A stretch of 64,000 nt of DNA from the IMG/VR virus record IMGVR_UViG_3300037245_002282. One strand, written 5' to 3'. How positions within the stretch are numbered: the first letter of the stretch is position 1; every line of letters begins with the position of its first letter. The DNA comes from an uncultured virus (IMG/VR IMGVR_UViG_3300037245_002282) (taxonomy: Duplodnaviria > Heunggongvirae > Uroviricota > Caudoviricetes). The notes beneath the pieces were generated by a model. That model was not told the origin of the DNA. It worked only from the letters and a program-made list of their open reading frames with translations, and searched no databases. This document shows, piece after piece, positions 1-64,000 of the stretch. Both the position numbers and the translations under genes were made by a program.

Positions 1-68
1 GTCGGATTATTTTCCTGTGAGTAATAATGATTTTTCGACTGCCACTGTTGTACACCTTTATATTTCAT
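1..68 (-). CDS. 5' fragment of a CDS running off the left edge (MKYKGVQQWQSKNHYYSQENNP...)
   Basis: ATG at 68 overlaps the TGA of 68..439, with AGGAGG upstream; frame open to the window edge. Confidence 0.5.
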   Translation of the reverse strand, partial: MKYKGVQQWQSKNHYYSQENNP

Positions 69-439
69 CAGTCATACCTCCTAGTACACATTTTTATAGC
101 CGACCGTCTCGTAGTAGCCAGCCGGTCTTCCTCTAACATTATCATCCACAATTGATCCCATGGAGAGGATTCCACCCAGTTTTTACGCCATGAAGCCATA
201 GGCCCACCCAGTAATTTATCTTCAGAGGTAAGTTTACCTCCGGCTTCATCGTGTTCAGCCTGATTTTTAACCGCCAGTATCAAATTAACCATGGACGCTT
301 TACGTGTTTGTCGCTGGGGTGGTGAGTATTCCACATTATATTCATCATTTAACCGGGTAACACACATCCGGCAGATAGGAGAGTCGCCGGAAAACTGATT
401 GGCGTCTAATATGCCTTCGCATATGATACAGCGTCTCAT
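68..439 (-). CDS. hypothetical protein with N-terminal CxxC...CxxC zinc finger
   Basis: CIIC...CRMC; GGGGGTG RBS upstream; directly follows terL. Confidence 0.7.
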   Translation of the reverse strand: MRRCIICEGILDANQFSGDSPICRMCVTRLNDEYNVEYSPPQRQTRKASMVNLILAVKNQAEHDEAGGKLTSEDKLLGGPMASWRKNWVESSPWDQLWMIMLEEDRLATTRRSAIKMCTRRYD

Positions 440-451
440 CCGGCACCCCCC

Positions 452-2872
452 TTACTTAACCCACTGTCCGGCAATTCTTGACTGTTTAAATCTAAGTGTC
501 AGAAGTATCCGAGTAACATCACCCACATCCTCACCCGACGCTTGAGCCGCCAGCTCTATATCCACATATTTTTGTGACTTATACATAAAATCAATTGTAT
601 CTCGGATTCGTTCATCATCAACTTTCGGTCCCGGAGTCTCAGGTTTATTATTCCTTTGAATATTGACCAACGCGATCTCAGGTGTAAGATTTTTAAGATC
701 CGCAATCCGCTGCCGCTCTTCATCTGTTAACGCACCGCCAGTAACATTTCGCTTATCTCTGTGTGTGAGAAGTGCTTCCGCTTCCTGATCAAAAAACTCA
801 AATACATCATGGTCCGGCATAATCATCCCCGCTTGCCTGCAATAAGCTTCCGCAAGAAAAAAATGGTCCGGCCTTGAACCCTCTTTCCATACGAATCGAC
901 TCTTTTCGGGATGATCTTCATTCGGTTCCAATATCCGAGTAGATGCTAAAAGATGATCATAATAGATACCGCCTTCCAGAAACTCCGCACGCAACGGGTT
1001 AACCAGATAATGAAGTTCAACATCCTGTCGTACATAATCTAAAAGAGCTGTACGATTCATGCTTAATTCTTTTTTAGTATCATTTTTAGTCAAAGTAGTA
1101 GCACTTTCCTGAAACTTGCTAGACCACACATTCGGAAAATCCTCTTTAATCTCCATAACCTTATGGATTTCTGGCATTGAATCAATTACCGTACAATCCG
1201 GTTTCCACTCCCGCAGAATCTGACCAAGCTGAGTAAATCCGGGAAAAGTCCACAAACCTATCAACCGATTGGTCACACCTTCATTACTTCTAACACGTTC
1301 TCTCAGAACTACATGAAGATCAGAACCAACATCCACACCCATAAACCGCTTCCGGTCTCGGGCCACTCGGGTAGGTGGGTATGGATAATTTCGTATACAC
1401 TCATTCAGCATAACCCGAGTAATCTTAGCACCCTTAGAACTGAACGGAAGACCAAGATCGGAATTATAGAATATCTGTGTTTTCAGATCATTACCCACTG
1501 ATTTAATCCACTTAACATACAAACGCCGCAAGGTCCCTTTTGGTGATAATCTCGCAACCAGTTTACTGACACGAAAACCCTGCCATTTTCTCGTAAGATA
1601 TTCATGAATCCAAAGCCCCGAACCTAACCGGTCAATAGGACAACCACAATCATGAATCAACCGAAGCTCAGTTTCACAAAATGGATCGGAGTCCGCATCG
1701 GGATCACGAGGTATAAAAACATTTGCTGAAGTCTCTCTGACTACATGTTTAAAAAAGTCAGGTGTAAAATACGTGTTACATCTAGGGCAATGAAGCTGCC
1801 ATGTCCCTTTAGAACTCTCAGCATATCTCTCATCTATTCCAAAACCCTCTACTGTCGGGTTACTGATTTCACGTTCAAACTGATAAGGACTAGCAGTCAA
1901 TCTATCAGGAAGCATCAACAGATTACCTAAATTACACCTATCTTTCTCATCTATAAATGCACTATCTACCGGGATTTCAATAAACTCATCCTGTACATTT
2001 GATCCCACATATGCAAGAGTCCCCTTTCCAAAATGCATAAGTGATGTTCTATGGACTTTCGTATCTGCCAAAGCTACCATTCTTTTATAATGAGGTACCC
2101 GGCGATGTAATTTGTATATTCTATTATTTACAAATCGATTTCGCAACTCATACTTAGGCAGCACATACATTATAGACATACCGCGCTCCGCTGCTTCAAG
2201 ATGTGACTGAATGATGAATAACTCAGATAAACCACAATTATGCACTACATAATCATTAGCAACATAACTATTATCACCAACAACGTGTAAATTATATACA
2301 AGTCCATTATAGGCTTGTTTTCGATGCTTACGAATACAAGATGCAATATACAAATTATCTTTCACACTAACCACAGAATCGCCTCGACCAACAGCCTCAG
2401 ACGCAATCCAAGAAGGATTCTCAAATGCTTTAGAAAATTGAGAATAAACCAAAACCTCATGTTCAGGTGTAATAGTAAGCGGAGATAATAAGTCAGCTTG
2501 CAAAGTAACCATATCCCCGGAATGTTTCTGATTAAAAATATCAGCTACCGGTTGATATTTACCAGTATGCGTCAACACCAAATCACCTATATGAATATCT
2601 TCAATGGGAATATAACCATATCGAGTAGTTACCAAAGTTCCGGGAGGAAAGCACTGTACAGATTTCTCAACTACCATATATGGTGTTTTATCTATGATTC
2701 TATACAGCTCCCATAGATAGTTAGCACCTCCATTTTTAACAAACTCCATATACTCACCGCGGATATTACGATGATATGCCAATGCCCAGTAAATTGGACG
2801 TATATTAGCAAATACCTCATAACGTTTGATCTCTTCTAACGCCGTGGCTTCAAGCATATCGGAATGTGTCAA
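452..2872 (-). CDS. terL: terminase large subunit (lambda gpA-like), intein-containing
   Basis: Walker A KSVQ|CGLSE once the intein is removed; Walker B AFIDEKD; ISNPT coupling motif; CPRC Zn motif; nuclease motifs MGVDVG, VIDSMPE, PDHFFLAEAY. Confidence 0.92.
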   Translation of the reverse strand: MTHSDMLEATALEEIKRYEVFANIRPIYWALAYHRNIRGEYMEFVKNGGANYLWELYRIIDKTPYMVVEKSVQCFPPGTLVTTRYGYIPIEDIHIGDLVLTHTGKYQPVADIFNQKHSGDMVTLQADLLSPLTITPEHEVLVYSQFSKAFENPSWIASEAVGRGDSVVSVKDNLYIASCIRKHRKQAYNGLVYNLHVVGDNSYVANDYVVHNCGLSELFIIQSHLEAAERGMSIMYVLPKYELRNRFVNNRIYKLHRRVPHYKRMVALADTKVHRTSLMHFGKGTLAYVGSNVQDEFIEIPVDSAFIDEKDRCNLGNLLMLPDRLTASPYQFEREISNPTVEGFGIDERYAESSKGTWQLHCPRCNTYFTPDFFKHVVRETSANVFIPRDPDADSDPFCETELRLIHDCGCPIDRLGSGLWIHEYLTRKWQGFRVSKLVARLSPKGTLRRLYVKWIKSVGNDLKTQIFYNSDLGLPFSSKGAKITRVMLNECIRNYPYPPTRVARDRKRFMGVDVGSDLHVVLRERVRSNEGVTNRLIGLWTFPGFTQLGQILREWKPDCTVIDSMPEIHKVMEIKEDFPNVWSSKFQESATTLTKNDTKKELSMNRTALLDYVRQDVELHYLVNPLRAEFLEGGIYYDHLLASTRILEPNEDHPEKSRFVWKEGSRPDHFFLAEAYCRQAGMIMPDHDVFEFFDQEAEALLTHRDKRNVTGGALTDEERQRIADLKNLTPEIALVNIQRNNKPETPGPKVDDERIRDTIDFMYKSQKYVDIELAAQASGEDVGDVTRILLTLRFKQSRIAGQWVK
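2237..2653 (-). mobile_element. 139-aa mini-intein (no homing endonuclease) in terL
   Basis: Starts CFPPGTLV (block A), has TPEH (block B TxxH) and VYNLHV (block F), ends VVHN followed by Cys+1. Confidence 0.93.
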
Positions 2873-3558
2873 TCAACCACCTCCGCATCCATATCAGATT
2901 TCCGATCATCCATCATCCGCACCCGGTCTAAACGCTTCTGTAATTCATCTAATTGTCGTGGATTAGGTGTAACATCTCTAGGTTGAGCAAAAGCAGCCTG
3001 ACCCTCCGCAGATTCAGGTGTATTAACATATATTGATTGATTAAATACACCTTTTTCACGACTTCCAAGCTCTTCAGGAGTATTGAGGATCTTATAACTA
3101 AACTCAAGAATACGAGCAACAGCTCCCGCATTATCTCCGGTAATCTTAATATTCATAAACTCATTAAGTCGCGCCCAAACTTTATTTTCCAAAGCAGATC
3201 TACGAGCCATTGTATAGAACCTTTTTTCCAATCGAGCCAATGCCACATAGGATTTAACTCCGGGATGTCGAAGCCATCTTTCAACAGTACCCTTATTTAC
3301 ACCATAAGTTTTAGACCATGCCTGCTGTGTTTTAAACTCAGTAGCATATCTATAAGCAAAATCCCGCATTCTCTCAGGAATAAAAGGAAGATCCTCAGTA
3401 TTCGGCAGGTCATCTACAGATACAAATTGCGAAAATGTAGATTCTATAGGTACACGAGTTATCACAGCCGGTTTACTGTCATCAATTATAATCTCAGACA
3501 CGTTGCTAAGGTATACACCAACTCTCGTATGAAGAGCTTTAATTTCAGAACTCGCCAT
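2869..3558 (-). CDS. probable terminase small subunit (HTH)
   Basis: Immediately upstream of and overlapping terL; HTH-like QQAWSKTYGVNKGTVERWLRHP; helical C-terminal part. Confidence 0.6.
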   Translation of the reverse strand: MASSEIKALHTRVGVYLSNVSEIIIDDSKPAVITRVPIESTFSQFVSVDDLPNTEDLPFIPERMRDFAYRYATEFKTQQAWSKTYGVNKGTVERWLRHPGVKSYVALARLEKRFYTMARRSALENKVWARLNEFMNIKITGDNAGAVARILEFSYKILNTPEELGSREKGVFNQSIYVNTPESAEGQAAFAQPRDVTPNPRQLDELQKRLDRVRMMDDRKSDMDAEVVD

Positions 3559-3706
3559 AAGGCATGATCCGCATAACCATCAGAATAATTGCAGCCTGCT
3601 CCGCATCAAGGTATACAAACTGACGATGATTATCTATCTCTACCTCTATCATTGTTTTAGTCACCACATTACCATTTGAATCCACTAACATATTCGGAGT
3701 ATTCAT
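3545..3706 (-). CDS. small hypothetical protein (53 aa, MNTPNMLVDS...)
   Basis: ATG at 3706 with GGTGAAGGG upstream, just after the stop of 3720..4208; the longer 140-aa call overlaps that gene. Confidence 0.5.
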   Translation of the reverse strand: MNTPNMLVDSNGNVVTKTMIEVEIDNHRQFVYLDAEQAAIILMVMRIMPYGEF

Positions 3707-3719
3707 AGTCCCTTCACCT

Positions 3720-4208
3720 TTAATCGGCGGCACCCTTCCCGTCGTTATCATCAGATCCCCCGTCAAGGAGTAAGTCTTCGTCTCTTTTTTCGGTGTCGTC
3801 ACTGATTTTTTCTTGTGCGTCTTCTTCTCCGATGGCGATGATGAGTTCGTCAATGCTTTCGGCACGGATTTTTTCACCTTTATAGGCTTTACTCCGGTCA
3901 CCTTCTTTAGAGACGGAGTAGTCTTTGAGACTGACTTCTTGGATTGATTTTCCTTTGCCTTCATCATTCATCCTCCATATAATCCATCTCTTTAACTGAA
4001 AAGCATGAAGACTTACAACTTCACGGCACCCGCAATCGTTATTTATATTTCTTTTTTCAGCAGGAAGTCTACCTGTAATATCAATACGCCGACGTAACGG
4101 ACCGTCTACAAACTTAGCCATAACCATACATTGCGGAGGTGATCCGGGCAACAACAATAAGTGCGCACAACCGGAACAATATACTCTTGATCTTTTAAAT
4201 CCAAACAT
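3720..4208 (-). CDS. hypothetical protein, Cys-rich N-terminus and acidic tail
   Basis: YCSGCAH...QC...CGC; GAGAGG RBS; TAATG overlap with the upstream gene. Confidence 0.65.
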   Translation of the reverse strand: MFGFKRSRVYCSGCAHLLLLPGSPPQCMVMAKFVDGPLRRRIDITGRLPAEKRNINNDCGCREVVSLHAFQLKRWIIWRMNDEGKGKSIQEVSLKDYSVSKEGDRSKAYKGEKIRAESIDELIIAIGEEDAQEKISDDTEKRDEDLLLDGGSDDNDGKGAAD

Positions 4209-4720
4209 TATATACCTCTCTCTATTATAGCACGTGCTCTATTTGCATAGTCTAAACCAGCTTCACCACATAAAAACTCAGCGACAATACTGACATTATA
4301 ATGAAAAGCCCGTTTTTGTTCACGATCCAAAGTTTCAACATGACCCCCTTGCAAAGGAAGTCGTGCAAGCACCCCTTTTGTCCTAGAAAATAACGCACCA
4401 TAAACCGCATACCGGTAGGCAGTCTCACAAAGTGCAGTTGTTAATCGACTACTAAAGAATGCAGAAAACAGCTCAGGATAAACTACCAACTCAGCCGGAT
4501 TTAATAGTCCATATAACCAATTTTCTCTACTCGAAGATAGTTCCTTATTCGAAACCAGTAAATGAAGTAAGGATATCCTACCCAAACTTAACCCCGGAGG
4601 TTCACCTATCAAAATAGGATCCTCCGATTTTCGTAAAGCTTCCTCAGAATATTCGGCATAAGTATAAACCACCCGTACCTGATTTTTTGAACCTAAATCA
4701 ACCGGTTTCGGATAGACCAC
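4208..4720 (-). CDS. hypothetical protein; possibly a degenerate TGT/DpdA-like barrel fragment
   Basis: ORF 4208..4786, start uncertain (GTG at 4720 avoids overlap); GRISLL...WLYGLLNPAELVVY...HYNV loosely resembles the HLLG..P.E region of TGT-like proteins. Confidence 0.5.
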   Translation of the reverse strand: MVYPKPVDLGSKNQVRVVYTYAEYSEEALRKSEDPILIGEPPGLSLGRISLLHLLVSNKELSSSRENWLYGLLNPAELVVYPELFSAFFSSRLTTALCETAYRYAVYGALFSRTKGVLARLPLQGGHVETLDREQKRAFHYNVSIVAEFLCGEAGLDYANRARAIIERGI

Positions 4721-4730
4721 ACTCCCTATC

Positions 4731-5612
4731 TTATTTAGGCTTAGCCGTTTTCTTGATGGCAGTTTTTTTAGGTACAATACCCTCATTAACTAACCCCTTA
4801 TTAGTTTTATTAACTTTTCCTGTTCTAATAGAATTACCGGACTTGGAAGGCACTTTTTTCCTAGCTACAGGCTTCTCTTTTGGCTTAACTACCGTCTCAG
4901 GTTCTATGACAGTCACCTCGGGAACATCGGTGTTTACATTTATTTCAGGACCAAAACCTTCATCATCCTCAATTGCATCTACGTTAAACCCTTCATCTGT
5001 AATATCCACTTTGTCAGCACCTGTATCCTGCACTAGCTCCTTAAAATCTTCAGCACTTTTGCGAGCTAGATCATTCTCCAATATATCTTTAAGTGTGACA
5101 CCTATCTCTCCAAATGTCTCCTTCCTTAATTCAGGAAAAATAGGATCATTAAGAACATCAGTAACACTGACGTCTCTATAAAACACAAGATTCGCCAGAC
5201 TGCTCATATGATCAAACTCCATATTTCTAAAAACGAATATTGTAAACGAAATAAGCTCACCCGGTTTCACATTGACGCTCATAAGACCCATCACATCTTT
5301 AGCATCATCTGTCAGCTCAACAGTAGCTGAAACACCCTCCGGTAATTCCTCATCCAACCTTACATGAGTATACACACGATACGCGTTATTCTGACGCATC
5401 AGCCACAGCTCACCCATGATATCAAATCGTCTACCAGTCATAACCTGATTTCGATCCCCGTCAAAGTACATTCGTACACTTGATCCTCTATCGGGAGTTT
5501 TTAAAGTAGCCGCTCTCAGAACAATACTGTTTCCAGCATACTCTAATTTCCCGAATGCACCTGAGCCCATAGCTGTCAGGTTCTTTTCAAACTTATCTGC
5601 TTTCGCGATCAT
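4731..5612 (-). CDS. hypothetical protein; possible inactive dCTP deaminase/dUTPase-fold domain plus acidic and Lys-rich tail
   Basis: AGGAGG RBS; pattern AYRVYT...LPEGVSATV...ISFTIFVF...LANLVFY without the catalytic RSS and DxGY motifs. Confidence 0.55.
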   Translation of the reverse strand: MIAKADKFEKNLTAMGSGAFGKLEYAGNSIVLRAATLKTPDRGSSVRMYFDGDRNQVMTGRRFDIMGELWLMRQNNAYRVYTHVRLDEELPEGVSATVELTDDAKDVMGLMSVNVKPGELISFTIFVFRNMEFDHMSSLANLVFYRDVSVTDVLNDPIFPELRKETFGEIGVTLKDILENDLARKSAEDFKELVQDTGADKVDITDEGFNVDAIEDDEGFGPEINVNTDVPEVTVIEPETVVKPKEKPVARKKVPSKSGNSIRTGKVNKTNKGLVNEGIVPKKTAIKKTAKPK

Positions 5613-5621
5613 TGTAGCCTC

Positions 5622-8129
5622 CTATGCTGCAATCGTGGATAAACCCACTTTTTCAAATATCTCTTCCAACCTTGATTCATTATTTTCACCCCAGCGCCTA
5701 TTCACTTCAACATCAACCTTCATTTTAACAGGCATAGCTTTAACAGGTGTTTCAAACGCCTCATAAAACGCCTCTAATACAAGTTCTTTCTCTGAAGGAA
5801 TAGTATCGACAAGCCCGCAGTCATGAACAGTATGTACAATCTTACTCTCTAACTTCCCTTTTTTCAAAAGTCTGGCAAGTCGAATCAATCCTATGTACGT
5901 GTAATCAGCCGCACTGGATTGAATCGGTGCATTCATAGCCTGCCTCTCAGCCCGACCCTGATCAAACCAACTATCTGATAAACCCATTGGCAAACGACGC
6001 TTTCTATTAAATACAGAGATCACATAGCCATGTTTTTTAACAAACCGTTTCTGACTCTCCATCCATTTATGTATATGTGGTAATCTCTCAAAATACAGAT
6101 TCATAAACGCCTGAGCCTCTTCAATTGTACATCCTAAACTACGAGCTAGACCTATAGAAGTAATTCCATATACCAAACCAAAATTGATCGTCTTAGCTTT
6201 TCGTCTTTCCAACTTAGTAGGTTGATAACTATCAGGTAAATTATACATTCGTCTATAAGTCTGTGAATGGGGGTCAAGTCCATTTGCAAACGCTTCAAGG
6301 AATGTAGTTTCCCCAGATACTGCGGCAATAGCAGCCAATTCCGCACTCTTAAGGTCCGCTTCTATTAAATAATTACCGGGAGTAGCCGTATATATTGATC
6401 TGACCAACCTATCGGCAGGTACATTCTGAAGACTGGGGCTTGAACAACTAACGCGACCGGTCACCGTACCTGTCGAATTGTAATGGGCATGTATTCTACC
6501 ATCACTAGGCCATCTAAATTGAATTGCCTGACTTATATGCGTCCCCTGCATCGTCTTTACATAACTCAAATCAGATAGGTATTGCGCTATCTCAGAATTA
6601 GGCTGCGTCGCAATATATTCAATACTATCCTTGTCTGTGCTATACCCTGTTTTAATTTTTTTCAAAGGATCAAACTTTAGCTTCTTATAGAGTATATCCT
6701 GAAGCTTAGGTGAACTACCTATATTAAACTCACCCCCCGCTATCTCATAAATCTCTTTTTCCAACAACGCCATTGAGATTGTACAGTGGGTATCAACAGC
6801 TACAGCACGATCTTTATCAACGTAAATACCCACGTACTCCGCATCACTCATCACACGACGTACCGGCATACTCACCTTATTAAAAAGCGGCAATAGGTTC
6901 TCTTTTGCCATCTGAGCAGTGGTATGCTCATATATAATCCAAGTAGCTACAGAATCCATAGCACCGTAAACGGATAACATTTCATAGGGAATCTTAGCAT
7001 AATCGGCTTTGATATGATTATCATATTTATATTTTTCCAGTGGAATATCATACCCGCCAAAATCGGTATGTATCCACGTTAAATCTTTCAATCGTTTAGT
7101 AAAGTTCTCATCAATCATATGCGCTGAAATCATGGTATCAAAATACTTATCATAAATCAGGATACCATTAAACCGCATAACCCGAACCTCATAAGCACCA
7201 TTATGCATAAGTTTTATCAATTTCGTATTTTTTAACATGCTCCGCATCGCATAATTAACCTGTCGATTAGCCTTTACCATATTCCATGGAATATAATAGC
7301 CGTGCAACCCGTTATTAGCAAACGAACAACCTATAATATGTGGTTTAGCCGGATCCTCTTCATTTATCCCGGTCTCTATGTCAAAAGCAAACTTCCCACA
7401 AGCCACCATCTTAGAAATACAGGTTATGGCCTGCTTTGCAGTACTCACAACCGTAGTAGAAATATCTGACTGTTGATATCTAGAAGACTTGCTCAATTCC
7501 AACGCCAGCTTCAAATCCTTAACCACGAGATCCGTTTTATAATACGACCGTTTACTCTCACTCATTAAACACGTAGACGGATGAAATGTAGGTATGAACC
7601 AGCAATCAAACTCTCGAAGCCATATCTTTTTACCCTGCCATGTTAAAATACCACTAACTATAGGGTCACTTTTTCTGGCGGTACCCTCTTCATTGGCACC
7701 TTTATAAAAACGTTGAAGTAATGTAGCTAAAGGAGCATTACCCAAACCCACAATAACTTTAGGTTTTACTCTCTTAATCTCTTCCGTAAGAAACCTACGG
7801 CACTTTTTAAGTTCTAAAGACGTTGGAGTTCTACTTTTTGGAGTATGACACCGAACCACATGACTAAATCGAACGTTACTTTCAGGTATAGAAGCATGAA
7901 CCATCAACTCATCTCTCAGATACGTACCCGCCTGCCCTACAAGAGGAAGATTTAATTCATCTTCAGTCTCTCCGGGAGAACCATCTAGAATCATTAAATC
8001 CGCTGTAACCGGTCCATCTCCTTCCATACACACGTTAATGGTTTTATCGCATAATTTCGGGCACAGATCACAATCAGGCCAGTGTTCTACCCCAGATGGG
8101 ATATCTGTTCTTTTAAGCTGTTTAGCCAT
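5622..8129 (-). CDS. polA: family A DNA polymerase with N-terminal family-4 UDG-like domain and 3'-5' exonuclease
   Basis: UDG-like CDLCPKLC, SPGETEDE..PLVGQAG, FHPS; exonuclease FDIET, HNGAYE, YGAMD; polymerase TGRVSCSSPSLQN, DLKSAE, RRKAKTINFGLVYG, VHD; start at 8129 after GGAGAGG. Confidence 0.95.
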   Translation of the reverse strand: MAKQLKRTDIPSGVEHWPDCDLCPKLCDKTINVCMEGDGPVTADLMILDGSPGETEDELNLPLVGQAGTYLRDELMVHASIPESNVRFSHVVRCHTPKSRTPTSLELKKCRRFLTEEIKRVKPKVIVGLGNAPLATLLQRFYKGANEEGTARKSDPIVSGILTWQGKKIWLREFDCWFIPTFHPSTCLMSESKRSYYKTDLVVKDLKLALELSKSSRYQQSDISTTVVSTAKQAITCISKMVACGKFAFDIETGINEEDPAKPHIIGCSFANNGLHGYYIPWNMVKANRQVNYAMRSMLKNTKLIKLMHNGAYEVRVMRFNGILIYDKYFDTMISAHMIDENFTKRLKDLTWIHTDFGGYDIPLEKYKYDNHIKADYAKIPYEMLSVYGAMDSVATWIIYEHTTAQMAKENLLPLFNKVSMPVRRVMSDAEYVGIYVDKDRAVAVDTHCTISMALLEKEIYEIAGGEFNIGSSPKLQDILYKKLKFDPLKKIKTGYSTDKDSIEYIATQPNSEIAQYLSDLSYVKTMQGTHISQAIQFRWPSDGRIHAHYNSTGTVTGRVSCSSPSLQNVPADRLVRSIYTATPGNYLIEADLKSAELAAIAAVSGETTFLEAFANGLDPHSQTYRRMYNLPDSYQPTKLERRKAKTINFGLVYGITSIGLARSLGCTIEEAQAFMNLYFERLPHIHKWMESQKRFVKKHGYVISVFNRKRRLPMGLSDSWFDQGRAERQAMNAPIQSSAADYTYIGLIRLARLLKKGKLESKIVHTVHDCGLVDTIPSEKELVLEAFYEAFETPVKAMPVKMKVDVEVNRRWGENNESRLEEIFEKVGLSTIAA

Positions 8130-8377
8130 ACCTCTCCAAACCTTTTTGAACCTACCTGTGCCAGAACAGTCACCATAAGCAGGGACATATCCTGATTCGC
8201 TTTCCAATTTATATTTACTAACGGCTGACCACCGGGAGTAGTTCCGGCAAAAGTAGCCACCACCATATTCCCAGCACTCACTAAAATATTAGTAACCGCC
8301 TGTCTAACTTCCATATCTACTGAAAGATATACCGCAGTAATATCGTCCCCCGGAATAGGGGTCAGCTGATCACTCAT
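8087..8377 (-). CDS. hypothetical protein
   Basis: AGGAG RBS; fills the gap between exonuclease and polymerase. Confidence 0.55.
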   Translation of the reverse strand: MSDQLTPIPGDDITAVYLSVDMEVRQAVTNILVSAGNMVVATFAGTTPGGQPLVNINWKANQDMSLLMVTVLAQVGSKRFGEVWLNSLKEQISHLG

Positions 8378-8378
8378 T

Positions 8379-9272
8379 TTATACTCCTATCAATCTACCG
8401 TGTAAGTATCCCATTCCATATTTCAATAAAACGTCACCAAATGCGGCTTCAGAATATTCAGGGGCCATCACCCATTCAAGATCTTCGATAGGCGGGGGTA
8501 CAATTCTGACTAGTTCAAGATTCCTATCAAATACCCATTTATGTTTAGTAGTCTTATCAGCCCACTTAGGATAACCATGATCAATCATACCTTGAATCAA
8601 AATGTCTTCCGTGAGTGACTTATCAGCCGTCAATATAGCCGCTATTTTCTTAGGAAACATCGGCACCCCGGATATATTATCTGAAGGATCACCTGTCAGG
8701 ACCTTAAACATCCAAATTCTTGACATGGGTATAGGTTCACAATTGTATTTTTTCGTAAACTTAGCATTTAATTCAATCTCAGTCATGACTGTATTCTCAT
8801 ATAAAATATCTCCATAATCTACAAGAGACCACCAGTCCCAGTCAGTAGATACAAATAGCTTTTTACCTTCTGTCATTCTCATAACGGTCCACACAGTATC
8901 ATCCGCTTCAAAAGTTTCCGCTAATACCTGATTAACACCCATAGCCGGGAGACTTTCTTTTACAACAGCTAAACTATCACGAAATTCCAATTTAGATTCT
9001 AAGGGTTTCTGTGCGTTATTCTTATCCCTATTTGCTTTATATATAGGTTGCGCAGCCTTTCGCCAGTTATTCTCACCTTCCCAAACGAATATAATGTGAA
9101 GTTCAGGGTATTTCCGTCTCCACTCAATTATCAACCGGGCAACACCCATAAGCATCCCGGTTTTCTTCCCTTTGTATTCCAACATCGGCATACCGTAAAA
9201 ACTACGGGCCAGAAGATTCATAGCATCCACATACATTGTAATATACGGTCGAAAATCACTTAACGATTTCAT
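8379..9272 (-). CDS. 5'-3' exonuclease / flap endonuclease (PIN, T5 D15 / T4 RNase H-like)
   Basis: VDAMN, YKANR, FEADD, STDWDW, LTGDPSDNISGV; start at 9272 after GAGGAGG. Confidence 0.9.
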   Translation of the reverse strand: MKSLSDFRPYITMYVDAMNLLARSFYGMPMLEYKGKKTGMLMGVARLIIEWRRKYPELHIIFVWEGENNWRKAAQPIYKANRDKNNAQKPLESKLEFRDSLAVVKESLPAMGVNQVLAETFEADDTVWTVMRMTEGKKLFVSTDWDWWSLVDYGDILYENTVMTEIELNAKFTKKYNCEPIPMSRIWMFKVLTGDPSDNISGVPMFPKKIAAILTADKSLTEDILIQGMIDHGYPKWADKTTKHKWVFDRNLELVRIVPPPIEDLEWVMAPEYSEAAFGDVLLKYGMGYLHGRLIGV

Positions 9273-9438
9273 CTGAATCCTCCTCGGTCTGCTCAACATG
9301 ACTACAATTAGAACACATAACATAAACTTTATTGGAAATTACCTTATCATCATGCATAGGCCATCTTCGAGACGGAGGAAATCCCATCTCATTTATAGGG
9401 AGACCACATGCAAAACAAGTTACTTCTTTTATTCCCAC
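9256..9438 (-). CDS. small zinc-ribbon protein
   Basis: CFAC...CSNC; overlaps both neighbours. Confidence 0.55.
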   Translation of the reverse strand: MGIKEVTCFACGLPINEMGFPPSRRWPMHDDKVISNKVYVMCSNCSHVEQTEEDSDEIVK

Positions 9439-9683
9439 GGAAATGTTCTCCCCTCCGCCACAACTACTTCAATATTATCCAACGTATCAAGCTGTGGATC
9501 AGTTAATTCCCTACCACCCCTCAATCGAATTTCAATAGAATCAAGAAAACCATCTTCCCAGTCATTTAACTCACTATTGTTAGTCTGACAATTGTTTACC
9601 CGATCAAGCATATCGTCAATCTTATCCAATTTATCATATTCGCGTTCCAATCTATCGAATCTATTTAGGCTACTTTTACTCAT
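9429..9683 (-). CDS. hypothetical protein
   Basis: ATGA overlap with ruvC stop; LNDWEDGFLDSI...LTDPQLDTL helical motif. Confidence 0.6.
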   Translation of the reverse strand: MSKSSLNRFDRLEREYDKLDKIDDMLDRVNNCQTNNSELNDWEDGFLDSIEIRLRGGRELTDPQLDTLDNIEVVVAEGRTFPWE

Positions 9684-10177
9684 AATCGCGCTCTCCTTGC
9701 CCACTCCGCTATCAATAAACTATCAGCATCTTTCTGTTTTACTATCACTTTTCGAAGATTAGGAAATAACCGAAGTCCTATATCCTTCGAAGCTGATTTC
9801 AAAGCCGCAACCCCTTCAATGCCCTTGGGTAATAATGGCTTCTGCCATTTCCTCGAATCAATAAACTCATGAGGAAGATTAAGTTGCTCGACAAGGATCA
9901 AAGTAGCCTCCCACGCACGCGCGGCAGATATAGAAGCGACAAAACCTTTCGGATTCTTATACGGTCGCTCCATAAGTACCAGCACCGAATCTACCCCATC
10001 CATCCACTCAAGAAGTATATTTTTAAGTGTTTCAAAATCAATCCGAGTAATATTGGCTTTTTTCACAGTATAATCCTGCTCTTTAAAAGTGGGTGTAGGT
10101 ACCATATAAGAGTTATCACCATCTACATATGACAGCGATCCCGTTATTCCGTTATCCACGCCGATATACGCTTTCAT
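9680..10177 (-). CDS. ruvC: RuvC-like Holliday junction resolvase
   Basis: YIGVDNGITG, VLMERP, WQKPLL, KDADSLLIA. Confidence 0.85.
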   Translation of the reverse strand: MKAYIGVDNGITGSLSYVDGDNSYMVPTPTFKEQDYTVKKANITRIDFETLKNILLEWMDGVDSVLVLMERPYKNPKGFVASISAARAWEATLILVEQLNLPHEFIDSRKWQKPLLPKGIEGVAALKSASKDIGLRLFPNLRKVIVKQKDADSLLIAEWARRARL

Positions 10178-10497
10178 GATCTCCCCTTACACTTCGGACA
10201 ACTCCAAATATGATAATCATGATATTTCCACCCATGCTTCTCGCTATTCAATTCTAAACCCTTCGCATCACAGAACTCACAAGCTATGAACTTAACTCGT
10301 TTAAAAGCTTTGTATTGCACAAAAACAGCTTGAATAAAGGAGGGTTGCCTTATAATAAATGAATTATGCCATCTCCAATACTTAACTTTCAATAAGGAAG
10401 GGAACGCCCAATACATACAAACTTTTATATTCCGTTCAAATAATCCCAATTTTGCACCTAGCTCATAAGCGTCTTTTATTTTATCAGTCATTCCCAT
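10174..10497 (-). CDS. hypothetical protein with C-terminal Zn finger
   Basis: CEFC...CPKC; AAGGAG RBS. Confidence 0.6.
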   Translation of the reverse strand: MGMTDKIKDAYELGAKLGLFERNIKVCMYWAFPSLLKVKYWRWHNSFIIRQPSFIQAVFVQYKAFKRVKFIACEFCDAKGLELNSEKHGWKYHDYHIWSCPKCKGRS

Positions 10498-10994
10498 AAC
10501 TCCTTCTCATCAGAAGAACCGAATCCCTTCCCCTGTCTATCAGCATCTATGTTTTCAACATCTGAAAAATACGGAATTAACTATGGAACTCCCTGACAGA
10601 TTTTATCCCCTTTTTTAATTTGAAATCCTGTTCGACTATAATTATATAATTTCACTTTGATTATGGCTTTGTTCCCCTCAGTACTCACATAATCCTGATC
10701 AATAACCCCCGCATTACTGGCTTCAATTCCATGTTTAAAAGCAAGCCCAGAGCGTGATTGTATTATTAAAGATAATACAAATAATTCATTTAGGGCTTTT
10801 AATAAATTAAACCAACTGGATTGTGAATCGGGCATAAACTTCGGATTCCAAGAAATACCCGTTGAAATAATAACATCATGATTGGCATAAAGAAAAACAT
10901 CCTCATCACTATAAAAATCCACTCCAGCACTCACCGCAGTATGTCGGGTGGGTAATTTAGCAGTATCCGTTTCCTGTTTAAAATTATATTTCAT
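10488..10994 (-). pseudogene. dut: trimeric dUTPase interrupted by one in-frame TAG at 10581-10583 (pseudogene, readthrough or sequence error)
   Basis: Motifs SAGVDF, SRSGLA, GVIDQDY, GDKICQ precede the TAG; the same frame continues LIPYFSDVENIDADRQGKGFGSSDEKELWE* (motif V) to 10488. Confidence 0.85.
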
Positions 10995-10998
10995 TCCA

Positions 10999-12552
10999 TC
11001 ATTCCTTTATAGCATCCTTAATATAATCGGGGATAAACTTTCTATTCCGTTTATAAAACCATCCGAATCCAGAATCCAAAATGTATGTGACAGCTTTCTC
11101 TTTTGGGGATCTCACCGAACGTCCCAACGCCTGAATAAACATAACAGTTGTAATCCACCCGTACCAGTTCGCATCAAGCTCCATTTTCCGTTTGACTACC
11201 TTATCACCCATACTCGGGTATGGGATCTTACAAAATACTTGAATCTGACTCAGATCCCCATAAAGATCCAGACCTTCCCGCAAACCACTTGCCACAATAA
11301 ATGATCCGACCTTTCTTTTATGACTTTCCAGCATATCCTGTGGACGGGGAAAGTTTTTATTAAATGTGAATCGACTGTCAAACAGATTACGTTGTAAATA
11401 CGATGCTATCTTCTCACTATGCGTTTGAATAATCCCCTTCCTATCAGGAAATCTATCCACAATAAACTGTACACACTCAACAATATGCGGGAGTGTATCA
11501 TCAATATCATGATAACTCATCTTCCCGGCATACTTTTTGATTATAGGTCTATTCTCAGGAGGAAACGTAGAAGGGACATTTACATAATAGGTCTCCGAAG
11601 GATTCAAACCCACCTCTTTACAGAACATTTCTTTATCTAAAATAGTAGCACTCATGAGAATCACCCGTTCACCGTAATTAAACAGCCACCGACTGGCGAA
11701 CTTGCCCACAGATACAGGTCTGAAAGTTACATTAGGACCGTGGTGCCCTTTAGACTTAAAATCAAATACAAACTCTGTAGGTTTTTCTTTCTGACGTTCA
11801 AATAGATACATCCCCATTTTCTGAAGCAAACTCCCGAGACCCTGCATTTTTTTTAATTGAGCAGCATCATCCAAACCAATATCATTATACAATCTCTGCA
11901 AGGAATCATACTCTGCCTGATATTCCGCTTTAGTAGCTCCCACAAAATTATCATATTCCTGTAACGTATAGGCTTCCGGGACAATAATCCCACCTCTGCT
12001 ATTTATTGTAAAACTCAGGAAATCCGTAAACTTTCCCGGAATATTATGAGCTTCATCAACTATCAGCAGCTTTCTCCCACCATAACCGTTACCGTAACTA
12101 TTTTGATAAAAGAATGAATCGAAATTGTGAACAGTGACAGGTGCAGACATAGCTTTACCCTTCGCTACCTGATAAGGACAATTCGGATTCGGTGCCATCT
12201 TCTTACGGCGACAGGGACCATTCGCACAACTATCACCAGCTTCACCTTCAATACAGGCAAAAGCGGAGCGACCCATCATAATAAACATATCTTGAAAATC
12301 CCGCTGGTACTGTCCCTGTAATAACTTCTGAACAGTAACTAAATGAGTACTGGCAGCTTGAAATGCAAAAGCACGAGCAACATGACTTTTTCCAGATCCA
12401 GTTGGCGCATCGATTACTACGTATCTGAAGCCTTGCTCAAATGCAGCTTCAATCTCTTCAATAGTTTCCCGTTGATGAGGTCTGTATCCGGTACCCACGA
12501 AATAATCCGTAGCTGGACCTTTAGTTCCAAATATATTTACAGATGTTTCCAT
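10999..12552 (-). CDS. DinG/XPD-family SF2 helicase
   Basis: Q motif RPHQ; DAPTGSGKS; 4-Cys cluster after GRSAFAC; IVDEAHN; MSAT; EGLDL; KIPYP; QALGRSVRS. Confidence 0.9.
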   Translation of the reverse strand: METSVNIFGTKGPATDYFVGTGYRPHQRETIEEIEAAFEQGFRYVVIDAPTGSGKSHVARAFAFQAASTHLVTVQKLLQGQYQRDFQDMFIMMGRSAFACIEGEAGDSCANGPCRRKKMAPNPNCPYQVAKGKAMSAPVTVHNFDSFFYQNSYGNGYGGRKLLIVDEAHNIPGKFTDFLSFTINSRGGIIVPEAYTLQEYDNFVGATKAEYQAEYDSLQRLYNDIGLDDAAQLKKMQGLGSLLQKMGMYLFERQKEKPTEFVFDFKSKGHHGPNVTFRPVSVGKFASRWLFNYGERVILMSATILDKEMFCKEVGLNPSETYYVNVPSTFPPENRPIIKKYAGKMSYHDIDDTLPHIVECVQFIVDRFPDRKGIIQTHSEKIASYLQRNLFDSRFTFNKNFPRPQDMLESHKRKVGSFIVASGLREGLDLYGDLSQIQVFCKIPYPSMGDKVVKRKMELDANWYGWITTVMFIQALGRSVRSPKEKAVTYILDSGFGWFYKRNRKFIPDYIKDAIKE

Positions 12553-12562
12553 ATTACCGCCC

Positions 12563-12973
12563 TTACCATAGTATACCTGTATCTCTCGATGATGGTAGAG
12601 AGTTTTTTCCAGCCGCCTCGATGTTGTCCGGTTTTGAATGAAGTAAATCCTTTAGTTCCAAATATATTTTGGGACCCATCAGCAGTTTCGAGAGTTTTTC
12701 CCTTAACTGTTCGGGTGCCGTTCCTATTTTCTGGTGATGTAGTCCGCACAGACATATTCCATTCTCCAATACGAGCCGAAGCTCTTTAAACCGCCGGTCA
12801 AATACGTGGTGACCCGCCGCATTCCACTTGCTTCCACAACCCGGCCAGATACATCTCCCATCTGATCGAGCACAAACTTTCTCCTGCCAGTCGGCATCAT
12901 TCGTCGCGTAAATCATTTTGCATTCTAATTCTAACCAACTCGCGAACCACCGCCCCGCGAGCTGCCCCGGCAC
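12563..12973 (-). CDS. HNH-like nuclease
   Basis: CIWPGC...GHHVF...NGICLCGLHH; true start probably near 12916. Confidence 0.7.
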   Translation of the reverse strand: MPGQLAGRWFASWLELECKMIYATNDADWQEKVCARSDGRCIWPGCGSKWNAAGHHVFDRRFKELRLVLENGICLCGLHHQKIGTAPEQLREKLSKLLMGPKIYLELKDLLHSKPDNIEAAGKNSLPSSRDTGILW

Positions 12974-13097
12974 TTACACCCAACCCCTTAGCAAGAACTA
13001 ATAATCTATATAAGGATGTTGGATGCAAAGTTCTGGTTATATACTCACGTACAGCTACCAGTTCATCCTCACTCCAATCATGATACTTTCTTTTCAC
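12897..13097 (-). CDS. small Myb/HTH-like protein
   Basis: WSEDEL...LAKGLGVSAGAAR; GTGA overlap with sbcC stop, GAGGTGG RBS. Confidence 0.55.
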   Translation of the reverse strand: MKRKYHDWSEDELVAVREYITRTLHPTSLYRLLVLAKGLGVSAGAARGAVVRELVRIRMQNDLRDE

Positions 13098-15058
13098 ACT
13101 ACCACCTCAACTATAGAATCCCCGCTATCCGCACTGACTCTAAGAGTTTTAGAAAATATATCCCGCATCTCAGTATGACTAACCATAAGAACAGCCGGGA
13201 ACATTTTTCTCAGTGACTTATTGATCAGACGAACAAGATCATCCCGTCGTTTCGGACTAAGATTCCCCATGGCCTCATCAAGTATTAAATAGTCAACCGT
13301 TACCTCACGGAAGTCTCTAATAATCTGAGATATAGCTACACGAACCGCAATATAGAACATTACTTTCTCACCTTCACTCAGTTGATTAAATGTTCGATCT
13401 CCCTTACAATCCTGTAATTTAAACTCAACCCCCGGTTTACCTCTATCCTCAACTTCAATTACTGATATTCGACCGCTATCAAACTCCTGATAAATAGTTG
13501 TAGCAATCTCTTCAATCTGAACCATGGTATCCTTAATCAATCGCATAGGAATACCGTATCGGTTCCATGCATCTATTAACAGTTTGGCCGCCCGCATATC
13601 TTTACGGCTTATTTTAATATTAACATCACAATCACGGAGCACTCCCTTAACCGTGAGATTACTTTTTAAGCTGATTCTGTGTACTTTAATCGCACTATTA
13701 CTAGCCGAAATATCACTCACCACACCTTCAATCTGATCACTGATATCCTCTATATCTTTATGTAATTTCTGATAAGCGTCCCCTAATTTTTCCTGAAGAT
13801 CAATAAACCGGTTATCCTTAATGGTTTTATTAGATTGAAGTTTACGTAATTCGCTATTAACCACAATAACCCGTGCATTATCTTTCTTAGCAGATACAAC
13901 AGCGTCATCTATCAGTGTTTTCAACTCAGACATCTTAACTACAACCCGATTATACTCAGTCACCTGATCAGAACGAATCTTAATAGATTCTTTATCTTTC
14001 TTATACTGCTTTCGAAGAGTTACAATTTCAGCGCGCCATAATTCAATCTGATTATCAGCAACAGGAGCAGCACATAGCGGACACTCATTAACTGTAGATT
14101 CTGAATCAATTACCTTGTTCAACAGGTCACCTCTACCGGATGCCGCCCCTATGGCTTTATGAAGCTCCCCGATCTTAACAGCCTCTTCTGTAGGTGTAAT
14201 CTTAGGTTTCTTCAAACCATCCCGCTCTTTTATACTATCAGTCGATACCTCAGTTAAATCCAATAAGTTCTCATTAAGATCCTCAAGCTCTTCTTCCAAT
14301 CGTTTAATATCACAATCAATAGTCCTGCGTTCCACGGATAATTCAGATTTCTCTTTTAAAAAAGCCTGATATTTCTCTTCCTCAATTAAAAGAAGATCCT
14401 TCTTAGATTTCAAAGCCAGATGCTGTTGTGAAGATTTCTCAATATCAGCTTCACAGATCTTAATTAACGATTTAGTAGCTTCCTCATTTACCAGTCCAGC
14501 CTCGGCACCTTCTTTTTTGGATTCAGCCATTTTTTTAACACTCTCGGCAGCAGAAAACTTAGATTTTGCAGATGCCAGTAATTTTTTATACGGTCCGATC
14601 TCTGCAAGTTTCTGTAGAGCTTCCAATCGGTTAGCGGGTGTAACTCTAATCAAAGTATCATGGCGAACATCCTGAAGTCCAAAAAATGCAGTCAGCATAA
14701 ATGTATCACCATCCATACCTAAATGATTCTTAACCCAGACTTTCGCGTCGTCCCCTTTCGCTACCAGTTCACCATCCTTACGTACATTAAAATATCCGGT
14801 ACCGCCCTTTTTACGACCTCTGCGAATCTCAACACCGTTATCTTCTGTAAGAATAACATCATGGGAACCATCTCCTTTAATCCGAGACATACCTTCCATA
14901 GTCTCCCGGCCAATGCCAAAATAAACATAAGGAATAGCTTCCAGTAACGAACTTTTTCCAACCCCGTTATCTCCGGTAACCGCGACAGTTGAACCTGTCA
15001 TATCTACAAGCACATCGCGATAACTCAAGAAGTTTTTTAAACTTATGGATCTAATCAC
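13094..15058 (-). CDS. sbcC: SbcC/Rad50 SMC-like ATPase (gp46-like)
   Basis: LKNFLSY, GDNGVGKSS, coiled coil with CPLC zinc hook, LSEGE signature, LILDE, VSH. Confidence 0.93.
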   Translation of the reverse strand: MIRSISLKNFLSYRDVLVDMTGSTVAVTGDNGVGKSSLLEAIPYVYFGIGRETMEGMSRIKGDGSHDVILTEDNGVEIRRGRKKGGTGYFNVRKDGELVAKGDDAKVWVKNHLGMDGDTFMLTAFFGLQDVRHDTLIRVTPANRLEALQKLAEIGPYKKLLASAKSKFSAAESVKKMAESKKEGAEAGLVNEEATKSLIKICEADIEKSSQQHLALKSKKDLLLIEEEKYQAFLKEKSELSVERRTIDCDIKRLEEELEDLNENLLDLTEVSTDSIKERDGLKKPKITPTEEAVKIGELHKAIGAASGRGDLLNKVIDSESTVNECPLCAAPVADNQIELWRAEIVTLRKQYKKDKESIKIRSDQVTEYNRVVVKMSELKTLIDDAVVSAKKDNARVIVVNSELRKLQSNKTIKDNRFIDLQEKLGDAYQKLHKDIEDISDQIEGVVSDISASNSAIKVHRISLKSNLTVKGVLRDCDVNIKISRKDMRAAKLLIDAWNRYGIPMRLIKDTMVQIEEIATTIYQEFDSGRISVIEVEDRGKPGVEFKLQDCKGDRTFNQLSEGEKVMFYIAVRVAISQIIRDFREVTVDYLILDEAMGNLSPKRRDDLVRLINKSLRKMFPAVLMVSHTEMRDIFSKTLRVSADSGDSIVEVVV

Positions 15059-16149
15059 GCCAGCACCTCCGTAATAATCTGCTCACCCATCTTTTTAGCA
15101 TTCATTCGATCCTTCACAGGAACATCCGGGGAATCTCCCAGCCAATCGGTTAATAGTTTGGTATGGGATACCGTTTTTTTCTGTGACTTGACTTCTGTCC
15201 GGTCCCCTACAACTTTTGTTTCATACCGGGTAACGTGTCCATATTTATTAAACAACGCCCTGACATAAGATTCATCAACAACACCGTACTGTTTGGCAAG
15301 TACTGTAATTTTAATGATAGCACCAGACGCTATTTCATCAATAGCTTCCTCATCCAAAGAAGTCTCATCTTTATCTGTAAGATCCAATTCAATATGTTGC
15401 CATCGCGCCCCCATATCTTCAGGAAACACCCTCTCAGTATACTTATCAGGATCTCTCAAAGGTACTTCCAAATACCCTTTAACTTCATTTACCTCACCAA
15501 AGTTATTGATAGTTACCGATCCGGGATATACTACTTTTACGTTATCAGTTTTAAAAGAACCCTGAGTATGGATATGTCCTGAAAATATCAATCCAGATAA
15601 TTTAGATAAGTCGAGTTCCATAGCGTCACCAGCTTCAAAAAATATATCATTTGAATACTCACTATCAATCACTTGACCATGTGTTATACAGAAATCAGGC
15701 TTAAACTTATCTAACATTACTTCAAGGCTGATTACAGTCTCTCTCTGTGCTAAAGGAATATGTGGATAAAATAATACATTCGCCTCACCTGTAGCATCTT
15801 TTATAGTAAGTAATGCTGGATCTGTAACACAGACTACATGGGCAATATCAATCTCACTAAGCATACGAGTATTTACCCAATCAGTTCCAGAATCGTGATT
15901 CCCCGGTATAACGTAAATTGTGATATCTGAATATCTTGTTAAAAACTTGAACCATAAAGCGAGAATCAAAGTAATCGGATTTAATTTATTAAATATATCC
16001 CCGGCAAAACTAATGGATTGCTTTGTCTTTCGGGCCAAATCGCCAATATAACATAAAGCATTCCACACATCTAATCTTTGAACAGGTATCCCATCTACCA
16101 GATATGAATCATTTTCTTTCCCAAGATGTAAGTCTGAAATAATTAACAT
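15055..16149 (-). CDS. sbcD: SbcD/Mre11 nuclease (gp47-like)
   Basis: SDLHLG, AGDIF, PGNHD, THG, SGHIH, YPGS; start at 16149 after GGAGGA. Confidence 0.93.
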   Translation of the reverse strand: MLIISDLHLGKENDSYLVDGIPVQRLDVWNALCYIGDLARKTKQSISFAGDIFNKLNPITLILALWFKFLTRYSDITIYVIPGNHDSGTDWVNTRMLSEIDIAHVVCVTDPALLTIKDATGEANVLFYPHIPLAQRETVISLEVMLDKFKPDFCITHGQVIDSEYSNDIFFEAGDAMELDLSKLSGLIFSGHIHTQGSFKTDNVKVVYPGSVTINNFGEVNEVKGYLEVPLRDPDKYTERVFPEDMGARWQHIELDLTDKDETSLDEEAIDEIASGAIIKITVLAKQYGVVDESYVRALFNKYGHVTRYETKVVGDRTEVKSQKKTVSHTKLLTDWLGDSPDVPVKDRMNAKKMGEQIITEVLA

Positions 16150-16206
16150 ATATTCCTCCATGTTAAACCTTGTATTACCCATGATAGTAACTTATAGCCA
16201 TTTACA

Positions 16207-17310
16207 CTACACATCACGTCGGCTTTCCCTCTCTTCAATAATATCGTAGATCTCAGCTAAAGCTTTCTGATCTGTCTCTGTCTTTAATAATTTACGCAGA
16301 CCCGTGGCGGTATAACTCTTTTTCCGAACCGGCAACCTTAATACAGGTGCAACAGGCTTCCCTGTTGAGTTCTTAACTTTTACATTTGCTTTAGGTGCTA
16401 CAAAAGCACCACTATATTCAAGGAATGCAACTAGGTCCTTCACTCTGTCAATTCCCTTACCGTACTCGATAACAAACGAAGCTTTTCGATGAGGTGGGAA
16501 TACTTTATTCTTTTTAACAGTAACGTTAACGGTCGTGGACAACTCCTGACTTTCTTCAATAGTATTATCATAACCCATCAACGTATTACCCACATGTTTT
16601 CCAGTTCTAGGTGCTCGTATTTCTAAACGATAAGTAGCATAAAACTTCAAAGCATTCCCACCGGAAGTTGTCTCGGGATTACCAAATATCACTCCTATTT
16701 TCATACGGATCTGATTGATAAAAATAAGAATTGCTTCATTCTTCATAACTAAAGGCGTTAATTTCCTACACGCCTGACTCATCAATCTTGCCTGTAAACC
16801 AACGTGAGACTCACCCATCCCACCTTCAACTTCAGCTCGAGGAGTTAACGCAGATACAGAATCCACAACTACAAGTTTAAAACCGGCTTTGATTGCCTCC
16901 TCAACAGCATTCAAAGCCTCTTCAGCACAGTTAGGTTGAGCTATCGTCAACATAGACATATCTATACCTAAAGCCTCCGCATAATACGCATCCAGAGAAT
17001 GCTCCATATCTATAAATAACACCGGAAGATCAATATCAGTTGTTTTGGAAATTACCTGAACCTCTTTAATAGCATGTAAAGCCAATGTAGTTTTTCCACT
17101 AGATTCAGGACCATATATTTCAGCAATCCTTCCCCAAGCATACCCGACAAACGGATTACCACTCATCGATATATTCAGCATCATGCTACCTGTATTTACC
17201 CCGTTAATTATTCTATTATCAGGATCAGGAATCATACTGGTCAACGACGGTTCTTTCAGAGTATCATTAACCTTCTTACGTAATGTTTGAAGCTCTTCCG
17301 GTGTCATCAT
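16207..17310 (-). CDS. recA: RecA recombinase
   Basis: EIYGPESSGKTTL, VVVDSV, ARLMSQACRKL, INQIRMKIGVIFGNPETTSGGNALKFYA. Confidence 0.97.
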   Translation of the reverse strand: MMTPEELQTLRKKVNDTLKEPSLTSMIPDPDNRIINGVNTGSMMLNISMSGNPFVGYAWGRIAEIYGPESSGKTTLALHAIKEVQVISKTTDIDLPVLFIDMEHSLDAYYAEALGIDMSMLTIAQPNCAEEALNAVEEAIKAGFKLVVVDSVSALTPRAEVEGGMGESHVGLQARLMSQACRKLTPLVMKNEAILIFINQIRMKIGVIFGNPETTSGGNALKFYATYRLEIRAPRTGKHVGNTLMGYDNTIEESQELSTTVNVTVKKNKVFPPHRKASFVIEYGKGIDRVKDLVAFLEYSGAFVAPKANVKVKNSTGKPVAPVLRLPVRKKSYTATGLRKLLKTETDQKALAEIYDIIEERESRRDV

Positions 17311-17314
17311 CTCA

Positions 17315-18388
17315 TCAAATCCTTACTTTCCCCGATTTTTTAACGGCAGTCTTCTTTGCAGCGTTAACCGGTACCTTACCGGTCTTAGCGACAGGTTTCT
17401 TTACAACTTCCTTTTCAGGTTCCGGCTCAGTATCTTCTACCCAGCCTTCAGGGATATCATCTTCAAACGCAGTCTCATCCCCTTCTTCAGCAGCCGGAGC
17501 AATACCGTCATCGGGTTCAACATCGTCATCGGGTTCAACATCATCAAGATATGAATTATCCGGCTCATCTACAGAATCATCTTCAAGTTGTACAGCTTCA
17601 TCATCGGCAATCTCTTCCGATTCCTGCCCTGTGAGATACGCAGCTACCTTTGCAACTTCATCCACATCGATTTCACTCAAGGTATCCAGATCAAGATCTT
17701 CAAGTTCTTTAGGGATTTCAATCTCCAGCATATCAGTTAAAGCTTCCTCGGCTCCCCAGACAACAGCGGTATACTTAGTTTTTTTACCTTTTCTTTTCTC
17801 TTTTTTAGTAAAAAGAACTCTGGTCCCCAAATCAGTACCATCTTTAATGTACGGTGTATTATCTCCGTTAATCAGACCTGTTAGACCTTCCCACTGCGAC
17901 TCGCTCAAATTGAGCAAACCAACCTCAACATTGGAATCTTCATTTTCAGCATCCAGTTCAAAGTCAGCTTCAGTAAACTTTTTACCTTTACTGTCCTTAT
18001 ATAGAACGTACTGACCACGAACAGCCTTTAATACCACAGCACCTTTACCGCGAATATCATTTGCCTTATCTTTCAGTTTGTTACCGGCAGCAAGCTCATT
18101 TTCTTCCTCACGAAGACGTTTACCCTCCTGATAAAGTTCAAGTGTATGCTCGCAAAGCAGGCAATCATCAGTAGCAAAACCCCCACCTTCAGCACCCCCG
18201 GCACAAACCACAGAGCGCTTACCCTGCGGACCCTCATACCAGTGTGAAAAGAAACTGACATATTCCAGCCCCAACAGATACCATGGGGTCTTTGCATCCG
18301 GTATAGTTAGAAAGAGACTCGCCCCTCCCGACTCCATAGAAGCACTGGTTTGTTGTATGTCTTCGGTTTTCCCTAGACTTTTAGCCAT
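17315..18388 (-). CDS. single-stranded DNA-binding protein (gp32-like) with acidic tail
   Basis: H...C...CLLC Zn motif (FSHWY...VVC...DCLLC); long Asp/Glu-rich C-terminus; upstream of recA. Confidence 0.7.
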   Translation of the reverse strand: MAKSLGKTEDIQQTSASMESGGASLFLTIPDAKTPWYLLGLEYVSFFSHWYEGPQGKRSVVCAGGAEGGGFATDDCLLCEHTLELYQEGKRLREEENELAAGNKLKDKANDIRGKGAVVLKAVRGQYVLYKDSKGKKFTEADFELDAENEDSNVEVGLLNLSESQWEGLTGLINGDNTPYIKDGTDLGTRVLFTKKEKRKGKKTKYTAVVWGAEEALTDMLEIEIPKELEDLDLDTLSEIDVDEVAKVAAYLTGQESEEIADDEAVQLEDDSVDEPDNSYLDDVEPDDDVEPDDGIAPAAEEGDETAFEDDIPEGWVEDTEPEPEKEVVKKPVAKTGKVPVNAAKKTAVKKSGKVRI

Positions 18389-18398
18389 AAATGGCCTC

Positions 18399-18899
18399 CT
18401 AAAAATCGCTGAGCGACCCTTTACTCTTCAACGAAGAGGCTGACAAACCGCTGATTTCAGCGTATGTCAGACGGGCGATCTCGCGTAATGTCCATGTTTT
18501 AGTATTATAACCACTCACTAAAATATTGATCTTTTTAGTGATATCCTTCAGATCCCGAAGGCCGGATTTCATTTTCCGGTATTCATCGACATTTTCCAAC
18601 ATAACTTTAGACTTTTTAAAGCCTTCAGTTTTCTTGCCGTACTCAGTATCTACATCCATATATTTCTGTTGAAACCAGATCTCAAAATCTTCTTCTTTCT
18701 CCTCAATCGACCGTTCCAATGAAACCAAAAACGTTTTCCAATAAGACGCCCGTGCCGGAATCTCATTTAAATTATCTTTAATCTCACCTACAGACATATC
18801 CTTAAGAAACATCGAGTCCACTACCGGGGCAAAGTACTTTTTACCCTTGTAAGTAAACGTGATATCAATATTTTCAATGCCTTTCAAACTCTTAGCCAT
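18399..18899 (-). CDS. UvsY-like recombination mediator (helical)
   Basis: Coiled coil with KKTE..KKSKV motif, upstream of SSB and recA; start at 18899 after GGAGA. Confidence 0.5.
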   Translation of the reverse strand: MAKSLKGIENIDITFTYKGKKYFAPVVDSMFLKDMSVGEIKDNLNEIPARASYWKTFLVSLERSIEEKEEDFEIWFQQKYMDVDTEYGKKTEGFKKSKVMLENVDEYRKMKSGLRDLKDITKKINILVSGYNTKTWTLREIARLTYAEISGLSASSLKSKGSLSDF

Positions 18900-18922
18900 A
18901 CAATCTCCATATAACGTAATAA

Positions 18923-20032
18923 TCACTGTTTTCGTGATTTCCTTACAACTGAATTGATATCTAATCGATCAACCCCTTTTCGAGCGTCAAGGCGAAACTG
19001 ATCCTTTTCAGTTCCACGGATCATTTTATCAATCCCTTTACTTCTAGCCATACCTGACAACAACAGATGAACCTGTAGATCATTTATCCGGGCATTATAA
19101 TAACTCGTTCTGATTACTGAAGGTGTATGTCGGGTAGCTTTACTGACTGCGGAAAATATTTCTTCAATAAACTCAGCAGTCCATTTTAATCGTTTCCATT
19201 TCATAGGGATTCCGATAGAAATCACATACTGTTTCGCAGTTCTAATATCAAGGGACCCGAATACCAGACTTGATTCCCGTATAGCTCGCATCAAACCACC
19301 ATCTTCAGTCAATCGCTCAGAGAAAACCATACGGCGAAGATCCACATAACCATTAGTAGCGAACAACATACGACGAAGGTCATTTGCATCTAAAGCTTTA
19401 TACCCTGCCGAAACATCTATAAAATCAGAATACTTTTCCAATTGAGTTAATACGTGAAACCGTTTCAAACCGGTAACTATCCCGGTATTCACAGCACCCC
19501 AGTAATCACCATCTTCTGAGTGGCCGTATCTTTGAATACAGAAATCATTATCTATCAATAATGTGGCAACCCGTTCTTTCTGTATATAATCCTTAATCAA
19601 CCGGTCCAGAGTTTCCAGAGCATTAGGTTTAGTTGGTAGACCTTCACGGCTTTCTGGCAACGTGTAAATCAGAAAAATTTCCTTACCCAGTTCGAGTAAG
19701 TAATCAAGTACAGGAAATAAAAATCCAGTACCCGCGCCACCACCACCTCCAACAGTGACTAATACACTGCGGGAGGGTCTAAAGTTTTTTCTACTGTTTA
19801 AAAAATCCCGTATTTCACCAATCCTCTCACCGGCTAACTGTTCACCAAAGCGGGGATCACGACCAGTTCCCCCACTTTCAAATACAAGACGTTCGTACCG
19901 GCCTAGTCCCATATGTGCGAAATCAATCCCGGCGAGGTTCATTACCACAGTAGAGAGTTCCATTCCATCCTTAAAAGATTTAGCAAGGCGTCCGCCGCCC
20001 TGCCCTAAACCTATTCCAAAATCAAACATCAA
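18923..20032 (-). CDS. tubulin/FtsZ-superfamily GTPase (TubZ/PhuZ/CetZ-like)
   Basis: GIGLGQGGGRLA (T1), GGTGRDP (T3), GGGGGAGTG (T4 signature variant), LPESREG (T5), IDND (T6), LDANDL (T7). Confidence 0.9.
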   Translation of the reverse strand: MMFDFGIGLGQGGGRLAKSFKDGMELSTVVMNLAGIDFAHMGLGRYERLVFESGGTGRDPRFGEQLAGERIGEIRDFLNSRKNFRPSRSVLVTVGGGGGAGTGFLFPVLDYLLELGKEIFLIYTLPESREGLPTKPNALETLDRLIKDYIQKERVATLLIDNDFCIQRYGHSEDGDYWGAVNTGIVTGLKRFHVLTQLEKYSDFIDVSAGYKALDANDLRRMLFATNGYVDLRRMVFSERLTEDGGLMRAIRESSLVFGSLDIRTAKQYVISIGIPMKWKRLKWTAEFIEEIFSAVSKATRHTPSVIRTSYYNARINDLQVHLLLSGMARSKGIDKMIRGTEKDQFRLDARKGVDRLDINSVVRKSRKQ

Positions 20033-20795
20033 ACTTTTCCTTCATTGCAGTAACCCAATTTTCCATAAGTTCCACAAGAGCTTCAACATCACCTGCCGTA
20101 TGTTTGATCACAGCTTTTGATATTTTCAGAGTAGGTACCAGTGCAATCTCTTTAGCAAAGAAATCACGGGTTTTTTTCAGCATCTTCGAGAGATCTTCCA
20201 TACCACTTACATCTTTACGGAGTTTTTCCCGCAGTTTCTTAAGCTTAACGATTGCAGCTTCCACATCTTCTTCAGACTCATCGCCCTGAGACTTTATAGC
20301 TTCCAGTTCTTCGAGAGCCTTTTCATAATCTTTCTGAAGCTCATCACCAGACGAATCATTTTCGAAAGCTTCTACCTGCTTTTGTGCCTCTGCCAGTTCT
20401 TTTTTAAGCTGTGCAATTTGCTGATCTTTTTCACCTTCAGGAGTATCTGCGTCAATCACCTCCATCTCAGCAGGTGCGGCAAGCTGAACAAGTGCGCTAT
20501 TTATACTGGAAGCATCAACCTTCAAAATAGAAGCACGTTCATTGTACATTTTCATATACTTTGAAGCTTGCACTCGATTGATCAATAAATGCTTCTCAAC
20601 AAAAGGAATCCACTGACCGTGGGGTGTTATTTCTTTCTGAGCGACAAGCGCTTCCCCCACTTCTATTGCGGCTGCAATGGTATTATTTGCTTTTGTCTCA
20701 ACATCTTTATGTAAAGCATTGATATGACTTGCCGCTTTAATAATCGGACTGACAACGGGTTTTTTTCCTGTTGTTTTAGATCCTGTACCTGCCAT
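20022..20795 (-). CDS. DUF3102-like DNA-binding domain plus long coiled coil
   Basis: IEVGEAL...K...PHGQWIPFVEKHL...RVQASKYMKMY, then an acidic coiled coil; overlaps the tubulin start. Confidence 0.7.
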   Translation of the reverse strand: MAGTGSKTTGKKPVVSPIIKAASHINALHKDVETKANNTIAAAIEVGEALVAQKEITPHGQWIPFVEKHLLINRVQASKYMKMYNERASILKVDASSINSALVQLAAPAEMEVIDADTPEGEKDQQIAQLKKELAEAQKQVEAFENDSSGDELQKDYEKALEELEAIKSQGDESEEDVEAAIVKLKKLREKLRKDVSGMEDLSKMLKKTRDFFAKEIALVPTLKISKAVIKHTAGDVEALVELMENWVTAMKEKFDV

Positions 20796-21732
20796 AGATT
20801 TCCTCCACTTGGTCTGGCGTTAATTTATTCGGGTCAACCCCGTCCGGTAATTCCAAAGTCACTGTGGGTACATGAGGATTCAATAACTCAAATTGCCCCA
20901 GTTTCTTTTTCTTACCTGTCTTTTCATTACCGTACATACCGGTTTCCCCCGCTGTATCACCATCATAACTCAAAATCACTTTCGAAGCATACTTTCTCAA
21001 AAGTCTAATCTTCTCAGGTGTCATAAGCATTGTACCCATATTAGATACGGCAGCAATTCCAAATTGTTGAAGATAAATTGCATCAAACTCACCTTCAACT
21101 ACTACAATAATAAATAATCGTTGATTAGGATAATTCCTTACAAGTTCCCGCAATCCAAATAAAGTACGATGCGGAGATCTACTTTTCCGAGTTTTAGGTG
21201 CTTGCTCAGAAGTTATCACTCGACCCACATACGATAATAATCGACCTTCAGGTGTATAAATCGGTAATACTACGCGCCCTTTATATTTCTTTACACCCGA
21301 CCGCATATCAAACCTGTGAATCATTTCTTTATTGATCCCGCGACTTATTACATAATCCCACTCAGGAGAACTTTCCACTAATTTAGGATACACCTTACGG
21401 AATGATTTAATATTGAAATACTTAAGCCGGTTATCATCAGAATGCAAACGTTCACGAATACGCTCCTCTAATTCCGATACATCATCCTGACCTCTAACTA
21501 ATCTACGAGCCTGTGAGAATGTAATGCCTACAGACTCTACAAGAAACTCAGCTAAACTGACTTCAGCACCACATCCAAAACACCTCAGATAACCACTATC
21601 CGCCCATATCCCAGCGGACGGATCATTATCATCGTGAAATGGGCATACCACCATAAATCGATTACCGAGATCTTCATAATCAATTCCCTGACTCCGCAAA
21701 ATTGATTCAACTTCCATGAAACATTCTATCAA
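20776..21732 (-). CDS. dnaG: DNA primase (CHC2 Zn finger + TOPRIM)
   Basis: CPFHDD..PS...CFGC; VVEGEFDA; YDGDTAG; DPN. Confidence 0.93.
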   Translation of the reverse strand: MIECFMEVESILRSQGIDYEDLGNRFMVVCPFHDDNDPSAGIWADSGYLRCFGCGAEVSLAEFLVESVGITFSQARRLVRGQDDVSELEERIRERLHSDDNRLKYFNIKSFRKVYPKLVESSPEWDYVISRGINKEMIHRFDMRSGVKKYKGRVVLPIYTPEGRLLSYVGRVITSEQAPKTRKSRSPHRTLFGLRELVRNYPNQRLFIIVVVEGEFDAIYLQQFGIAAVSNMGTMLMTPEKIRLLRKYASKVILSYDGDTAGETGMYGNEKTGKKKKLGQFELLNPHVPTVTLELPDGVDPNKLTPDQVEEIYGRYRI

Positions 21733-21916
21733 CTATAATTGATGCCCCACCCGAAGCTCGCACCCACGCCCTTAAAATAATTTTTGGAATACTCGAGATT
21801 ACAGCCTCATCAAGTTCTTTATCATGAACTTTACATAGATTAGCCCACGCAACACCCTCACGGTTTAAACAAAAATATTCAGCTTTATTATTACAATCTT
21901 TCCACGTACAAATCAT
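21707..21916 (-). CDS. small Cys/His zinc-binding protein
   Basis: CTWKDC...LCKVH; ATGA overlap with dnaB stop. Confidence 0.55.
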   Translation of the reverse strand: MICTWKDCNNKAEYFCLNREGVAWANLCKVHDKELDEAVISSIPKIILRAWVRASGGASIIVDRMFHGS

Positions 21917-23367
21917 AAACTCTGTTTCCTTGCTCTAGGTTTAGGTTTTGTCTTTCTGACCTTTCTCTCCATATCAATTGAATGACCGGACATACCTGCA
22001 AGAGTACTGGCCGTTTTAACTTCCTCATTCAATCGCATAATAGATAAATTAGGACTCAATTTAATAGGTTTCTTCGGAGGCTCCGCATTACGCATTTTAA
22101 TAACTTGAAACTTCATCCGACCTTCAATAACATCTTTATCAGTTTGAATCAGAGCAACAATAATCGGAGCCGCTTCAGAAATAGCACGGGCATATTTCAA
22201 ATCGGATGCATCATATAACTCTTTACCATAGGCGTCATCAATAACCTGACCGGCCGTCCAGCCAACAAGATTATATTCGGAACAAAAACCTTTAAAATCC
22301 CAAACAGCCTCTGATTGATCCTTCCAGTCACTTCGACCTTTAGTAATCGGATCCACAATATTTATATAATCTAAACCGACCACACCTATACGTTGTCCAG
22401 TATCTTCCTCAAATCGAATCTTGTCCCGTTCCAGATCGGCTACAGTAAACCGCCGAGGATAACCACACAGGATCAACACATTCTCACGTGATGCTTTATA
22501 CTGGATGATAGTTTCATCCCATTTTTTATAATCATCTTCATCTAATTCGGCAGTCCTGAACTTCATACCATGAATACGTGTAAGTCTAGAATCAATTCTA
22601 AAAGCCAGCTCATCTACAGACATTTCCCCGGAACCTATCATCACATTTTCCCCATTCTCATAAGCAGTCACACAAAACTCGATTAAAGCTGCCGTTTTAC
22701 CTACCCCGGTAACACCTGCTACCACCGCAAACTCTTTCGGCATAATACCCCCAGTCATTCTGTCAAAGGCATATATACCGGTACGAGTACCAGCCTCGCC
22801 ATCTTCAGATTCATCCTTAACTGCTTCCTTTTCGAGCATCACTTCTTTTCGGTGTTCATAATGATCTAAATATAATACGGCATTTTCAGAATCCCGAATC
22901 ACAGCAGCTTTAGTCACATCGGACAAAGTTCTCTTTGAAGCATCTAAATCAAAAGTACGAATAGATCCGATTACTTTCCCGCAAGCCGTTAAAACTCTAC
23001 GGGATTCAAATAGTCTGAGAAGTTGGGTCATCATGTGCTGAACAGTCTTTGGACTAATCGGTGCCGTATTCACTTCGTATAACTGTTCCAAAGCCTCTTC
23101 AAATAAACCTTGCTCAGATTTATCCATAATCTGACGATCTCTCAATTCATTCAGGACCATAGCTTTTGACAAGGGTATCCTAAGATCTTCAGCAACAGCG
23201 TAAACATCCTGTAATAATATATCTGAAAACCAATCACTTTCAACAGTTCCCAATATAGCAGGATTCTCTCTAAGTGCATATGCGAGTAATTGATATTCAA
23301 TTTCAATATCTCTGAAATCAGAAGCCTTTTCAGTTACTTCCTGTTCAATACTCTTTTTCCCAGCCAA
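21913..23367 (-). CDS. dnaB: DnaB-like replicative helicase
   Basis: TGIYAFD..TGG, GVTGVGKT, SGEMS, LDYINI, KMRN; TTG start at 23367 after GGAGGA. Confidence 0.9.
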   Translation of the reverse strand: MAGKKSIEQEVTEKASDFRDIEIEYQLLAYALRENPAILGTVESDWFSDILLQDVYAVAEDLRIPLSKAMVLNELRDRQIMDKSEQGLFEEALEQLYEVNTAPISPKTVQHMMTQLLRLFESRRVLTACGKVIGSIRTFDLDASKRTLSDVTKAAVIRDSENAVLYLDHYEHRKEVMLEKEAVKDESEDGEAGTRTGIYAFDRMTGGIMPKEFAVVAGVTGVGKTAALIEFCVTAYENGENVMIGSGEMSVDELAFRIDSRLTRIHGMKFRTAELDEDDYKKWDETIIQYKASRENVLILCGYPRRFTVADLERDKIRFEEDTGQRIGVVGLDYINIVDPITKGRSDWKDQSEAVWDFKGFCSEYNLVGWTAGQVIDDAYGKELYDASDLKYARAISEAAPIIVALIQTDKDVIEGRMKFQVIKMRNAEPPKKPIKLSPNLSIMRLNEEVKTASTLAGMSGHSIDMERKVRKTKPKPRARKQSL

Positions 23368-24148
23368 CGGCTTCCTCCTGAACCTCTCTATTATGCAGCG
23401 CGTAAGCAAACTCCATAACATGATGATTCATATATTCAACTTCATCTTCCAGTCGATCTAACCAATCGGCATTTTGAGTTTTACGATAATCCTCACCGGC
23501 CAGTGTTAAAAATCTAAGATGACCTCTTAACATTGACATAGTGGACTCCCCAAACATTTTACCTAAATCATCTTCAACCAAATTAGTACAGATAATAAAC
23601 GCAACACCGCTGGATATCATCCTACGAATAAACTCTTCCAAAATCTTTGCTACAAAGTTCGATTTTTGAGCTATGTATACTTTATCTAACTCATCGAACA
23701 ATATAATTTTTCCCGACTCATATTCCTCAAGTAATTCAACATCTTTCGATTTCACAGCCTCAACATATTGCTGTGCTGTGAAATATTGAACCGAATACCC
23801 TTGAGTAACAGCTGATTTTCCAATAGCGCATTGTAGAGATGTTTTACCTCTACCGTTAGGACCCATAAGCAACATACCTAAAGATTTTCGAGTCGCTATT
23901 TTTAATTTATCAATATACCGTTGAGCAACTGCAATAAGTTGCTGTGGTTTGACAGATGTTAAATCATCTAAAGTTAAATCCCAGTATTCTGTAGGTATCT
24001 TCGCTTCAATTAAATAATTTAAATATCGTTGAACTATACGGCACGAACATTCCTGATCCACTACAAATCCATTACCTTGACAAATAGAACAGTTATCTAC
24101 CAGCTCAATTTTCAAGTCTTCCATTTGTTCAAGTAATTTCTTACGCAT
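23345..24148 (-). CDS. dnaC: DnaC/IstB-like AAA+ helicase loader
   Basis: CSICQG...CSC Zn module; GPNGRGKT; FDELD; ICTN; GEDYRK. Confidence 0.87.
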   Translation of the reverse strand: MRKKLLEQMEDLKIELVDNCSICQGNGFVVDQECSCRIVQRYLNYLIEAKIPTEYWDLTLDDLTSVKPQQLIAVAQRYIDKLKIATRKSLGMLLMGPNGRGKTSLQCAIGKSAVTQGYSVQYFTAQQYVEAVKSKDVELLEEYESGKIILFDELDKVYIAQKSNFVAKILEEFIRRMISSGVAFIICTNLVEDDLGKMFGESTMSMLRGHLRFLTLAGEDYRKTQNADWLDRLEDEVEYMNHHVMEFAYALHNREVQEEAVGWEKEY

Positions 24149-24921
24149 TATTTCACCTCTCCAAACTCTGCGATTAGTGTTTTTTCTTGTTCATCCAGAA
24201 CCTTTTGATACGCTTCACTATTTTCCATATTACTGGTTACATTTAGATAAGTATCATCATCCTCTATAGCATCTTCAAACTCAGATACCATAGAGGGATA
24301 CAGAAACAGACCATAATTAAACTTCATTCTTGGATACTTTTCAACTCGGTACCATTTACAATAGGCTTCAAAGTCTTTTACTTGCTCTATAAGTAACAAC
24401 AAGGTAGAGAACTTATTCTTCTTTGTTAGAAAAATAGGGTTAATCTGTGAGGATCTGAAATATTTTAAAAGAATCTCTTTAGCCTTTAACCAGTCTTCAT
24501 CAGATTCAATATCTTTAACAGACCATTGACCTTTCAAATGTTCACCTGAGTGATCATTTAAGTTTTTAGGTTTGGCTTTAGCTCCGTCATTCTTATCTTT
24601 CTCTTCTTCTATAGAACTATTATAACTCTTTAAGATAAGAGGAACAGACTCGGCTAAAGCCAAACCTATTTTATTTTGCACTTCTATAAGTTTTTTGTTG
24701 CCCTGAGAAGGGATTACCCTGATAAAACCTGTTCGGGATAATGCGCGTGTAGTACGTTTTATCATCTGTTGAGATAATCCTGTCGCCTCTCTTATTTCAA
24801 TCTGTGTCGGGGCATCTGATCCATGATCTTCGAAATAACTGAATAGTAATAATAATTGATACCGGTCACTAGCGGCTGCCAGTTTCCATAAGTTAGTTCG
24901 AGTCTTCGATAGAATCATCAC
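24148..24921 (-). CDS. putative replication initiator (N-terminal winged HTH)
   Basis: PTQIEIREATGLSQQMIKRTTRALSRTGFI; directly upstream of dnaC-dnaB; ori-like repeats inside. Confidence 0.65.
   Translation of the reverse strand: MMILSKTRTNLWKLAAASDRYQLLLLFSYFEDHGSDAPTQIEIREATGLSQQMIKRTTRALSRTGFIRVIPSQGNKKLIEVQNKIGLALAESVPLILKSYNSSIEEEKDKNDGAKAKPKNLNDHSGEHLKGQWSVKDIESDEDWLKAKEILLKYFRSSQINPIFLTKKNKFSTLLLLIEQVKDFEAYCKWYRVEKYPRMKFNYGLFLYPSMVSEFEDAIEDDDTYLNVTSNMENSEAYQKVLDEQEKTLIAEFGEVK
24533..24668. repeat. ori-like cluster: palindrome plus nested inverted repeats
   Basis: taggtttggctttagc 24567-24582 / gctaaagccaaaccta 24653-24668 (16/16); tcttatctt 24591-24599 / aagataaga 24632-24640; palindrome 24536-24559. 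Confidence 0.7.
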
Positions 24922-25286
24922 AGTAAATCCTCATCAGCGGATATAGACAGCGGAGCCACTTGCTTAACAGGAGTTGTTATTTCGGTACTGGACCGTCGGC
25001 GTTTTCTAGGATTCTGATACATACCTGAAAAAGATGTATATACTAAAGTCTCCGCAGTCCTTCTACCAATCCGGGGATCGTGTTCAACAAGAGCTTTAGC
25101 TGCCTGTCGTTTATTCATACCGTCTACTAAACAGTTTTCAAGATATTCAACACGCTGCATAGTGACAGTTAGGATACTTCGATGTGCTTCATATGCTTCA
25201 GATAATTCACGTACCCTAGATGGACAAGCCCCGTAAGGATCAGGATGAATAATAATCTCAATAGCTTCCCGTAATCGTTTCGTCAT
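24918..25286 (-). CDS. hypothetical protein, possible HTH
   Basis: GGAGG RBS; GMNKRQAAKAL...IGRRTAETLVY. Confidence 0.6.
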   Translation of the reverse strand: MTKRLREAIEIIIHPDPYGACPSRVRELSEAYEAHRSILTVTMQRVEYLENCLVDGMNKRQAAKALVEHDPRIGRRTAETLVYTSFSGMYQNPRKRRRSSTEITTPVKQVAPLSISADEDLL

Positions 25287-25310
25287 AGATAGACCTCCAA
25301 TTAGAAATAA

Positions 25311-25886
25311 TCACACAAAGGGTAGATATCTAACAACACCTTTAAAGATCCGATTCTGAATTACATATAGATAATCAACAGAAACTGATAATTCATGAGC
25401 TGAATCAATTGTATTATATCCTTTACGCATAAGACGAAACCAGTTTAAAGCAATACTGTACTGTTTAGCTTTATTTGCCTCAACCTTAAGACTATTATCA
25501 ATCTTATCAAGTGTATCATTGGCTTCAACCAGTTCATAACTTGAATCATAACTAGGAATCTCATACTGTGTATGTTGATTTTGATTAGTGAATTGTTGTG
25601 TTTGTATTTGATCGTAATGAATCAGTTTTTCATTAAAGGGTAATTTTTTCATACGACCATCTATCATATGCCCATACTTTGAAAATACCGCAGATCGGGC
25701 AGTATCAGATGGGGTCTTGCTCCCATCATATTTATTCATGGCTTTAATAATAGCTTCCCATAACTCCTGTTTAACATCCTCATGGTCCATAGAATTAGGA
25801 AATTTTTGAGCAACTTTGTGAGCGTGATATCCTATGTAATTTTGTAGATAGGTATCTTTGATCACTTCGTTTATTACGGCGGTCAT
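25311..25886 (-). CDS. sigma70-like RNA polymerase sigma factor
   Basis: Region-2-like MDHEDVKQELWEAIIKAMNKYD and region-4-like GYNTIDSAHELSVS; GAGGAGG RBS; first gene after the consensus promoter. Confidence 0.7.
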   Translation of the reverse strand: MTAVINEVIKDTYLQNYIGYHAHKVAQKFPNSMDHEDVKQELWEAIIKAMNKYDGSKTPSDTARSAVFSKYGHMIDGRMKKLPFNEKLIHYDQIQTQQFTNQNQHTQYEIPSYDSSYELVEANDTLDKIDNSLKVEANKAKQYSIALNWFRLMRKGYNTIDSAHELSVSVDYLYVIQNRIFKGVVRYLPFV

Positions 25887-25904
25887 AGCTTCCTCCTCAA
25901 GAAA

Positions 25905-25922
25905 CTTGTTCTACTAGAATTA
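25905..25922. promoter_or_regulatory. 18-bp operator-like site, copy 1 (cttgttctactagaatta)
   Basis: Identical to 54430-54447; palindromic core TTCTA-c-TAGAA; overlaps -10/+1. Confidence 0.65.
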
Positions 25923-25947
25923 TACAATAGTTTTACATATGTGTCAA
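25919..25947 (-). promoter_or_regulatory. consensus sigma70 promoter
   Basis: TTGACA (25947-25942), 17 bp spacer, TATAAT (25924-25919). Confidence 0.92.
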
Positions 25948-25974
25948 GTCGTGTTTTTTCGTGTTCTTAGCCTT

Positions 25975-26030
25975 AAAAGGGATGACCCCGAAGAGCCATC
26001 CCAGAGAAGAAGAGATGCCCCGAAGGGCAC
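25975..26030 (-). terminator. tandem intrinsic terminators with UUCG loops after the lysis cassette
   Basis: GTGCCC-TTCG-GGGCAT followed by CTCTTCTTCT, then GGGATGGCTC-TTCG-GGGTCATCCC-TTTT. Confidence 0.85.
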
Positions 26031-26032
26031 TT

Positions 26033-26548
26033 TCATTTAACACTTAAATAGATACCAATCCCTATTAAAATAGTCTCTATAATCGCTACTACAAGCAAAG
26101 TATTTCTTTGAGCTTTCAATCTACTCTGATCAATTTCATATTCAGTAATAATATCTATAATCTGCTGTTCGTGTTTACCTTCATTTGCTTTTAACTCCGC
26201 CAGAGTATCGGTCAATGATATCCCCAATGCTGTCAATTGAATCTCCAAGTTTGATATGTGAGTCTCCAAGTTCTTTTGATGCTTTAAGGCTTTCATTAAG
26301 GCGCTCGTTAAGATGTCTATTTTCGTCTGTAAGATCTCCGGCGATTCCAACGCTTCGATCAAGCTCATCTCTAAGCGCTCTATTATCTCGCCTTGTGTCA
26401 CCCAAAGTGATTTCAAGTTCTGATACTCGTCCGTTAGCGTCTTCCAATCCGAGTTTGTAACTGTTACGCTCTGCGCGTATACTATCGGCGAGTTCGATAG
26501 CAGCAGACAAATCAAGATCAGGACGGAGACGAATCGCAATTGAATCAT
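26033..26548 (-). CDS. spanin-like protein: signal peptide, coiled coil, C-terminal TM
   Basis: Hydrophobic N-terminus ending VYA-Q; heptad coiled coil; TLLVVAIIETILIGIGIYL; ATG overlaps the holin TGA. Confidence 0.6.
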   Translation of the reverse strand: MIQLRFVSVLILICLLLSNSPIVYAQSVTVTNSDWKTLTDEYQNLKSLWVTQGEIIERLEMSLIEALESPEILQTKIDILTSALMKALKHQKNLETHISNLEIQLTALGISLTDTLAELKANEGKHEQQIIDIITEYEIDQSRLKAQRNTLLVVAIIETILIGIGIYLSVK

Positions 26549-26618
26549 AAACCGCCACCCCCAGCAGAACCAGAACTAAGGCTACTGCTATTTTCCACAT
26601 CCACGGTTTTACTTTCAT
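26181..26618 (-). CDS. i-spanin (Rz)-like protein: N-terminal TM plus coiled coil
   Basis: IAVALVLVLLGVAVY then heptads; strong GGAGGAGGGG RBS inside the holin gene. Confidence 0.65.
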   Translation of the reverse strand: MKVKPWMWKIAVALVLVLLGVAVYDSIAIRLRPDLDLSAAIELADSIRAERNSYKLGLEDANGRVSELEITLGDTRRDNRALRDELDRSVGIAGDLTDENRHLNERLNESLKASKELGDSHIKLGDSIDSIGDIIDRYSGGVKSK

Positions 26619-26916
26619 TGACCCCTCCTCCGGGTATTTGTGTTATCTGTTGTTCTCGAGACTCACTGCGTTGCTGTACAACCTTCATTGCTTGTCCGCC
26701 AGCAGCCAGTGCTAGACCTCCGCTTACTAACATGACTAAACTACCTGTTGCCTGTATTACGAACGGATCAGCCCCGTTGACAACCTTCATAATCACAATT
26801 GAGAGAAGTACCATTCCCCATACGACTACTATTCCGCCAAGGATAAATCCAAGAAATGCCAGAAGTCGCATCATAGAGTGATTACTTGGTGTCCGTTCAA
26901 AAAATCCAGTTTTCAT
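26545..26916 (-). CDS. holin-like membrane protein (2 TM)
   Basis: Two hydrophobic segments; follows the tail fibre; AAGGGG RBS. Confidence 0.6.
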   Translation of the reverse strand: MKTGFFERTPSNHSMMRLLAFLGFILGGIVVVWGMVLLSIVIMKVVNGADPFVIQATGSLVMLVSGGLALAAGGQAMKVVQQRSESREQQITQIPGGGVNESKTVDVENSSSLSSGSAGGGGL

Positions 26917-26928
26917 ATTAACCCCTTT

Positions 26929-28587
26929 TTATTCTCCATCTCTAAATACAGGAGTTGGAGGTAAATCCATAAATGCTAGTTGATAAGTTCTAAGATCCTC
27001 AAGAGTAGGATCTATAAAAGCTATTTTATTATTAACTAAACCCGCTATAGTCATATTTCCTATACCTGAAATATTTAAGTCGTTCCCTATTTGCAACCAA
27101 TCGGTTCCATCAAAATCATAAGTTCTGAGATCCTGATTAGCAGCATCCATATATGCAATCCTTGAAGCGGTTAATGTTGTGATTGCTGGTACTGTTGCAC
27201 CTGAAATATTTAAGTCGTTCCCTATTTGCAACCAATCGGTTCCATCAAAATCATAAGTTCTGAGATCATCATTTCCAGTATCCATATATGCAATCCTTGA
27301 AGATAATAATGCTGTAATTGAAGGACTAGTTACACCTGCAATATTTAAATCATTCCCTGTTTGCGACCAATTGGTTCCATCAAAATCATAAGTTCTGAGA
27401 TCCTCCTCAGTAGAATCAATATATGCAATCCTTGAAGCTGTTAATGCTGTAATTGTTGGTGAACCATCTACATCTGCAATATTTAAGTCATTCCCTGTTT
27501 GCGACCAATCAGTCCCATCAAAATCATAAGTTCTGAGATCCTGATTAGTAGTATCTATGAAAGCAATCCTTGAAGATGATAATGCTGCTATTGCTACATT
27601 ACCTACAGTTGAAATATTTAAGTCATTCCCTGTTTGCGACCAATCAGTCCCATCAAAATCATAAGTTCTGAGATCAGCATTTGTGAGATCTATAAAAGCA
27701 ACCCTTGAAGCCGTTAATGCTGTAATTTCTGGATTTCCTATACCTGAAATATTTAAGTCGTTCCCTATTTGTGAAAATATTAAAGGAACTTTTGAATTAA
27801 CCATATTCAACCCTAATTCATGAAGAGCTGCTTCAACATCAGCATCATTATAATACATACCAAAATCTTCAATCCCTATTTTCGAAGCACCTTCACCCGT
27901 ACTAGTCGATTCTAACACCTCAGTAAACAACTTTAATATTGTTGTATCAGCTTCCGTATCCCACACATCTGAATCTCGAACATCGTTTATATCATTTTGA
28001 GTTAAGACAGTTTGAGTAGCCGCTATAGAAACTTCAGCCAATTTTATCCAGCCTGCCGTTTTAGAAGGTGCTGAAGGTGATCCTGCCGGAGTTCCTTCTA
28101 ATATTTGAAACTCGAATCCATACTCTAAACTTGTGTTTATTACGGCTGTATTAACTAATTTGGTTATCGGGTCTTTAAAGTTTCTGGACGCCGAATTGTA
28201 AGGGATTTCAATAGGTCGAATCTCAAGAACATCAATTCGGGGATTCGTAGGATCAGCTGTAGTAAACGCAATCGCGGTATCATCCGGTACCACGACACTA
28301 AATGCATCCCCTGCCGCAGCTACAAATCCCCATACACCATCTGACGCATAAGCTCCATTAAAAGATAATGCAGCTCCTGTCTTCAAAGTACACGTGAGAA
28401 GTGTGTTAATATTTAATTGAAGACCGTTTAAAACCGAATCTACAATATCCTGATACATAAGAGCAAGAAAAGTATCCGTAAGATTTTGATATCTTTGAAT
28501 ACCTAGTCTATTGAGATCTATATCCATACATATTTCATTAGGAAACCACTGTTGAGTTTTAGTTCCTTTTTCATCTGCGTATTTCAT
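26929..28587 (-). CDS. tail fibre / receptor-binding protein with C-terminal propeller repeats
   Basis: Baseplate-anchor-like ADPTNPRID...GTPAGSPSAP...WIKLAEV; GASKIGIED motif; six 45-aa repeats. Confidence 0.8.
   Translation of the reverse strand: MKYADEKGTKTQQWFPNEICMDIDLNRLGIQRYQNLTDTFLALMYQDIVDSVLNGLQLNINTLLTCTLKTGAALSFNGAYASDGVWGFVAAAGDAFSVVVPDDTAIAFTTADPTNPRIDVLEIRPIEIPYNSASRNFKDPITKLVNTAVINTSLEYGFEFQILEGTPAGSPSAPSKTAGWIKLAEVSIAATQTVLTQNDINDVRDSDVWDTEADTTILKLFTEVLESTSTGEGASKIGIEDFGMYYNDADVEAALHELGLNMVNSKVPLIFSQIGNDLNISGIGNPEITALTASRVAFIDLTNADLRTYDFDGTDWSQTGNDLNISTVGNVAIAALSSSRIAFIDTTNQDLRTYDFDGTDWSQTGNDLNIADVDGSPTITALTASRIAYIDSTEEDLRTYDFDGTNWSQTGNDLNIAGVTSPSITALLSSRIAYMDTGNDDLRTYDFDGTDWLQIGNDLNISGATVPAITTLTASRIAYMDAANQDLRTYDFDGTDWLQIGNDLNISGIGNMTIAGLVNNKIAFIDPTLEDLRTYQLAFMDLPPTPVFRDGE
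26980..27774 (-). repeat. six tandem ~135-bp (45-aa) intragenic repeats
   Basis: Q[IT]GNDLNI...I.AL..SRIA[FY].D...DLRTYDFDGTDW; nucleotide core ccatcaaaatcataagttctgagatc recurs every 135-138 bp. Confidence 0.92.
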
Positions 28588-28597
28588 TTATTACTCC

Positions 28598-29344
28598 TTA
28601 TACAACGGTCGCATCTGAAGTTTTTGTAATTTGTACTATACTTCTGACAACCGCATCGATAGTTTTATAAAATTGAATGGCTCCGACAAATGCATCTATA
28701 GTCTTTGTAAACCTAAATTGTTTTATAAATATAATATCGAAATCCACACCGGCAGCCCGTATTCGATCAACAATCGATCCCACGTATGAAATAACACCAC
28801 CTACACCATCACCACCAACAAAATTCTGATTTAAATAACCCTGATTAGTATTATTCAAAAATATTACAGTTGTAAGATCCTGAGCACCTTCTATTCGAAT
28901 CTCAAAATACAGATTATTACTGTCAAAAGGTTCCACTATCTGAATTGTATCGGCATCCGCAATGAAATATGTGAGAGCATCAATAATAGCCCATCGTGTT
29001 GTTCTTCTTGGATTACTCTGCTGAATTGCAATTGCCCGGTATCGATTCCGGTATATTTCATCCTCTTCCTCTCGATTCCTCCGTGGCAGATTCAGGAAAG
29101 CATTCACAAGAATATCCAAGTTCTCATCTTCAGCTATATCCAGATCGAATGACTGTACATAATAATTTGAAACAGTTCTCAGATATTCCAGTTCATTACA
29201 TAGTGCACCACAATTAAAATCTGAGGACTCATCGATAACCGATTCCGGTGTAAAATCCTCAGTACCTACAAGCGCAGTATAAAACTCTCCATTTTTGTTA
29301 ATAAAATTGGATATTGTTTTATTAAAAGTACTTATGATTCCCAT
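28598..29344 (-). CDS. baseplate wedge protein (gpI/gp7-like)
   Basis: Follows baseplate J; LDIAEDENLD...EEDEIYRNRY; RIRAAGV. Confidence 0.7.
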   Translation of the reverse strand: MGIISTFNKTISNFINKNGEFYTALVGTEDFTPESVIDESSDFNCGALCNELEYLRTVSNYYVQSFDLDIAEDENLDILVNAFLNLPRRNREEEDEIYRNRYRAIAIQQSNPRRTTRWAIIDALTYFIADADTIQIVEPFDSNNLYFEIRIEGAQDLTTVIFLNNTNQGYLNQNFVGGDGVGGVISYVGSIVDRIRAAGVDFDIIFIKQFRFTKTIDAFVGAIQFYKTIDAVVRSIVQITKTSDATVV

Positions 29345-29346
29345 AA

Positions 29347-30426
29347 TTACGCCACCGACACTAAAATTGTGCCTGCACGACCCACCTGCGTAGCAGCTAC
29401 CGTCACATTAACCGACGGAACAGTGAGATCCACATCCACGATTCCATATACACTCATAACAGCCGCAATTATCTCATTATAGATTATATCAACACCTACT
29501 CCCAACGTATTTATATAGGCACTCACAGCATCGACAAGGTCTGTTTCAAGCTGATCTGTATCAATCCCGGATAATATCTCTACTTCCATAGTAATATTCT
29601 GAGTTACAATACTTGGAGCTTTCACCACAACATTCACACCTGCTGATCGATAACCCGGATTATCTTCAGTTCCATCCCCATCAATAATCCCTTGAACTTC
29701 CAATATTTTATCTGCTGTAACCGTAACCGCAGATCCATCATCAACATACAAATCCACATTTACATTACCAACCGGAGGAAATAACTCAACAATAGATACA
29801 CTGGTTATTCCCTCAACACTTAAAGCCCCTGCAATTAACCCGGCTATGTTTGATCGTCCAAGTCCTTCAATAAATGCCTGAAATCTTGTTTTATACGCGA
29901 TATTAGATTCTTGATTTACTCCGCCGGTTGCGGCCAGCGCATTAGTAATGGTATCTATACCTGCAATACTGTCTTCAAGAATTGTAAGGGTTGCACTACC
30001 TATATTATAGGCACTTCCGGTATTTTCAGCTTCACAGGCGACTGAAGCGGAATCAGTCTGACCCGCATCAATAGTACCTGCAATAGTTGTTAAAAAACGC
30101 AAGCCTGAAGGTGTTTTCACACGAGAGCCTATTGGAATGTTAATCAACCCGTTTGCTGCGGCTCTGGAAAAAACTTCATTTACAATCGCCTTGGTACCAT
30201 CTTTCCTTTCAAAATCAAATGCAGTTTCCTGTACATTATCGAGATATCGTCTAAATCCAAGGTATATTCCTACATAAACTTCTTCAATACTAAGTGCAGA
30301 CCCTTCCACAAATGACCTGATAACCGATCCCGGCGAAAGATCAGTAATAGAACTTGAGTTTGCTATAATGTACGCCACCATATCGGAAACGATATCATCA
30401 AATTGTTTTATTGTAAATCCAGCCAT
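29347..30426 (-). CDS. baseplate J-like protein
   Basis: TDLSPGSVIRSFVE; IPIGSRV; AENTGSAYN; TGGVNQES...RF; YRSAGVNV. Confidence 0.9.
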   Translation of the reverse strand: MAGFTIKQFDDIVSDMVAYIIANSSSITDLSPGSVIRSFVEGSALSIEEVYVGIYLGFRRYLDNVQETAFDFERKDGTKAIVNEVFSRAAANGLINIPIGSRVKTPSGLRFLTTIAGTIDAGQTDSASVACEAENTGSAYNIGSATLTILEDSIAGIDTITNALAATGGVNQESNIAYKTRFQAFIEGLGRSNIAGLIAGALSVEGITSVSIVELFPPVGNVNVDLYVDDGSAVTVTADKILEVQGIIDGDGTEDNPGYRSAGVNVVVKAPSIVTQNITMEVEILSGIDTDQLETDLVDAVSAYINTLGVGVDIIYNEIIAAVMSVYGIVDVDLTVPSVNVTVAATQVGRAGTILVSVA

Positions 30427-30438
30427 TACTCTCTCCTC

Positions 30439-32169
30439 TCAAACAGTTACCGTCACAGGGAGACTTTCCTCTGCCCCTATAACATTAACGTCCATACTGA
30501 TATTTAATACGTCAGAATCCAGTGAAACTATCATATTTTCTACAGATTCAATACGTGGATCTTGTGTAAGTGAACTTCTAATTGCTGTTTTCAAATATTT
30601 AATAGCAAGTTCAGTGCCTGCAATTCCAGCTTGTGCCGTAATCCCGAAAGCGCTTTGTTTAATCATACTTCCAGTCATAGTATTAAGTCTGAGATCTATT
30701 GCCTGTTGAACATTTTCAAGACCGCTAATTAAAGACATATTATTATTTTCCTGAATCACGATATTTCCATCCGAATCCAACCGAATATCGGTGCCGTACG
30801 GATCTCTTGTAAAATCTTCAGTAAGAATAAATTTTTCCTTATTGATGCCATCTCCCGGATCAATCTCTATAGGTAAAAAGATCTCAGTACCGGATATTAA
30901 ATCTACATTAGACCCTATATCAGGATTAACAGAAGCAATATATGACCATAAGTTCTCATCTCCCAATTCATTTAAAGCAATTCTCTGAAGTGTATCATCA
31001 CCCTTTATGGTATACACTTTTAATCCCGAATATTCATATGTTTCCAGATTAACCGAACGGGTTACAGTATCCCCTTCAGTATCAACCCCCGCATCTTCTT
31101 CAAGCTCTATCGTATTAGACTGCTGCCATCCCAGACTTATTTGAAACCCGTAAGTCTTTAATGCCTGTATTATAGTTTCTCTAAAAAGTTCTTGAGCACT
31201 TACATATCTTTCAAAAGTAATCTTACCGGCTTGATAAGTATCATACAAAGTACCTGTTGCCGTCATCCCGATATCAATCATATTCTTAGCAATATCCAAC
31301 GGAGCTGTCAGTACCTTTGTGACCTGAGTTAAAAACTTATTATACCTTGAGCGTAATTCAAGTACTTTAGCCTTCAAAAGAGCTACAGAGTTTAAAATAC
31401 TTTTAACATCCTGATATAAATCTTCCAGCTTATCCAAAAAATTATCAGCATCATCAAGAGCGCTTATCGGATCTTTAGATATATTGATAATTTTCCCTTT
31501 TTTAATTTTAACTTTATCCAGTTTTTCATATACAAATAAACTTATTGTAAAAGGATACCTGAGAGGATTATCAGAATTACGGTCCAATGTAAAATCAAGA
31601 AGAATACATTTATATGCTTGTTCATCAGCAAGATCATAAACTCTAAGTTCCCATTTATCCCAATCATTCTTATCCTTATACCGCATAATTTTATCACGAA
31701 ACTCATAAAAAGCATTTTTACCGGTAAACCCCGCACTGTTACTACTAGCCGTTCCAGCACCACTTACCGCTGAAGCAATATCGGTAAAGGCACTTGTCGC
31801 GGTATTTGAATATGTCGGAAATACATGAGTAGTTCCTGAAATTGCTTTAAGTGTTATCTGAATATTATCCGCCCCGTATTCATCCACAAAAGCATTTCCG
31901 AATGTTTTTGTAATCGAAGTTCGCTGAGGTTCCTTAATAGCTAAACTTGAAGGGGGAAGTAAAAGTGTAAAGGATTGAATAACATTTCCAGTTAATTTTT
32001 CTACTATCTCAAATAACCAGCTTTTACTTAAAGGGGAATCGAGAGATCCCCGTGCCGCATTAGTTCCATATTTTGAAGCATTACTATCTCTCGGCTGGCC
32101 TGTTCTAAAATTAGTCTTCCCAGCTCCGGGTTGAGGTCCGGCTAATTCAAAAAGATTAAAATCACTCAT
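30439..32169 (-). CDS. baseplate protein: tube-initiator-like N-terminus, LysM, C-terminal gp25-like domain
   Basis: LLPPSSL..KEPQR...KT; YTIKGDDTLQRIALNELGD (LysM); GTDI...GLENVQQAIDLRLNT..G...FG...QDPRIESV. Confidence 0.75.
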   Translation of the reverse strand: MSDFNLFELAGPQPGAGKTNFRTGQPRDSNASKYGTNAARGSLDSPLSKSWLFEIVEKLTGNVIQSFTLLLPPSSLAIKEPQRTSITKTFGNAFVDEYGADNIQITLKAISGTTHVFPTYSNTATSAFTDIASAVSGAGTASSNSAGFTGKNAFYEFRDKIMRYKDKNDWDKWELRVYDLADEQAYKCILLDFTLDRNSDNPLRYPFTISLFVYEKLDKVKIKKGKIINISKDPISALDDADNFLDKLEDLYQDVKSILNSVALLKAKVLELRSRYNKFLTQVTKVLTAPLDIAKNMIDIGMTATGTLYDTYQAGKITFERYVSAQELFRETIIQALKTYGFQISLGWQQSNTIELEEDAGVDTEGDTVTRSVNLETYEYSGLKVYTIKGDDTLQRIALNELGDENLWSYIASVNPDIGSNVDLISGTEIFLPIEIDPGDGINKEKFILTEDFTRDPYGTDIRLDSDGNIVIQENNNMSLISGLENVQQAIDLRLNTMTGSMIKQSAFGITAQAGIAGTELAIKYLKTAIRSSLTQDPRIESVENMIVSLDSDVLNISMDVNVIGAEESLPVTVTV

Positions 32170-32549
32170 TCTGCACTATCCTTTATCTGTCCGGCATCCG
32201 TGATCTTGAACGCCTCGGTAAACGGTGTCGGTGTACCGCTAATAGTACCTGTCATCGCAGCGGCAGCAACCTGATCATCAACACGCATTACTTTACTTCC
32301 TTCTGCACTTACTTTCACCGCTGTTGCAATTATTGTAGCAGGTCCAACAGTTACAACCGTCCCCGGATCATATCCAGAAGCATTAGCACCTGCGACTACA
32401 AACGTCAAAGGAGTCTTATATGCCCCTTTTCCTTCAGGTAATAATTTCAATGAAGGAATACTCGTAATAGTCAGCGATCCGGCTCCGATACTAACAATAC
32501 CTTGCGGATCTATCGTACAGCTATTAACCGCAATCAATTTCAGAGCCAT
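32166..32549 (-). CDS. probable spike tip (PAAR-like) protein
   Basis: Small beta-rich protein after the spike; KVSAEGSKVMRVDD...ITDAGQ. Confidence 0.55.
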   Translation of the reverse strand: MALKLIAVNSCTIDPQGIVSIGAGSLTITSIPSLKLLPEGKGAYKTPLTFVVAGANASGYDPGTVVTVGPATIIATAVKVSAEGSKVMRVDDQVAAAAMTGTISGTPTPFTEAFKITDAGQIKDSAE

Positions 32550-33205
32550 TAGATAAGTACCTCCAAGTTCCCATTTATCGTCACTTTTCCTGAAGTCATC
32601 GTAATATCGTTTCCATTTTTATCTTCAATAAGAATACCTGTAGAAGATAAGGTCAAAACATTAGGTGTTCCCTGAGCATCTGAAACTATAATTTTACTAT
32701 TTGCCTCATCAATATGAATAAACATTCCACTTGGTGTCTCTATACTTATTGTACCATCCTCTTCGACCAGAAGAGAAGTCCCTGATTTAAAGATGTACTT
32801 ATCTTCGAGTGGCTTGTTTTCTTCCAGCATCGTTGTTGCAAATTGTTTATTTTCAGAATTAACTGGGGCTTTACCAAACTCAGGAGCCAAATACGGAATA
32901 ACGGTACCTACAATTACTTTATGCCGAGTTCCATAAGAAGCATATATTACTACTACATAATCTTTATTAGCAGGTAGACTAACAGTACCATACGGAGCAC
33001 CATCAATAGTCCCAGCACTTGTCATAACTGGAATATTATGAAGCAGTTGACCATCGTGAGTCTTTAGATCACAAGTCATACGCTGAGAATAAACTTTAGT
33101 TACTTGAGCGATAAACGCAGACCGGTCATGAGGTGCCATAGTAGTTCGAAGAGGGAATTGAACAGCACTCTGATTTACCTGTACATCTCGCTTCTGTTTT
33201 CTCAC
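32549..33205 (-). CDS. baseplate central spike (gpV-like)
   Basis: OB-fold N-terminus (AQVTKV...LPANKDYVVV) and beta repeats (SGTSLLVEEDG, NGNDITM, INGNLEV). Confidence 0.75.
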   Translation of the reverse strand: MRKQKRDVQVNQSAVQFPLRTTMAPHDRSAFIAQVTKVYSQRMTCDLKTHDGQLLHNIPVMTSAGTIDGAPYGTVSLPANKDYVVVIYASYGTRHKVIVGTVIPYLAPEFGKAPVNSENKQFATTMLEENKPLEDKYIFKSGTSLLVEEDGTISIETPSGMFIHIDEANSKIIVSDAQGTPNVLTLSSTGILIEDKNGNDITMTSGKVTINGNLEVLI

Positions 33206-34596
33206 GATATTGCATTCCTTCTAAATATTCTGTCCTTCAATTCAATCGGCTTAGTTCTATTAAAACCACGAGTTACCGTGAGATTACTTTTCAGGGCCCC
33301 CCGATACTGCCACGTGTGGGCAATACCTTCCACATAAAAGAATCCATCAATACCATATACTGAGATTTTATCACCTATTGCCGGATCATCATCTGCATTT
33401 GAAGGGACCATATGAGTAATAGCACCTGAAAGATAATTTTCATTATCTGTAAACCAGTTAAGCAGCGTTATAGCTGCTTCTTTACTAATTGTTTCTGCCG
33501 CCCCTTGTGTAATATCCCTTTCTTCACCGACAATATCTTCTACACGGGTATAAAACAACTCTGTAATCAACGGTCTGAATAGATACTTACCCACAAGCGG
33601 TTTATCAACTTCCGCCTGTCCCAACAAAAGACGGGCAAGATCGGAAAGCTCGAAAGCAGGCTGCTTCACAGAATAAAATGTGTAGACTTCATCCATACTT
33701 TTAGCTAAATCAAACTGAATGAGATGATCTTTATCAATCCGTTTAACAGGAAGACTATCAAAAGCATTTCCTATAACTCCATTAGTCTTAGTTCCATTAA
33801 AAGGTGTTTCCCGAAATACCAGACACGCTTTTTCAGGAAGTGTTACATCCTTACTATCAATTGACACTTTTCTCGGACCATTATCAATCCAAAACTCGTT
33901 AAATGGTTTTTGAACTAATTGTTCGGCCAACTGCCAGAATGTGAGAGTCTGTTCTGTACCATTAAAAAGTTCAAACGTTCTAGGTATAGCCGGAGCCAGA
34001 CTACTAGTAAGCCCTGAACTAATATCTAAATATGTATCTATATAAGTTAAAAACTTAGTCGCATCAATAGCTGTCAAATAATCTTCAAAAGCAATGATCA
34101 GAACCGTAATCATTTCCGCAAAAGTTACCCCGTCAATAGATGCGTCAAGAATTGCTTTACTCAAGGCAGCCGCAGCATCAATCAAGCCGTCAGATTCAAG
34201 GCCTAAAGCAGTTCCCAGTCCAAGACCTACATTTGCAGTAACAAGTAAACCACCAAACTGTTGACAGGTAAGGGTAGCGGTTCTCAAAGGTTTTCCGTCA
34301 GAAGCATTTATTGATCCCTGATAGGAAACCCGTGTTATAAATCCCAAAAACTTTAACGTCCCAAACTCATATATTCGAATAACATCCATAAGACTGAGTA
34401 TATCTAAAATATGAGTATCTGCACTTTGTGGAAGAACAGCTAATTGACATGACCCTTGAGGATTCTTAATAGTTTTCTGAAATCGATAATTCATAATATC
34501 CGGGGTAACATCAAGAGTATCTTTCTTATTTCCGGCAGGCCATTCCCACCGGTCAATCTCTACTCTTATATCCATTCGTCTTATTGTATCTGACAT
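33202..34596 (-). CDS. baseplate hub (gp27-like)
   Basis: Follows tape measure; PFNEFWID, FRETPF, IGDKI...FYVEGIAHTW...LTVTRG. Confidence 0.75.
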   Translation of the reverse strand: MSDTIRRMDIRVEIDRWEWPAGNKKDTLDVTPDIMNYRFQKTIKNPQGSCQLAVLPQSADTHILDILSLMDVIRIYEFGTLKFLGFITRVSYQGSINASDGKPLRTATLTCQQFGGLLVTANVGLGLGTALGLESDGLIDAAAALSKAILDASIDGVTFAEMITVLIIAFEDYLTAIDATKFLTYIDTYLDISSGLTSSLAPAIPRTFELFNGTEQTLTFWQLAEQLVQKPFNEFWIDNGPRKVSIDSKDVTLPEKACLVFRETPFNGTKTNGVIGNAFDSLPVKRIDKDHLIQFDLAKSMDEVYTFYSVKQPAFELSDLARLLLGQAEVDKPLVGKYLFRPLITELFYTRVEDIVGEERDITQGAAETISKEAAITLLNWFTDNENYLSGAITHMVPSNADDDPAIGDKISVYGIDGFFYVEGIAHTWQYRGALKSNLTVTRGFNRTKPIELKDRIFRRNAIS

Positions 34597-36644
34597 TAGT
34601 TACCCACCGTTGGAATGTCTATTCCACCATCTGTAAATACTATACCCGATTCACTTAATAAAGTTACAAGCTCTCGAATTGCCGCAGATAGATCAGTCTC
34701 AGTTATTAAGTTTCTCTCATAAAATTGTCTAAGTATAGGATCAATTATGGCATTGATCTCACTTTTTTCTCTTGATTTAGCTTTAATATCCCATATGCCA
34801 AGACCTTCAACAGCTTCTTTATTAACCTGACCACTAACCGCAATTAAAATATCCTTGAGTACAGTATTAAAATCACCCATAGAAGGTCCAAACGGTGCAA
34901 AACCACCTTCTTGTACACGAGTCCAAGTTGAACTATACGCTGGGGTAGCCTTATAAATATCCCCTATTTGATTTTGTAAGGATATATTTTCACGAAGTAT
35001 CCTAATAGTAGACATACTCTCAGCTCCACCCGGAATCTGCATTCGAGCCTCTATAGAACTAAAATCCTTAACCGTTAAAGTCGCCTCTGCAATTTCAGCC
35101 TCAAGATTACTCACATTTTGTACCGTTAGGTTGTTAATATCCTTAAGCGCAGATTCAATAAGATCTCGACGTACACCCCCAAACATAACATTAGTTGCAT
35201 CTGTACTGATCGGTGTCCCTTTTAGCCATGTAGAAAATTCACCGAGCATTGAGGTTATTTCTAAAGAAGCATCCTGAACATTTTTAAGCAATTCAATCTG
35301 TCGGGCTGCTACTGTTTTTCTGGCTGGATCAGCATCCACAAGGTTACCTGCTTCATCAAATATTTTCCCGCGAACTCCGGCAGTAGTAATTGTTTCATCA
35401 GCCGCAAGTGCTCTCTGAGTATTAAGCCATCCGACAGCGGTACCCATAGAAGTACCCTCACCTAAATAACTCTGTGCTCTCATTCTCAAGAGATCTGTAT
35501 TCCCACCTGCAACCCTTTTAAGATGTTGGTATACCGCAGCATTAGTACCTTCGGTATCCGATTCCATCCCAAGCAGTACATCAGTAATACTTAAATTAGG
35601 ATTAAGATTTCGTATAGCCTGAAATGCTATAATATCTTCCGGTCGCTGTAATTGAGCTGCATTCTGAGCACGAGCCGTGGCGGTCTGACTCAAAGCCACA
35701 GCACCTGTTGGAGACAATCCGCCAAACTGAACATATCCAGACAATGCGGTACTCCGTCGTTCCAAATCCTCTTGAGATAACTTAATCCCGCTGGTCATAG
35801 CATCTTCAATAGTTCTATTCAATTCTGTGAAAAATGTTCCAAGGCTTCCACGCCCAAATGCCCCAGCACCTGCTGCCATGGTTCCATATTCCATACTGAC
35901 CCCGGCCCGCTGAGTAGCACCTAAAAGCTGTCCAAGTAATCCGGGATCAACACCTGTCCCGGCAGCTACATCGGCAAATAAACCAAATTGTCCTGCTGTG
36001 CCTGCTGTAAACTGAGCACCCGAAGCACTGGCTGATGTCATAAGCGCATTCACCATACCGATAGGAACCCCGGATCTTCCGAGTTCAGTCATATAATTTT
36101 GAGTATTTGCATATGTAGCACCAAGGCGCTGGGATATACCACCGCCAAAAACATTTTCCATACGACCATACGAACTTTCTGCAAACTTCTGTATTCCCAT
36201 AGCACCCGCCCCGAGTGCCAGAAGAGCAATACCTAAACCGCCGCCTAAAGCACCCGCCGCCAGATTAGCAGCGCCGCCAAGTGCTGCACCGCCACGCCCG
36301 GCACCTGCGGCCTCCGCTGTAGAAAAAACACCCCCGACCTGACTTGGACGGAGACCGCTATTATAACCTTGATTAGAGTTTTGTCGTCGATTGGCTTGTT
36401 CCTGATAATCTCTATTACGAGTTTCACGAGCTGCTACATCTGCATTAGATTGCCCACCTGCCATAACACCACTATTCGGAGCTGTTGCTTTTGAAAAAGG
36501 ATCTCCGCCACCAATAGCACCCGGTGACAACCCTTTTGCTGCGGCTGCCACCTGATCATACGCGTCTTTAAGTTTTCGTATTTCTCGTGCCGCTTGATCT
36601 GCGCCCTGAGCTTCAACTTTAATTCGGCTGACAATATCCGGCAT
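34596..36644 (-). CDS. tape measure protein
   Basis: Gly/Ala-rich helical 682 aa after the chaperones; hydrophobic GGGLGIALLALGAG segment. Confidence 0.8.
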   Translation of the reverse strand: MPDIVSRIKVEAQGADQAAREIRKLKDAYDQVAAAAKGLSPGAIGGGDPFSKATAPNSGVMAGGQSNADVAARETRNRDYQEQANRRQNSNQGYNSGLRPSQVGGVFSTAEAAGAGRGGAALGGAANLAAGALGGGLGIALLALGAGAMGIQKFAESSYGRMENVFGGGISQRLGATYANTQNYMTELGRSGVPIGMVNALMTSASASGAQFTAGTAGQFGLFADVAAGTGVDPGLLGQLLGATQRAGVSMEYGTMAAGAGAFGRGSLGTFFTELNRTIEDAMTSGIKLSQEDLERRSTALSGYVQFGGLSPTGAVALSQTATARAQNAAQLQRPEDIIAFQAIRNLNPNLSITDVLLGMESDTEGTNAAVYQHLKRVAGGNTDLLRMRAQSYLGEGTSMGTAVGWLNTQRALAADETITTAGVRGKIFDEAGNLVDADPARKTVAARQIELLKNVQDASLEITSMLGEFSTWLKGTPISTDATNVMFGGVRRDLIESALKDINNLTVQNVSNLEAEIAEATLTVKDFSSIEARMQIPGGAESMSTIRILRENISLQNQIGDIYKATPAYSSTWTRVQEGGFAPFGPSMGDFNTVLKDILIAVSGQVNKEAVEGLGIWDIKAKSREKSEINAIIDPILRQFYERNLITETDLSAAIRELVTLLSESGIVFTDGGIDIPTVGN

Positions 36645-36948
36645 TATTTAACTGCTCCTTCATCCGCTCGATCTGATCCGGTGTATACCCTACTCTCGCA
36701 AAGTTTTTCTCTGCTGTATCATCGATCACAGGATCACCTGCTTTCCCATCATGAAAACGTTTTATCTGTTCCGAAGACGGTAATTCAGTCCAACCATAAA
36801 ATAATAAAGTTTTCTGATTTTCAGTTAACTTTTTATACCTGTCATCAGTCGGCAACACTTTAAAATGATGCATGATCCATAAATCAAGACTTTCATCCTT
36901 TGCTATTGTCTTTAAATCCGCCCGATCTAAGTTTTGCTTGAAAATCAC
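36619..36948 (-). CDS. tail assembly chaperone, downstream (T-like) frame
   Basis: LWIMHHFKVLPTDDRYKKLTENQK; overlaps the upstream chaperone in the +1 frame; no clear RBS. Confidence 0.65.
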   Translation of the reverse strand: MIFKQNLDRADLKTIAKDESLDLWIMHHFKVLPTDDRYKKLTENQKTLLFYGWTELPSSEQIKRFHDGKAGDPVIDDTAEKNFARVGYTPDQIERMKEQLNNAGYCQPN

Positions 36949-37273
36949 TGCGGAATCTCAAATACGCAGTGTACAGCGCCCCTATGCACGCCTCGTCATA
37001 ACAAGTCCAAGCGGATTTAAACCACTCCGGGGACTCTTCGCGGACGACAAGGTTATCCGCATACGATGTTGCTTCCACAAGCGCGAGATGATCTGCTGGA
37101 TACGTATCTCTTGCATACCCTCCGAGCTTCCTTGAGATATCTGCTTCTATTCCTGCTTTTTCAAATGGGGTGGGATACTTCAGTATAAAAACTTCACCGT
37201 TGTACTCTACTTCAAACTTTAGATCATCTTCATGAATAATCTGTTGGCCTAATCTAATATCATTTTTCGCCAT
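36893..37273 (-). CDS. tail assembly chaperone (G-like)
   Basis: Between tube and tape measure; GAGGAG RBS; ESPEWF...LYTAYLRF. Confidence 0.75.
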   Translation of the reverse strand: MAKNDIRLGQQIIHEDDLKFEVEYNGEVFILKYPTPFEKAGIEADISRKLGGYARDTYPADHLALVEATSYADNLVVREESPEWFKSAWTCYDEACIGALYTAYLRFRSDFQAKLRSGGFKDNSKG

Positions 37274-37290
37274 TTTTATCTCCTCTTCTC

Positions 37291-37331
37291 AAAAGGAAAA
37301 CTTGATAAGGCTGGCAACCTCATCAAGTTTT
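37291..37331 (-). terminator. intrinsic terminator after the tail tube gene
   Basis: AAAACTTGATGAGGTT-GCC-AGCCTTATCAAGTTTT followed by CCTTTT. Confidence 0.7.
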
Positions 37332-37340
37332 AAACGATGG

Positions 37341-37790
37341 TTAAGTCGTACGCTCCACACTCATCATCCGCAGATTCGCAGTAACATAGCTATTTGGCGT
37401 GATCTGAACCCCATTACTCGCTATCATTACCTTTCGGAACTGATTCACAAGTTCTCCGGTCGCGGTATTCAGGAATTGAAGCACATCAAACTCACCCGGC
37501 TTTCCGTCATTCGACTGCACCTGACTTCGCGTCGGTATAAACTCAGCCAGAGCGACAGCGCCGCCATCAGGCCAAGGTCCTTCACCCGGTCTCTCCGGGA
37601 TAAATGTTGATAAAGTAACCGTACATGAATATCCCTGTGAATCATAGTCAACAGGACCGTGATAATTCAGGACATTGGCCGGATTAACGGCCCAGTCTTC
37701 ATCGTAAGATGCACCAGTTGATAAGCCAACTGGCTGCCCGTTAATAAGAACTTGTACCCATGCCCCGCCTACAATGAGCTTTTGAGCCAT
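37341..37790 (-). CDS. tail tube protein
   Basis: 149 aa directly after the sheath; VLINGQPVG...; AGGAGG RBS. Confidence 0.8.
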   Translation of the reverse strand: MAQKLIVGGAWVQVLINGQPVGLSTGASYDEDWAVNPANVLNYHGPVDYDSQGYSCTVTLSTFIPERPGEGPWPDGGAVALAEFIPTRSQVQSNDGKPGEFDVLQFLNTATGELVNQFRKVMIASNGVQITPNSYVTANLRMMSVERTT

Positions 37791-37799
37791 ATAATCCTC

Positions 37800-39530
37800 C
37801 TATACACTTGCCACGAGTTCGTGGAAGTGCTGTGTAATAAAGTTAAAGTTAATCGGCAGGGTCACATATGCATCATAATCGATGAATACCTGATCTCCAT
37901 TTAATATAATCTCAACACCCCACCACGATAATCCATCTTCCGGGTTCTTGATGAAGATTCCAAGATCCTGATAAATTGCCAGTCGAGCCTCTACAGCACC
38001 TTTCAAAACACCCCCGGTAACGGCTGTTCCCGGCTGTCCGACAAACTGATTTTCCAATGAACCTCTCAGATCCCTTGATGCAAAAAACATCTCAGTTACT
38101 ACTGAAAACTCATTCCATTTTAAGTCATTTGTCTGATATGTGTTGAATTGTCGCACCAGTCTAGGTTGACCATTCGGTGCATAATTGATTGTAGCAACAC
38201 CTTCCTGCAACAGAGCTTCAAGATTACTGTCAGTTAATTTATATTCAAGCTCAATAAAGTTAAGATTTTTGAAGGTTAACGGCTGATTTATAGCTAATGT
38301 ACACTTCATACCCATAAGCATACAACCAGCATATGATCCAGAATAATTCTGAATTACTCCATTAACATCTCTTTGCGTACCACCGTTAAAGGCGTATAAT
38401 CCAGTCTTACTATTAAGGTTATGAGCCGCAGTCTGAGCCGAAGTGATATCAGTTGCAAGAGTACCAGTCTTCCACGGTGCCCCTACAAGGAACTGACGTT
38501 CTTTTCGTCCAGTTACCGCACTCATAGTTTCACAATGAACCTTAATTGGTGCATGTACCGCAGCGGTATCATCCGGTGTAGAAATAAACTGAATATTTTC
38601 AGCCTCAAGAACTACAAGAGCCGCTGTCCATTCAATTGTAGTATAGTCACCTTCAACTGCACCTGTAAGAAATGCTGCTGTGGAATTATCTACAATAGCC
38701 ACATCAGTAGCTGCATTATTTGCCGCTGCGGATACTCGCGCAGACTGGGCGTTGATCACATCAATCATGGCCTGCATTGAAGATGCAGCTTCATATGCCG
38801 CCGCATTGATATCCTGTGAAGTTACCCCGTCAAGTTCTAACGGACTCGCATTTTCCTGACCCGCAATCACGGAACAGGTATAACCGGTCTGCGCATTGAT
38901 ATACGTTGCCAGTTCTCCGATGGTATTATAATCATTCAAATCAATACTCAAAGCATTGGTTGTAGTTGTGACAAGAGTCTGTGCCGCTGAAGTATTAACA
39001 ATAGTCATACTGGACGCTCCGCCAGTATTTTCAATTGAAAAACTCTTACGCCAAACATTATCAAACACTTCAGTAGGATCACTCTGAAATGCTATAGTGA
39101 CCTTTTTACCAAAAGTATCCGTACTGGTCTCTACAGTTATCTCGATTTGATTGACATAGAGACCATAATCCCTACTTGTTAAAGTGATCTTTGTGACTGC
39201 CGACGCTACCAAATCTAATGTGGCCTGCGTTGCGGCATTTATACGTATTGCAAAGATACGCTGGGGATTTAATCCTCCTCCCGGATTGAATGCAAGTCGA
39301 ACAGCTTCCATTAAAGGTCCACTGCGTAAAGTTGCAACTGCTTCAGCAATAGTATTGAACTGTAAAAGGGTATTGGGCTGACCCCCCGTACATTGACCCA
39401 TAACCACGCCATTATTAGCAGAGGCAAGTCCCGTAGCACCTTTTACCGAGTCGATACGTGAATACCCTCCCGGAATAATGTGCGTACTGATCTGACCGGC
39501 ACTTTGAAACGTGCGATAATTCAGACTCAT
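37800..39530 (-). CDS. contractile tail sheath protein
   Basis: IIPGGYSRID, GQCTGGQPN...LRSGPL, SRDYG, RKERQ, PLTFK, FVGQ, PINF. Confidence 0.92.
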   Translation of the reverse strand: MSLNYRTFQSAGQISTHIIPGGYSRIDSVKGATGLASANNGVVMGQCTGGQPNTLLQFNTIAEAVATLRSGPLMEAVRLAFNPGGGLNPQRIFAIRINAATQATLDLVASAVTKITLTSRDYGLYVNQIEITVETSTDTFGKKVTIAFQSDPTEVFDNVWRKSFSIENTGGASSMTIVNTSAAQTLVTTTTNALSIDLNDYNTIGELATYINAQTGYTCSVIAGQENASPLELDGVTSQDINAAAYEAASSMQAMIDVINAQSARVSAAANNAATDVAIVDNSTAAFLTGAVEGDYTTIEWTAALVVLEAENIQFISTPDDTAAVHAPIKVHCETMSAVTGRKERQFLVGAPWKTGTLATDITSAQTAAHNLNSKTGLYAFNGGTQRDVNGVIQNYSGSYAGCMLMGMKCTLAINQPLTFKNLNFIELEYKLTDSNLEALLQEGVATINYAPNGQPRLVRQFNTYQTNDLKWNEFSVVTEMFFASRDLRGSLENQFVGQPGTAVTGGVLKGAVEARLAIYQDLGIFIKNPEDGLSWWGVEIILNGDQVFIDYDAYVTLPINFNFITQHFHELVASV

Positions 39531-39715
39531 TTGTTACCCTCCAATACTGATTTTAAAGTTTTTTTCCACTCATCTTTAGTTTTTAGTATACCACGATACT
39601 CCGCCTCAACATAAGCCCTTGTGTACTGGTGCATATCCGGTACCTCAAGTTGAATATATTTGAAGAGAGGATACTTTGGTTGTTTTTTAGTTCTAGTAGA
39701 ATTATCCCTTGCCAT
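39527..39715 (-). CDS. small hypothetical protein
   Basis: GGGGG RBS; ATGA overlap with the sheath start. Confidence 0.6.
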   Translation of the reverse strand: MARDNSTRTKKQPKYPLFKYIQLEVPDMHQYTRAYVEAEYRGILKTKDEWKKTLKSVLEGNK

Positions 39716-39724
39716 ATTAACCCC

Positions 39725-40501
39725 CTACACAGCACCTAGCGTGAAATACGTCGGTAGCGTTTGTGTATCTAATGAAGCGATACTTTCTATAGCCGTATCA
39801 TAAACAGTCGCCCGCTGATTTAATGCAAGTGTAACTGTAAGGTTTGAACCATATAAAAGTTTTCCAAAGTCAAGGTTGATATCCCCCGACCGTCTTCCCT
39901 GAATACCTGATAAATCATAACCCTCATCGTCATGTAAATCGATACGTTTCTGAGTTACAAAATGAGATACCATATCAAATAAAAAACTCGTTACTTCTTT
40001 ATTCTCACTCCATATGTTAAAATCAATCCTATGACTGGTATGGTATTGTTTAGTAACTCCTAATATTTGACCCTTTTCGGTGACTCGCTCCTGAATCTTA
40101 GCCCACCCGGCATCAGAGCAAAAAACCTCTCCCGCTTCCCGATAACCACCTATATTTATAATATCTTCAGGACTCCACATAGCCGCTGTATATTCATCCG
40201 CCAGCACTTCCGCATCTTCCTGCAACGTAGAATCGACCACGGTTATGGATGGAAAAACATTTGCTGATCGAGTCTGACCTAATACATCCTGAGCTAAAAG
40301 AATTGCAAACGGATGAATAGTTCCTACCCGGATATTATCAAAATTAGGAAACAACTGAGAATATCCGACAGTCTGTAAAAAATCCCGAATCTGTCTCGAT
40401 AACTTAATTTCAGGGTTTTCAGATTCCAATAAATAAATAAATCTATCATTAGCCGTTGCCGCTCTGACTGTGGTTCTGGATGTTTTGTAAATATTACTCA
40501 T
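39725..40501 (-). CDS. putative tail terminator/completion protein
   Basis: Upstream of sheath; FPSITV...IDFNIWSENK pattern. Confidence 0.55.
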   Translation of the reverse strand: MSNIYKTSRTTVRAATANDRFIYLLESENPEIKLSRQIRDFLQTVGYSQLFPNFDNIRVGTIHPFAILLAQDVLGQTRSANVFPSITVVDSTLQEDAEVLADEYTAAMWSPEDIINIGGYREAGEVFCSDAGWAKIQERVTEKGQILGVTKQYHTSHRIDFNIWSENKEVTSFLFDMVSHFVTQKRIDLHDDEGYDLSGIQGRRSGDINLDFGKLLYGSNLTVTLALNQRATVYDTAIESIASLDTQTLPTYFTLGAV

Positions 40502-41385
40502 TATTTTATATCCTGTTCAAGCGCCTGCTGTAACATTTCTTCAGCAAAGGGCCTCATATAATCTACCACCGACTGACGAACCGGCCATGGTGGTTGTTCC
40601 GGTACAATCCACGACATCGGATCACTTCCGGCCGATACTATTCTAAAAGTCATATAATTTGATGATTTTGCATTCTGCGTTGAAGCCTGCATTGCTATCA
40701 TCCCAGCATATTTTCCAGATTTTTGAGTATACGTTCCTACCCGTTTACCGCCCTTAGTAATAATTTTTGACTGCATCCCACGTGTAGATTTCTGATCAAA
40801 TCTACTGCCCCACGAATAATCTCTACCACCTGAACTACTTATTCCTACTGTAGATTTACCACCTTGAGTTGTTGCTCCCGCTGCTTTCTGCTGATCAGCT
40901 TCTTTAATCTGAGAACTAAAACTCTTATACACAGAAAACGGCATAGGATTATTCCTGAAAGGATCACTTCCCGGAGTTCCATGGCGTGTCGGTACAATAT
41001 TATACCTTCCGTTTTTACCCTGCCGACTTTTAGGACCATTTAAAAGTCCCGGTTTCAAATCAATCAGACCGTGACCCCTTTCTAAGAGTTCAGTAACTGA
41101 TAAACCATTCTTTGTCGTATACGATGTAAAAACTTCCCACGATGTCGGACTGATCTGCCTTCGCTCAATAGTTCTATGATATTGTTTTGAGTTCACCACA
41201 AACGGTAAACCGGGAAGATATCCCCCGGAAGCCGCCCGTATCCATGCTTCCTGATACATCGTACTGAGCTTTTCAATAGTCAGAATAGTAGTACTGAGTA
41301 ATACGGCTTTCCCTTTACCTTTCTTCATAAGGTTAACAAACTCGGGAACAATTTCCTGTGCAGTTACTTTCAAAGTTCTTGCCAT
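40501..41385 (-). CDS. neck/tail completion protein
   Basis: LERGHGLIDLKPGLL, IVPTRH, TFRIVS...DPMSWIVP; position in the neck block. Confidence 0.6.
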   Translation of the reverse strand: MARTLKVTAQEIVPEFVNLMKKGKGKAVLLSTTILTIEKLSTMYQEAWIRAASGGYLPGLPFVVNSKQYHRTIERRQISPTSWEVFTSYTTKNGLSVTELLERGHGLIDLKPGLLNGPKSRQGKNGRYNIVPTRHGTPGSDPFRNNPMPFSVYKSFSSQIKEADQQKAAGATTQGGKSTVGISSSGGRDYSWGSRFDQKSTRGMQSKIITKGGKRVGTYTQKSGKYAGMIAMQASTQNAKSSNYMTFRIVSAGSDPMSWIVPEQPPWPVRQSVVDYMRPFAEEMLQQALEQDIK

Positions 41386-42497
41386 TAAAATACCACCTTA
41401 GCGTGCATTTTTTCAAACAGCTTAACACTTACTCGATTCACAAACGCTTTATTTTCCGAGTTCCGTAATGTATGAAGATTTGTCAACGCCGTAAATGTCG
41501 GATGATATGTGAATTGAACTGTATAAGCCACTGCTGGCTTTGTAACATTCCATTTTATCTCATTTCTACCGAAAACTTCAGCATCATTGCCGGGTCCGGT
41601 ACTGTAATCTGTACCATCCTTCGTGATAACTCTTAAAAGACTACTTAGATCGTTATGTGATGTTACCACATCATTCCCCGCCGTTAGCGTGGGTTGTATG
41701 ATCACTGTGCCTATGTGCTCCTGTGAGAGAGCAGTAAACAGGTCTTCAGGTCCGGGTTTAGCCCAATACGGGGTTACTAACACAGCATCAGCATCATCTA
41801 AAACATAAGGCTGTTCGTATCGGATTCTCCCAGTCACACCTGTCAGCATAAAGTCAAACGGCTTCACATACGTGTAATCTACTTCCAGCACATCGCCACT
41901 TGCCCATGTTCCCATAGCCGTGAGAGTGATATATTCCTTTGTAGCACTCACAACAGTATACGTTTCGGTTTTGGTCACATTATATACCCGGGTTACGTCC
42001 TCAACAGACCCCTCATAAGATTTACCTTTTTCATTGAATCTCGCAGCAATTACTCGCAATACATTGGTGGTGTATACTTCAGAATCCTCACTGAGCACAG
42101 ATACAAGCGGAGAATATGTATAGGACACAGTTAACCTTCGGTATGCTTCCGGGTAAGGTGTATCGAGTTGAATATATGAACCATCCGCAGGTTGTGTACC
42201 TAACGGGAGGGTGGTTCCCTGATGATCAACTACCGGAATACCCACCACAGGGGTATATATAGGATAAACACGCCCCAGAGAATCGTGTTTAACTATTGTA
42301 TTAAGAATCATAAACTTATCAGGATTTCGATATATCGTACCTCGTCCCTGACATATAGAACACCTAGGGTCCGGTTGAGCACTATCTGGATTTAGGCAGG
42401 CACATTTAATCGCTTGGACCCAGCGAAGATGTTGGCCATGGCGAGCAAGCGCATCTTCATAGCGAGCAATAGTTTGAAATGTACGAAACTGTGACAT
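41385..42497 (-). CDS. head closure/neck protein
   Basis: W..AIKCAC...PDPRCSICQGRG; YTVQFTYHP; position in the neck block. Confidence 0.6.
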   Translation of the reverse strand: MSQFRTFQTIARYEDALARHGQHLRWVQAIKCACLNPDSAQPDPRCSICQGRGTIYRNPDKFMILNTIVKHDSLGRVYPIYTPVVGIPVVDHQGTTLPLGTQPADGSYIQLDTPYPEAYRRLTVSYTYSPLVSVLSEDSEVYTTNVLRVIAARFNEKGKSYEGSVEDVTRVYNVTKTETYTVVSATKEYITLTAMGTWASGDVLEVDYTYVKPFDFMLTGVTGRIRYEQPYVLDDADAVLVTPYWAKPGPEDLFTALSQEHIGTVIIQPTLTAGNDVVTSHNDLSSLLRVITKDGTDYSTGPGNDAEVFGRNEIKWNVTKPAVAYTVQFTYHPTFTALTNLHTLRNSENKAFVNRVSVKLFEKMHAKVVF

Positions 42498-42508
42498 TCA
42501 CATTACCT

Positions 42509-43639
42509 CTATGTTACAAAACTAATAGGAATAGGCGCAAACTTATTCCTATTTCTAACTAGCCACGCGTCAATTTCTTTGGCATATTGGGCTATACGGG
42601 CGCCAAAAAATGCCGAAGTTGCTGATTGCGTGCTTGAAAAGCTCTCACTAAGTCCATCCAAACTGACCGACTGACTGGAAAATCCCGCCAGTAATCCATC
42701 CCCGATAACCGCCAGACATTTAATAGTCGCATATTTCGCAATTGTACTTCGAAGTGAATCCGGTACAAGATCTGCATTTTTATATCCGGTTTCATAATCA
42801 AACTGGAATCCATCAGGATATGGTGCCCCATAAGCCCGTGTCCACAACGGACCGTATACAGAGTAAGGACCGTAACTGAATCCACCGGTAGGAAACATAT
42901 GAAGCTGTCCGAACTGCTTTTCAACTCTGATCCACTGGTTATCAATCATATTCATGACTTCACCCTCTACCGGGGAATACCATATAGCACGGGTCACTTT
43001 AATAAGCGGCCAATGCCTGAGCTGAATAAATCCGAACTTAGTCCAGTACTGCGGATCAAAATCATAAGGATCATCTTCGTCGGTATAATCCACACCTTCC
43101 CGCCATAACCTTGACTGTATCAAAGCATCCGCAGGTCGGGTAACGTATGATTTTCGTCTGATATCCATGGTCAGATAAGCTTCAAACTCGCTCACAGCCT
43201 CCCGCGCAATCTGTCTGAACTGTTCATCTTCCCATTCCGTCTGAGCTACATCCGAACCGATACTGTCAATTCCCCACATCATTGTATATCGAAAATCATC
43301 CGGTGTATAAATATCACCCCACTCATTAGGTGGCGGTTTATAATTACCGAATGTGTATCCGACCTTTTCAACTTCGGCCCCGCCTTTAAGAGCACCTGAT
43401 AACTCACTTTCATCCAGTGACACCGTATTATAATACGAAGTCTTATACCAATGGGTAGTAGTACCATCGTCATCAGAATAATAATATTGCTCGCTCTCAG
43501 GTATTAAAACTATACGTGTACCGGAAGATGTTATTTCTGTATAAGATCCATCTTCACTTGTGGATCTATGTACTTTAATACGATCGTAATAAACGAGTAC
43601 CTGAGATAAATTATTTACATCAATCAATATCCTAACCAT
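42509..43639 (-). CDS. head-tail adaptor/neck protein with N-terminal FN3-like segment
   Basis: VHRSTSEDGSY...YYYSD...WYK; YDFD...FIQLRHWP; DYETG; SVSLDGLSES. Confidence 0.65.
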   Translation of the reverse strand: MVRILIDVNNLSQVLVYYDRIKVHRSTSEDGSYTEITSSGTRIVLIPESEQYYYSDDDGTTTHWYKTSYYNTVSLDESELSGALKGGAEVEKVGYTFGNYKPPPNEWGDIYTPDDFRYTMMWGIDSIGSDVAQTEWEDEQFRQIAREAVSEFEAYLTMDIRRKSYVTRPADALIQSRLWREGVDYTDEDDPYDFDPQYWTKFGFIQLRHWPLIKVTRAIWYSPVEGEVMNMIDNQWIRVEKQFGQLHMFPTGGFSYGPYSVYGPLWTRAYGAPYPDGFQFDYETGYKNADLVPDSLRSTIAKYATIKCLAVIGDGLLAGFSSQSVSLDGLSESFSSTQSATSAFFGARIAQYAKEIDAWLVRNRNKFAPIPISFVT

Positions 43640-43649
43640 TTAGATTCTC

Positions 43650-43799
43650 CTACTTACCTACTACTATTGGTTTTAAATTACCTTTTACTTCAACAATTAC
43701 CGGTGGGCCAAATGAATCCATTATTCTTATTAAAACTTCTCCAAAACCAAAACTTAAAACTTTTGGACCCTTCATACCGCCCATTAAAACAGTACTCAT
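43650..43799 (-). CDS. 49-aa ORF below the track cutoff (MSTVLMGGMKGPKVLSFGFGEV...)
   Basis: ATGA overlap with the 43796 stop, GAGG upstream; fills the gap; its TAG overlaps the next RBS. Confidence 0.6.
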   Translation of the reverse strand: MSTVLMGGMKGPKVLSFGFGEVLIRIMDSFGPPVIVEVKGNLKPIVVGK

Positions 43800-46700
43800 A
43801 CAATAGTCCTCGCATCAGGAGCAGATGTATCCGGTGCACCTTCTTTTGTCATATCATAACGTTTGATTTCATCGCCCGCTTCATTGTAGAAAATCCACTG
43901 ATCATCAATAAATGCCCAACTTCCGGCAACCATTCCACGAAGTAATGTAATATCCACCTGCACAAGATCAATTTTGGTTTCAACATTATCGACAGTAGCT
44001 TCCTGTGCAATCGATGTCATTTCACCACTATCCGGTATTACATCAGTAACAGCTTGAATTACATCAACCTTACCATCCACCGCAGCAAGATTAGATTCAT
44101 GAGTAACCAGAGCACTCGCAAGCGCTGCGTTATCTGTTCCCCGCATTGCAGTCGTAGGGATCAGATCAACTTTTGTTTCAATATCATCAACCTTACCCCC
44201 TACAGTATCAAGTTTTCCATCGTGTGTAGTTAAGTCACTGGCTAATGCTGCACTATCGGTACCTACCATGTCTGTATTTGTAGTTGTAGTTTCAACCAAA
44301 GTTACCACTGCAACATCGTCGTTTGCCGGATTAAACTTAGTTGCCTCTTTAGCTACCGTGGCATCCTTAGCCGCTGTAGCTTCTTTAGAAACAGTTGAAT
44401 CTTGAGCAATAGAAGTCATCGTACCGGAGTTTGGGATCGCGTCTGTAATAGTTTTGATTGCATCGATCTCAGTATCTTTTGTACCGGCAGTAAGCGTCCT
44501 TGTAACATTTGTCCAAATATCAGCTATTAAAGTTCCAAAACTTGTCAATGTCCTAGTTGCTACTGTCCAGACATCGGCTGCCGAATGAACAGAAAATCCA
44601 ACCGCTGTCAACCAGTTACCCTGATTTGTCTGTAGTTCATTTGTATCGGTTAAAGTATCTGTGACATCAGATCGTTTAAATGCTCCATTAACTAAAACCG
44701 GACTACCTGTTCGATTATCAGCTAGGCTTTCGTATCCGCCTGAAAGCTTTATTGTAGCATCAACACCATTTAACACGACAGCATTAAGTTCTGGACCAGA
44801 AATAGTCATTATATCATTTGTTTGAACGCTCGAAGCTGTGATACTTCCAGCCCAATTCCTCCACTGAGCAGTAACAACCTGTCCTGAAGTTTTAGTAAAA
44901 GTAGGACCACCTATACCGGGAACTTTTGAATAACAGTTATGATAATTATAGTCTCCCGTGAGAGTGTGTGTAACAATTCCACTAAAGCTACAAAAATCAA
45001 AATGTCCACTCTGCACTGATATAATTCCAACATCACAGCCTTCAAAATGAACCTCACTTGTCGCAAGACATACACCCGATACGATAGCACCTTGAAAGTA
45101 TGCCCCAGCTACACTTTGACCGTTTAAGTCTAATATCCAATTGTCACCAAAAAGTGAAAAGTTATCACTATTATCTGATAGCTGAATAGTGGAACCATTG
45201 ATAATGTGAGCATCTGTAATGCCAATTGCAGCAGATAATGTTAAAAATGCTGCCCAAGTTGATACCGGATTATCGGCAACACCGTCAACATAAATTTCTG
45301 TATTAGTATTAGATGCGTTAGTATCTATCCAGATTTGACCATTTGAATACCCTACAGATTCAGCCACTACAGAAAAAATACATGCCAGATAATCAGTAGC
45401 AATAGCTGTTGCTGTTGCAGAACTAAATCTTAAACGCACTACTCCCCTATTTACACCTGTTCCAGTTGCTCCTGTAGGAACTTCAAAAACCTCTTCTACA
45501 GGAGTTGTACTATTTGAACCTGATAATATTATTATAGTTTTATAAGTTGATGAAATCCAATCCCAATAACTAACTGTTATAGTATCTCCGTTACTCTGAA
45601 GATAACCTTTCCATCTAAATGAAGTTGCAACTCCATTACCTCCGACCAATGCCTGATAATAAAATCCGGTATTTCCTCCATCATCTTCAACAATATGGTA
45701 AACCCCATCCCCTTCCTGAGTTGATTCATAATCATTAGTTTCCGGTTCGGCATTATCTTTTACAAATGAACTGATAAGTCGGCCTAATCCTCCGGCAGCC
45801 GTCGATAAGTTACCAACCTGCTGTTGTGTAGACGGGTAATTGTCCCCTATAATTCCCGTACCATTCCATCCAAGTTCAAGATTATCAGCAGCTACTGAAT
45901 CCCCGGATATAGCTATCATATCGGCTGCTACTTGATTAGTCACATCAATTACTACTGCGACATCGTCGGTATCAGGATCAAAATCTTTAAGACTCCCAAT
46001 ATTCGTGATTATTGTATCCTGTTTAGCTTCTGTCGCATCTCCGCCTGTACCGCTTGGTGCCTGATTAAGAGCTTTTGTAGTAAATTGGTCACCCGTAGAC
46101 TCTTCAATTAAGCCATCAACTCTGGAAGTATCTACTTTTATTAAATCAACCACTGTATCTACAGTATCAAGAGTCGTTTCCTGAGCTATGGATGTCATGG
46201 CTCCTGAATTAGGAATAACATCAGTAACAGTCTTTATAGCATCAATCTCAGTATCTTTTGTACCGGCAGTTAATGTTCTGGTCCCCGATATCCATACATC
46301 ACCAACAGTACCTACATCACCAAGTTTTTTACCTTGACTTCCAGTAATAGTATGATCTGCAAGTAAACCATCTTGTCCTTGATCAGCTACTTCTGCTAAA
46401 ATCTCATCTTTATCTGAGGTTGCTTCCACTCGGGTTGGTCCGGCATAGTTACCTAAAGCTGTATCAACTTCAGCTTGAACGGCTGTAAGAGCAGCAGCTG
46501 TCAAATCAACTGTGAAATGATCGGTACCATACTTTGTATCATAATATTCTGCTGTAACAACATTAAAGTTTTCAAAAACATAAAGAGATCCGGCAAAATG
46601 GACAAGAACTTTTAAAGCCCCGAGCACACTTGTATCTGTTGCATCTAATACAATGTAATACATACCAACTGAGGCAAACGTCGCACCTCCTGAGTTTTTA

Positions 46701-46846
46701 TTAACATTAGATGTTGCCCCAAACTTCCATATTTTAATATCCGTATTAGCTATAGTAAAGCTAGGTTCTTCATCATCACCATTAGTATTGTCTAGGAAAG
46801 GTCCTATCATTATTGTTTGACTTGCTGTACTTTGTCGTAAATCCAT
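43796..46846 (-). CDS. large virion fibre/decoration protein with internal repeats and beta-helix-like segment
   Basis: Thr/Asp/Ala-rich 1016 aa; 34-aa repeat at 46181-46282 and 44402-44503; IWID...DGVADNPVSTW motif precedes beta repeats. Confidence 0.65.
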   Translation of the reverse strand: MDLRQSTASQTIMIGPFLDNTNGDDEEPSFTIANTDIKIWKFGATSNVNKNSGGATFASVGMYYIVLDATDTSVLGALKVLVHFAGSLYVFENFNVVTAEYYDTKYGTDHFTVDLTAAALTAVQAEVDTALGNYAGPTRVEATSDKDEILAEVADQGQDGLLADHTITGSQGKKLGDVGTVGDVWISGTRTLTAGTKDTEIDAIKTVTDVIPNSGAMTSIAQETTLDTVDTVVDLIKVDTSRVDGLIEESTGDQFTTKALNQAPSGTGGDATEAKQDTIITNIGSLKDFDPDTDDVAVVIDVTNQVAADMIAISGDSVAADNLELGWNGTGIIGDNYPSTQQQVGNLSTAAGGLGRLISSFVKDNAEPETNDYESTQEGDGVYHIVEDDGGNTGFYYQALVGGNGVATSFRWKGYLQSNGDTITVSYWDWISSTYKTIIILSGSNSTTPVEEVFEVPTGATGTGVNRGVVRLRFSSATATAIATDYLACIFSVVAESVGYSNGQIWIDTNASNTNTEIYVDGVADNPVSTWAAFLTLSAAIGITDAHIINGSTIQLSDNSDNFSLFGDNWILDLNGQSVAGAYFQGAIVSGVCLATSEVHFEGCDVGIISVQSGHFDFCSFSGIVTHTLTGDYNYHNCYSKVPGIGGPTFTKTSGQVVTAQWRNWAGSITASSVQTNDIMTISGPELNAVVLNGVDATIKLSGGYESLADNRTGSPVLVNGAFKRSDVTDTLTDTNELQTNQGNWLTAVGFSVHSAADVWTVATRTLTSFGTLIADIWTNVTRTLTAGTKDTEIDAIKTITDAIPNSGTMTSIAQDSTVSKEATAAKDATVAKEATKFNPANDDVAVVTLVETTTTNTDMVGTDSAALASDLTTHDGKLDTVGGKVDDIETKVDLIPTTAMRGTDNAALASALVTHESNLAAVDGKVDVIQAVTDVIPDSGEMTSIAQEATVDNVETKIDLVQVDITLLRGMVAGSWAFIDDQWIFYNEAGDEIKRYDMTKEGAPDTSAPDARTIV

Positions 46847-46856
46847 TTTATCCCTC

Positions 46857-48281
46857 CTAAATTGTAAACATTATATATATTTCTGAACTTGGATTATCTT
46901 GTTCTGAGTTTTCATAAGTACTAAAATATAAATCCCACATCTCCTCAGTAGTGTCGGAATAAGATCTATTAGTTTGTGGAAATGTTTCTGGTATACCCGA
47001 TACTGTATACCCAAAAGGATCTGTACCATCAGCCATAATCTGCATATAACGTTTTTGGTAATCAAAAAAAGCTGGATTATTCCAATATAATTTACCTTTC
47101 ATCATAAGAGTAGCAAGAGCTAAACCATGTGTAGAATTACCTGTACAACATTGGCGATAATAAGCAGCAAAAGAAGCATCCGAACGTTCTGGTTCTCTAT
47201 TTCTACGAATTGCCCATTCAGGCATACCTAGATGTGAACTATCATAATATTGAGGATTAGGATTCCTACTATCAGGGTCCCATGATCCACCTTGTGTAAT
47301 ATCTATATCAGCTTGAGTAACATAAAATTGTTGTCCATCTTCATGGATTACATTATTGTCTGTTGCCCATACAGGCTGATCTCCATCTAAACCAATACGC
47401 TTCATTCTTCCAATAGCAATATCATTTAACATAATTCCTGCAAAAAATATTGGAAACTTTCTGCCAATGTAATTACCACCGTCTGATCGCCAAAAGAAAG
47501 TATCTTCAGCTATAGATTCATTGTATATTTTCCAAAAATCAATACCTACTTGAGTAAGACCAATAACAGAGACACGTTTTTCTGAATTAGAATAATTAAG
47601 ATTACATTTAAGAGCAACATTAGATTCAACAACACCCATATTTCTGCCATAATCAGGCATATTATTACTAGGACAATGCCATTCATAATGCCAATTCGCA
47701 TAAAAATCAATCCAAGGTCTTTCAATGGCAGCTTCAATAACAGCCCAAGATAAATTAGTATCTGGATAAGTAGTTAAATTAAGTAAATGTGAATAATCTA
47801 AATCACTTTCATTCCATTGCGATGTTTTATCTGTACCACAATAAGGAGGACGAAAACTATTTTCAGATGGTGCTGAGACTACACAAGTTAAAACAGCAAC
47901 ATCAAGAATAAATGGTTTTGGATCACCTCCTGTATCACTTTGAGCTGATACTAAACTCTCATTTGTAGCAAGTACTAATGGATTTCCGGGGGCAACGCCG
48001 ACAGCTACATTTTTAGAATGATTATAGTTTAGTCTTGTAACACTTCCTTCATCTAAAGCTGTTTCAATAATTACTTCTGGATTTATCATTGATCCATTTA
48101 TCCATCTGGTTCCGCCTTGATTAACAGTGGCAGGATCAATATCAATAATATTGCATTGACCAACAATATAATAGTCACCATTACAATACTGCCCATATTT
48201 ATATGTATCACCAGCACCGTCAAGAGATAATTCTTTATCAAATTGCCATGTTATTCCGTATTGAGATAATGTATCAGCCAT
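46857..48281 (-). CDS. hypothetical virion-associated protein, aromatic-rich, possibly carbohydrate-active
   Basis: SQYGITWQF...GQYCNGDYYIVG N-terminus; Trp/Tyr-rich helical C-terminal part; AT-rich DNA. Confidence 0.55.
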   Translation of the reverse strand: MADTLSQYGITWQFDKELSLDGAGDTYKYGQYCNGDYYIVGQCNIIDIDPATVNQGGTRWINGSMINPEVIIETALDEGSVTRLNYNHSKNVAVGVAPGNPLVLATNESLVSAQSDTGGDPKPFILDVAVLTCVVSAPSENSFRPPYCGTDKTSQWNESDLDYSHLLNLTTYPDTNLSWAVIEAAIERPWIDFYANWHYEWHCPSNNMPDYGRNMGVVESNVALKCNLNYSNSEKRVSVIGLTQVGIDFWKIYNESIAEDTFFWRSDGGNYIGRKFPIFFAGIMLNDIAIGRMKRIGLDGDQPVWATDNNVIHEDGQQFYVTQADIDITQGGSWDPDSRNPNPQYYDSSHLGMPEWAIRRNREPERSDASFAAYYRQCCTGNSTHGLALATLMMKGKLYWNNPAFFDYQKRYMQIMADGTDPFGYTVSGIPETFPQTNRSYSDTTEEMWDLYFSTYENSEQDNPSSEIYIMFTI

Positions 48282-48942
48282 TATTCATTCTCCGATTATA
48301 CATAATTAAAGGAATTATACTTACTGAGACTTCATTAAGATCTAAATTTTCAGTATAGCCTGAAATACTTCCAGCTCCACCACTACCACTATCATAACCC
48401 TGTAGTCCATATATATATTCAAAATCATTCTGCTCTCCAACACCACAATCAACTGTTAAAATATCAAAAACTGAACCTACATGACTACCAGTCCTAATTG
48501 TAGCTGTTATCTGTCCTGTAGAGTTTGCTCCACCGTCATCATCTCTTACAATTGTCACATAATAATCAGTACTAGCTGTAAAAGTAATTGAAATATCACC
48601 ATTTAAAGAGCCATTTTCCACTGTATATAATTTAAATACAAGTGCTGATGACTCTTGACCAAAAAATAACCCATCCCCACTAGAATCTACTATTCCCTTT
48701 AAGTCATTTTGAACATTTGCCAAAGCCCAAGCACCAACTAATGCATAGCTAAATCTGTCACTAAAATTGCAAACAAATTGATGTGTAAAATCTCCACTAA
48801 AATGATTAGATCCTTTTGATTTAGAAACATACGAAGATTCACCCCTAGTTAAAGAAACCCAAGATACTTTACTGGCTATTACCGTTACATTATCACCCTC
48901 ATCAGTTTCATCATAGGTTGTAAAATCTTCATAAGCCATCAT
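48274..48942 (-). CDS. hypothetical beta-sandwich (lectin/ConA-like) protein
   Basis: Beta-rich composition; AGGAG RBS; AT-rich DNA. Confidence 0.5.
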   Translation of the reverse strand: MMAYEDFTTYDETDEGDNVTVIASKVSWVSLTRGESSYVSKSKGSNHFSGDFTHQFVCNFSDRFSYALVGAWALANVQNDLKGIVDSSGDGLFFGQESSALVFKLYTVENGSLNGDISITFTASTDYYVTIVRDDDGGANSTGQITATIRTGSHVGSVFDILTVDCGVGEQNDFEYIYGLQGYDSGSGGAGSISGYTENLDLNEVSVSIIPLIMYNRRMNNG

Positions 48943-48967
48943 TTTCTCCTAAATATTAAAACTGAAT

Positions 48968-49249
48968 CTACGGCATCTGATCAAGAATAAGATAAACTAT
49001 ACCACCCGTTGGTACTACTGCCAATTCAACTTCATTTACAGACATCCGAACAAGAATCTGCATAGTCAACTGTTCTGCCGTAGTGATTATTACAAATGTC
49101 GTATTGTTCAATCTCACAGAATATGAACCCGCATTGGCACCCGCTACTATAATACTGGTTACCGGCGCGCGTTCAACCGGAGTAGAATCGCTGTTAGTAG
49201 TATTCATCTCAATAATGCCGTCCGCTTTTCTTAAAAGTGCTAAAGCCAT
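48968..49249 (-). CDS. small beta-rich structural protein
   Basis: AGGAG RBS; in the head accessory block. Confidence 0.55.
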   Translation of the reverse strand: MALALLRKADGIIEMNTTNSDSTPVERAPVTSIIVAGANAGSYSVRLNNTTFVIITTAEQLTMQILVRMSVNEVELAVVPTGGIVYLILDQMP

Positions 49250-49270
49250 TGTTTTCTCCTCGTAATTTAA

Positions 49271-49648
49271 TTATATCACGTTACGCCACTCCCAGAGAGC
49301 GCCTGTTTTATCCACTTCTACTATTAGAACCGTATCTGTATCAATACTCCGTAAACCGATAAGCCACACATGAGAGCGTTTTTGATCATGTGCTCCACTT
49401 GCAGATACCTGCATTGAAGTACGTTTTCTATATTCAATTTTAGTTTGTCCCATTTCAGGAAACTTGATTCGCCTGCCCCCATGAATAATAAACGTGTTAC
49501 TCACGCAATCCGCATAAACGGAATTAGCATTCCACAGGAACATAATTGACTTGATTTTATCGCGAACTGCATAAAGGTCTTCGAATTTTATTTCGTAAGG
49601 TTCAGGTTTACCTTCAACTGAAATGATTATTTCCAGCTTATCTTCCAT
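49271..49648 (-). CDS. hypothetical protein
   Basis: ATG at 49648 after AGGAG, downstream of a terminator hairpin. Confidence 0.6.
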   Translation of the reverse strand: MEDKLEIIISVEGKPEPYEIKFEDLYAVRDKIKSIMFLWNANSVYADCVSNTFIIHGGRRIKFPEMGQTKIEYRKRTSMQVSASGAHDQKRSHVWLIGLRSIDTDTVLIVEVDKTGALWEWRNVI

Positions 49649-49660
49649 TTCTCTTCTCCT

Positions 49661-49690
49661 AAGAAACAAAACCCCCAATTAAGGGGGTTA
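49661..49690 (-). terminator. intrinsic terminator
   Basis: AACCCCC-TTAATT-GGGGGTT followed by TTGTTTCTT. Confidence 0.75.
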
Positions 49691-49693
49691 CAC

Positions 49694-50227
49694 TCATTGT
49701 TCATCAAATTGAATAGTCGCCGTTTTTTGGTTGAGTCCTCCTGCGGGAGTATTCTCAGTCAGATCCAGTTGCAGAACTATCCAATCGGAATAGGCCGGAG
49801 ATGAAGTAATCTGCCCTGAAAGACTTGCTACTATTCCGATATTAGCACTGGCAGGTTCAGCAACAGGCATAACCTGATCCGCTACAGATGAATCAGTATC
49901 AATAGGTCCGCCTGAAGGGTACGATGCTTGTACATACCCGGTAGTTCGCAGATTCGCGGTCATACCCTCTTCTGTTTTATAACCGCCACCGAGATTAGAT
50001 AACCATACTTTAATATTATCCACGATAGAAGAACCACCCATATCAGATACAAATAGCCGCAGCCACTTCTCAAAAGCGTGACCGTCGGCTTGAGCTGTTA
50101 CAGGATAAGTTGCAGGAACCAATTCCGCAGAATCATCGGAACCCATGTTAATGTTACTGGGATCAACTGTCTCTACTGAACTGATCTGCGGACCATTTGT
50201 TTCAGCAATAACTACTGTGGCAGCCAT
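49694..50227 (-). CDS. structural protein (beta-rich)
   Basis: FEKWLRL...SDWIVLQL...IQFDE; downstream of the capsid genes. Confidence 0.55.
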   Translation of the reverse strand: MAATVVIAETNGPQISSVETVDPSNINMGSDDSAELVPATYPVTAQADGHAFEKWLRLFVSDMGGSSIVDNIKVWLSNLGGGYKTEEGMTANLRTTGYVQASYPSGGPIDTDSSVADQVMPVAEPASANIGIVASLSGQITSSPAYSDWIVLQLDLTENTPAGGLNQKTATIQFDEQ

Positions 50228-50230
50228 GGG

Positions 50231-50749
50231 TTATTCCGCCCACGCAAGCCATGTAACAATTAGAGGTGCGGCTGTTGTTGCTGTCCCACCAGCATTGTTA
50301 ATCTCAGCGTCCACTAAGATCAACTGACCAATATCAGTATTCACAACAAACTCGGATGTGAGATCTACAAATACTTCCTGATATGTAACCTGAACCTGAT
50401 CACTTGTAGTATCGGTTCCGGCAGCATTATTGATGGTGTCAGCCGCAGTAATGCTAAACTCAGATGTTAAATCAACACCATCTGCCAGATTGATCACACT
50501 TATCAGCTTATCGGCAGTTGTAATGCCGGTTACAGTATGATCTCCCGCTGAGCCACCGGCAATTGAAACTTGAGCAATTTCGGGAAGTTTTACAACTCCA
50601 ACGAGTTGATCACCCTTTTTAATAGCCGCAACGGTAAGGACACCCGCAGAACCACCGACTACAATCGCCTGACGTACAAAAGGCGTCAACCGCTCAAGCA
50701 TCTGACGCCATATTGGAATTGCTCTTTGTATTCTTTCTTTGAAACTCAT
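50231..50749 (-). CDS. head decoration protein candidate
   Basis: Immediately after the major capsid gene; duplicated VDLTSEF...INNA.GT.T motif. Confidence 0.55.
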   Translation of the reverse strand: MSFKERIQRAIPIWRQMLERLTPFVRQAIVVGGSAGVLTVAAIKKGDQLVGVVKLPEIAQVSIAGGSAGDHTVTGITTADKLISVINLADGVDLTSEFSITAADTINNAAGTDTTSDQVQVTYQEVFVDLTSEFVVNTDIGQLILVDAEINNAGGTATTAAPLIVTWLAWAE

Positions 50750-50771
50750 TTTTATTCTCCTCGATCAAGAT

Positions 50772-50797
50772 AGCCGGACACCCAAAGGCACCCGGCT
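50772..50797 (-). terminator. hairpin after the major capsid gene (weak U tract)
   Basis: AGCCGGGTGCC-TTTG-GGTGTCCGGCT. Confidence 0.55.
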
Positions 50798-50819
50798 TTA
50801 AATATCTCAGTTCTATAAC

Positions 50820-52217
50820 TCAGAACCAACCAAGATTTGCAGGACTGACATTTTTGATGTAAGCATGTTGCTCTTCTTTCTTCAATGCTAAGGCCCCAAA
50901 AAGGAGCATGAGGAAAGGATATACGGCCTCATTTGTCGGATACAAATCAAACTTCATGAGGGGGAGGAACTGGAACCACTCGATTGCATCATAGATTTCA
51001 TCCATTGTAAGGATGAAAATATCAGATGTTCCGGGTAGATTCGCGTTGTCATCTACTGCCGCATCGTTAACACCGTCAACGTATGTAGCATAGTATCCCA
51101 TAAACTTAACTGTTGCTGAACTACCGGAACCCTTTTTGGATCGATATATCGCATAAGCAGTAATTGAAGCATCGGGAGTAACGGAAATATCAAATACATT
51201 TGTATCACCGACAGTAGTAATAGTGGCTGTAGCTTCAGCAGAGGCAAGACCTTCACCATAACGGTTTACAGCCGAAACTTTATAGTAGTAAACTCCCAGA
51301 TCACCAGCGGCAAAATAAGAGTCACCAGTTGCAGTTCTGGTTATGCTGTTGATAGTTACCTGTGCAGGTCGAAGGGCTGTCAAAGTTGAAACTACGGGAG
51401 CCGCACCTTCAGTGATAAATACATCGTCAAGCATTTCCAGTTTACCGAAAGGAGTCGGATACTCATTAAAAATAGTCGCACCAACATCCTGACCTGACTG
51501 GAACCGTACACGGTCTCTGATCAGATTCTGAAGATCCTGATGAACCATTGTGGAAGAAAGCAGCAAGCTGCCTTTTCCATACTGATCACGAATCTGGCGT
51601 GAACCGTCATTGATCAGTTTTTCAACCGAGGAACCGGAAGCAGTTGTACCGCGAGCGTCAAGGACGTTTGTAGTAGCCTGCTGTTTAATACCTTTAGGCT
51701 GATTAGGAAAAAGTGTATCATTCCCGTTAAACATTGCTTTTTCAACTTCACGGATAACCCACAGAGCACCGGCATTCTGCTCAATAGTCAGAGCATTTTC
51801 GATCATATTTGAAAGTGTAGCCTGTAAAGTCGCCTTACGGAGAGTCTGCAAATACTTTGCAGTCTCATACACACGGGCAATAGTCTGATCAGCTTCCTGA
51901 CTTGCACCTCCTTCAGGTACCCATGCACCGTCACTTGATCCAACAGCCGTTCTTTTGTCCCACTGGTGAACAGGACTGGCAATCGGTTTTTTCTTAACAC
52001 GCTGAAAAAGACGCGCTTCGTCCTGAGACCAAAGCACATTTACGAGCGTATTTTCAAGAGATTCAGGGATTAACGCACGACCACCGGTCATTGCTCCGGC
52101 GTCTACGCCGGACCCCGCTGTTAATGCTTTGCTGAGTTCCTGAAGAACTTCAACATTTCCAAAGTCTCCATGCCCCACAAAGTTTTGAGGGAACATTCCC
52201 GGATCTAGATTCATCAT
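50820..52217 (-). CDS. major capsid protein (HK97 fold, SPO1/K-like)
   Basis: ELSKALTAG...TGGRALIPESLE; WVIREVEKAMFNG; DARG; YYYKVSAVNRYGE; LLFGALAL...IKNV. Confidence 0.92.
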   Translation of the reverse strand: MMNLDPGMFPQNFVGHGDFGNVEVLQELSKALTAGSGVDAGAMTGGRALIPESLENTLVNVLWSQDEARLFQRVKKKPIASPVHQWDKRTAVGSSDGAWVPEGGASQEADQTIARVYETAKYLQTLRKATLQATLSNMIENALTIEQNAGALWVIREVEKAMFNGNDTLFPNQPKGIKQQATTNVLDARGTTASGSSVEKLINDGSRQIRDQYGKGSLLLSSTMVHQDLQNLIRDRVRFQSGQDVGATIFNEYPTPFGKLEMLDDVFITEGAAPVVSTLTALRPAQVTINSITRTATGDSYFAAGDLGVYYYKVSAVNRYGEGLASAEATATITTVGDTNVFDISVTPDASITAYAIYRSKKGSGSSATVKFMGYYATYVDGVNDAAVDDNANLPGTSDIFILTMDEIYDAIEWFQFLPLMKFDLYPTNEAVYPFLMLLFGALALKKEEQHAYIKNVSPANLGWF

Positions 52218-52910
52218 TTAGTTACCCTCCTTCATAAGTGCGGCAACCTTCTGATCAAGTCTATCGTTGACTTTCCCGAGGCAACGCTTGTTAACTCGAC
52301 CTTCAATCATCCCTGATTCAGTAAGGTCGATTTTTCCTGAACGAACCCATTCACGGGATTTCTGAAGAACTGTCGCATTATCATATTCAGCAGCCGGATC
52401 TTCACCGAATCGGCTCTTATTAAGAACCGTAACTGAATTACTACGTACGGTCTGTCCTCCGATCTTATGAATAATATCGGAAGTGCTTTTTTCGAGTTTG
52501 GCGGTCATTAGGAGAACTTCTCCCTGACTTTTAACCAAAGCTTCCATTTTGTTGAGCTTAGTCTGCATAGACTTTTTCAGTGACATGATGGTTTCATCCA
52601 TCGCTTTTGCAAGCTGTCTCAGAAATGGCTCTACATCAATTGCCGCTGCCGTGTCAGGGTCATCAGCAAGGATTTCGGATATAGACTTTTCATAATCCAT
52701 ATCATCATCATCATCATCATCCTCTTCCCCTTTGTCTTCGTCGGGATCTGGATCAGGCTCGGGATCATCCCCACCTTTATCTTTTTTTGCTTTCTGAAGA
52801 TTTTTCTTCGAATCTGATTCCAACGACTTCTGAAGGTCGTCTAAGGCGTCGTTGAAATCCTTTTCGATGAGTTCATCATCCAGAAGAACTTCTTGTACTG
52901 CTCCACTCAT
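52218..52910 (-). CDS. capsid scaffolding protein
   Basis: Acidic helical protein between protease and capsid; nine [LY]xK[SA] motifs. Confidence 0.75.
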   Translation of the reverse strand: MSGAVQEVLLDDELIEKDFNDALDDLQKSLESDSKKNLQKAKKDKGGDDPEPDPDPDEDKGEEDDDDDDDMDYEKSISEILADDPDTAAAIDVEPFLRQLAKAMDETIMSLKKSMQTKLNKMEALVKSQGEVLLMTAKLEKSTSDIIHKIGGQTVRSNSVTVLNKSRFGEDPAAEYDNATVLQKSREWVRSGKIDLTESGMIEGRVNKRCLGKVNDRLDQKVAALMKEGN

Positions 52911-52937
52911 ATGTGAAACCCTCCAAATAATATATTT

Positions 52938-53735
52938 TTATCTTCTCACCCCAACGACGTTGGGAATCTTTCGAGAAAGATAGTTTATAATCTTAGCTGC
53001 TGAGTTACCCTCGTAACCGCGATCATATACAAAATTGACCATATCATTATAGCTTCCTATTTTGTTATCTCTAACTGCTTTAAGAAGATCACCAAACATT
53101 CCGCGTAATTCTTCTGAGAGAGGCATTGTATCCGTTATTGAACCCTGAAGACTTTCATGTGTAAGAGCACGTCCACCTGTAAATACATCAGCATTTACAC
53201 CACTACCGGCCATAAGCGCTTTAGCAAACTCAGCAAACGGTACCATCTGTACATTACCAAGAGTTCCATCGTTAATCGGTCTATGAGTAATTGCAGTCTC
53301 ATCCCATATAACTTGTTTAATCGCATCTTCACTTTTTTGAAGAATACCCCCGCCGATACTTGCACCAAGTTTCATTGCTCCCGAATTGATATTATCCCAT
53401 AAGTTAATCGCAATTTTATTCTTCTGATACAAGAATCCTTTTACTAATGTTTGACGATTCGAAGTAAACTTGACATCCAGAGGTTCACCGATAATAAATC
53501 CCGGATCGTGAGTTGCTTTGTGTTTATGATCCCATGATATAACACCGTGAGTTAGATAATAATCAGCAGCTTTCTCTAAAGCTGCCATATCCACGGTCTC
53601 ACCGTCAGCATCTTTCATTTCATTGGAAGCTTGAAGATAAACAATCCACTGTCCATTTTCTTCAACACCTTTAATCATGACATCGTTGAAAGGACTGTAA
53701 AATGGACTGCTAATATGTGCAATAACCTGTCGCAT
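52938..53735 (-). CDS. prohead protease (HK97-type)
   Basis: ASNEMKDADGE, WDH (His), IGEP, GASIGG (Ser), AITHRPIN; start probably 53735 after GGGAGA. Confidence 0.88.
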   Translation of the reverse strand: MRQVIAHISSPFYSPFNDVMIKGVEENGQWIVYLQASNEMKDADGETVDMAALEKAADYYLTHGVISWDHKHKATHDPGFIIGEPLDVKFTSNRQTLVKGFLYQKNKIAINLWDNINSGAMKLGASIGGGILQKSEDAIKQVIWDETAITHRPINDGTLGNVQMVPFAEFAKALMAGSGVNADVFTGGRALTHESLQGSITDTMPLSEELRGMFGDLLKAVRDNKIGSYNDMVNFVYDRGYEGNSAAKIINYLSRKIPNVVGVRR

Positions 53736-53752
53736 TATATCTCCCATGTTAA

Positions 53753-53841
53753 AAACCCATTTCACTTGATATAAAGTATCAAATAAAATGGGTTTCTATG
53801 AACCTCGTTAATATTCAAATGATCACCCGAGTGATCATTTA
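53753..53841. promoter_or_regulatory. two inverted repeats upstream of the head operon
   Basis: aaacccattt 53753-53762 / aaatgggttt 53786-53795 with inner ttgatat/gtatcaa; perfect aaatgatcac-ccga-gtgatcattt 53817-53840. Confidence 0.7.
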
Positions 53842-53864
53842 CCGTACTTAAACTATATCACGAG

Positions 53865-54047
53865 TTAGTCATTTGAAACAAGGGCTTTACAATGACGACA
53901 TTTTACCTCTACCAGTGCTTTTTCTAAACCCTTACCTTTCAACAGAAGAGACCCACAATCCGGGCAACGGAACTCATCAAGATCACCGCCTATTACGAGA
54001 TTAAAACTTTTTTTAATAGGTTGTTTAAATCCCTTCTGTTCTTTCAT
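53865..54047 (-). CDS. Mu Com-like zinc-ribbon protein
   Basis: EFRCPDCGSLLLK...VEVKCRHCKALV. Confidence 0.75.
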   Translation of the reverse strand: MKEQKGFKQPIKKSFNLVIGGDLDEFRCPDCGSLLLKGKGLEKALVEVKCRHCKALVSND

Positions 54048-54053
54048 GATTAG

Positions 54054-54365
54054 CTATTCACCGAACACTTTTGGGAAACTCTGTTCCAGAATCTCAAACG
54101 CTACCGTAGAGAGTGATAACGCAGCTAATCGTCTAAGCGCTGATTTTACTTCTTTCCAGCTTGGAATGTCTTCCGGTTCTTTACCTACACATACGGGTTT
54201 TTCGTAGGTAAAATCTTCCTCATCGGGATCAACATCCTTTTTCAGCTCATCACCCTCCCCAACATCATCCTTAGATATAGATTGAACATCTTTACCTATA
54301 GCGTTAATCTCGTCATCCTTTGTAGTCAACACAGCGCTCTCCTCATTCTCATTCTTCTTTGCCAT
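54054..54365 (-). CDS. acidic hypothetical protein
   Basis: GAGGAG RBS; first gene after the 54399-54426 promoter-like site. Confidence 0.6.
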   Translation of the reverse strand: MAKKNENEESAVLTTKDDEINAIGKDVQSISKDDVGEGDELKKDVDPDEEDFTYEKPVCVGKEPEDIPSWKEVKSALRRLAALSLSTVAFEILEQSFPKVFGE

Positions 54366-54398
54366 TGGTTCATCTCCTCATATTATTTCAATAGTTTA

Positions 54399-54447
54399 AG
54401 TATATCATACGTTCAACTATTCTCAAAACCTTGTTCTACTAGAATTA
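54399..54447 (-). promoter_or_regulatory. putative promoter (TTGAGA-16 bp-TATACT, extended -10 TGn) with operator copy 2 just upstream of -35
   Basis: Minus strand TAATTCTAGTAGAACAAGGTTTTGAGAATAGTTGAACGTATGATATACT. Confidence 0.55.
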
Positions 54448-54449
54448 CC

Positions 54450-55613
54450 CTAATTCCACGGGGTAGGTTTGATCAATTTCTCAGAATCATCGATGGGTTT
54501 TTGCCGTCTCGCTCCCTCTGCCATAGCTGCTTCCATAGAGGCTCTGAACCGTGCATCAATATCTTCAAACCCCGGAATATGTTTAACCCATGTACATCGG
54601 CAGAAAGGATGATTAGTCCCGGCAGATACCCACCAGTTAGCGCGACGTCTACCGTAATTATTTTTACCCGGCCATATCGCAGTATACATTTCACCGTTAA
54701 CCATTACCTGATCATCAGTGACCGGAGGTTCAGGTAATAAAACTACGATTTGATTATTAACCATACTGAGACAAAACGGACAAGCTTCAGAGCTGGAAAT
54801 CCCCTTCATAAAAATTGTCTCTCCCGGTTTAGCCCGTTCCATTTCTGTAATAAGTTGTCCATTATTCATAGATGTCCCGATCTCAGTCTCTGCAATCCGT
54901 CGCCAGTCCCGATTCATTTCTCCAAACTTATCAAATAAGTTTTCCCGTAGTTCTCTATGATTTATTCGATTCTCTATTCCATTCTGTAGAGTATCGTGAA
55001 TCTTTCTGTACTGATTCTGTGTCAGATTTGTAATCAACTCTCCTGCGTGTTGTTGAGCAAATGTCACAGTGTTTCGCCATAACGGACCTTTTAACTTATT
55101 CATGGTATCATCTATAGCATCCTGTATACTCAAATATCCTGAATACAGAGAATCATTTATACTCATTCCCTTAAGAACTTTTCCCATAGCAAGAGCCTGA
55201 GTAGCAATCCGCTCTTCCTCGGGTGCATAAATATAATTAAGTACTTTTAAGATATCCCGCTTAATTATTTTCCACTGACCCTTAGTCAACGGCTTTCCGC
55301 TTTTAGGATCAATAAAAATCCGGTTGTTCAATAGGAAAGGATCAGTAGAAGCTTTTTCTATACCGATCCATCTTGCAGATATTGTATTAAACAGCTTTAA
55401 TAAATGGCTTTCAACCCGATCCTTGCTATACGCTTCAGCTTCCCGGACTGCACGAAACGGAGATATCTCTTTCTGTTGTCTTTCAGAATCATAACCCAGC
55501 GCCTTAGTCAACGCGATTACTGCCTGTTCATATTTTAAAGCAGGTCGATGATATAGATTTTTTAATTCAAGTATAATATGCGATTCATTAAGTTGAGCAC
55601 AGTATTCACACAC
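54450..55613 (-). CDS. MuF / SPP1 gp7-like minor head protein
   Basis: NRDWRRIAETE, ACPFC, HPFCRC; no C-terminal toxin extension; GTG start after GGAGGGG. Confidence 0.85.
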   Translation of the reverse strand: MCEYCAQLNESHIILELKNLYHRPALKYEQAVIALTKALGYDSERQQKEISPFRAVREAEAYSKDRVESHLLKLFNTISARWIGIEKASTDPFLLNNRIFIDPKSGKPLTKGQWKIIKRDILKVLNYIYAPEEERIATQALAMGKVLKGMSINDSLYSGYLSIQDAIDDTMNKLKGPLWRNTVTFAQQHAGELITNLTQNQYRKIHDTLQNGIENRINHRELRENLFDKFGEMNRDWRRIAETEIGTSMNNGQLITEMERAKPGETIFMKGISSSEACPFCLSMVNNQIVVLLPEPPVTDDQVMVNGEMYTAIWPGKNNYGRRRANWWVSAGTNHPFCRCTWVKHIPGFEDIDARFRASMEAAMAEGARRQKPIDDSEKLIKPTPWN

Positions 55614-55815
55614 GTCCGTGACCCCTCCCTGCAAGGAAGGAACAATAGTTTCGCCATACAGAAGAATCTATAGAAATGTAATTCTTTATCATTTTACTAC
55701 CTTCATCCATACTGCTATTCAAGGCTTTTTTAATCTCAACAGGAGGCTTAGAACGTCCCATCAATTTACACCACTTTGAAAATCTGTTTCCGGTCTTTAT
55801 CGCTTCCGATCTCAT
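55606..55815 (-). CDS. small hypothetical protein
   Basis: ATGA overlap with the upstream stop; contains IKKA. Confidence 0.5.
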   Translation of the reverse strand: MRSEAIKTGNRFSKWCKLMGRSKPPVEIKKALNSSMDEGSKMIKNYISIDSSVWRNYCSFLAGRGHGRV

Positions 55816-56708
55816 GAGCCATACTTCTCCATATAATCCCTATAACCCTTTGAATGTTCCATCCTAAAGATGAAATTATTTCGGGTCCTTTTACTCGCTA
55901 TCTGATTCAATAGAAATGCTTTAGCAAAAGTATAAGGAATCTCGATATCAGCTTTAGCTGTTGCCCGTGTACGTTCCTTCTTTTTCACAATCTGTTTAAC
56001 ATGAATTACAAGACCGTCACCTTTATATTTCAGTTCCATATCATCGCCCTTTTTAGGGAGAATCCATTTCCGCTTCCCGTTAGGTGTTCCTGATATTATC
56101 TTCGCAGCGTTAGTTTTCAGCATAGCACGGATATGAATTGTAGATAATGCCCCGGTTACAGACCATCCGCCCATTTTCTTTTTATCTGTCTTCACGCGGG
56201 AGGCTTTCATAACAGGAAGAGACATACCGTGCTTTCCTTCCTCATAACCTCTGTATTCCTTACCCTGTTTAGATGTCTTAGTAATCGTCAATTTGACCTT
56301 TGGTTTTGTGGAATACAATTCCTTCAGTTGAATTAAAGATCTTCCGAACAGATCCACTATAGCTTTTTTATCTCCGACAGGCGCTTTGATTGCTTTAACC
56401 CTGTCAACTACTTCTTTATATATTTTATGGGCTGTATCTGCCGGACCCTCTTTAATGGAGTTAATCAAACCCTCATAATCAATCAGATTTCGGGAAAGCA
56501 TAACATCTTCAATTATATTGCCCAGATTCGTGGTCATGGCATAATTGTAAAAGTCTTTAGCCCGTTTCTCAGCACCCCCGATTACTTTAGCTTTTTTACC
56601 TTCGGATACTATTACCCATTTCTTACCGACTTTCTCACGAGTTTTCCCATCTTTCCATGTTCGGGTTTCCCCTTGTGCTGCGGCTTTAGCCTTTAATATC
56701 AGGATCAT
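55812..56708 (-). CDS. basic protein, probable virion-internal protein
   Basis: N-terminal ILKA followed by GETRTWKDG...KVGKKW; Lys-rich; FAKA near the C-terminus. Confidence 0.6.
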   Translation of the reverse strand: MILILKAKAAAQGETRTWKDGKTREKVGKKWVIVSEGKKAKVIGGAEKRAKDFYNYAMTTNLGNIIEDVMLSRNLIDYEGLINSIKEGPADTAHKIYKEVVDRVKAIKAPVGDKKAIVDLFGRSLIQLKELYSTKPKVKLTITKTSKQGKEYRGYEEGKHGMSLPVMKASRVKTDKKKMGGWSVTGALSTIHIRAMLKTNAAKIISGTPNGKRKWILPKKGDDMELKYKGDGLVIHVKQIVKKKERTRATAKADIEIPYTFAKAFLLNQIASKRTRNNFIFRMEHSKGYRDYMEKYGS

Positions 56709-58462
56709 GTTTTCTCCCTATGTAAAGGTTCATCGAAAGTAGCTTCCATTCTAGCAATTCTATCTGCATCATCAGAAAATAGCATTTGCATGGATTTCAA
56801 TAAATCCATTTCATGAACTTCAGCATATACAATATGATAACCACCCACCTTGTTATCAAGTTTAGTAATTTTAATTGAAGGTGATCTTACTATAAACTCA
56901 TGTTCATCTTGATGTTGACTAATTCCACTATCTGAAACAGCCTTATCACTTTCGTCAACTACATCCTCAATCAACTGATCCAGATCAATACCTTGAATTC
57001 TTTTACTCGTATCATCACCATCTATACTATTTTTCAATATAATTAAAGTTCCACCACCGGACGCAAACCCCTCTGCCGGAACCTTCTTATTAGAAAAAGA
57101 CGCCATACCTAAAGGCATAATATCTCCAATCTGAGCTTCTTTCCATGCATCGTTAGAGGTTCCGCGATATAACTCATCATATTCCGCATATATCATATGT
57201 GATATTACAGTTTCACCTATGTTATTATATGCAACCGATTCAGGACCAAGCCCAGCACGTCTATTAGTATCCTCTTCTTTTACAAGTTTTCTAGCTCCTT
57301 TAACCACAGATCCGTCAACCCATTCCCCAATATATTTTAAAGCTTCACCAGTCCATTCTATATCATTACGATCCGTCATTTCAAAATCATCAATATCAGT
57401 CTCCCCTGATTCTTCTTCATACCCCTCTAATTTTTCCTGTACCCATTCTTCAGTTTCTTTTATACTTAAAGAATAATGAACCATTTCATATAAAGCTTCA
57501 CCCTCTTCTACTTCGCCATAATCATTAGAATCACCAAAGTTCCATACCTCAGTTTCTCTCAGTTCAGGTTTATCTTGTTTCTCCCACCATTTCTTGATAT
57601 CATCGTAAGATATTGAATAATCTTCAGGTGTAATATTTTCTTCAATATAAACCAATGCTCTAAGCGTTTCAGTCGCTTTGATCATATCCATTTCACCCGC
57701 TAAAGCAATACGAAATTCTTCCTCATTATTATTAGATGTATCGTTAATAAAAATTTCAATATCCTCATTAGTTTCCAAATGTTCCTTAATCCAATCTACA
57801 CTCATTTGTCGGATACCAGCATCATCATCATCCATGATAACCTTCATTATATGATCAGTAGCTAATTTGATATCTGCTTTGGAGATGGGAGTTGTCATAT
57901 AAAAATCATCAGTATCTTCAATAACATGTTTAGCGGCCATAACTGAATCTTTAGAAGAAATTACTGATTTTACTTTTTCTTCACCAATAGCTTCCAATTT
58001 AGTTATAGCATCTTTTTTAAAAGCTTCGGGAGTAATATCAAACGCCTCGCTACTCATCAATTGTTTACCCGAGCGTACCTCTGTAATTGACATCTTATAG
58101 GATGATATTTTATTACTCTGATTGATCTGTTTATGAAGTACAAATGACTGACCATATTTCTCAAAAGTCCCTAGAATAGCTTTCTCAGGGAGTCGTACTG
58201 CTTCAGTCTCTGCAATTCCATGTTTATCAAACTCACCTTCTTTAGGTCGAGAAATATAAAATCGATTATCACCTCTAGGACCTTTCATAGCCGGAGCTGG
58301 CAATGCAGGTAAATCCAGATGATGAATTGCACTAGGTTTCTTTGGAGCCTGATCAGGGCGAACGTAGAATGTCTGCATAAACGGTTTCCCTTTTCGAGAT
58401 ACCATTTTCTTTACTGGAACAAGTCCATTTCTACTCATTGTCGCCTTGATAAATAGTCTCAT
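56705..58462 (-). CDS. ADP-ribosyltransferase (R-S-E class) domain protein, probable virion-internal
   Basis: LYRG...MASFS...QDEHEFIV in the C-terminal domain; N-terminal FIKA plus GLVPVKKMV..KGKPFMQTFYV; LLKS after the domain. Confidence 0.72.
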   Translation of the reverse strand: MRLFIKATMSRNGLVPVKKMVSRKGKPFMQTFYVRPDQAPKKPSAIHHLDLPALPAPAMKGPRGDNRFYISRPKEGEFDKHGIAETEAVRLPEKAILGTFEKYGQSFVLHKQINQSNKISSYKMSITEVRSGKQLMSSEAFDITPEAFKKDAITKLEAIGEEKVKSVISSKDSVMAAKHVIEDTDDFYMTTPISKADIKLATDHIMKVIMDDDDAGIRQMSVDWIKEHLETNEDIEIFINDTSNNNEEEFRIALAGEMDMIKATETLRALVYIEENITPEDYSISYDDIKKWWEKQDKPELRETEVWNFGDSNDYGEVEEGEALYEMVHYSLSIKETEEWVQEKLEGYEEESGETDIDDFEMTDRNDIEWTGEALKYIGEWVDGSVVKGARKLVKEEDTNRRAGLGPESVAYNNIGETVISHMIYAEYDELYRGTSNDAWKEAQIGDIMPLGMASFSNKKVPAEGFASGGGTLIILKNSIDGDDTSKRIQGIDLDQLIEDVVDESDKAVSDSGISQHQDEHEFIVRSPSIKITKLDNKVGGYHIVYAEVHEMDLLKSMQMLFSDDADRIARMEATFDEPLHREKT

Positions 58463-58465
58463 TAC

Positions 58466-58834
58466 TTAACTCCCGATATATGTCATGACTACCAAAGCTA
58501 TCATACACGAAGCTGTAAATAAGGATAGCAGTTCAACCCTATGAGTTTTAAACCACTGCTTATCCTGCTTTTCATCTGAAATATGCGCTTCCAGTTTTCG
58601 ACAGATCATATTCTCAACTTGATTTTGATCTATACCGCCCATAGCTTCTAATCGTCGAATTGATTCAATGATTTCAAATACCTTATCATTTGTATTTGTA
58701 ATTTTAATATCGTAACCATCAAACAGTTTTTCTCGAACCTCGCTAACCTTATCATCAATTTTTTCCAGTCGGCTATGCATATCCATAATTATTACTTCAT
58801 GTTGTGCTACCTTAGTCTCCACATCATCTTTCAT
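58466..58834 (-). CDS. coiled-coil protein with C-terminal TM
   Basis: AGGAG RBS; LLSLFTASCMIALVVMTYI. Confidence 0.55.
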   Translation of the reverse strand: MKDDVETKVAQHEVIIMDMHSRLEKIDDKVSEVREKLFDGYDIKITNTNDKVFEIIESIRRLEAMGGIDQNQVENMICRKLEAHISDEKQDKQWFKTHRVELLSLFTASCMIALVVMTYIGS

Positions 58835-58835
58835 C

Positions 58836-59174
58836 TTAGTACGTACTCCTATCGAACTCCCCCGGAATAACATATAGTTTCGCGGCGGATATAGATTCCT
58901 CGGACATGGTGCGGGCTTTCTGCAAGGATTCCCGCTCCCCCAACTTATTTACATATCGATCTTTCAGATCATAATATGCTTCGTCGTAAGGTCCTTCTTT
59001 TTTCTGATCAAGACGCACACGTATAGCCTTCATATCAGAGTTTAATCGGTCAATGCCTTTGTTGGCCGCTTCTATAACCTGTTCTTGTTCTCGAACAATT
59101 ACCATTGATTTCATGTCCAGTTTTTCCCGGACTTTATCGAGTTGGTCAGCACTCTTCTCTGATTGATTAAGCAC
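58836..59174 (-). CDS. coiled-coil hypothetical protein
   Basis: GTG after GAGGAGG; overlaps the end of the giant gene. Confidence 0.55.
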   Translation of the reverse strand: MLNQSEKSADQLDKVREKLDMKSMVIVREQEQVIEAANKGIDRLNSDMKAIRVRLDQKKEGPYDEAYYDLKDRYVNKLGERESLQKARTMSEESISAAKLYVIPGEFDRSTY

Positions 59175-62100
59175 TTCGTGCCTCCTCTTCATACTTATTC
59201 AGCATACCGAGAAATCCTTCATCATCCAACGCTGTTACTGATCTTGGATTTCCAATAATATTCATTTCTTTACGTTTAGTTGCCATTAAATCTTCAGATC
59301 GCATATCCATAGGGTTCACACCCGAAAGAACATAAGTTGAAGTGTCCTTATCCTGACCTTTTCGAAACACCCTCGCATTTCTCTGATCAAAAGCCGCTGC
59401 ACTTTCCGGTATATCCAGATGAAAAGTAACTGACCCACCTGCTTGTAGGTTATGACCTGATTCAAGACTCTTGGTGCCTATAATAAACCGAAGAGGATTC
59501 CCCGGATCATTAAATGCCGCTTTAATCTTTGTCAGTTCTCCGGGAGATGTCCCCCCGTGAATAGTACCTACAGATCCCTTACCAAACTCTTTAACAAGTC
59601 TTTCATGAGTTGTCTTCATAGCTTTCAATACGGGTTTACCCGGCTGGGATACATGAATTACTGCTTTCTCTCCGGGATGAGATTTCTTCATTGTATCTAT
59701 AATGGTATCTACTTTCTTATTCTCACTCGTAAACCCATTCGATAAAATAGAATAGTTTCTGGAATCCCTTCTCGCTGACGCACCGGGTAATTTATTATCC
59801 CGCTCTTCTCTATATTGTCGCTCACTGGCTGCATAAGCTGATCGCTGCTCAGTAGACATCGGCACTCTAAGCGTATTGATTTTATTTTCAACAGGTAACT
59901 GATTTTTCTGAGTATAAACCCAGTCCCCGAGTTCTTTCCTGAATGCGTCGTTAGCGGCATCCTGAAAAATACCCGTACCCTGATTAAGCCCTTTATATCG
60001 TTTCTCAAAATCCGCCATTGAACCTAAACCGTGTTCAGGATCAATAAAATTGATTTTCCTGTAAAGCTCTTTCTTAGCTGTTTTAATATTGGTTCCAGAC
60101 ATCGCCATTTTCAAAGGGACATCGGCAAGCTGATCCATAGCTTTATATCTTCCGGCAGCACCGGACCCCGCAGTCATTTCATGAATCTCATCCACGACTA
60201 CCATATCATATCCGGCCTCCTTCAAAATTGAAGCATCCTGTCTAAGAGCATCCTGTGATATAATGTGAATCCCATCCTGTTCAAGATGTCGTCTATGCCG
60301 TTCAGTTTTTGAAGTATTAGCGGTAGACTGCCTTACAAGTTTTTGCATTTCAGGTTCTAAAAATACTTCTCTCTGTTTATGAAAATCTCCACGTGTAGCA
60401 GATGGTGTAACCACTAAAATCTTTTTAGCACCTTTATTCGCCATGGCATCCATGATCCCCGCATAGGCAATACCAGTTTTTCCAATACCCGCTTCAAAAT
60501 CCAATAACACACGACCTTTCTCATTAAAGAAACGTAATCCAGCTTCCTGTGCCGCGTCAAACTTGATATTCGCTTTAATTCCCGGTGGCTTATACCCTGT
60601 ATTGGCTTTATGAGCCTTAATATCCGTTAATTTATCTCTAGTAGCAGAATATTCAGCCGCACCTTGAAAAAAACTGTTTAGCGACTCTTTAGGAATTTCC
60701 ATTACCAGCCGCTTACCCCTACCGCGCTTAACCGTTCGTATAGAGTAGGTACCTTTAGCCAATCCGGCGCTTTTAGCCCGTTCTCGCGCTCTGGCAAGGT
60801 CTTTACCCATATCAACCTGAACAACATCAGCTATCGGGTCCTCAAGAGCATTGATCATATGTGCAGCTGCCCGAAGTGATCCGACGGCAGTTCCCAATGC
60901 CCTCTGTGCTGCGGTGATTTGTTTCAGGGCATGACCGTTAGCAGAGGCCATAGATAAAATCGCTTCCGCATCATCTTTGTCTCTCGCCAGTTCCCGAAGA
61001 TTATCCGCATTACTTAATCTGTGTTTGGTTTCTTTTAACGCACGATCAACCACTTTCCCACGCTCTGAAGCCACATACTCTTCAAGAGCTTTTCGAACCA
61101 CTTCCCCTTTACCATCCTGTTGGATCTTCGCAGTAACCGCTCGGGCTACAGCTTCAATACCCAGTTCCTTCACGGTATCTGTTGTAAAAGTAGCACCGGC
61201 CCCATATACATCACCAATCAAACCGTTAAGAGCAGATATAGCACCTTGATCGATATGCGTGTTAATTGCCTGACTCTGGGCATTAAGCATATCATACAAT
61301 TGAATATTCTTAGCTGTTTCCACCTGATCCTTGACCTGCTTCTGAATCTCATCCATTTCACTGGTAGTAACCGAAGCAAATACCGCTCCGACTTTCAGGT
61401 CTGTTGGAGTATCTGCTGATTCGGCACCAATGGCCTTGATCGCTTTTCGAAATTGTTTTCTGGCTGACAGTATTTCAAGAGCTTTATCCTTATCAAGTAA
61501 AGACTTCAATTCCGGTGCGGCGTTAGGATCTTCAGGCATATAATCTTTCATCAGAGTATTGAGTGCTTCACGTTCTACATTCTTAATCTGTTTAATAACA
61601 GCTTTTGCAAGTTCTTTTTCAGATTGCTTTTCAACTTCCTGTTCAACCGTCTTTTTATCCATGGTCTTAGTTGCTTTACGCGCTTCAACCATGCTGCGTG
61701 CTTTATCTTCCAGTTCCTTCATCTGCGCAGCGGTTATATTATCCCGGATCTCATCGGGAGTAACACCGAGAATAGTTGTAACTGATTCAGTATACATAAC
61801 TCGAGCTGTTTTTCGGGCAGCATATTGGACCTTTCGTTTCTGAGCAGCTTCAGCAATTTCTTCCTTAGTGAGTTTCTGAGTTTCTTCTTTTTGTTTACTC
61901 TCAATACGTTTACGTTTAGCCACATAATCCTCGCGGCTCAGAATATTATCAATTTTCAGGTGACTCAATTTACCACCGGCACCGCCGACAACAACATACC
62001 CGCCACCAGCAAGGCCCTGTAAAAGAACTCTTGCACCACGAATAGTAACCCAACGCATTCCACGAGCTTTCACTTCATCGGCTGAATAGTATTTCTTACC

Positions 62101-63999
62101 GTTACCATTCGATTTTCGAAGTTCACCCAGCCAGTAAAACTTAATCGGTTTACCTTTCTCAAGAAGATACCATTGTCCAGTGGTTTTACTCTTAACCATA
62201 CTACCGTCCGGGATAGATTTCCGTACTCCAAACCTGTCTACCAGATTTGTGATTCTTTGTTCCATAATTCGCCTCAGTTTCGGGTCTTCAATACCCGCCA
62301 AAATAACACCTTTCTTAGCTAATACGTTTGTCAGTTGATCTTGAATATCAACATCTGTTACGAGACCGAACACCGAGGAAGCCGAGCGAGAGGGATCACG
62401 TAGACTCTCTACCTCCGTAACGTCGCTGTTAAATGCGGCACCTTTTGGTTTCCCCTGTGCGCGGTATCTCAATGATCCACCATTATCTATTCGCCATATC
62501 TTTGAACCATCCCATATCACATTATCATTATCCATACCGAGTACATCCCAGTTACTTACCAACGCATCGGCTACAAATCCATCTCGAATCTGGTCTCTTG
62601 CTTCAGCCTGTTCATCGCCATGAAGTTCTGATAATGGAACACCCTCAATAAAATCGGCAACCTGTACAAGCTTCCCTTCTTTATCATGAGAGAGCTGAAC
62701 ATCAGGCACATTGATACCTAATATTTTATAGATTCTATTTGCTGTATATTCATCCTTAAGATGGCCTTCACTTGTGGATCGCTTCAAAACTTTTTCTTCA
62801 CCGTTGACGAATCTAACTTTAATTGCTCCGCCAGTGGTCCCGCCCAGATTCTTAAGGCTGGCATATGATCCCATACTTTTCGGGCGTTTGCTCCCATTCT
62901 GGGGATAGATATAATTCCAGCGACCATTCTTAAAATACTTTTTAACATATTTTTTACCTACTGCTTTCTGTAGATTGGAAGACATAGATTCTTTGACTTC
63001 ATCAGATCCAAATAAGTACATAGCATATTTCAATGAAAGTTTTGTGAAAGCCTCGTTTGTATTATTGGAAGATTTACTCTTCTGAATCAAAGAAACATTC
63101 AATTTCATAAAATTGATATTAGGCCGTCCGTGAGTTTCATAATCCCAATTATCAGGAGCATACTGATCATCCCATTTAATAGATTCAGTTATTTCAAAGC
63201 CATACTTAGAATATATCTTCGGCAGAACATCACCGAAACAATCCAATTTCTTTGCACCATTTTTAATCGATGTCTTCATAATTAAAGAACCTTCACGGGC
63301 ACCCGGTTCAGAGAAAACAGAGATAAGATCTCCATCCCCTGTAATAACAAAACCGCTCTTACCGGTAGCGGATACAAATGTCTTAGCTCCTTTCTTTTCA
63401 TAATCTTCTGCACTATACGCTGTAACAAAGGCTTCAAACTCTTTGGGAGTCTTCGCGTTTCTGATAGGTATAAACTCAGCCAGTGGAACAGAAGAATAAT
63501 CCACGACCGGCGGTGCTGCTTTCTTCGCTGTGAACTCAGCTATAGGTTTCTTTTTAATCTGTTTAGGGTCACGGATATCAACCCATTTACCTTCCGAGAC
63601 TTTTCTACGACCACGGGAAACTGTACCAATCGGCATACGTTTAGCTTTCTGCATATTTGCTTTATCCCATAATTCGGTTATATATTTTCTATCTGTAAAA
63701 TCAAGTTGAGTTCCAAATAAAACGCTAATATACTTAGCACCCTTTTGTTTTAGATTAAAATACCTATGATTACCATCTTCAATATTTATATTTCCTTTAT
63801 AATCAACACTCACCCTTATCGGTTCATTGGGATTTCTAGGTTTATGTTTACCTATCGTAGTTTCTTTAGTATGCCCTTTTGTAGGCTGTATTTCAGATAT
63901 TAAGAGTCGCATTGGTTTTCTATTATTCATAAAATCAGAAGCACTAGTGTATGCTTTCGCTTCTTCGTTAATAGAATGTCCTTTTAAAGAATGCTTAAA
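59167..63999 (-). CDS. giant polyvalent protein, 5'-truncated by the window: ParB-like, GNAT-like, HipA/PI3K-like kinase, coiled coil, SNF2 helicase
   Basis: Frame open from the edge (FKHSLKGHSINEEAKAYTSASDF-MNNRK); IEDGNHR; DLISVFS...LDCF...YSKYGF; LGGTTG..K..E...NWDV...N...IDNG; DFEAGIGKT, VVDEIH, SGT, GHNLQ, QRNARVFRKGQ. Confidence 0.85.
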   Translation of the reverse strand, partial: FKHSLKGHSINEEAKAYTSASDFMNNRKPMRLLISEIQPTKGHTKETTIGKHKPRNPNEPIRVSVDYKGNINIEDGNHRYFNLKQKGAKYISVLFGTQLDFTDRKYITELWDKANMQKAKRMPIGTVSRGRRKVSEGKWVDIRDPKQIKKKPIAEFTAKKAAPPVVDYSSVPLAEFIPIRNAKTPKEFEAFVTAYSAEDYEKKGAKTFVSATGKSGFVITGDGDLISVFSEPGAREGSLIMKTSIKNGAKKLDCFGDVLPKIYSKYGFEITESIKWDDQYAPDNWDYETHGRPNINFMKLNVSLIQKSKSSNNTNEAFTKLSLKYAMYLFGSDEVKESMSSNLQKAVGKKYVKKYFKNGRWNYIYPQNGSKRPKSMGSYASLKNLGGTTGGAIKVRFVNGEEKVLKRSTSEGHLKDEYTANRIYKILGINVPDVQLSHDKEGKLVQVADFIEGVPLSELHGDEQAEARDQIRDGFVADALVSNWDVLGMDNDNVIWDGSKIWRIDNGGSLRYRAQGKPKGAAFNSDVTEVESLRDPSRSASSVFGLVTDVDIQDQLTNVLAKKGVILAGIEDPKLRRIMEQRITNLVDRFGVRKSIPDGSMVKSKTTGQWYLLEKGKPIKFYWLGELRKSNGNGKKYYSADEVKARGMRWVTIRGARVLLQGLAGGGYVVVGGAGGKLSHLKIDNILSREDYVAKRKRIESKQKEETQKLTKEEIAEAAQKRKVQYAARKTARVMYTESVTTILGVTPDEIRDNITAAQMKELEDKARSMVEARKATKTMDKKTVEQEVEKQSEKELAKAVIKQIKNVEREALNTLMKDYMPEDPNAAPELKSLLDKDKALEILSARKQFRKAIKAIGAESADTPTDLKVGAVFASVTTSEMDEIQKQVKDQVETAKNIQLYDMLNAQSQAINTHIDQGAISALNGLIGDVYGAGATFTTDTVKELGIEAVARAVTAKIQQDGKGEVVRKALEEYVASERGKVVDRALKETKHRLSNADNLRELARDKDDAEAILSMASANGHALKQITAAQRALGTAVGSLRAAAHMINALEDPIADVVQVDMGKDLARARERAKSAGLAKGTYSIRTVKRGRGKRLVMEIPKESLNSFFQGAAEYSATRDKLTDIKAHKANTGYKPPGIKANIKFDAAQEAGLRFFNEKGRVLLDFEAGIGKTGIAYAGIMDAMANKGAKKILVVTPSATRGDFHKQREVFLEPEMQKLVRQSTANTSKTERHRRHLEQDGIHIISQDALRQDASILKEAGYDMVVVDEIHEMTAGSGAAGRYKAMDQLADVPLKMAMSGTNIKTAKKELYRKINFIDPEHGLGSMADFEKRYKGLNQGTGIFQDAANDAFRKELGDWVYTQKNQLPVENKINTLRVPMSTEQRSAYAASERQYREERDNKLPGASARRDSRNYSILSNGFTSENKKVDTIIDTMKKSHPGEKAVIHVSQPGKPVLKAMKTTHERLVKEFGKGSVGTIHGGTSPGELTKIKAAFNDPGNPLRFIIGTKSLESGHNLQAGGSVTFHLDIPESAAAFDQRNARVFRKGQDKDTSTYVLSGVNPMDMRSEDLMATKRKEMNIIGNPRSVTALDDEGFLGMLNKYEEEARSA

Positions 64000-64000
64000 A

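Follow-up and report, generated by a model that had tools for sequence, protein, structure and literature searches.

Does the head-maturation protease of a phage act only on the proteins that build the head, or does it also release enzymes from a polyprotein that is packaged with the DNA? This question is raised by a head-assembly block of an uncultured phage, contained in a stretch of 64,000 nt (the window) and ordered portal (outside the window), cargo genes, MuF, prohead protease, scaffold and capsid protein (Table 1). A short motif, [LIVMF]-x-K-[AS] (hydrophobic-x-Lys, then Ala or Ser), is common to the capsid protein, the scaffold, the head protease, MuF and the cargo enzymes. The sequence-only reading of this DNA had listed many of these sites, and every one was found at the place given.

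Table 1. Features of the head-assembly block (window positions; arrows mark predicted cuts)
Feature	Position	Strand	Basis or remark
Major capsid protein (MCP), 465 aa, SPO1/Twort-type HK97 fold	50820..52217	-	Pfam SU10_MCP 6.5e-11; phrog_752 1e-61
MCP site LSK↓A, residues 28-31, predicted propeptide boundary	52125..52136	-	motif kept in 16/16 homologues
Scaffold, 230 aa, 8 [LIVMF]xK[AS] sites + YEKS	52218..52910	-	phrog_15087 3.1e-5
Prohead (head-maturation) protease, 275-aa ORF	52938..53765	-	phrog_1028 1.2e-17
Protease site FAK↓A, residues 180-183, predicted self-cleavage	53217..53228	-	kept in 15/15
MuF-like head protein, 394 aa	54450..55634	-	Pfam Phage_Mu_F 1.8e-4 (below cut-off); phrogs 'head morphogenesis' families
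MuF site IEK↓A, residue 92	55350-55361	-	kept in 15/16
MuF site LTK↓A, residue 42	55500-55511	-	kept in 16/16
298-aa conserved cargo or head protein (p298)	55812..56708	-	homologues in 15/19 loci
p298 N-terminal leader MILILK↓A (ILKA 4)	56688-56699	-	then beta-hairpin module
585-aa protein, C-terminal ADP-ribosyltransferase (ART) domain (residues ~380-555)	56705..58462	-	Atlas match
585-aa site LLK↓S, residue 554	56792-56803	-
585-aa site FIK↓A, residue 4	58442-58453	-
Polyvalent protein (giant), C-terminal 1,610 of 1,783 aa	59167..63999	-	N-terminal 173 aa with InPase domain beyond window end
SNF2-family helicase core	59260..60552	-	Pfam SNF2-rel_dom 1.8e-13, Helicase_C, ResIII; PDB match 1z63
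Conserved region (RWVTIRG..., long helices) between junctions and helicase	60589..62109	-
Triple junction VRK↓S 592, MVK↓S 601, LRK↓S 627	62110..62226	-	around small hairpin module C
Protein-kinase-fold cassette, CtkA-like, window residues 372-591	62227..62886	-	AF2 pLDDT >90
Junction LQK↓A, window residue 343	62962..62973	-	pLDDT <50 segment; then 'KY' hairpin module B (nt 62899-62961)
Junction IQK↓S, window residue 305	63076..63087	-	start of pLDDT <50 segment, right after last GNAT strand
GNAT-fold acetyltransferase-like cassette, window residues 166-301	63097..63504	-	AF2 pLDDT >94
Junction MQK↓A, window residue 116	63643..63654	-	then hairpin module A (KRMPIGTVSRGRRKVSEGKWVDI; nt 63559-63642)
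'ParB' cassette, window residues 2-115	63655..63996	-	DGNHR motif only

Enrichment of the motif in the head-assembly block

Expected motif numbers were derived from amino-acid composition. The 11 head-block proteins of the window together contain 36 motifs vs 14.3 expected, while the other 54 ORFs contain 46 vs 38.6, which is not significant; the motif is thus well above chance in the head block. The scaffold (8 observed vs 0.91 expected, P 5e-6) and the protease (4 vs 0.74, P 0.007) are both rich in the motif, and the block minus these two proteins still holds 24 vs 12.6 (P 0.003). The window part of the giant protein, with 11 motifs vs 6.5, is not significant alone (P 0.066), and the counts for MuF and the 298-aa and 585-aa proteins are not significant individually.

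Across 16 related loci (near-duplicates L002, L003 and L015 omitted), 379 motifs vs 118.5 expected (3.2x) were found upstream of the MCP and 51 vs 49.4 (1.03x) downstream; the homologues are related by descent, and these observed/expected ratios, like the k-of-n counts given below, are not independent trials. In the polyvalent family (47 proteins, the window's own included), the region outside the last 520 aa contained 354 motifs vs 163 (2.17x), compared with 0.73-1.56x for twelve control patterns of the same or related composition. The helicase core, taken as the C-terminal 520 aa of the 47 relatives, showed a motif density of 0.98x expectation, and 26 distant polyvalent proteins showed 1.09x. 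A single protease-less phage (L024, n = 1) served as a control. Furthermore, only 3 of 47 sites lie inside Pfam-matched stretches, which cover 26% of the residues (P 7e-4), and the junction sites IQKS, LQKA and LRKS fall in low-pLDDT segments, in agreement with the earlier placement of sites in linkers.

Capsid protein, scaffold, protease and MuF

Sequence matches of the MCP in the PDB include SPO1 Gp6.1 (9vel, 4.8e-34) and the phi812 MCP (5lii). In the MCP alignment, L-x-K-A-L is invariant, with a variable leader before it and conserved sequence after it, and LSKA aligns with LNKA of Gp6.1 and VVKS of the phi812 MCP. The scaffold carries nine sites when YEKS is included, as had been counted before. 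All 17 scaffolds have 7-11 sites per protein, and for 7 of the 9 window sites at least 13 of 16 homologues have the site, with a flank identity of 30-53% where computable.

The family placement of the protease comes from PHROGs alone, Peptidase_S78_2 being detected only below cut-off (9/13 members, best E 0.017). Its relatives begin at residue 11 of the window ORF, and H70, H72 and S126 are invariant in the alignment (A3). Besides FAKA180, the sites LEKA63, LQKS142 and LLKA227 are kept in 13/15, 14/15 and 6/15, respectively. The sequence after FAKA copies the mature MCP N-terminus, and a profile of this region matches SPO1 Gp6.1 residues 19-90 (E 0.038). Self-cleavage at FAK↓A is therefore predicted to release a C-terminal protease domain resembling the MCP N-arm. 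In the proteases of L016 and L017, a 40-aa insert has FAKA and LIKA on its flanks.

Architecture of the giant protein

Locus L020, which matches the window without a difference over 8,100 nt, continues past the window end and gives the full protein of 1,783 aa, whose GTG start corresponds to the ATG of 'MKRGIITN' in relatives. The protein is longer than first described, with an InPase domain (PF18823, 7.7e-39) in front of the 'ParB' cassette, so that the order is InPase, 'ParB' cassette, GNAT fold, CtkA-like kinase fold, helical region and SNF2 helicase. A total of 73 homologues were found, and the longest contig bearing one is ~96 kb. It belongs to the polyvalent proteins as described by Iyer et al. 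2017 (PMC5512222) and is encoded between portal and MuF.

Among the domain labels of the sequence-only reading, SNF2 was recovered by Pfam, and GNAT and kinase by AF2 and Foldseek, while ParB received no supporting match. The 'ParB' cassette matched nothing in Pfam or the PDB, nor a ddrB-ParB-bearing protein; AF2 modeled it at pLDDT <50, owing to the small number of homologues for that part, and the closest relative, P0003, lacks it. For the GNAT cassette, the Foldseek matches listed (ranks 1-50) are all GNAT acetyltransferases (best E 3.7e-4; TMt 0.45-0.58 among the top ten), and several of its >3,000 relatives are fused to MuF or portal. The best Foldseek match of the kinase cassette is H. 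pylori CtkA (3.8e-7), followed by RioK1 and eukaryotic-type kinases, with a weak Pfam match to HipA_C (E 0.24). No Pfam family was found for the helical region, and the giant has neither an HExxH motif nor a peptidase Pfam match.

A caution had been attached to motif matches inside the helical and helicase regions. In the former, equivalents of LAKA 797, FRKA 850 and VRKA 968 are kept in 11/17, 5/17 and 15/17 relatives; in the latter, MKKS 1437 and VLKA 1457 are kept in <5/17 and 5/17. FRKA, MKKS and VLKA are probably chance matches. The context of VRKA is wholly conserved, and its conservation, like that of LEKA and LQKS in the protease and FAKA in p298, which also lie in conserved folded contexts, is uninformative.

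Motif sites at the cassette junctions

The junction sites MQKA 116 to LRKS 627 span window nt 63643-62110. On the giant, the boundaries of BLAST HSPs, both ends and starts, pile up at residues 150-159, 500-520 and 760-779 in full-length numbering; these are the site positions, and the motif lies where cassettes are swapped. MQKA lies at the end of a helix (AF2 pLDDT 74-87), with the module A hairpin next (pLDDT 87-91). Homology to the GNAT relatives stops at query residues 320-325; the counterpart of IQKS in P0003 is VMKS. HSP starts cluster at LQKA 343, and a site is found ahead of the KY/kinase cassette in 14/17 relatives. At the triple junction, VRKS lies just past the last kinase helix, MVKS in the first strand of module C (AF2) and LRKS in a segment of pLDDT <50; the equivalents TLLKS and LEKA recur in 16/17 and 17/17 relatives, and HSP ends and starts cluster there as well. 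'KLKKS' follows InPase in 15/16, often with a second tandem site before the next cassette, and tandem junction sites lie 0-6 residues apart.

With module patterns drawn up post hoc from examples already inspected, h-x-K-[ASH] stands ahead of module A in 19/21 distinct instances (spacing 6 residues in 16/19) and a site ahead of module B in 29/34. Three of the five module B exceptions lie at the protein's own N-terminus, where no cut is needed. In a 75%-identical relative, none of the five shared junction sites is lost, while P3, x and P1' change. Comparison of the homologues thus indicates selection on the motif at the junctions between cassettes of the giant and its relatives, at the MCP boundary, at ~8 positions of the scaffold, and in both the protease and MuF. 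The sequence-only reading had proposed that the prohead protease cuts the polyprotein into injected enzymes; selection on one motif across these proteins upholds the premise of that proposal, and the support for the cutting itself is comparative.

Stand-alone cargo proteins

No family or fold match to p298 was found. L016 and L019 have p298 joined to the C-terminal end of kinase/ART polyvalent proteins, and h-x-K-[A/H] is present at all 8 complete p298-type N-termini and at both fusion junctions, with His rather than Ala or Ser after Lys in half of the N-termini. The protein has further matches at FAKA 261 and VMKA 166, the latter kept in 1/10 and probably due to chance.

The 585-aa protein had been labeled an ART, and the Atlas agrees: residues 380-564 match ADPrib_exo_Tox, ART and Mod_ADP_RT clusters (feature score 0.95, TM 0.55-0.62), and the alignment shows YRG, SFS and EHE motifs. 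Its LLKS is kept in 4/4 when ±3 columns are allowed (5/5 by eye), and a conserved tail, DRIARME.TFD.PLHRE, comes after it. For the N-terminal site, inspection by eye gives 3/4, one of these shifted by 5 residues (L004), and the ±3-column count gives 1/3. ISKA 193 and MIKA 260 are kept in 0/4 and are probably chance matches. Just outside the window, a topoisomerase IB begins with the leader MVLVIFTK↓A. In relatives, p298, DUF5661 and topoisomerase IB are parts of polyvalent proteins, while here they are separate genes.

Proposed processing

The motif is most likely the cut site of the phage's head-maturation protease, which would recognize hydrophobic-x-Lys and cut before Ala or Ser, His being tolerated in one module type. 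The protease would remove the 30-residue capsid propeptide, cut the scaffold at ~8-9 places, cleave itself at FAK↓A and trim MuF at its two N-terminal sites. Stand-alone cargo would be processed at short hydrophobic leaders ending in a site, and the ART protein also at its C-terminal LLK↓S. In the giant, every cassette border has a candidate site, usually right before a small basic beta-hairpin module. Inside the head, the giant is probably divided into its separate enzymes; these would be freed as separate folded proteins, kept in the head and leave with the DNA. Injection of the cargo enzymes is likewise probable, and they may then serve host takeover or anti-defence. With a site at the junctions, and with cassettes that some relatives encode as fusions and others as separate genes, the mature products would be the same either way.

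Alternative explanations

The motif and its following hairpin might instead form an uncut structural linker, or a capsid-targeting or DNA-binding tag, in a giant that stays intact, the likeness to scaffold and MCP reflecting the same binding partner. The fixed spacing between motif and module A, the position of MQKA at a helix end and of MVKS in a strand, and the K-His variants would suit such a tag, and, according to the available text of Iyer et al. (PMC5512222), no processing accompanies the transfer of the N4 virion RNA polymerase or of the polyvalent proteins ArdC and TraC1. We nevertheless think a tag unlikely, since the motif also occurs without a module after InPase, after the ART domain, across the scaffold and at the MCP boundary, is absent where module B is already N-terminal, and forms closely spaced tandem sites that fit redundant cut sites better than a fold. 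The view that the cargo matches reflect chance or composition, namely linkers rich in Lys, Ala, Ser and Leu, with only the scaffold and MCP sites real, is largely refuted, and we give it almost no weight. It could draw on the non-significant counts of the giant, MuF, p298 and the 585-aa protein and on the several non-conserved matches. Against it stand the lower ratios of all twelve control patterns, the conservation of positions although residues change, the depletion of sites inside domains and the association with modules A and B.

Cutting by a host enzyme or an unrecognized phage peptidase, before or after injection and with the prohead protease uninvolved, appears very improbable. The specificity of the prohead protease is predicted, and ~500 helical-region residues of the giant have no assigned fold; Iyer et al. 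moreover propose embedded zincin or assemblin-like domains rather than a trans-acting prohead protease, in the available text (PMC5512222). However, the giant lacks HExxH and any peptidase family match, and the classical substrates (MCP propeptide, scaffold and protease) are marked by the same motif. Similarly hard to credit is an intracellular helicase with accessory enzymes that lies in the late operon by coincidence. SNF2 helicases do serve replication and repair, and virion membership of the giant is predicted from genes alone, but the gene lies between portal and MuF and adjoins the Alt-like ART, InPase is described as specific to phage-type polyvalent proteins that are likely packaged (PMC5512222, available text), and relatives of the GNAT cassette are fused to MuF and portal. 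Cutting of the giant polyprotein and the cargo in trans by the prohead protease is thus the best reading of these comparisons, and we hold it to be reasonably probable.

Comparison with known systems

Capsid proteins of the A511/Twort type mature by cleavage between Lys and Ser, and Lys-Ser cleavage also occurs in HK97 gp5. To our knowledge, the A511/Twort and HK97 reports concern the capsid protein only and describe no code in common with cargo polyproteins. The present MCP resembles this type in the alignment of its site with the phi812 and SPO1 counterparts.

The available text of PMC9026906 describes processing of internal proteins and of both termini of Alt by T4 gp21. The T4 set of prohead protease gp21, scaffold gp22, capsid-targeting sequences, internal proteins IPI-III and Alt shares with this locus one short motif in capsid propeptide, multiply cut scaffold, protease and injected cargo, short N-terminal leaders ending in a site, and an ADP-ribosyltransferase with sites at both termini (PMC9026906). 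In contrast, T4 cuts after Glu (L/I-x-E), where a conserved Lys is found here, and its cargo consists of separate small proteins (PMC9026906), while here it also includes cassettes of a 1,783-aa chain; the hairpin module that follows the site here would stay on the product. In phiKZ, gp175 processes head proteins at S/A-x-E (PMC9026906). The phiKZ gp175 and SPN3US gp245 systems are similar in that the prohead protease cuts many packaged proteins, among them inner-body and ejection proteins, that later enter the host, at redundant sites (PMC9026906, PMC10052503, PMC7411985, in the parts available). They differ in the S/A-x-E motif and in belonging to jumbo phages, while the phage here is smaller, judging from the longest contig, and has an SPO1/Twort-type MCP; enzyme-cassette polyproteins were not found described in the available parts of these three sources.

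The Dar anti-restriction cargo of phage P1, compared by description in the available text of PMC5512222, includes the helicase-methylase DarB and DdrB, which is processed before packaging. The likeness lies in a very large helicase-containing protein that is head-packaged (predicted here) and acts on entry; in the giant, by contrast, Pfam searches found no methylase domain, and the accessory enzymes differ. A further parallel is offered by the polyvalent proteins of Iyer et al. 2017 (PMC5512222), who had already published the general notion that multi-enzyme head proteins of this kind undergo processing and injection. Like them, the giant joins unrelated enzymes (InPase, GNAT, kinase, SNF2) among virion genes, and packaging, injection and processing into units are predicted for both. 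In the available text of that paper, processing is attributed to embedded zincin metallopeptidases or to an assemblin-like peptidase at the C-terminus, and no mention of junction motifs or hairpin modules was found in it ('linker', 0 occurrences). The giant described here differs in being without a zincin or assemblin-like peptidase, and its borders bear the motif of the capsid protein, the scaffold and the protease.

Organization of the head block

All genes lie on the minus strand, and those of the head block are collected in the table together with features of related loci. The window end cuts the giant ORF, which could be completed from contig L020; this viral contig matches 8,100 nt of the window without a single mismatch and then continues upstream. 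The ORF starts there with a GTG matching the ATG of 'MKRGIITN...' in relatives, which gives a protein of 1,783 aa (P0001), so that window residue numbers are those of P0001 minus 173. The database gene call for an identical protein (P0002, 1,731 aa) begins 52 residues late, within the InPase domain. Upstream of the giant gene, L020 carries the 196-aa ORF, a DUF5661 protein, a topoisomerase-IB-like protein and the portal, and downstream follow MuF, protease, scaffold and the major capsid protein (MCP), so that it is flanked by virion genes.

Features of the head block, of its upstream continuation in L020 and of related loci
Feature	Coordinates	Strand	Remarks
Giant ORF	59167-63999	-	First in transcription direction; runs past window end
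Two small ORFs, 118 and 135 aa		-	After giant ORF
585-aa (ART protein), 298-aa (p298) and 69-aa ORFs		-	After 118/135-aa ORFs, before MuF
MuF-like protein, 394 aa		-	Pfam Phage_Mu_F 1.8e-4 (under cut-off); PHROG head-morphogenesis families
103-aa ORF		-	Between MuF and protease
60-aa zinc-ribbon ORF	53865-54047	-	Between MuF and protease
Head-maturation protease		-	phrog_1028, 1.2e-17
Protease C-terminal domain, residues 180-275	52941-53228	-	Begins at FAK/A; LMAGSGVNADVFTGGRALTHESLQG...
Scaffold		-	phrog_15087
MCP		-	Just outside the span under study; SU10_MCP 6.5e-11; phrog_752 1e-61
Portal	L020:1501-3087		Outside window; PF04860 1.4e-17
Topoisomerase-IB-like protein	L020:3094-3981		Between portal and polyvalent gene; PF01028 2.6e-21
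Giant gene GTG	L020:5479-5484		Directly follows in-frame TAA of preceding 196-aa ORF
Extended MuF of a relative	L018:3087-5096		N-terminal and C-terminal extensions
Intein-like insertions in relatives	L004:5518-7626; L008:5685-7835; L009:1060-3153; L014:1726-3645		Also protein P0030

The MCP matches the solved capsid proteins SPO1 Gp6.1 and phi812 by sequence, and is only 27-29% identical at the protein level to those of SPO1-like, Kayvirus-like and a few Gram-negative phages. No DNA similarity between the window and deposited phages was found. The zinc-ribbon ORF, which is conserved across 15 of 19 loci, has matches to Com-like translational-regulator PHROGs (6.4e-5 and 7.9e-4).

Enrichment and conservation of the motif

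The motif consists of a hydrophobic residue, any residue and Lys, followed by Ala or Ser ([LIVMF]-x-K-[AS]; a slash marks the predicted cut). Every site named in the sequence-only reading was present, so that its observation is confirmed, and the motif exceeds chance in the head block. The scaffold contains 8 matches against 0.91 expected from composition (P 5e-6), the protease 4 against 0.74 (P 0.007) and the window part of the giant protein 11 against 6.5 (P 0.066). Leaving out scaffold and protease, the head block still shows 24 matches against 12.6 expected (P 0.003), whereas the other 54 window ORFs show 46 against 38.6, which is not significant. Across 16 related loci (the near-duplicates L002, L003 and L015 excluded), ORFs upstream of the capsid gene hold 379 matches against 118.5 expected, and those downstream 51 against 49.4. 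The portal has one match, LTKS, 14 residues before its C-terminus.

A511-type capsid proteins mature by Lys/Ser cleavage, and the position of the MCP site fits this maturation. The site is kept in 16 of 16 homologues, with L-x-K-A-L invariant in the alignment; a variable leader precedes it, a highly conserved N-arm follows, and it aligns with LNKA of SPO1 Gp6.1 and VVKS of phi812. Our literature search on Lys/Ser or Lys/Ala capsid cleavage in A511/Twort/SPO1-type phages returned nothing usable, Felix O1 having another capsid and protease. Two interior MCP matches are kept in just 9 and 10 of 16 homologues despite 63-87% identity of their flanks. Each of 17 scaffolds carries 7-11 sites. When a shift of up to 3 columns is allowed, seven of the nine in the window each persist in 13 or more of 16 homologues, although their flanks are just 30-53% identical where this could be computed and the residue at x is free to change. 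The N-terminal sites of MuF are kept in 16/16 and 15/16 homologues, and those of the protease in 15/15 (FAKA), 14/15 (LQKS), 13/15 (LEKA) and 6/15 (LLKA). In two relatives, the protease contains a 40-residue insert flanked by FAKA and LIKA.

The protease scores 14.4 bits against Peptidase_S78_2 (cut-off 24), with weak matches in 9 of 13 members, and thus stays below the threshold of the S78/XkdF-type family; no protease structure was found in the PDB with its single sequence or a profile. H70, H72 and S126 are invariant in the alignment of protease homologues and are candidate catalytic residues. The C-terminal domain nearly copies the mature capsid N-arm (LTAGSGVDAGAMTGGRALIPESLE...), and the protease profile matches residues 19-90 of SPO1 Gp6.1 (E 0.038). 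This capsid-arm-like domain may be a means of building the protease into the procapsid.

Long MuF forms in relatives were considered as toxin fusions and rejected, as they look like inteins on sequence inspection. The insertion lies just before the conserved Cys of HPHC/RCTW, judging from the alignment, and another intein-like insertion occupies the SNF2 Walker-A motif of a relative's polyvalent protein (LAGLIDADG_3 match). A different case is found in locus L018, where the N-terminal extension of MuF comprises a site, a KY hairpin module and a stretch that is ART-like by eye, and a C-terminal extension comes after LGKA, again a site. In this lineage, cassettes can thus also be part of MuF itself.

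A polyvalent protein with motif sites at its cassette borders

The giant protein begins with an InPase domain (PF18823, 7.7e-39). The SNF2 assignment made from the sequence was borne out by a Pfam match, and Helicase_C is matched as well. The GNAT and kinase cassettes were also recovered, here in AlphaFold2 models built on alignments. Residues 339-474 of P0001 (pLDDT >94) gave GNAT proteins in all listed Foldseek PDB matches (ranks 1-50, probability 0.97-1.0), with no Pfam GNAT match to the giant protein by sequence. Residues 545-764 (pLDDT >90) gave H. pylori CtkA as the best match (3.8e-7, TMt 0.52), along with RioK1 and many eukaryotic-type kinases. The proposed ParB cassette was not upheld: it has a DGNHR string as its sole support, no Pfam match at E up to 5, no PDB sequence match and no significant match to a ddrB-ParB-bearing protein, and the AlphaFold2 model of this part has pLDDT <50.

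At least two domains of disparate activity are thus joined in one polypeptide (InPase, GNAT fold, kinase fold, SNF2/Helicase_C). Because SNF2 is confirmed, the N-terminus is an InPase domain and GNAT and kinase folds are found, the giant protein belongs to the polyvalent proteins as defined by Iyer et al. 2017 (PMC5512222). According to that work, InPase is specific to phage-type polyvalent proteins that are likely packaged, and the zincin-like metallopeptidase is the commonest hub domain (about 36% of members) without being obligatory (PMC5512222). The giant protein has no peptidase family match, and HExxH, HExxxH and HxxEH are absent. It also has no methylase family match, N6-adenine methylase together with SNF2 being the mark of the P1 DarB type.

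A total of 73 homologues were found, and the 47 closest proteins (the window's own included) have in common InPase, variable cassettes, a helical region and SNF2. Outside their last 520 residues, these 47 proteins contain 354 motif matches against 163 expected (2.17-fold), whereas within the last 520 the ratio is 0.98-fold. Twelve control patterns (reversed, shifted, K changed to R or E, other P1' classes) gave 0.73-1.56, and 26 more distant polyvalent proteins gave 1.09-fold for the motif. In a distant lineage, the Aeromonas prophage locus L025, an InPase/LPD38 polyvalent gene follows tail-fibre and internal-virion-protein genes, and head genes are absent within 10 kb.

Cassette swaps show in the borders of BLAST alignments to the giant protein, which cluster at residues 150-159, 500-520 and 760-779, exactly where LKKA, LQKA and VRKS/MVKS stand. 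The string KLKKS after InPase is kept in 15 of 16 cases, and a second site often follows within 0-6 residues, opening the next cassette. The site before the kinase cassette is kept in 14 of 17 relatives, and equivalents of MVKS and LRKS in 16/17 and 17/17. In a 75%-identical relative, none of the five shared junction sites is lost even though the P3, x and P1' residues change. In five relatives annotated with Pfam, only 3 of 47 sites fell within the matched domain stretches, which make up 26% of residues (P 7e-4). The AlphaFold2 models place IQKS, LQKA and LRKS in stretches of pLDDT <50, VRKS directly after the last kinase helix, MQKA at a helix end and MVKS within a strand. The caveat that some matches fall inside the helicase was justified, and these are not conserved (VLKA in 5/17 relatives, MKKS in <5/17). 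FRKA is likewise not conserved (5/17); VRKA is kept in 15/17, in a context so wholly conserved as to be uninformative.

In the relatives P0004, P0005, P0006, P0018 and P0030, the cassettes include S-adenosylmethionine lyase, zeta-toxin-type kinase, NUDIX, DUF7178, DUF3293, DUF5661 and ART-PolyVal, each between motif sites. Intragenomic DNA repeats were rejected as the cause of the pattern, as no meaningful direct repeats were found among the module-coding stretches of the window.

Hairpin modules and putative stand-alone cargo

Two short basic beta-hairpins, predicted by AlphaFold2, come after the sites. Module A (K-R-M-P-I-G-T-V-S-x-G-R-K-K-V-x-x-G-K-W-V) is preceded by h-x-K-[ASH] (h, hydrophobic) in 19 of 21 distinct instances, one exception being a false pattern match and the other having Gly at P1'. 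For module B (K-Y-I-K-K-x(3-6)-G-R-W-x-Y-x-Y), a site comes first in 29 of 34 instances; three of the five exceptions stand at the protein's own N-terminus. Both patterns were drawn up after examples had been seen; the site itself lies outside them.

The putative stand-alone cargo proteins start with a short hydrophobic leader ending in a site: MILILK/A in p298, MRLFIK/A in the ART protein and, outside the window, MVLVIFTK/A in the topoisomerase-IB-like protein, where module A follows the leader. This leader and hairpin suggest that the topoisomerase is packaged in the head. In the relatives P0036, P0039 and P0040, Topoisom_I is fused with InPase. Furthermore, p298, DUF5661 and topoisomerase IB, which are separate genes here, form parts of polyvalent proteins in relatives.

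For p298 and the ART protein, sites had been claimed at both ends. In the p298 family, in which Pfam, PHROGs and the Atlas recognised nothing, Ala or His comes after h-x-K at each of the 8 N-termini that are complete and at the junctions of both fusions; the C-terminal FAKA, on the other hand, lies in a conserved segment, is lost in 2 of 10 aligned homologues and is absent from both fused forms, and we do not include it among the supported sites. In the ART protein, the C-terminal LLKS, which precedes a conserved 30-residue tail, is kept in 4/4 homologues within 3 columns (5/5 by eye), while for the N-terminal site the count is 3/4 by eye, with one case shifted, and 1/3 on strict counting. An ADP-ribosyltransferase fold was assigned to residues 380-555 from Atlas structure rows (TM 0.55-0.62 with PF01129, PF03496 and PF26816; feature score 0.95), with no Pfam match by sequence. 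Strings of the type YRG, SFS/SFT and E-x-E can be aligned across 5 sequences and, judged by eye, may be the catalytic motifs of the R-S-E class (Arg, Ser-x-Ser and Glu-x-Glu).

Proposed processing and alternative explanations

The release of cargo enzymes from a polyprotein by the protease, as first proposed, is partly supported; the case for it, strong on comparative grounds (enrichment, conservation and junction placement), is built from sequence patterns and folds. Probably, the prohead protease cuts the shared motif in trans and thereby frees packaged enzymes. It would recognise hydrophobic-x-Lys and cut before Ala or Ser, maturing the capsid protein, degrading the scaffold and trimming itself and MuF; it would also remove the leaders of the cargo proteins and split the polyvalent protein between its cassettes, and the folded enzymes would remain packaged until they pass into the host together with the DNA. 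Which enzyme reads the motif, which bond is cut, and the packaging, ejection and function of the cargo are what we infer here. The enzymes are of kinds used for host takeover or anti-defence.

An extension of this reading is tentative. Head cargo may consist of interchangeable cassettes, each a protease site, a small basic beta-hairpin tag and an enzyme, so that the protease would make fused and split genes equivalent, an 'operon at the protein level', and the hairpin at the new N-terminus would hold the enzyme in the head or take it out with the DNA. Among the rivals of the main reading, it is rather doubtful that motif and hairpin form a structural or targeting linker that stays uncut; the fixed spacing between them and the location of MQKA and MVKS in predicted secondary structure speak for such a linker, but sites also occur without modules, and the site is absent when the module is already N-terminal. 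That the cargo matches arose by chance is barely credible, as this is contradicted by the control patterns, the conservation and the junction placement.

Cutting of the sites by a different protease seems very unlikely. In L024, a protease-less phage with a MuF-kinase fusion, the motif is at expectation in both scaffold and fusion protein (n=1), a single case that fits the main reading. It is similarly improbable that the giant protein, whose gene lies between portal and MuF, is no component of the virion.

If the motif is the cut site of the prohead protease, the sequence of an uncultured phage would tell which mature enzymes it injects. Here these would be a pyrophosphatase, an acetyltransferase, a kinase, an SNF2 helicase, an ADP-ribosyltransferase and a topoisomerase, to which relatives would add SAM lyase, NUDIX, zeta-type kinase and ART-PolyVal. 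It would also answer how domains separate in polyvalent proteins without a peptidase of their own, and provide a rule for finding head cargo in metagenomes, namely head-block proteins with the scaffold/capsid motif at domain borders. The predicted cleavage rule is Lys-specific, and trypsin-based proteomics would mask such cuts.

Comparison with known systems

Polyvalent proteins have been described in the literature, as has the prediction that they are processed and injected, the processing being assigned to embedded peptidases (PMC5512222); the giant protein differs in having no embedded peptidase. In T4 and phiKZ-like phages, it is established that the prohead protease processes head cargo through a shared motif, which has Glu at P1 (PMC9026906). 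As in the T4-type system, a prohead protease gene lies in the head module, conserved in 19 of 19 loci, and, at the level of sequence, one motif is common to capsid propeptide, scaffold and cargo leaders. The ART protein, with sites near both ends of its sequence, resembles T4 Alt, which is reportedly trimmed by gp21 at both ends (PMC9026906). Unlike T4, where cleavage follows Glu in L/I-x-E, the conserved residue here is Lys, and the pattern h-x-E-[AS] stands at 0.95-0.96 times expectation. No paper describing such a combination, or linking polyvalent proteins to virion-proteomic cleavage, was found in the mostly open-access literature covered. Both kinds of system were known before; what appears to be new is the predicted combination of a polyvalent protein with a prohead-protease motif, the Lys type of this motif and the hairpin-tagged cassettes.
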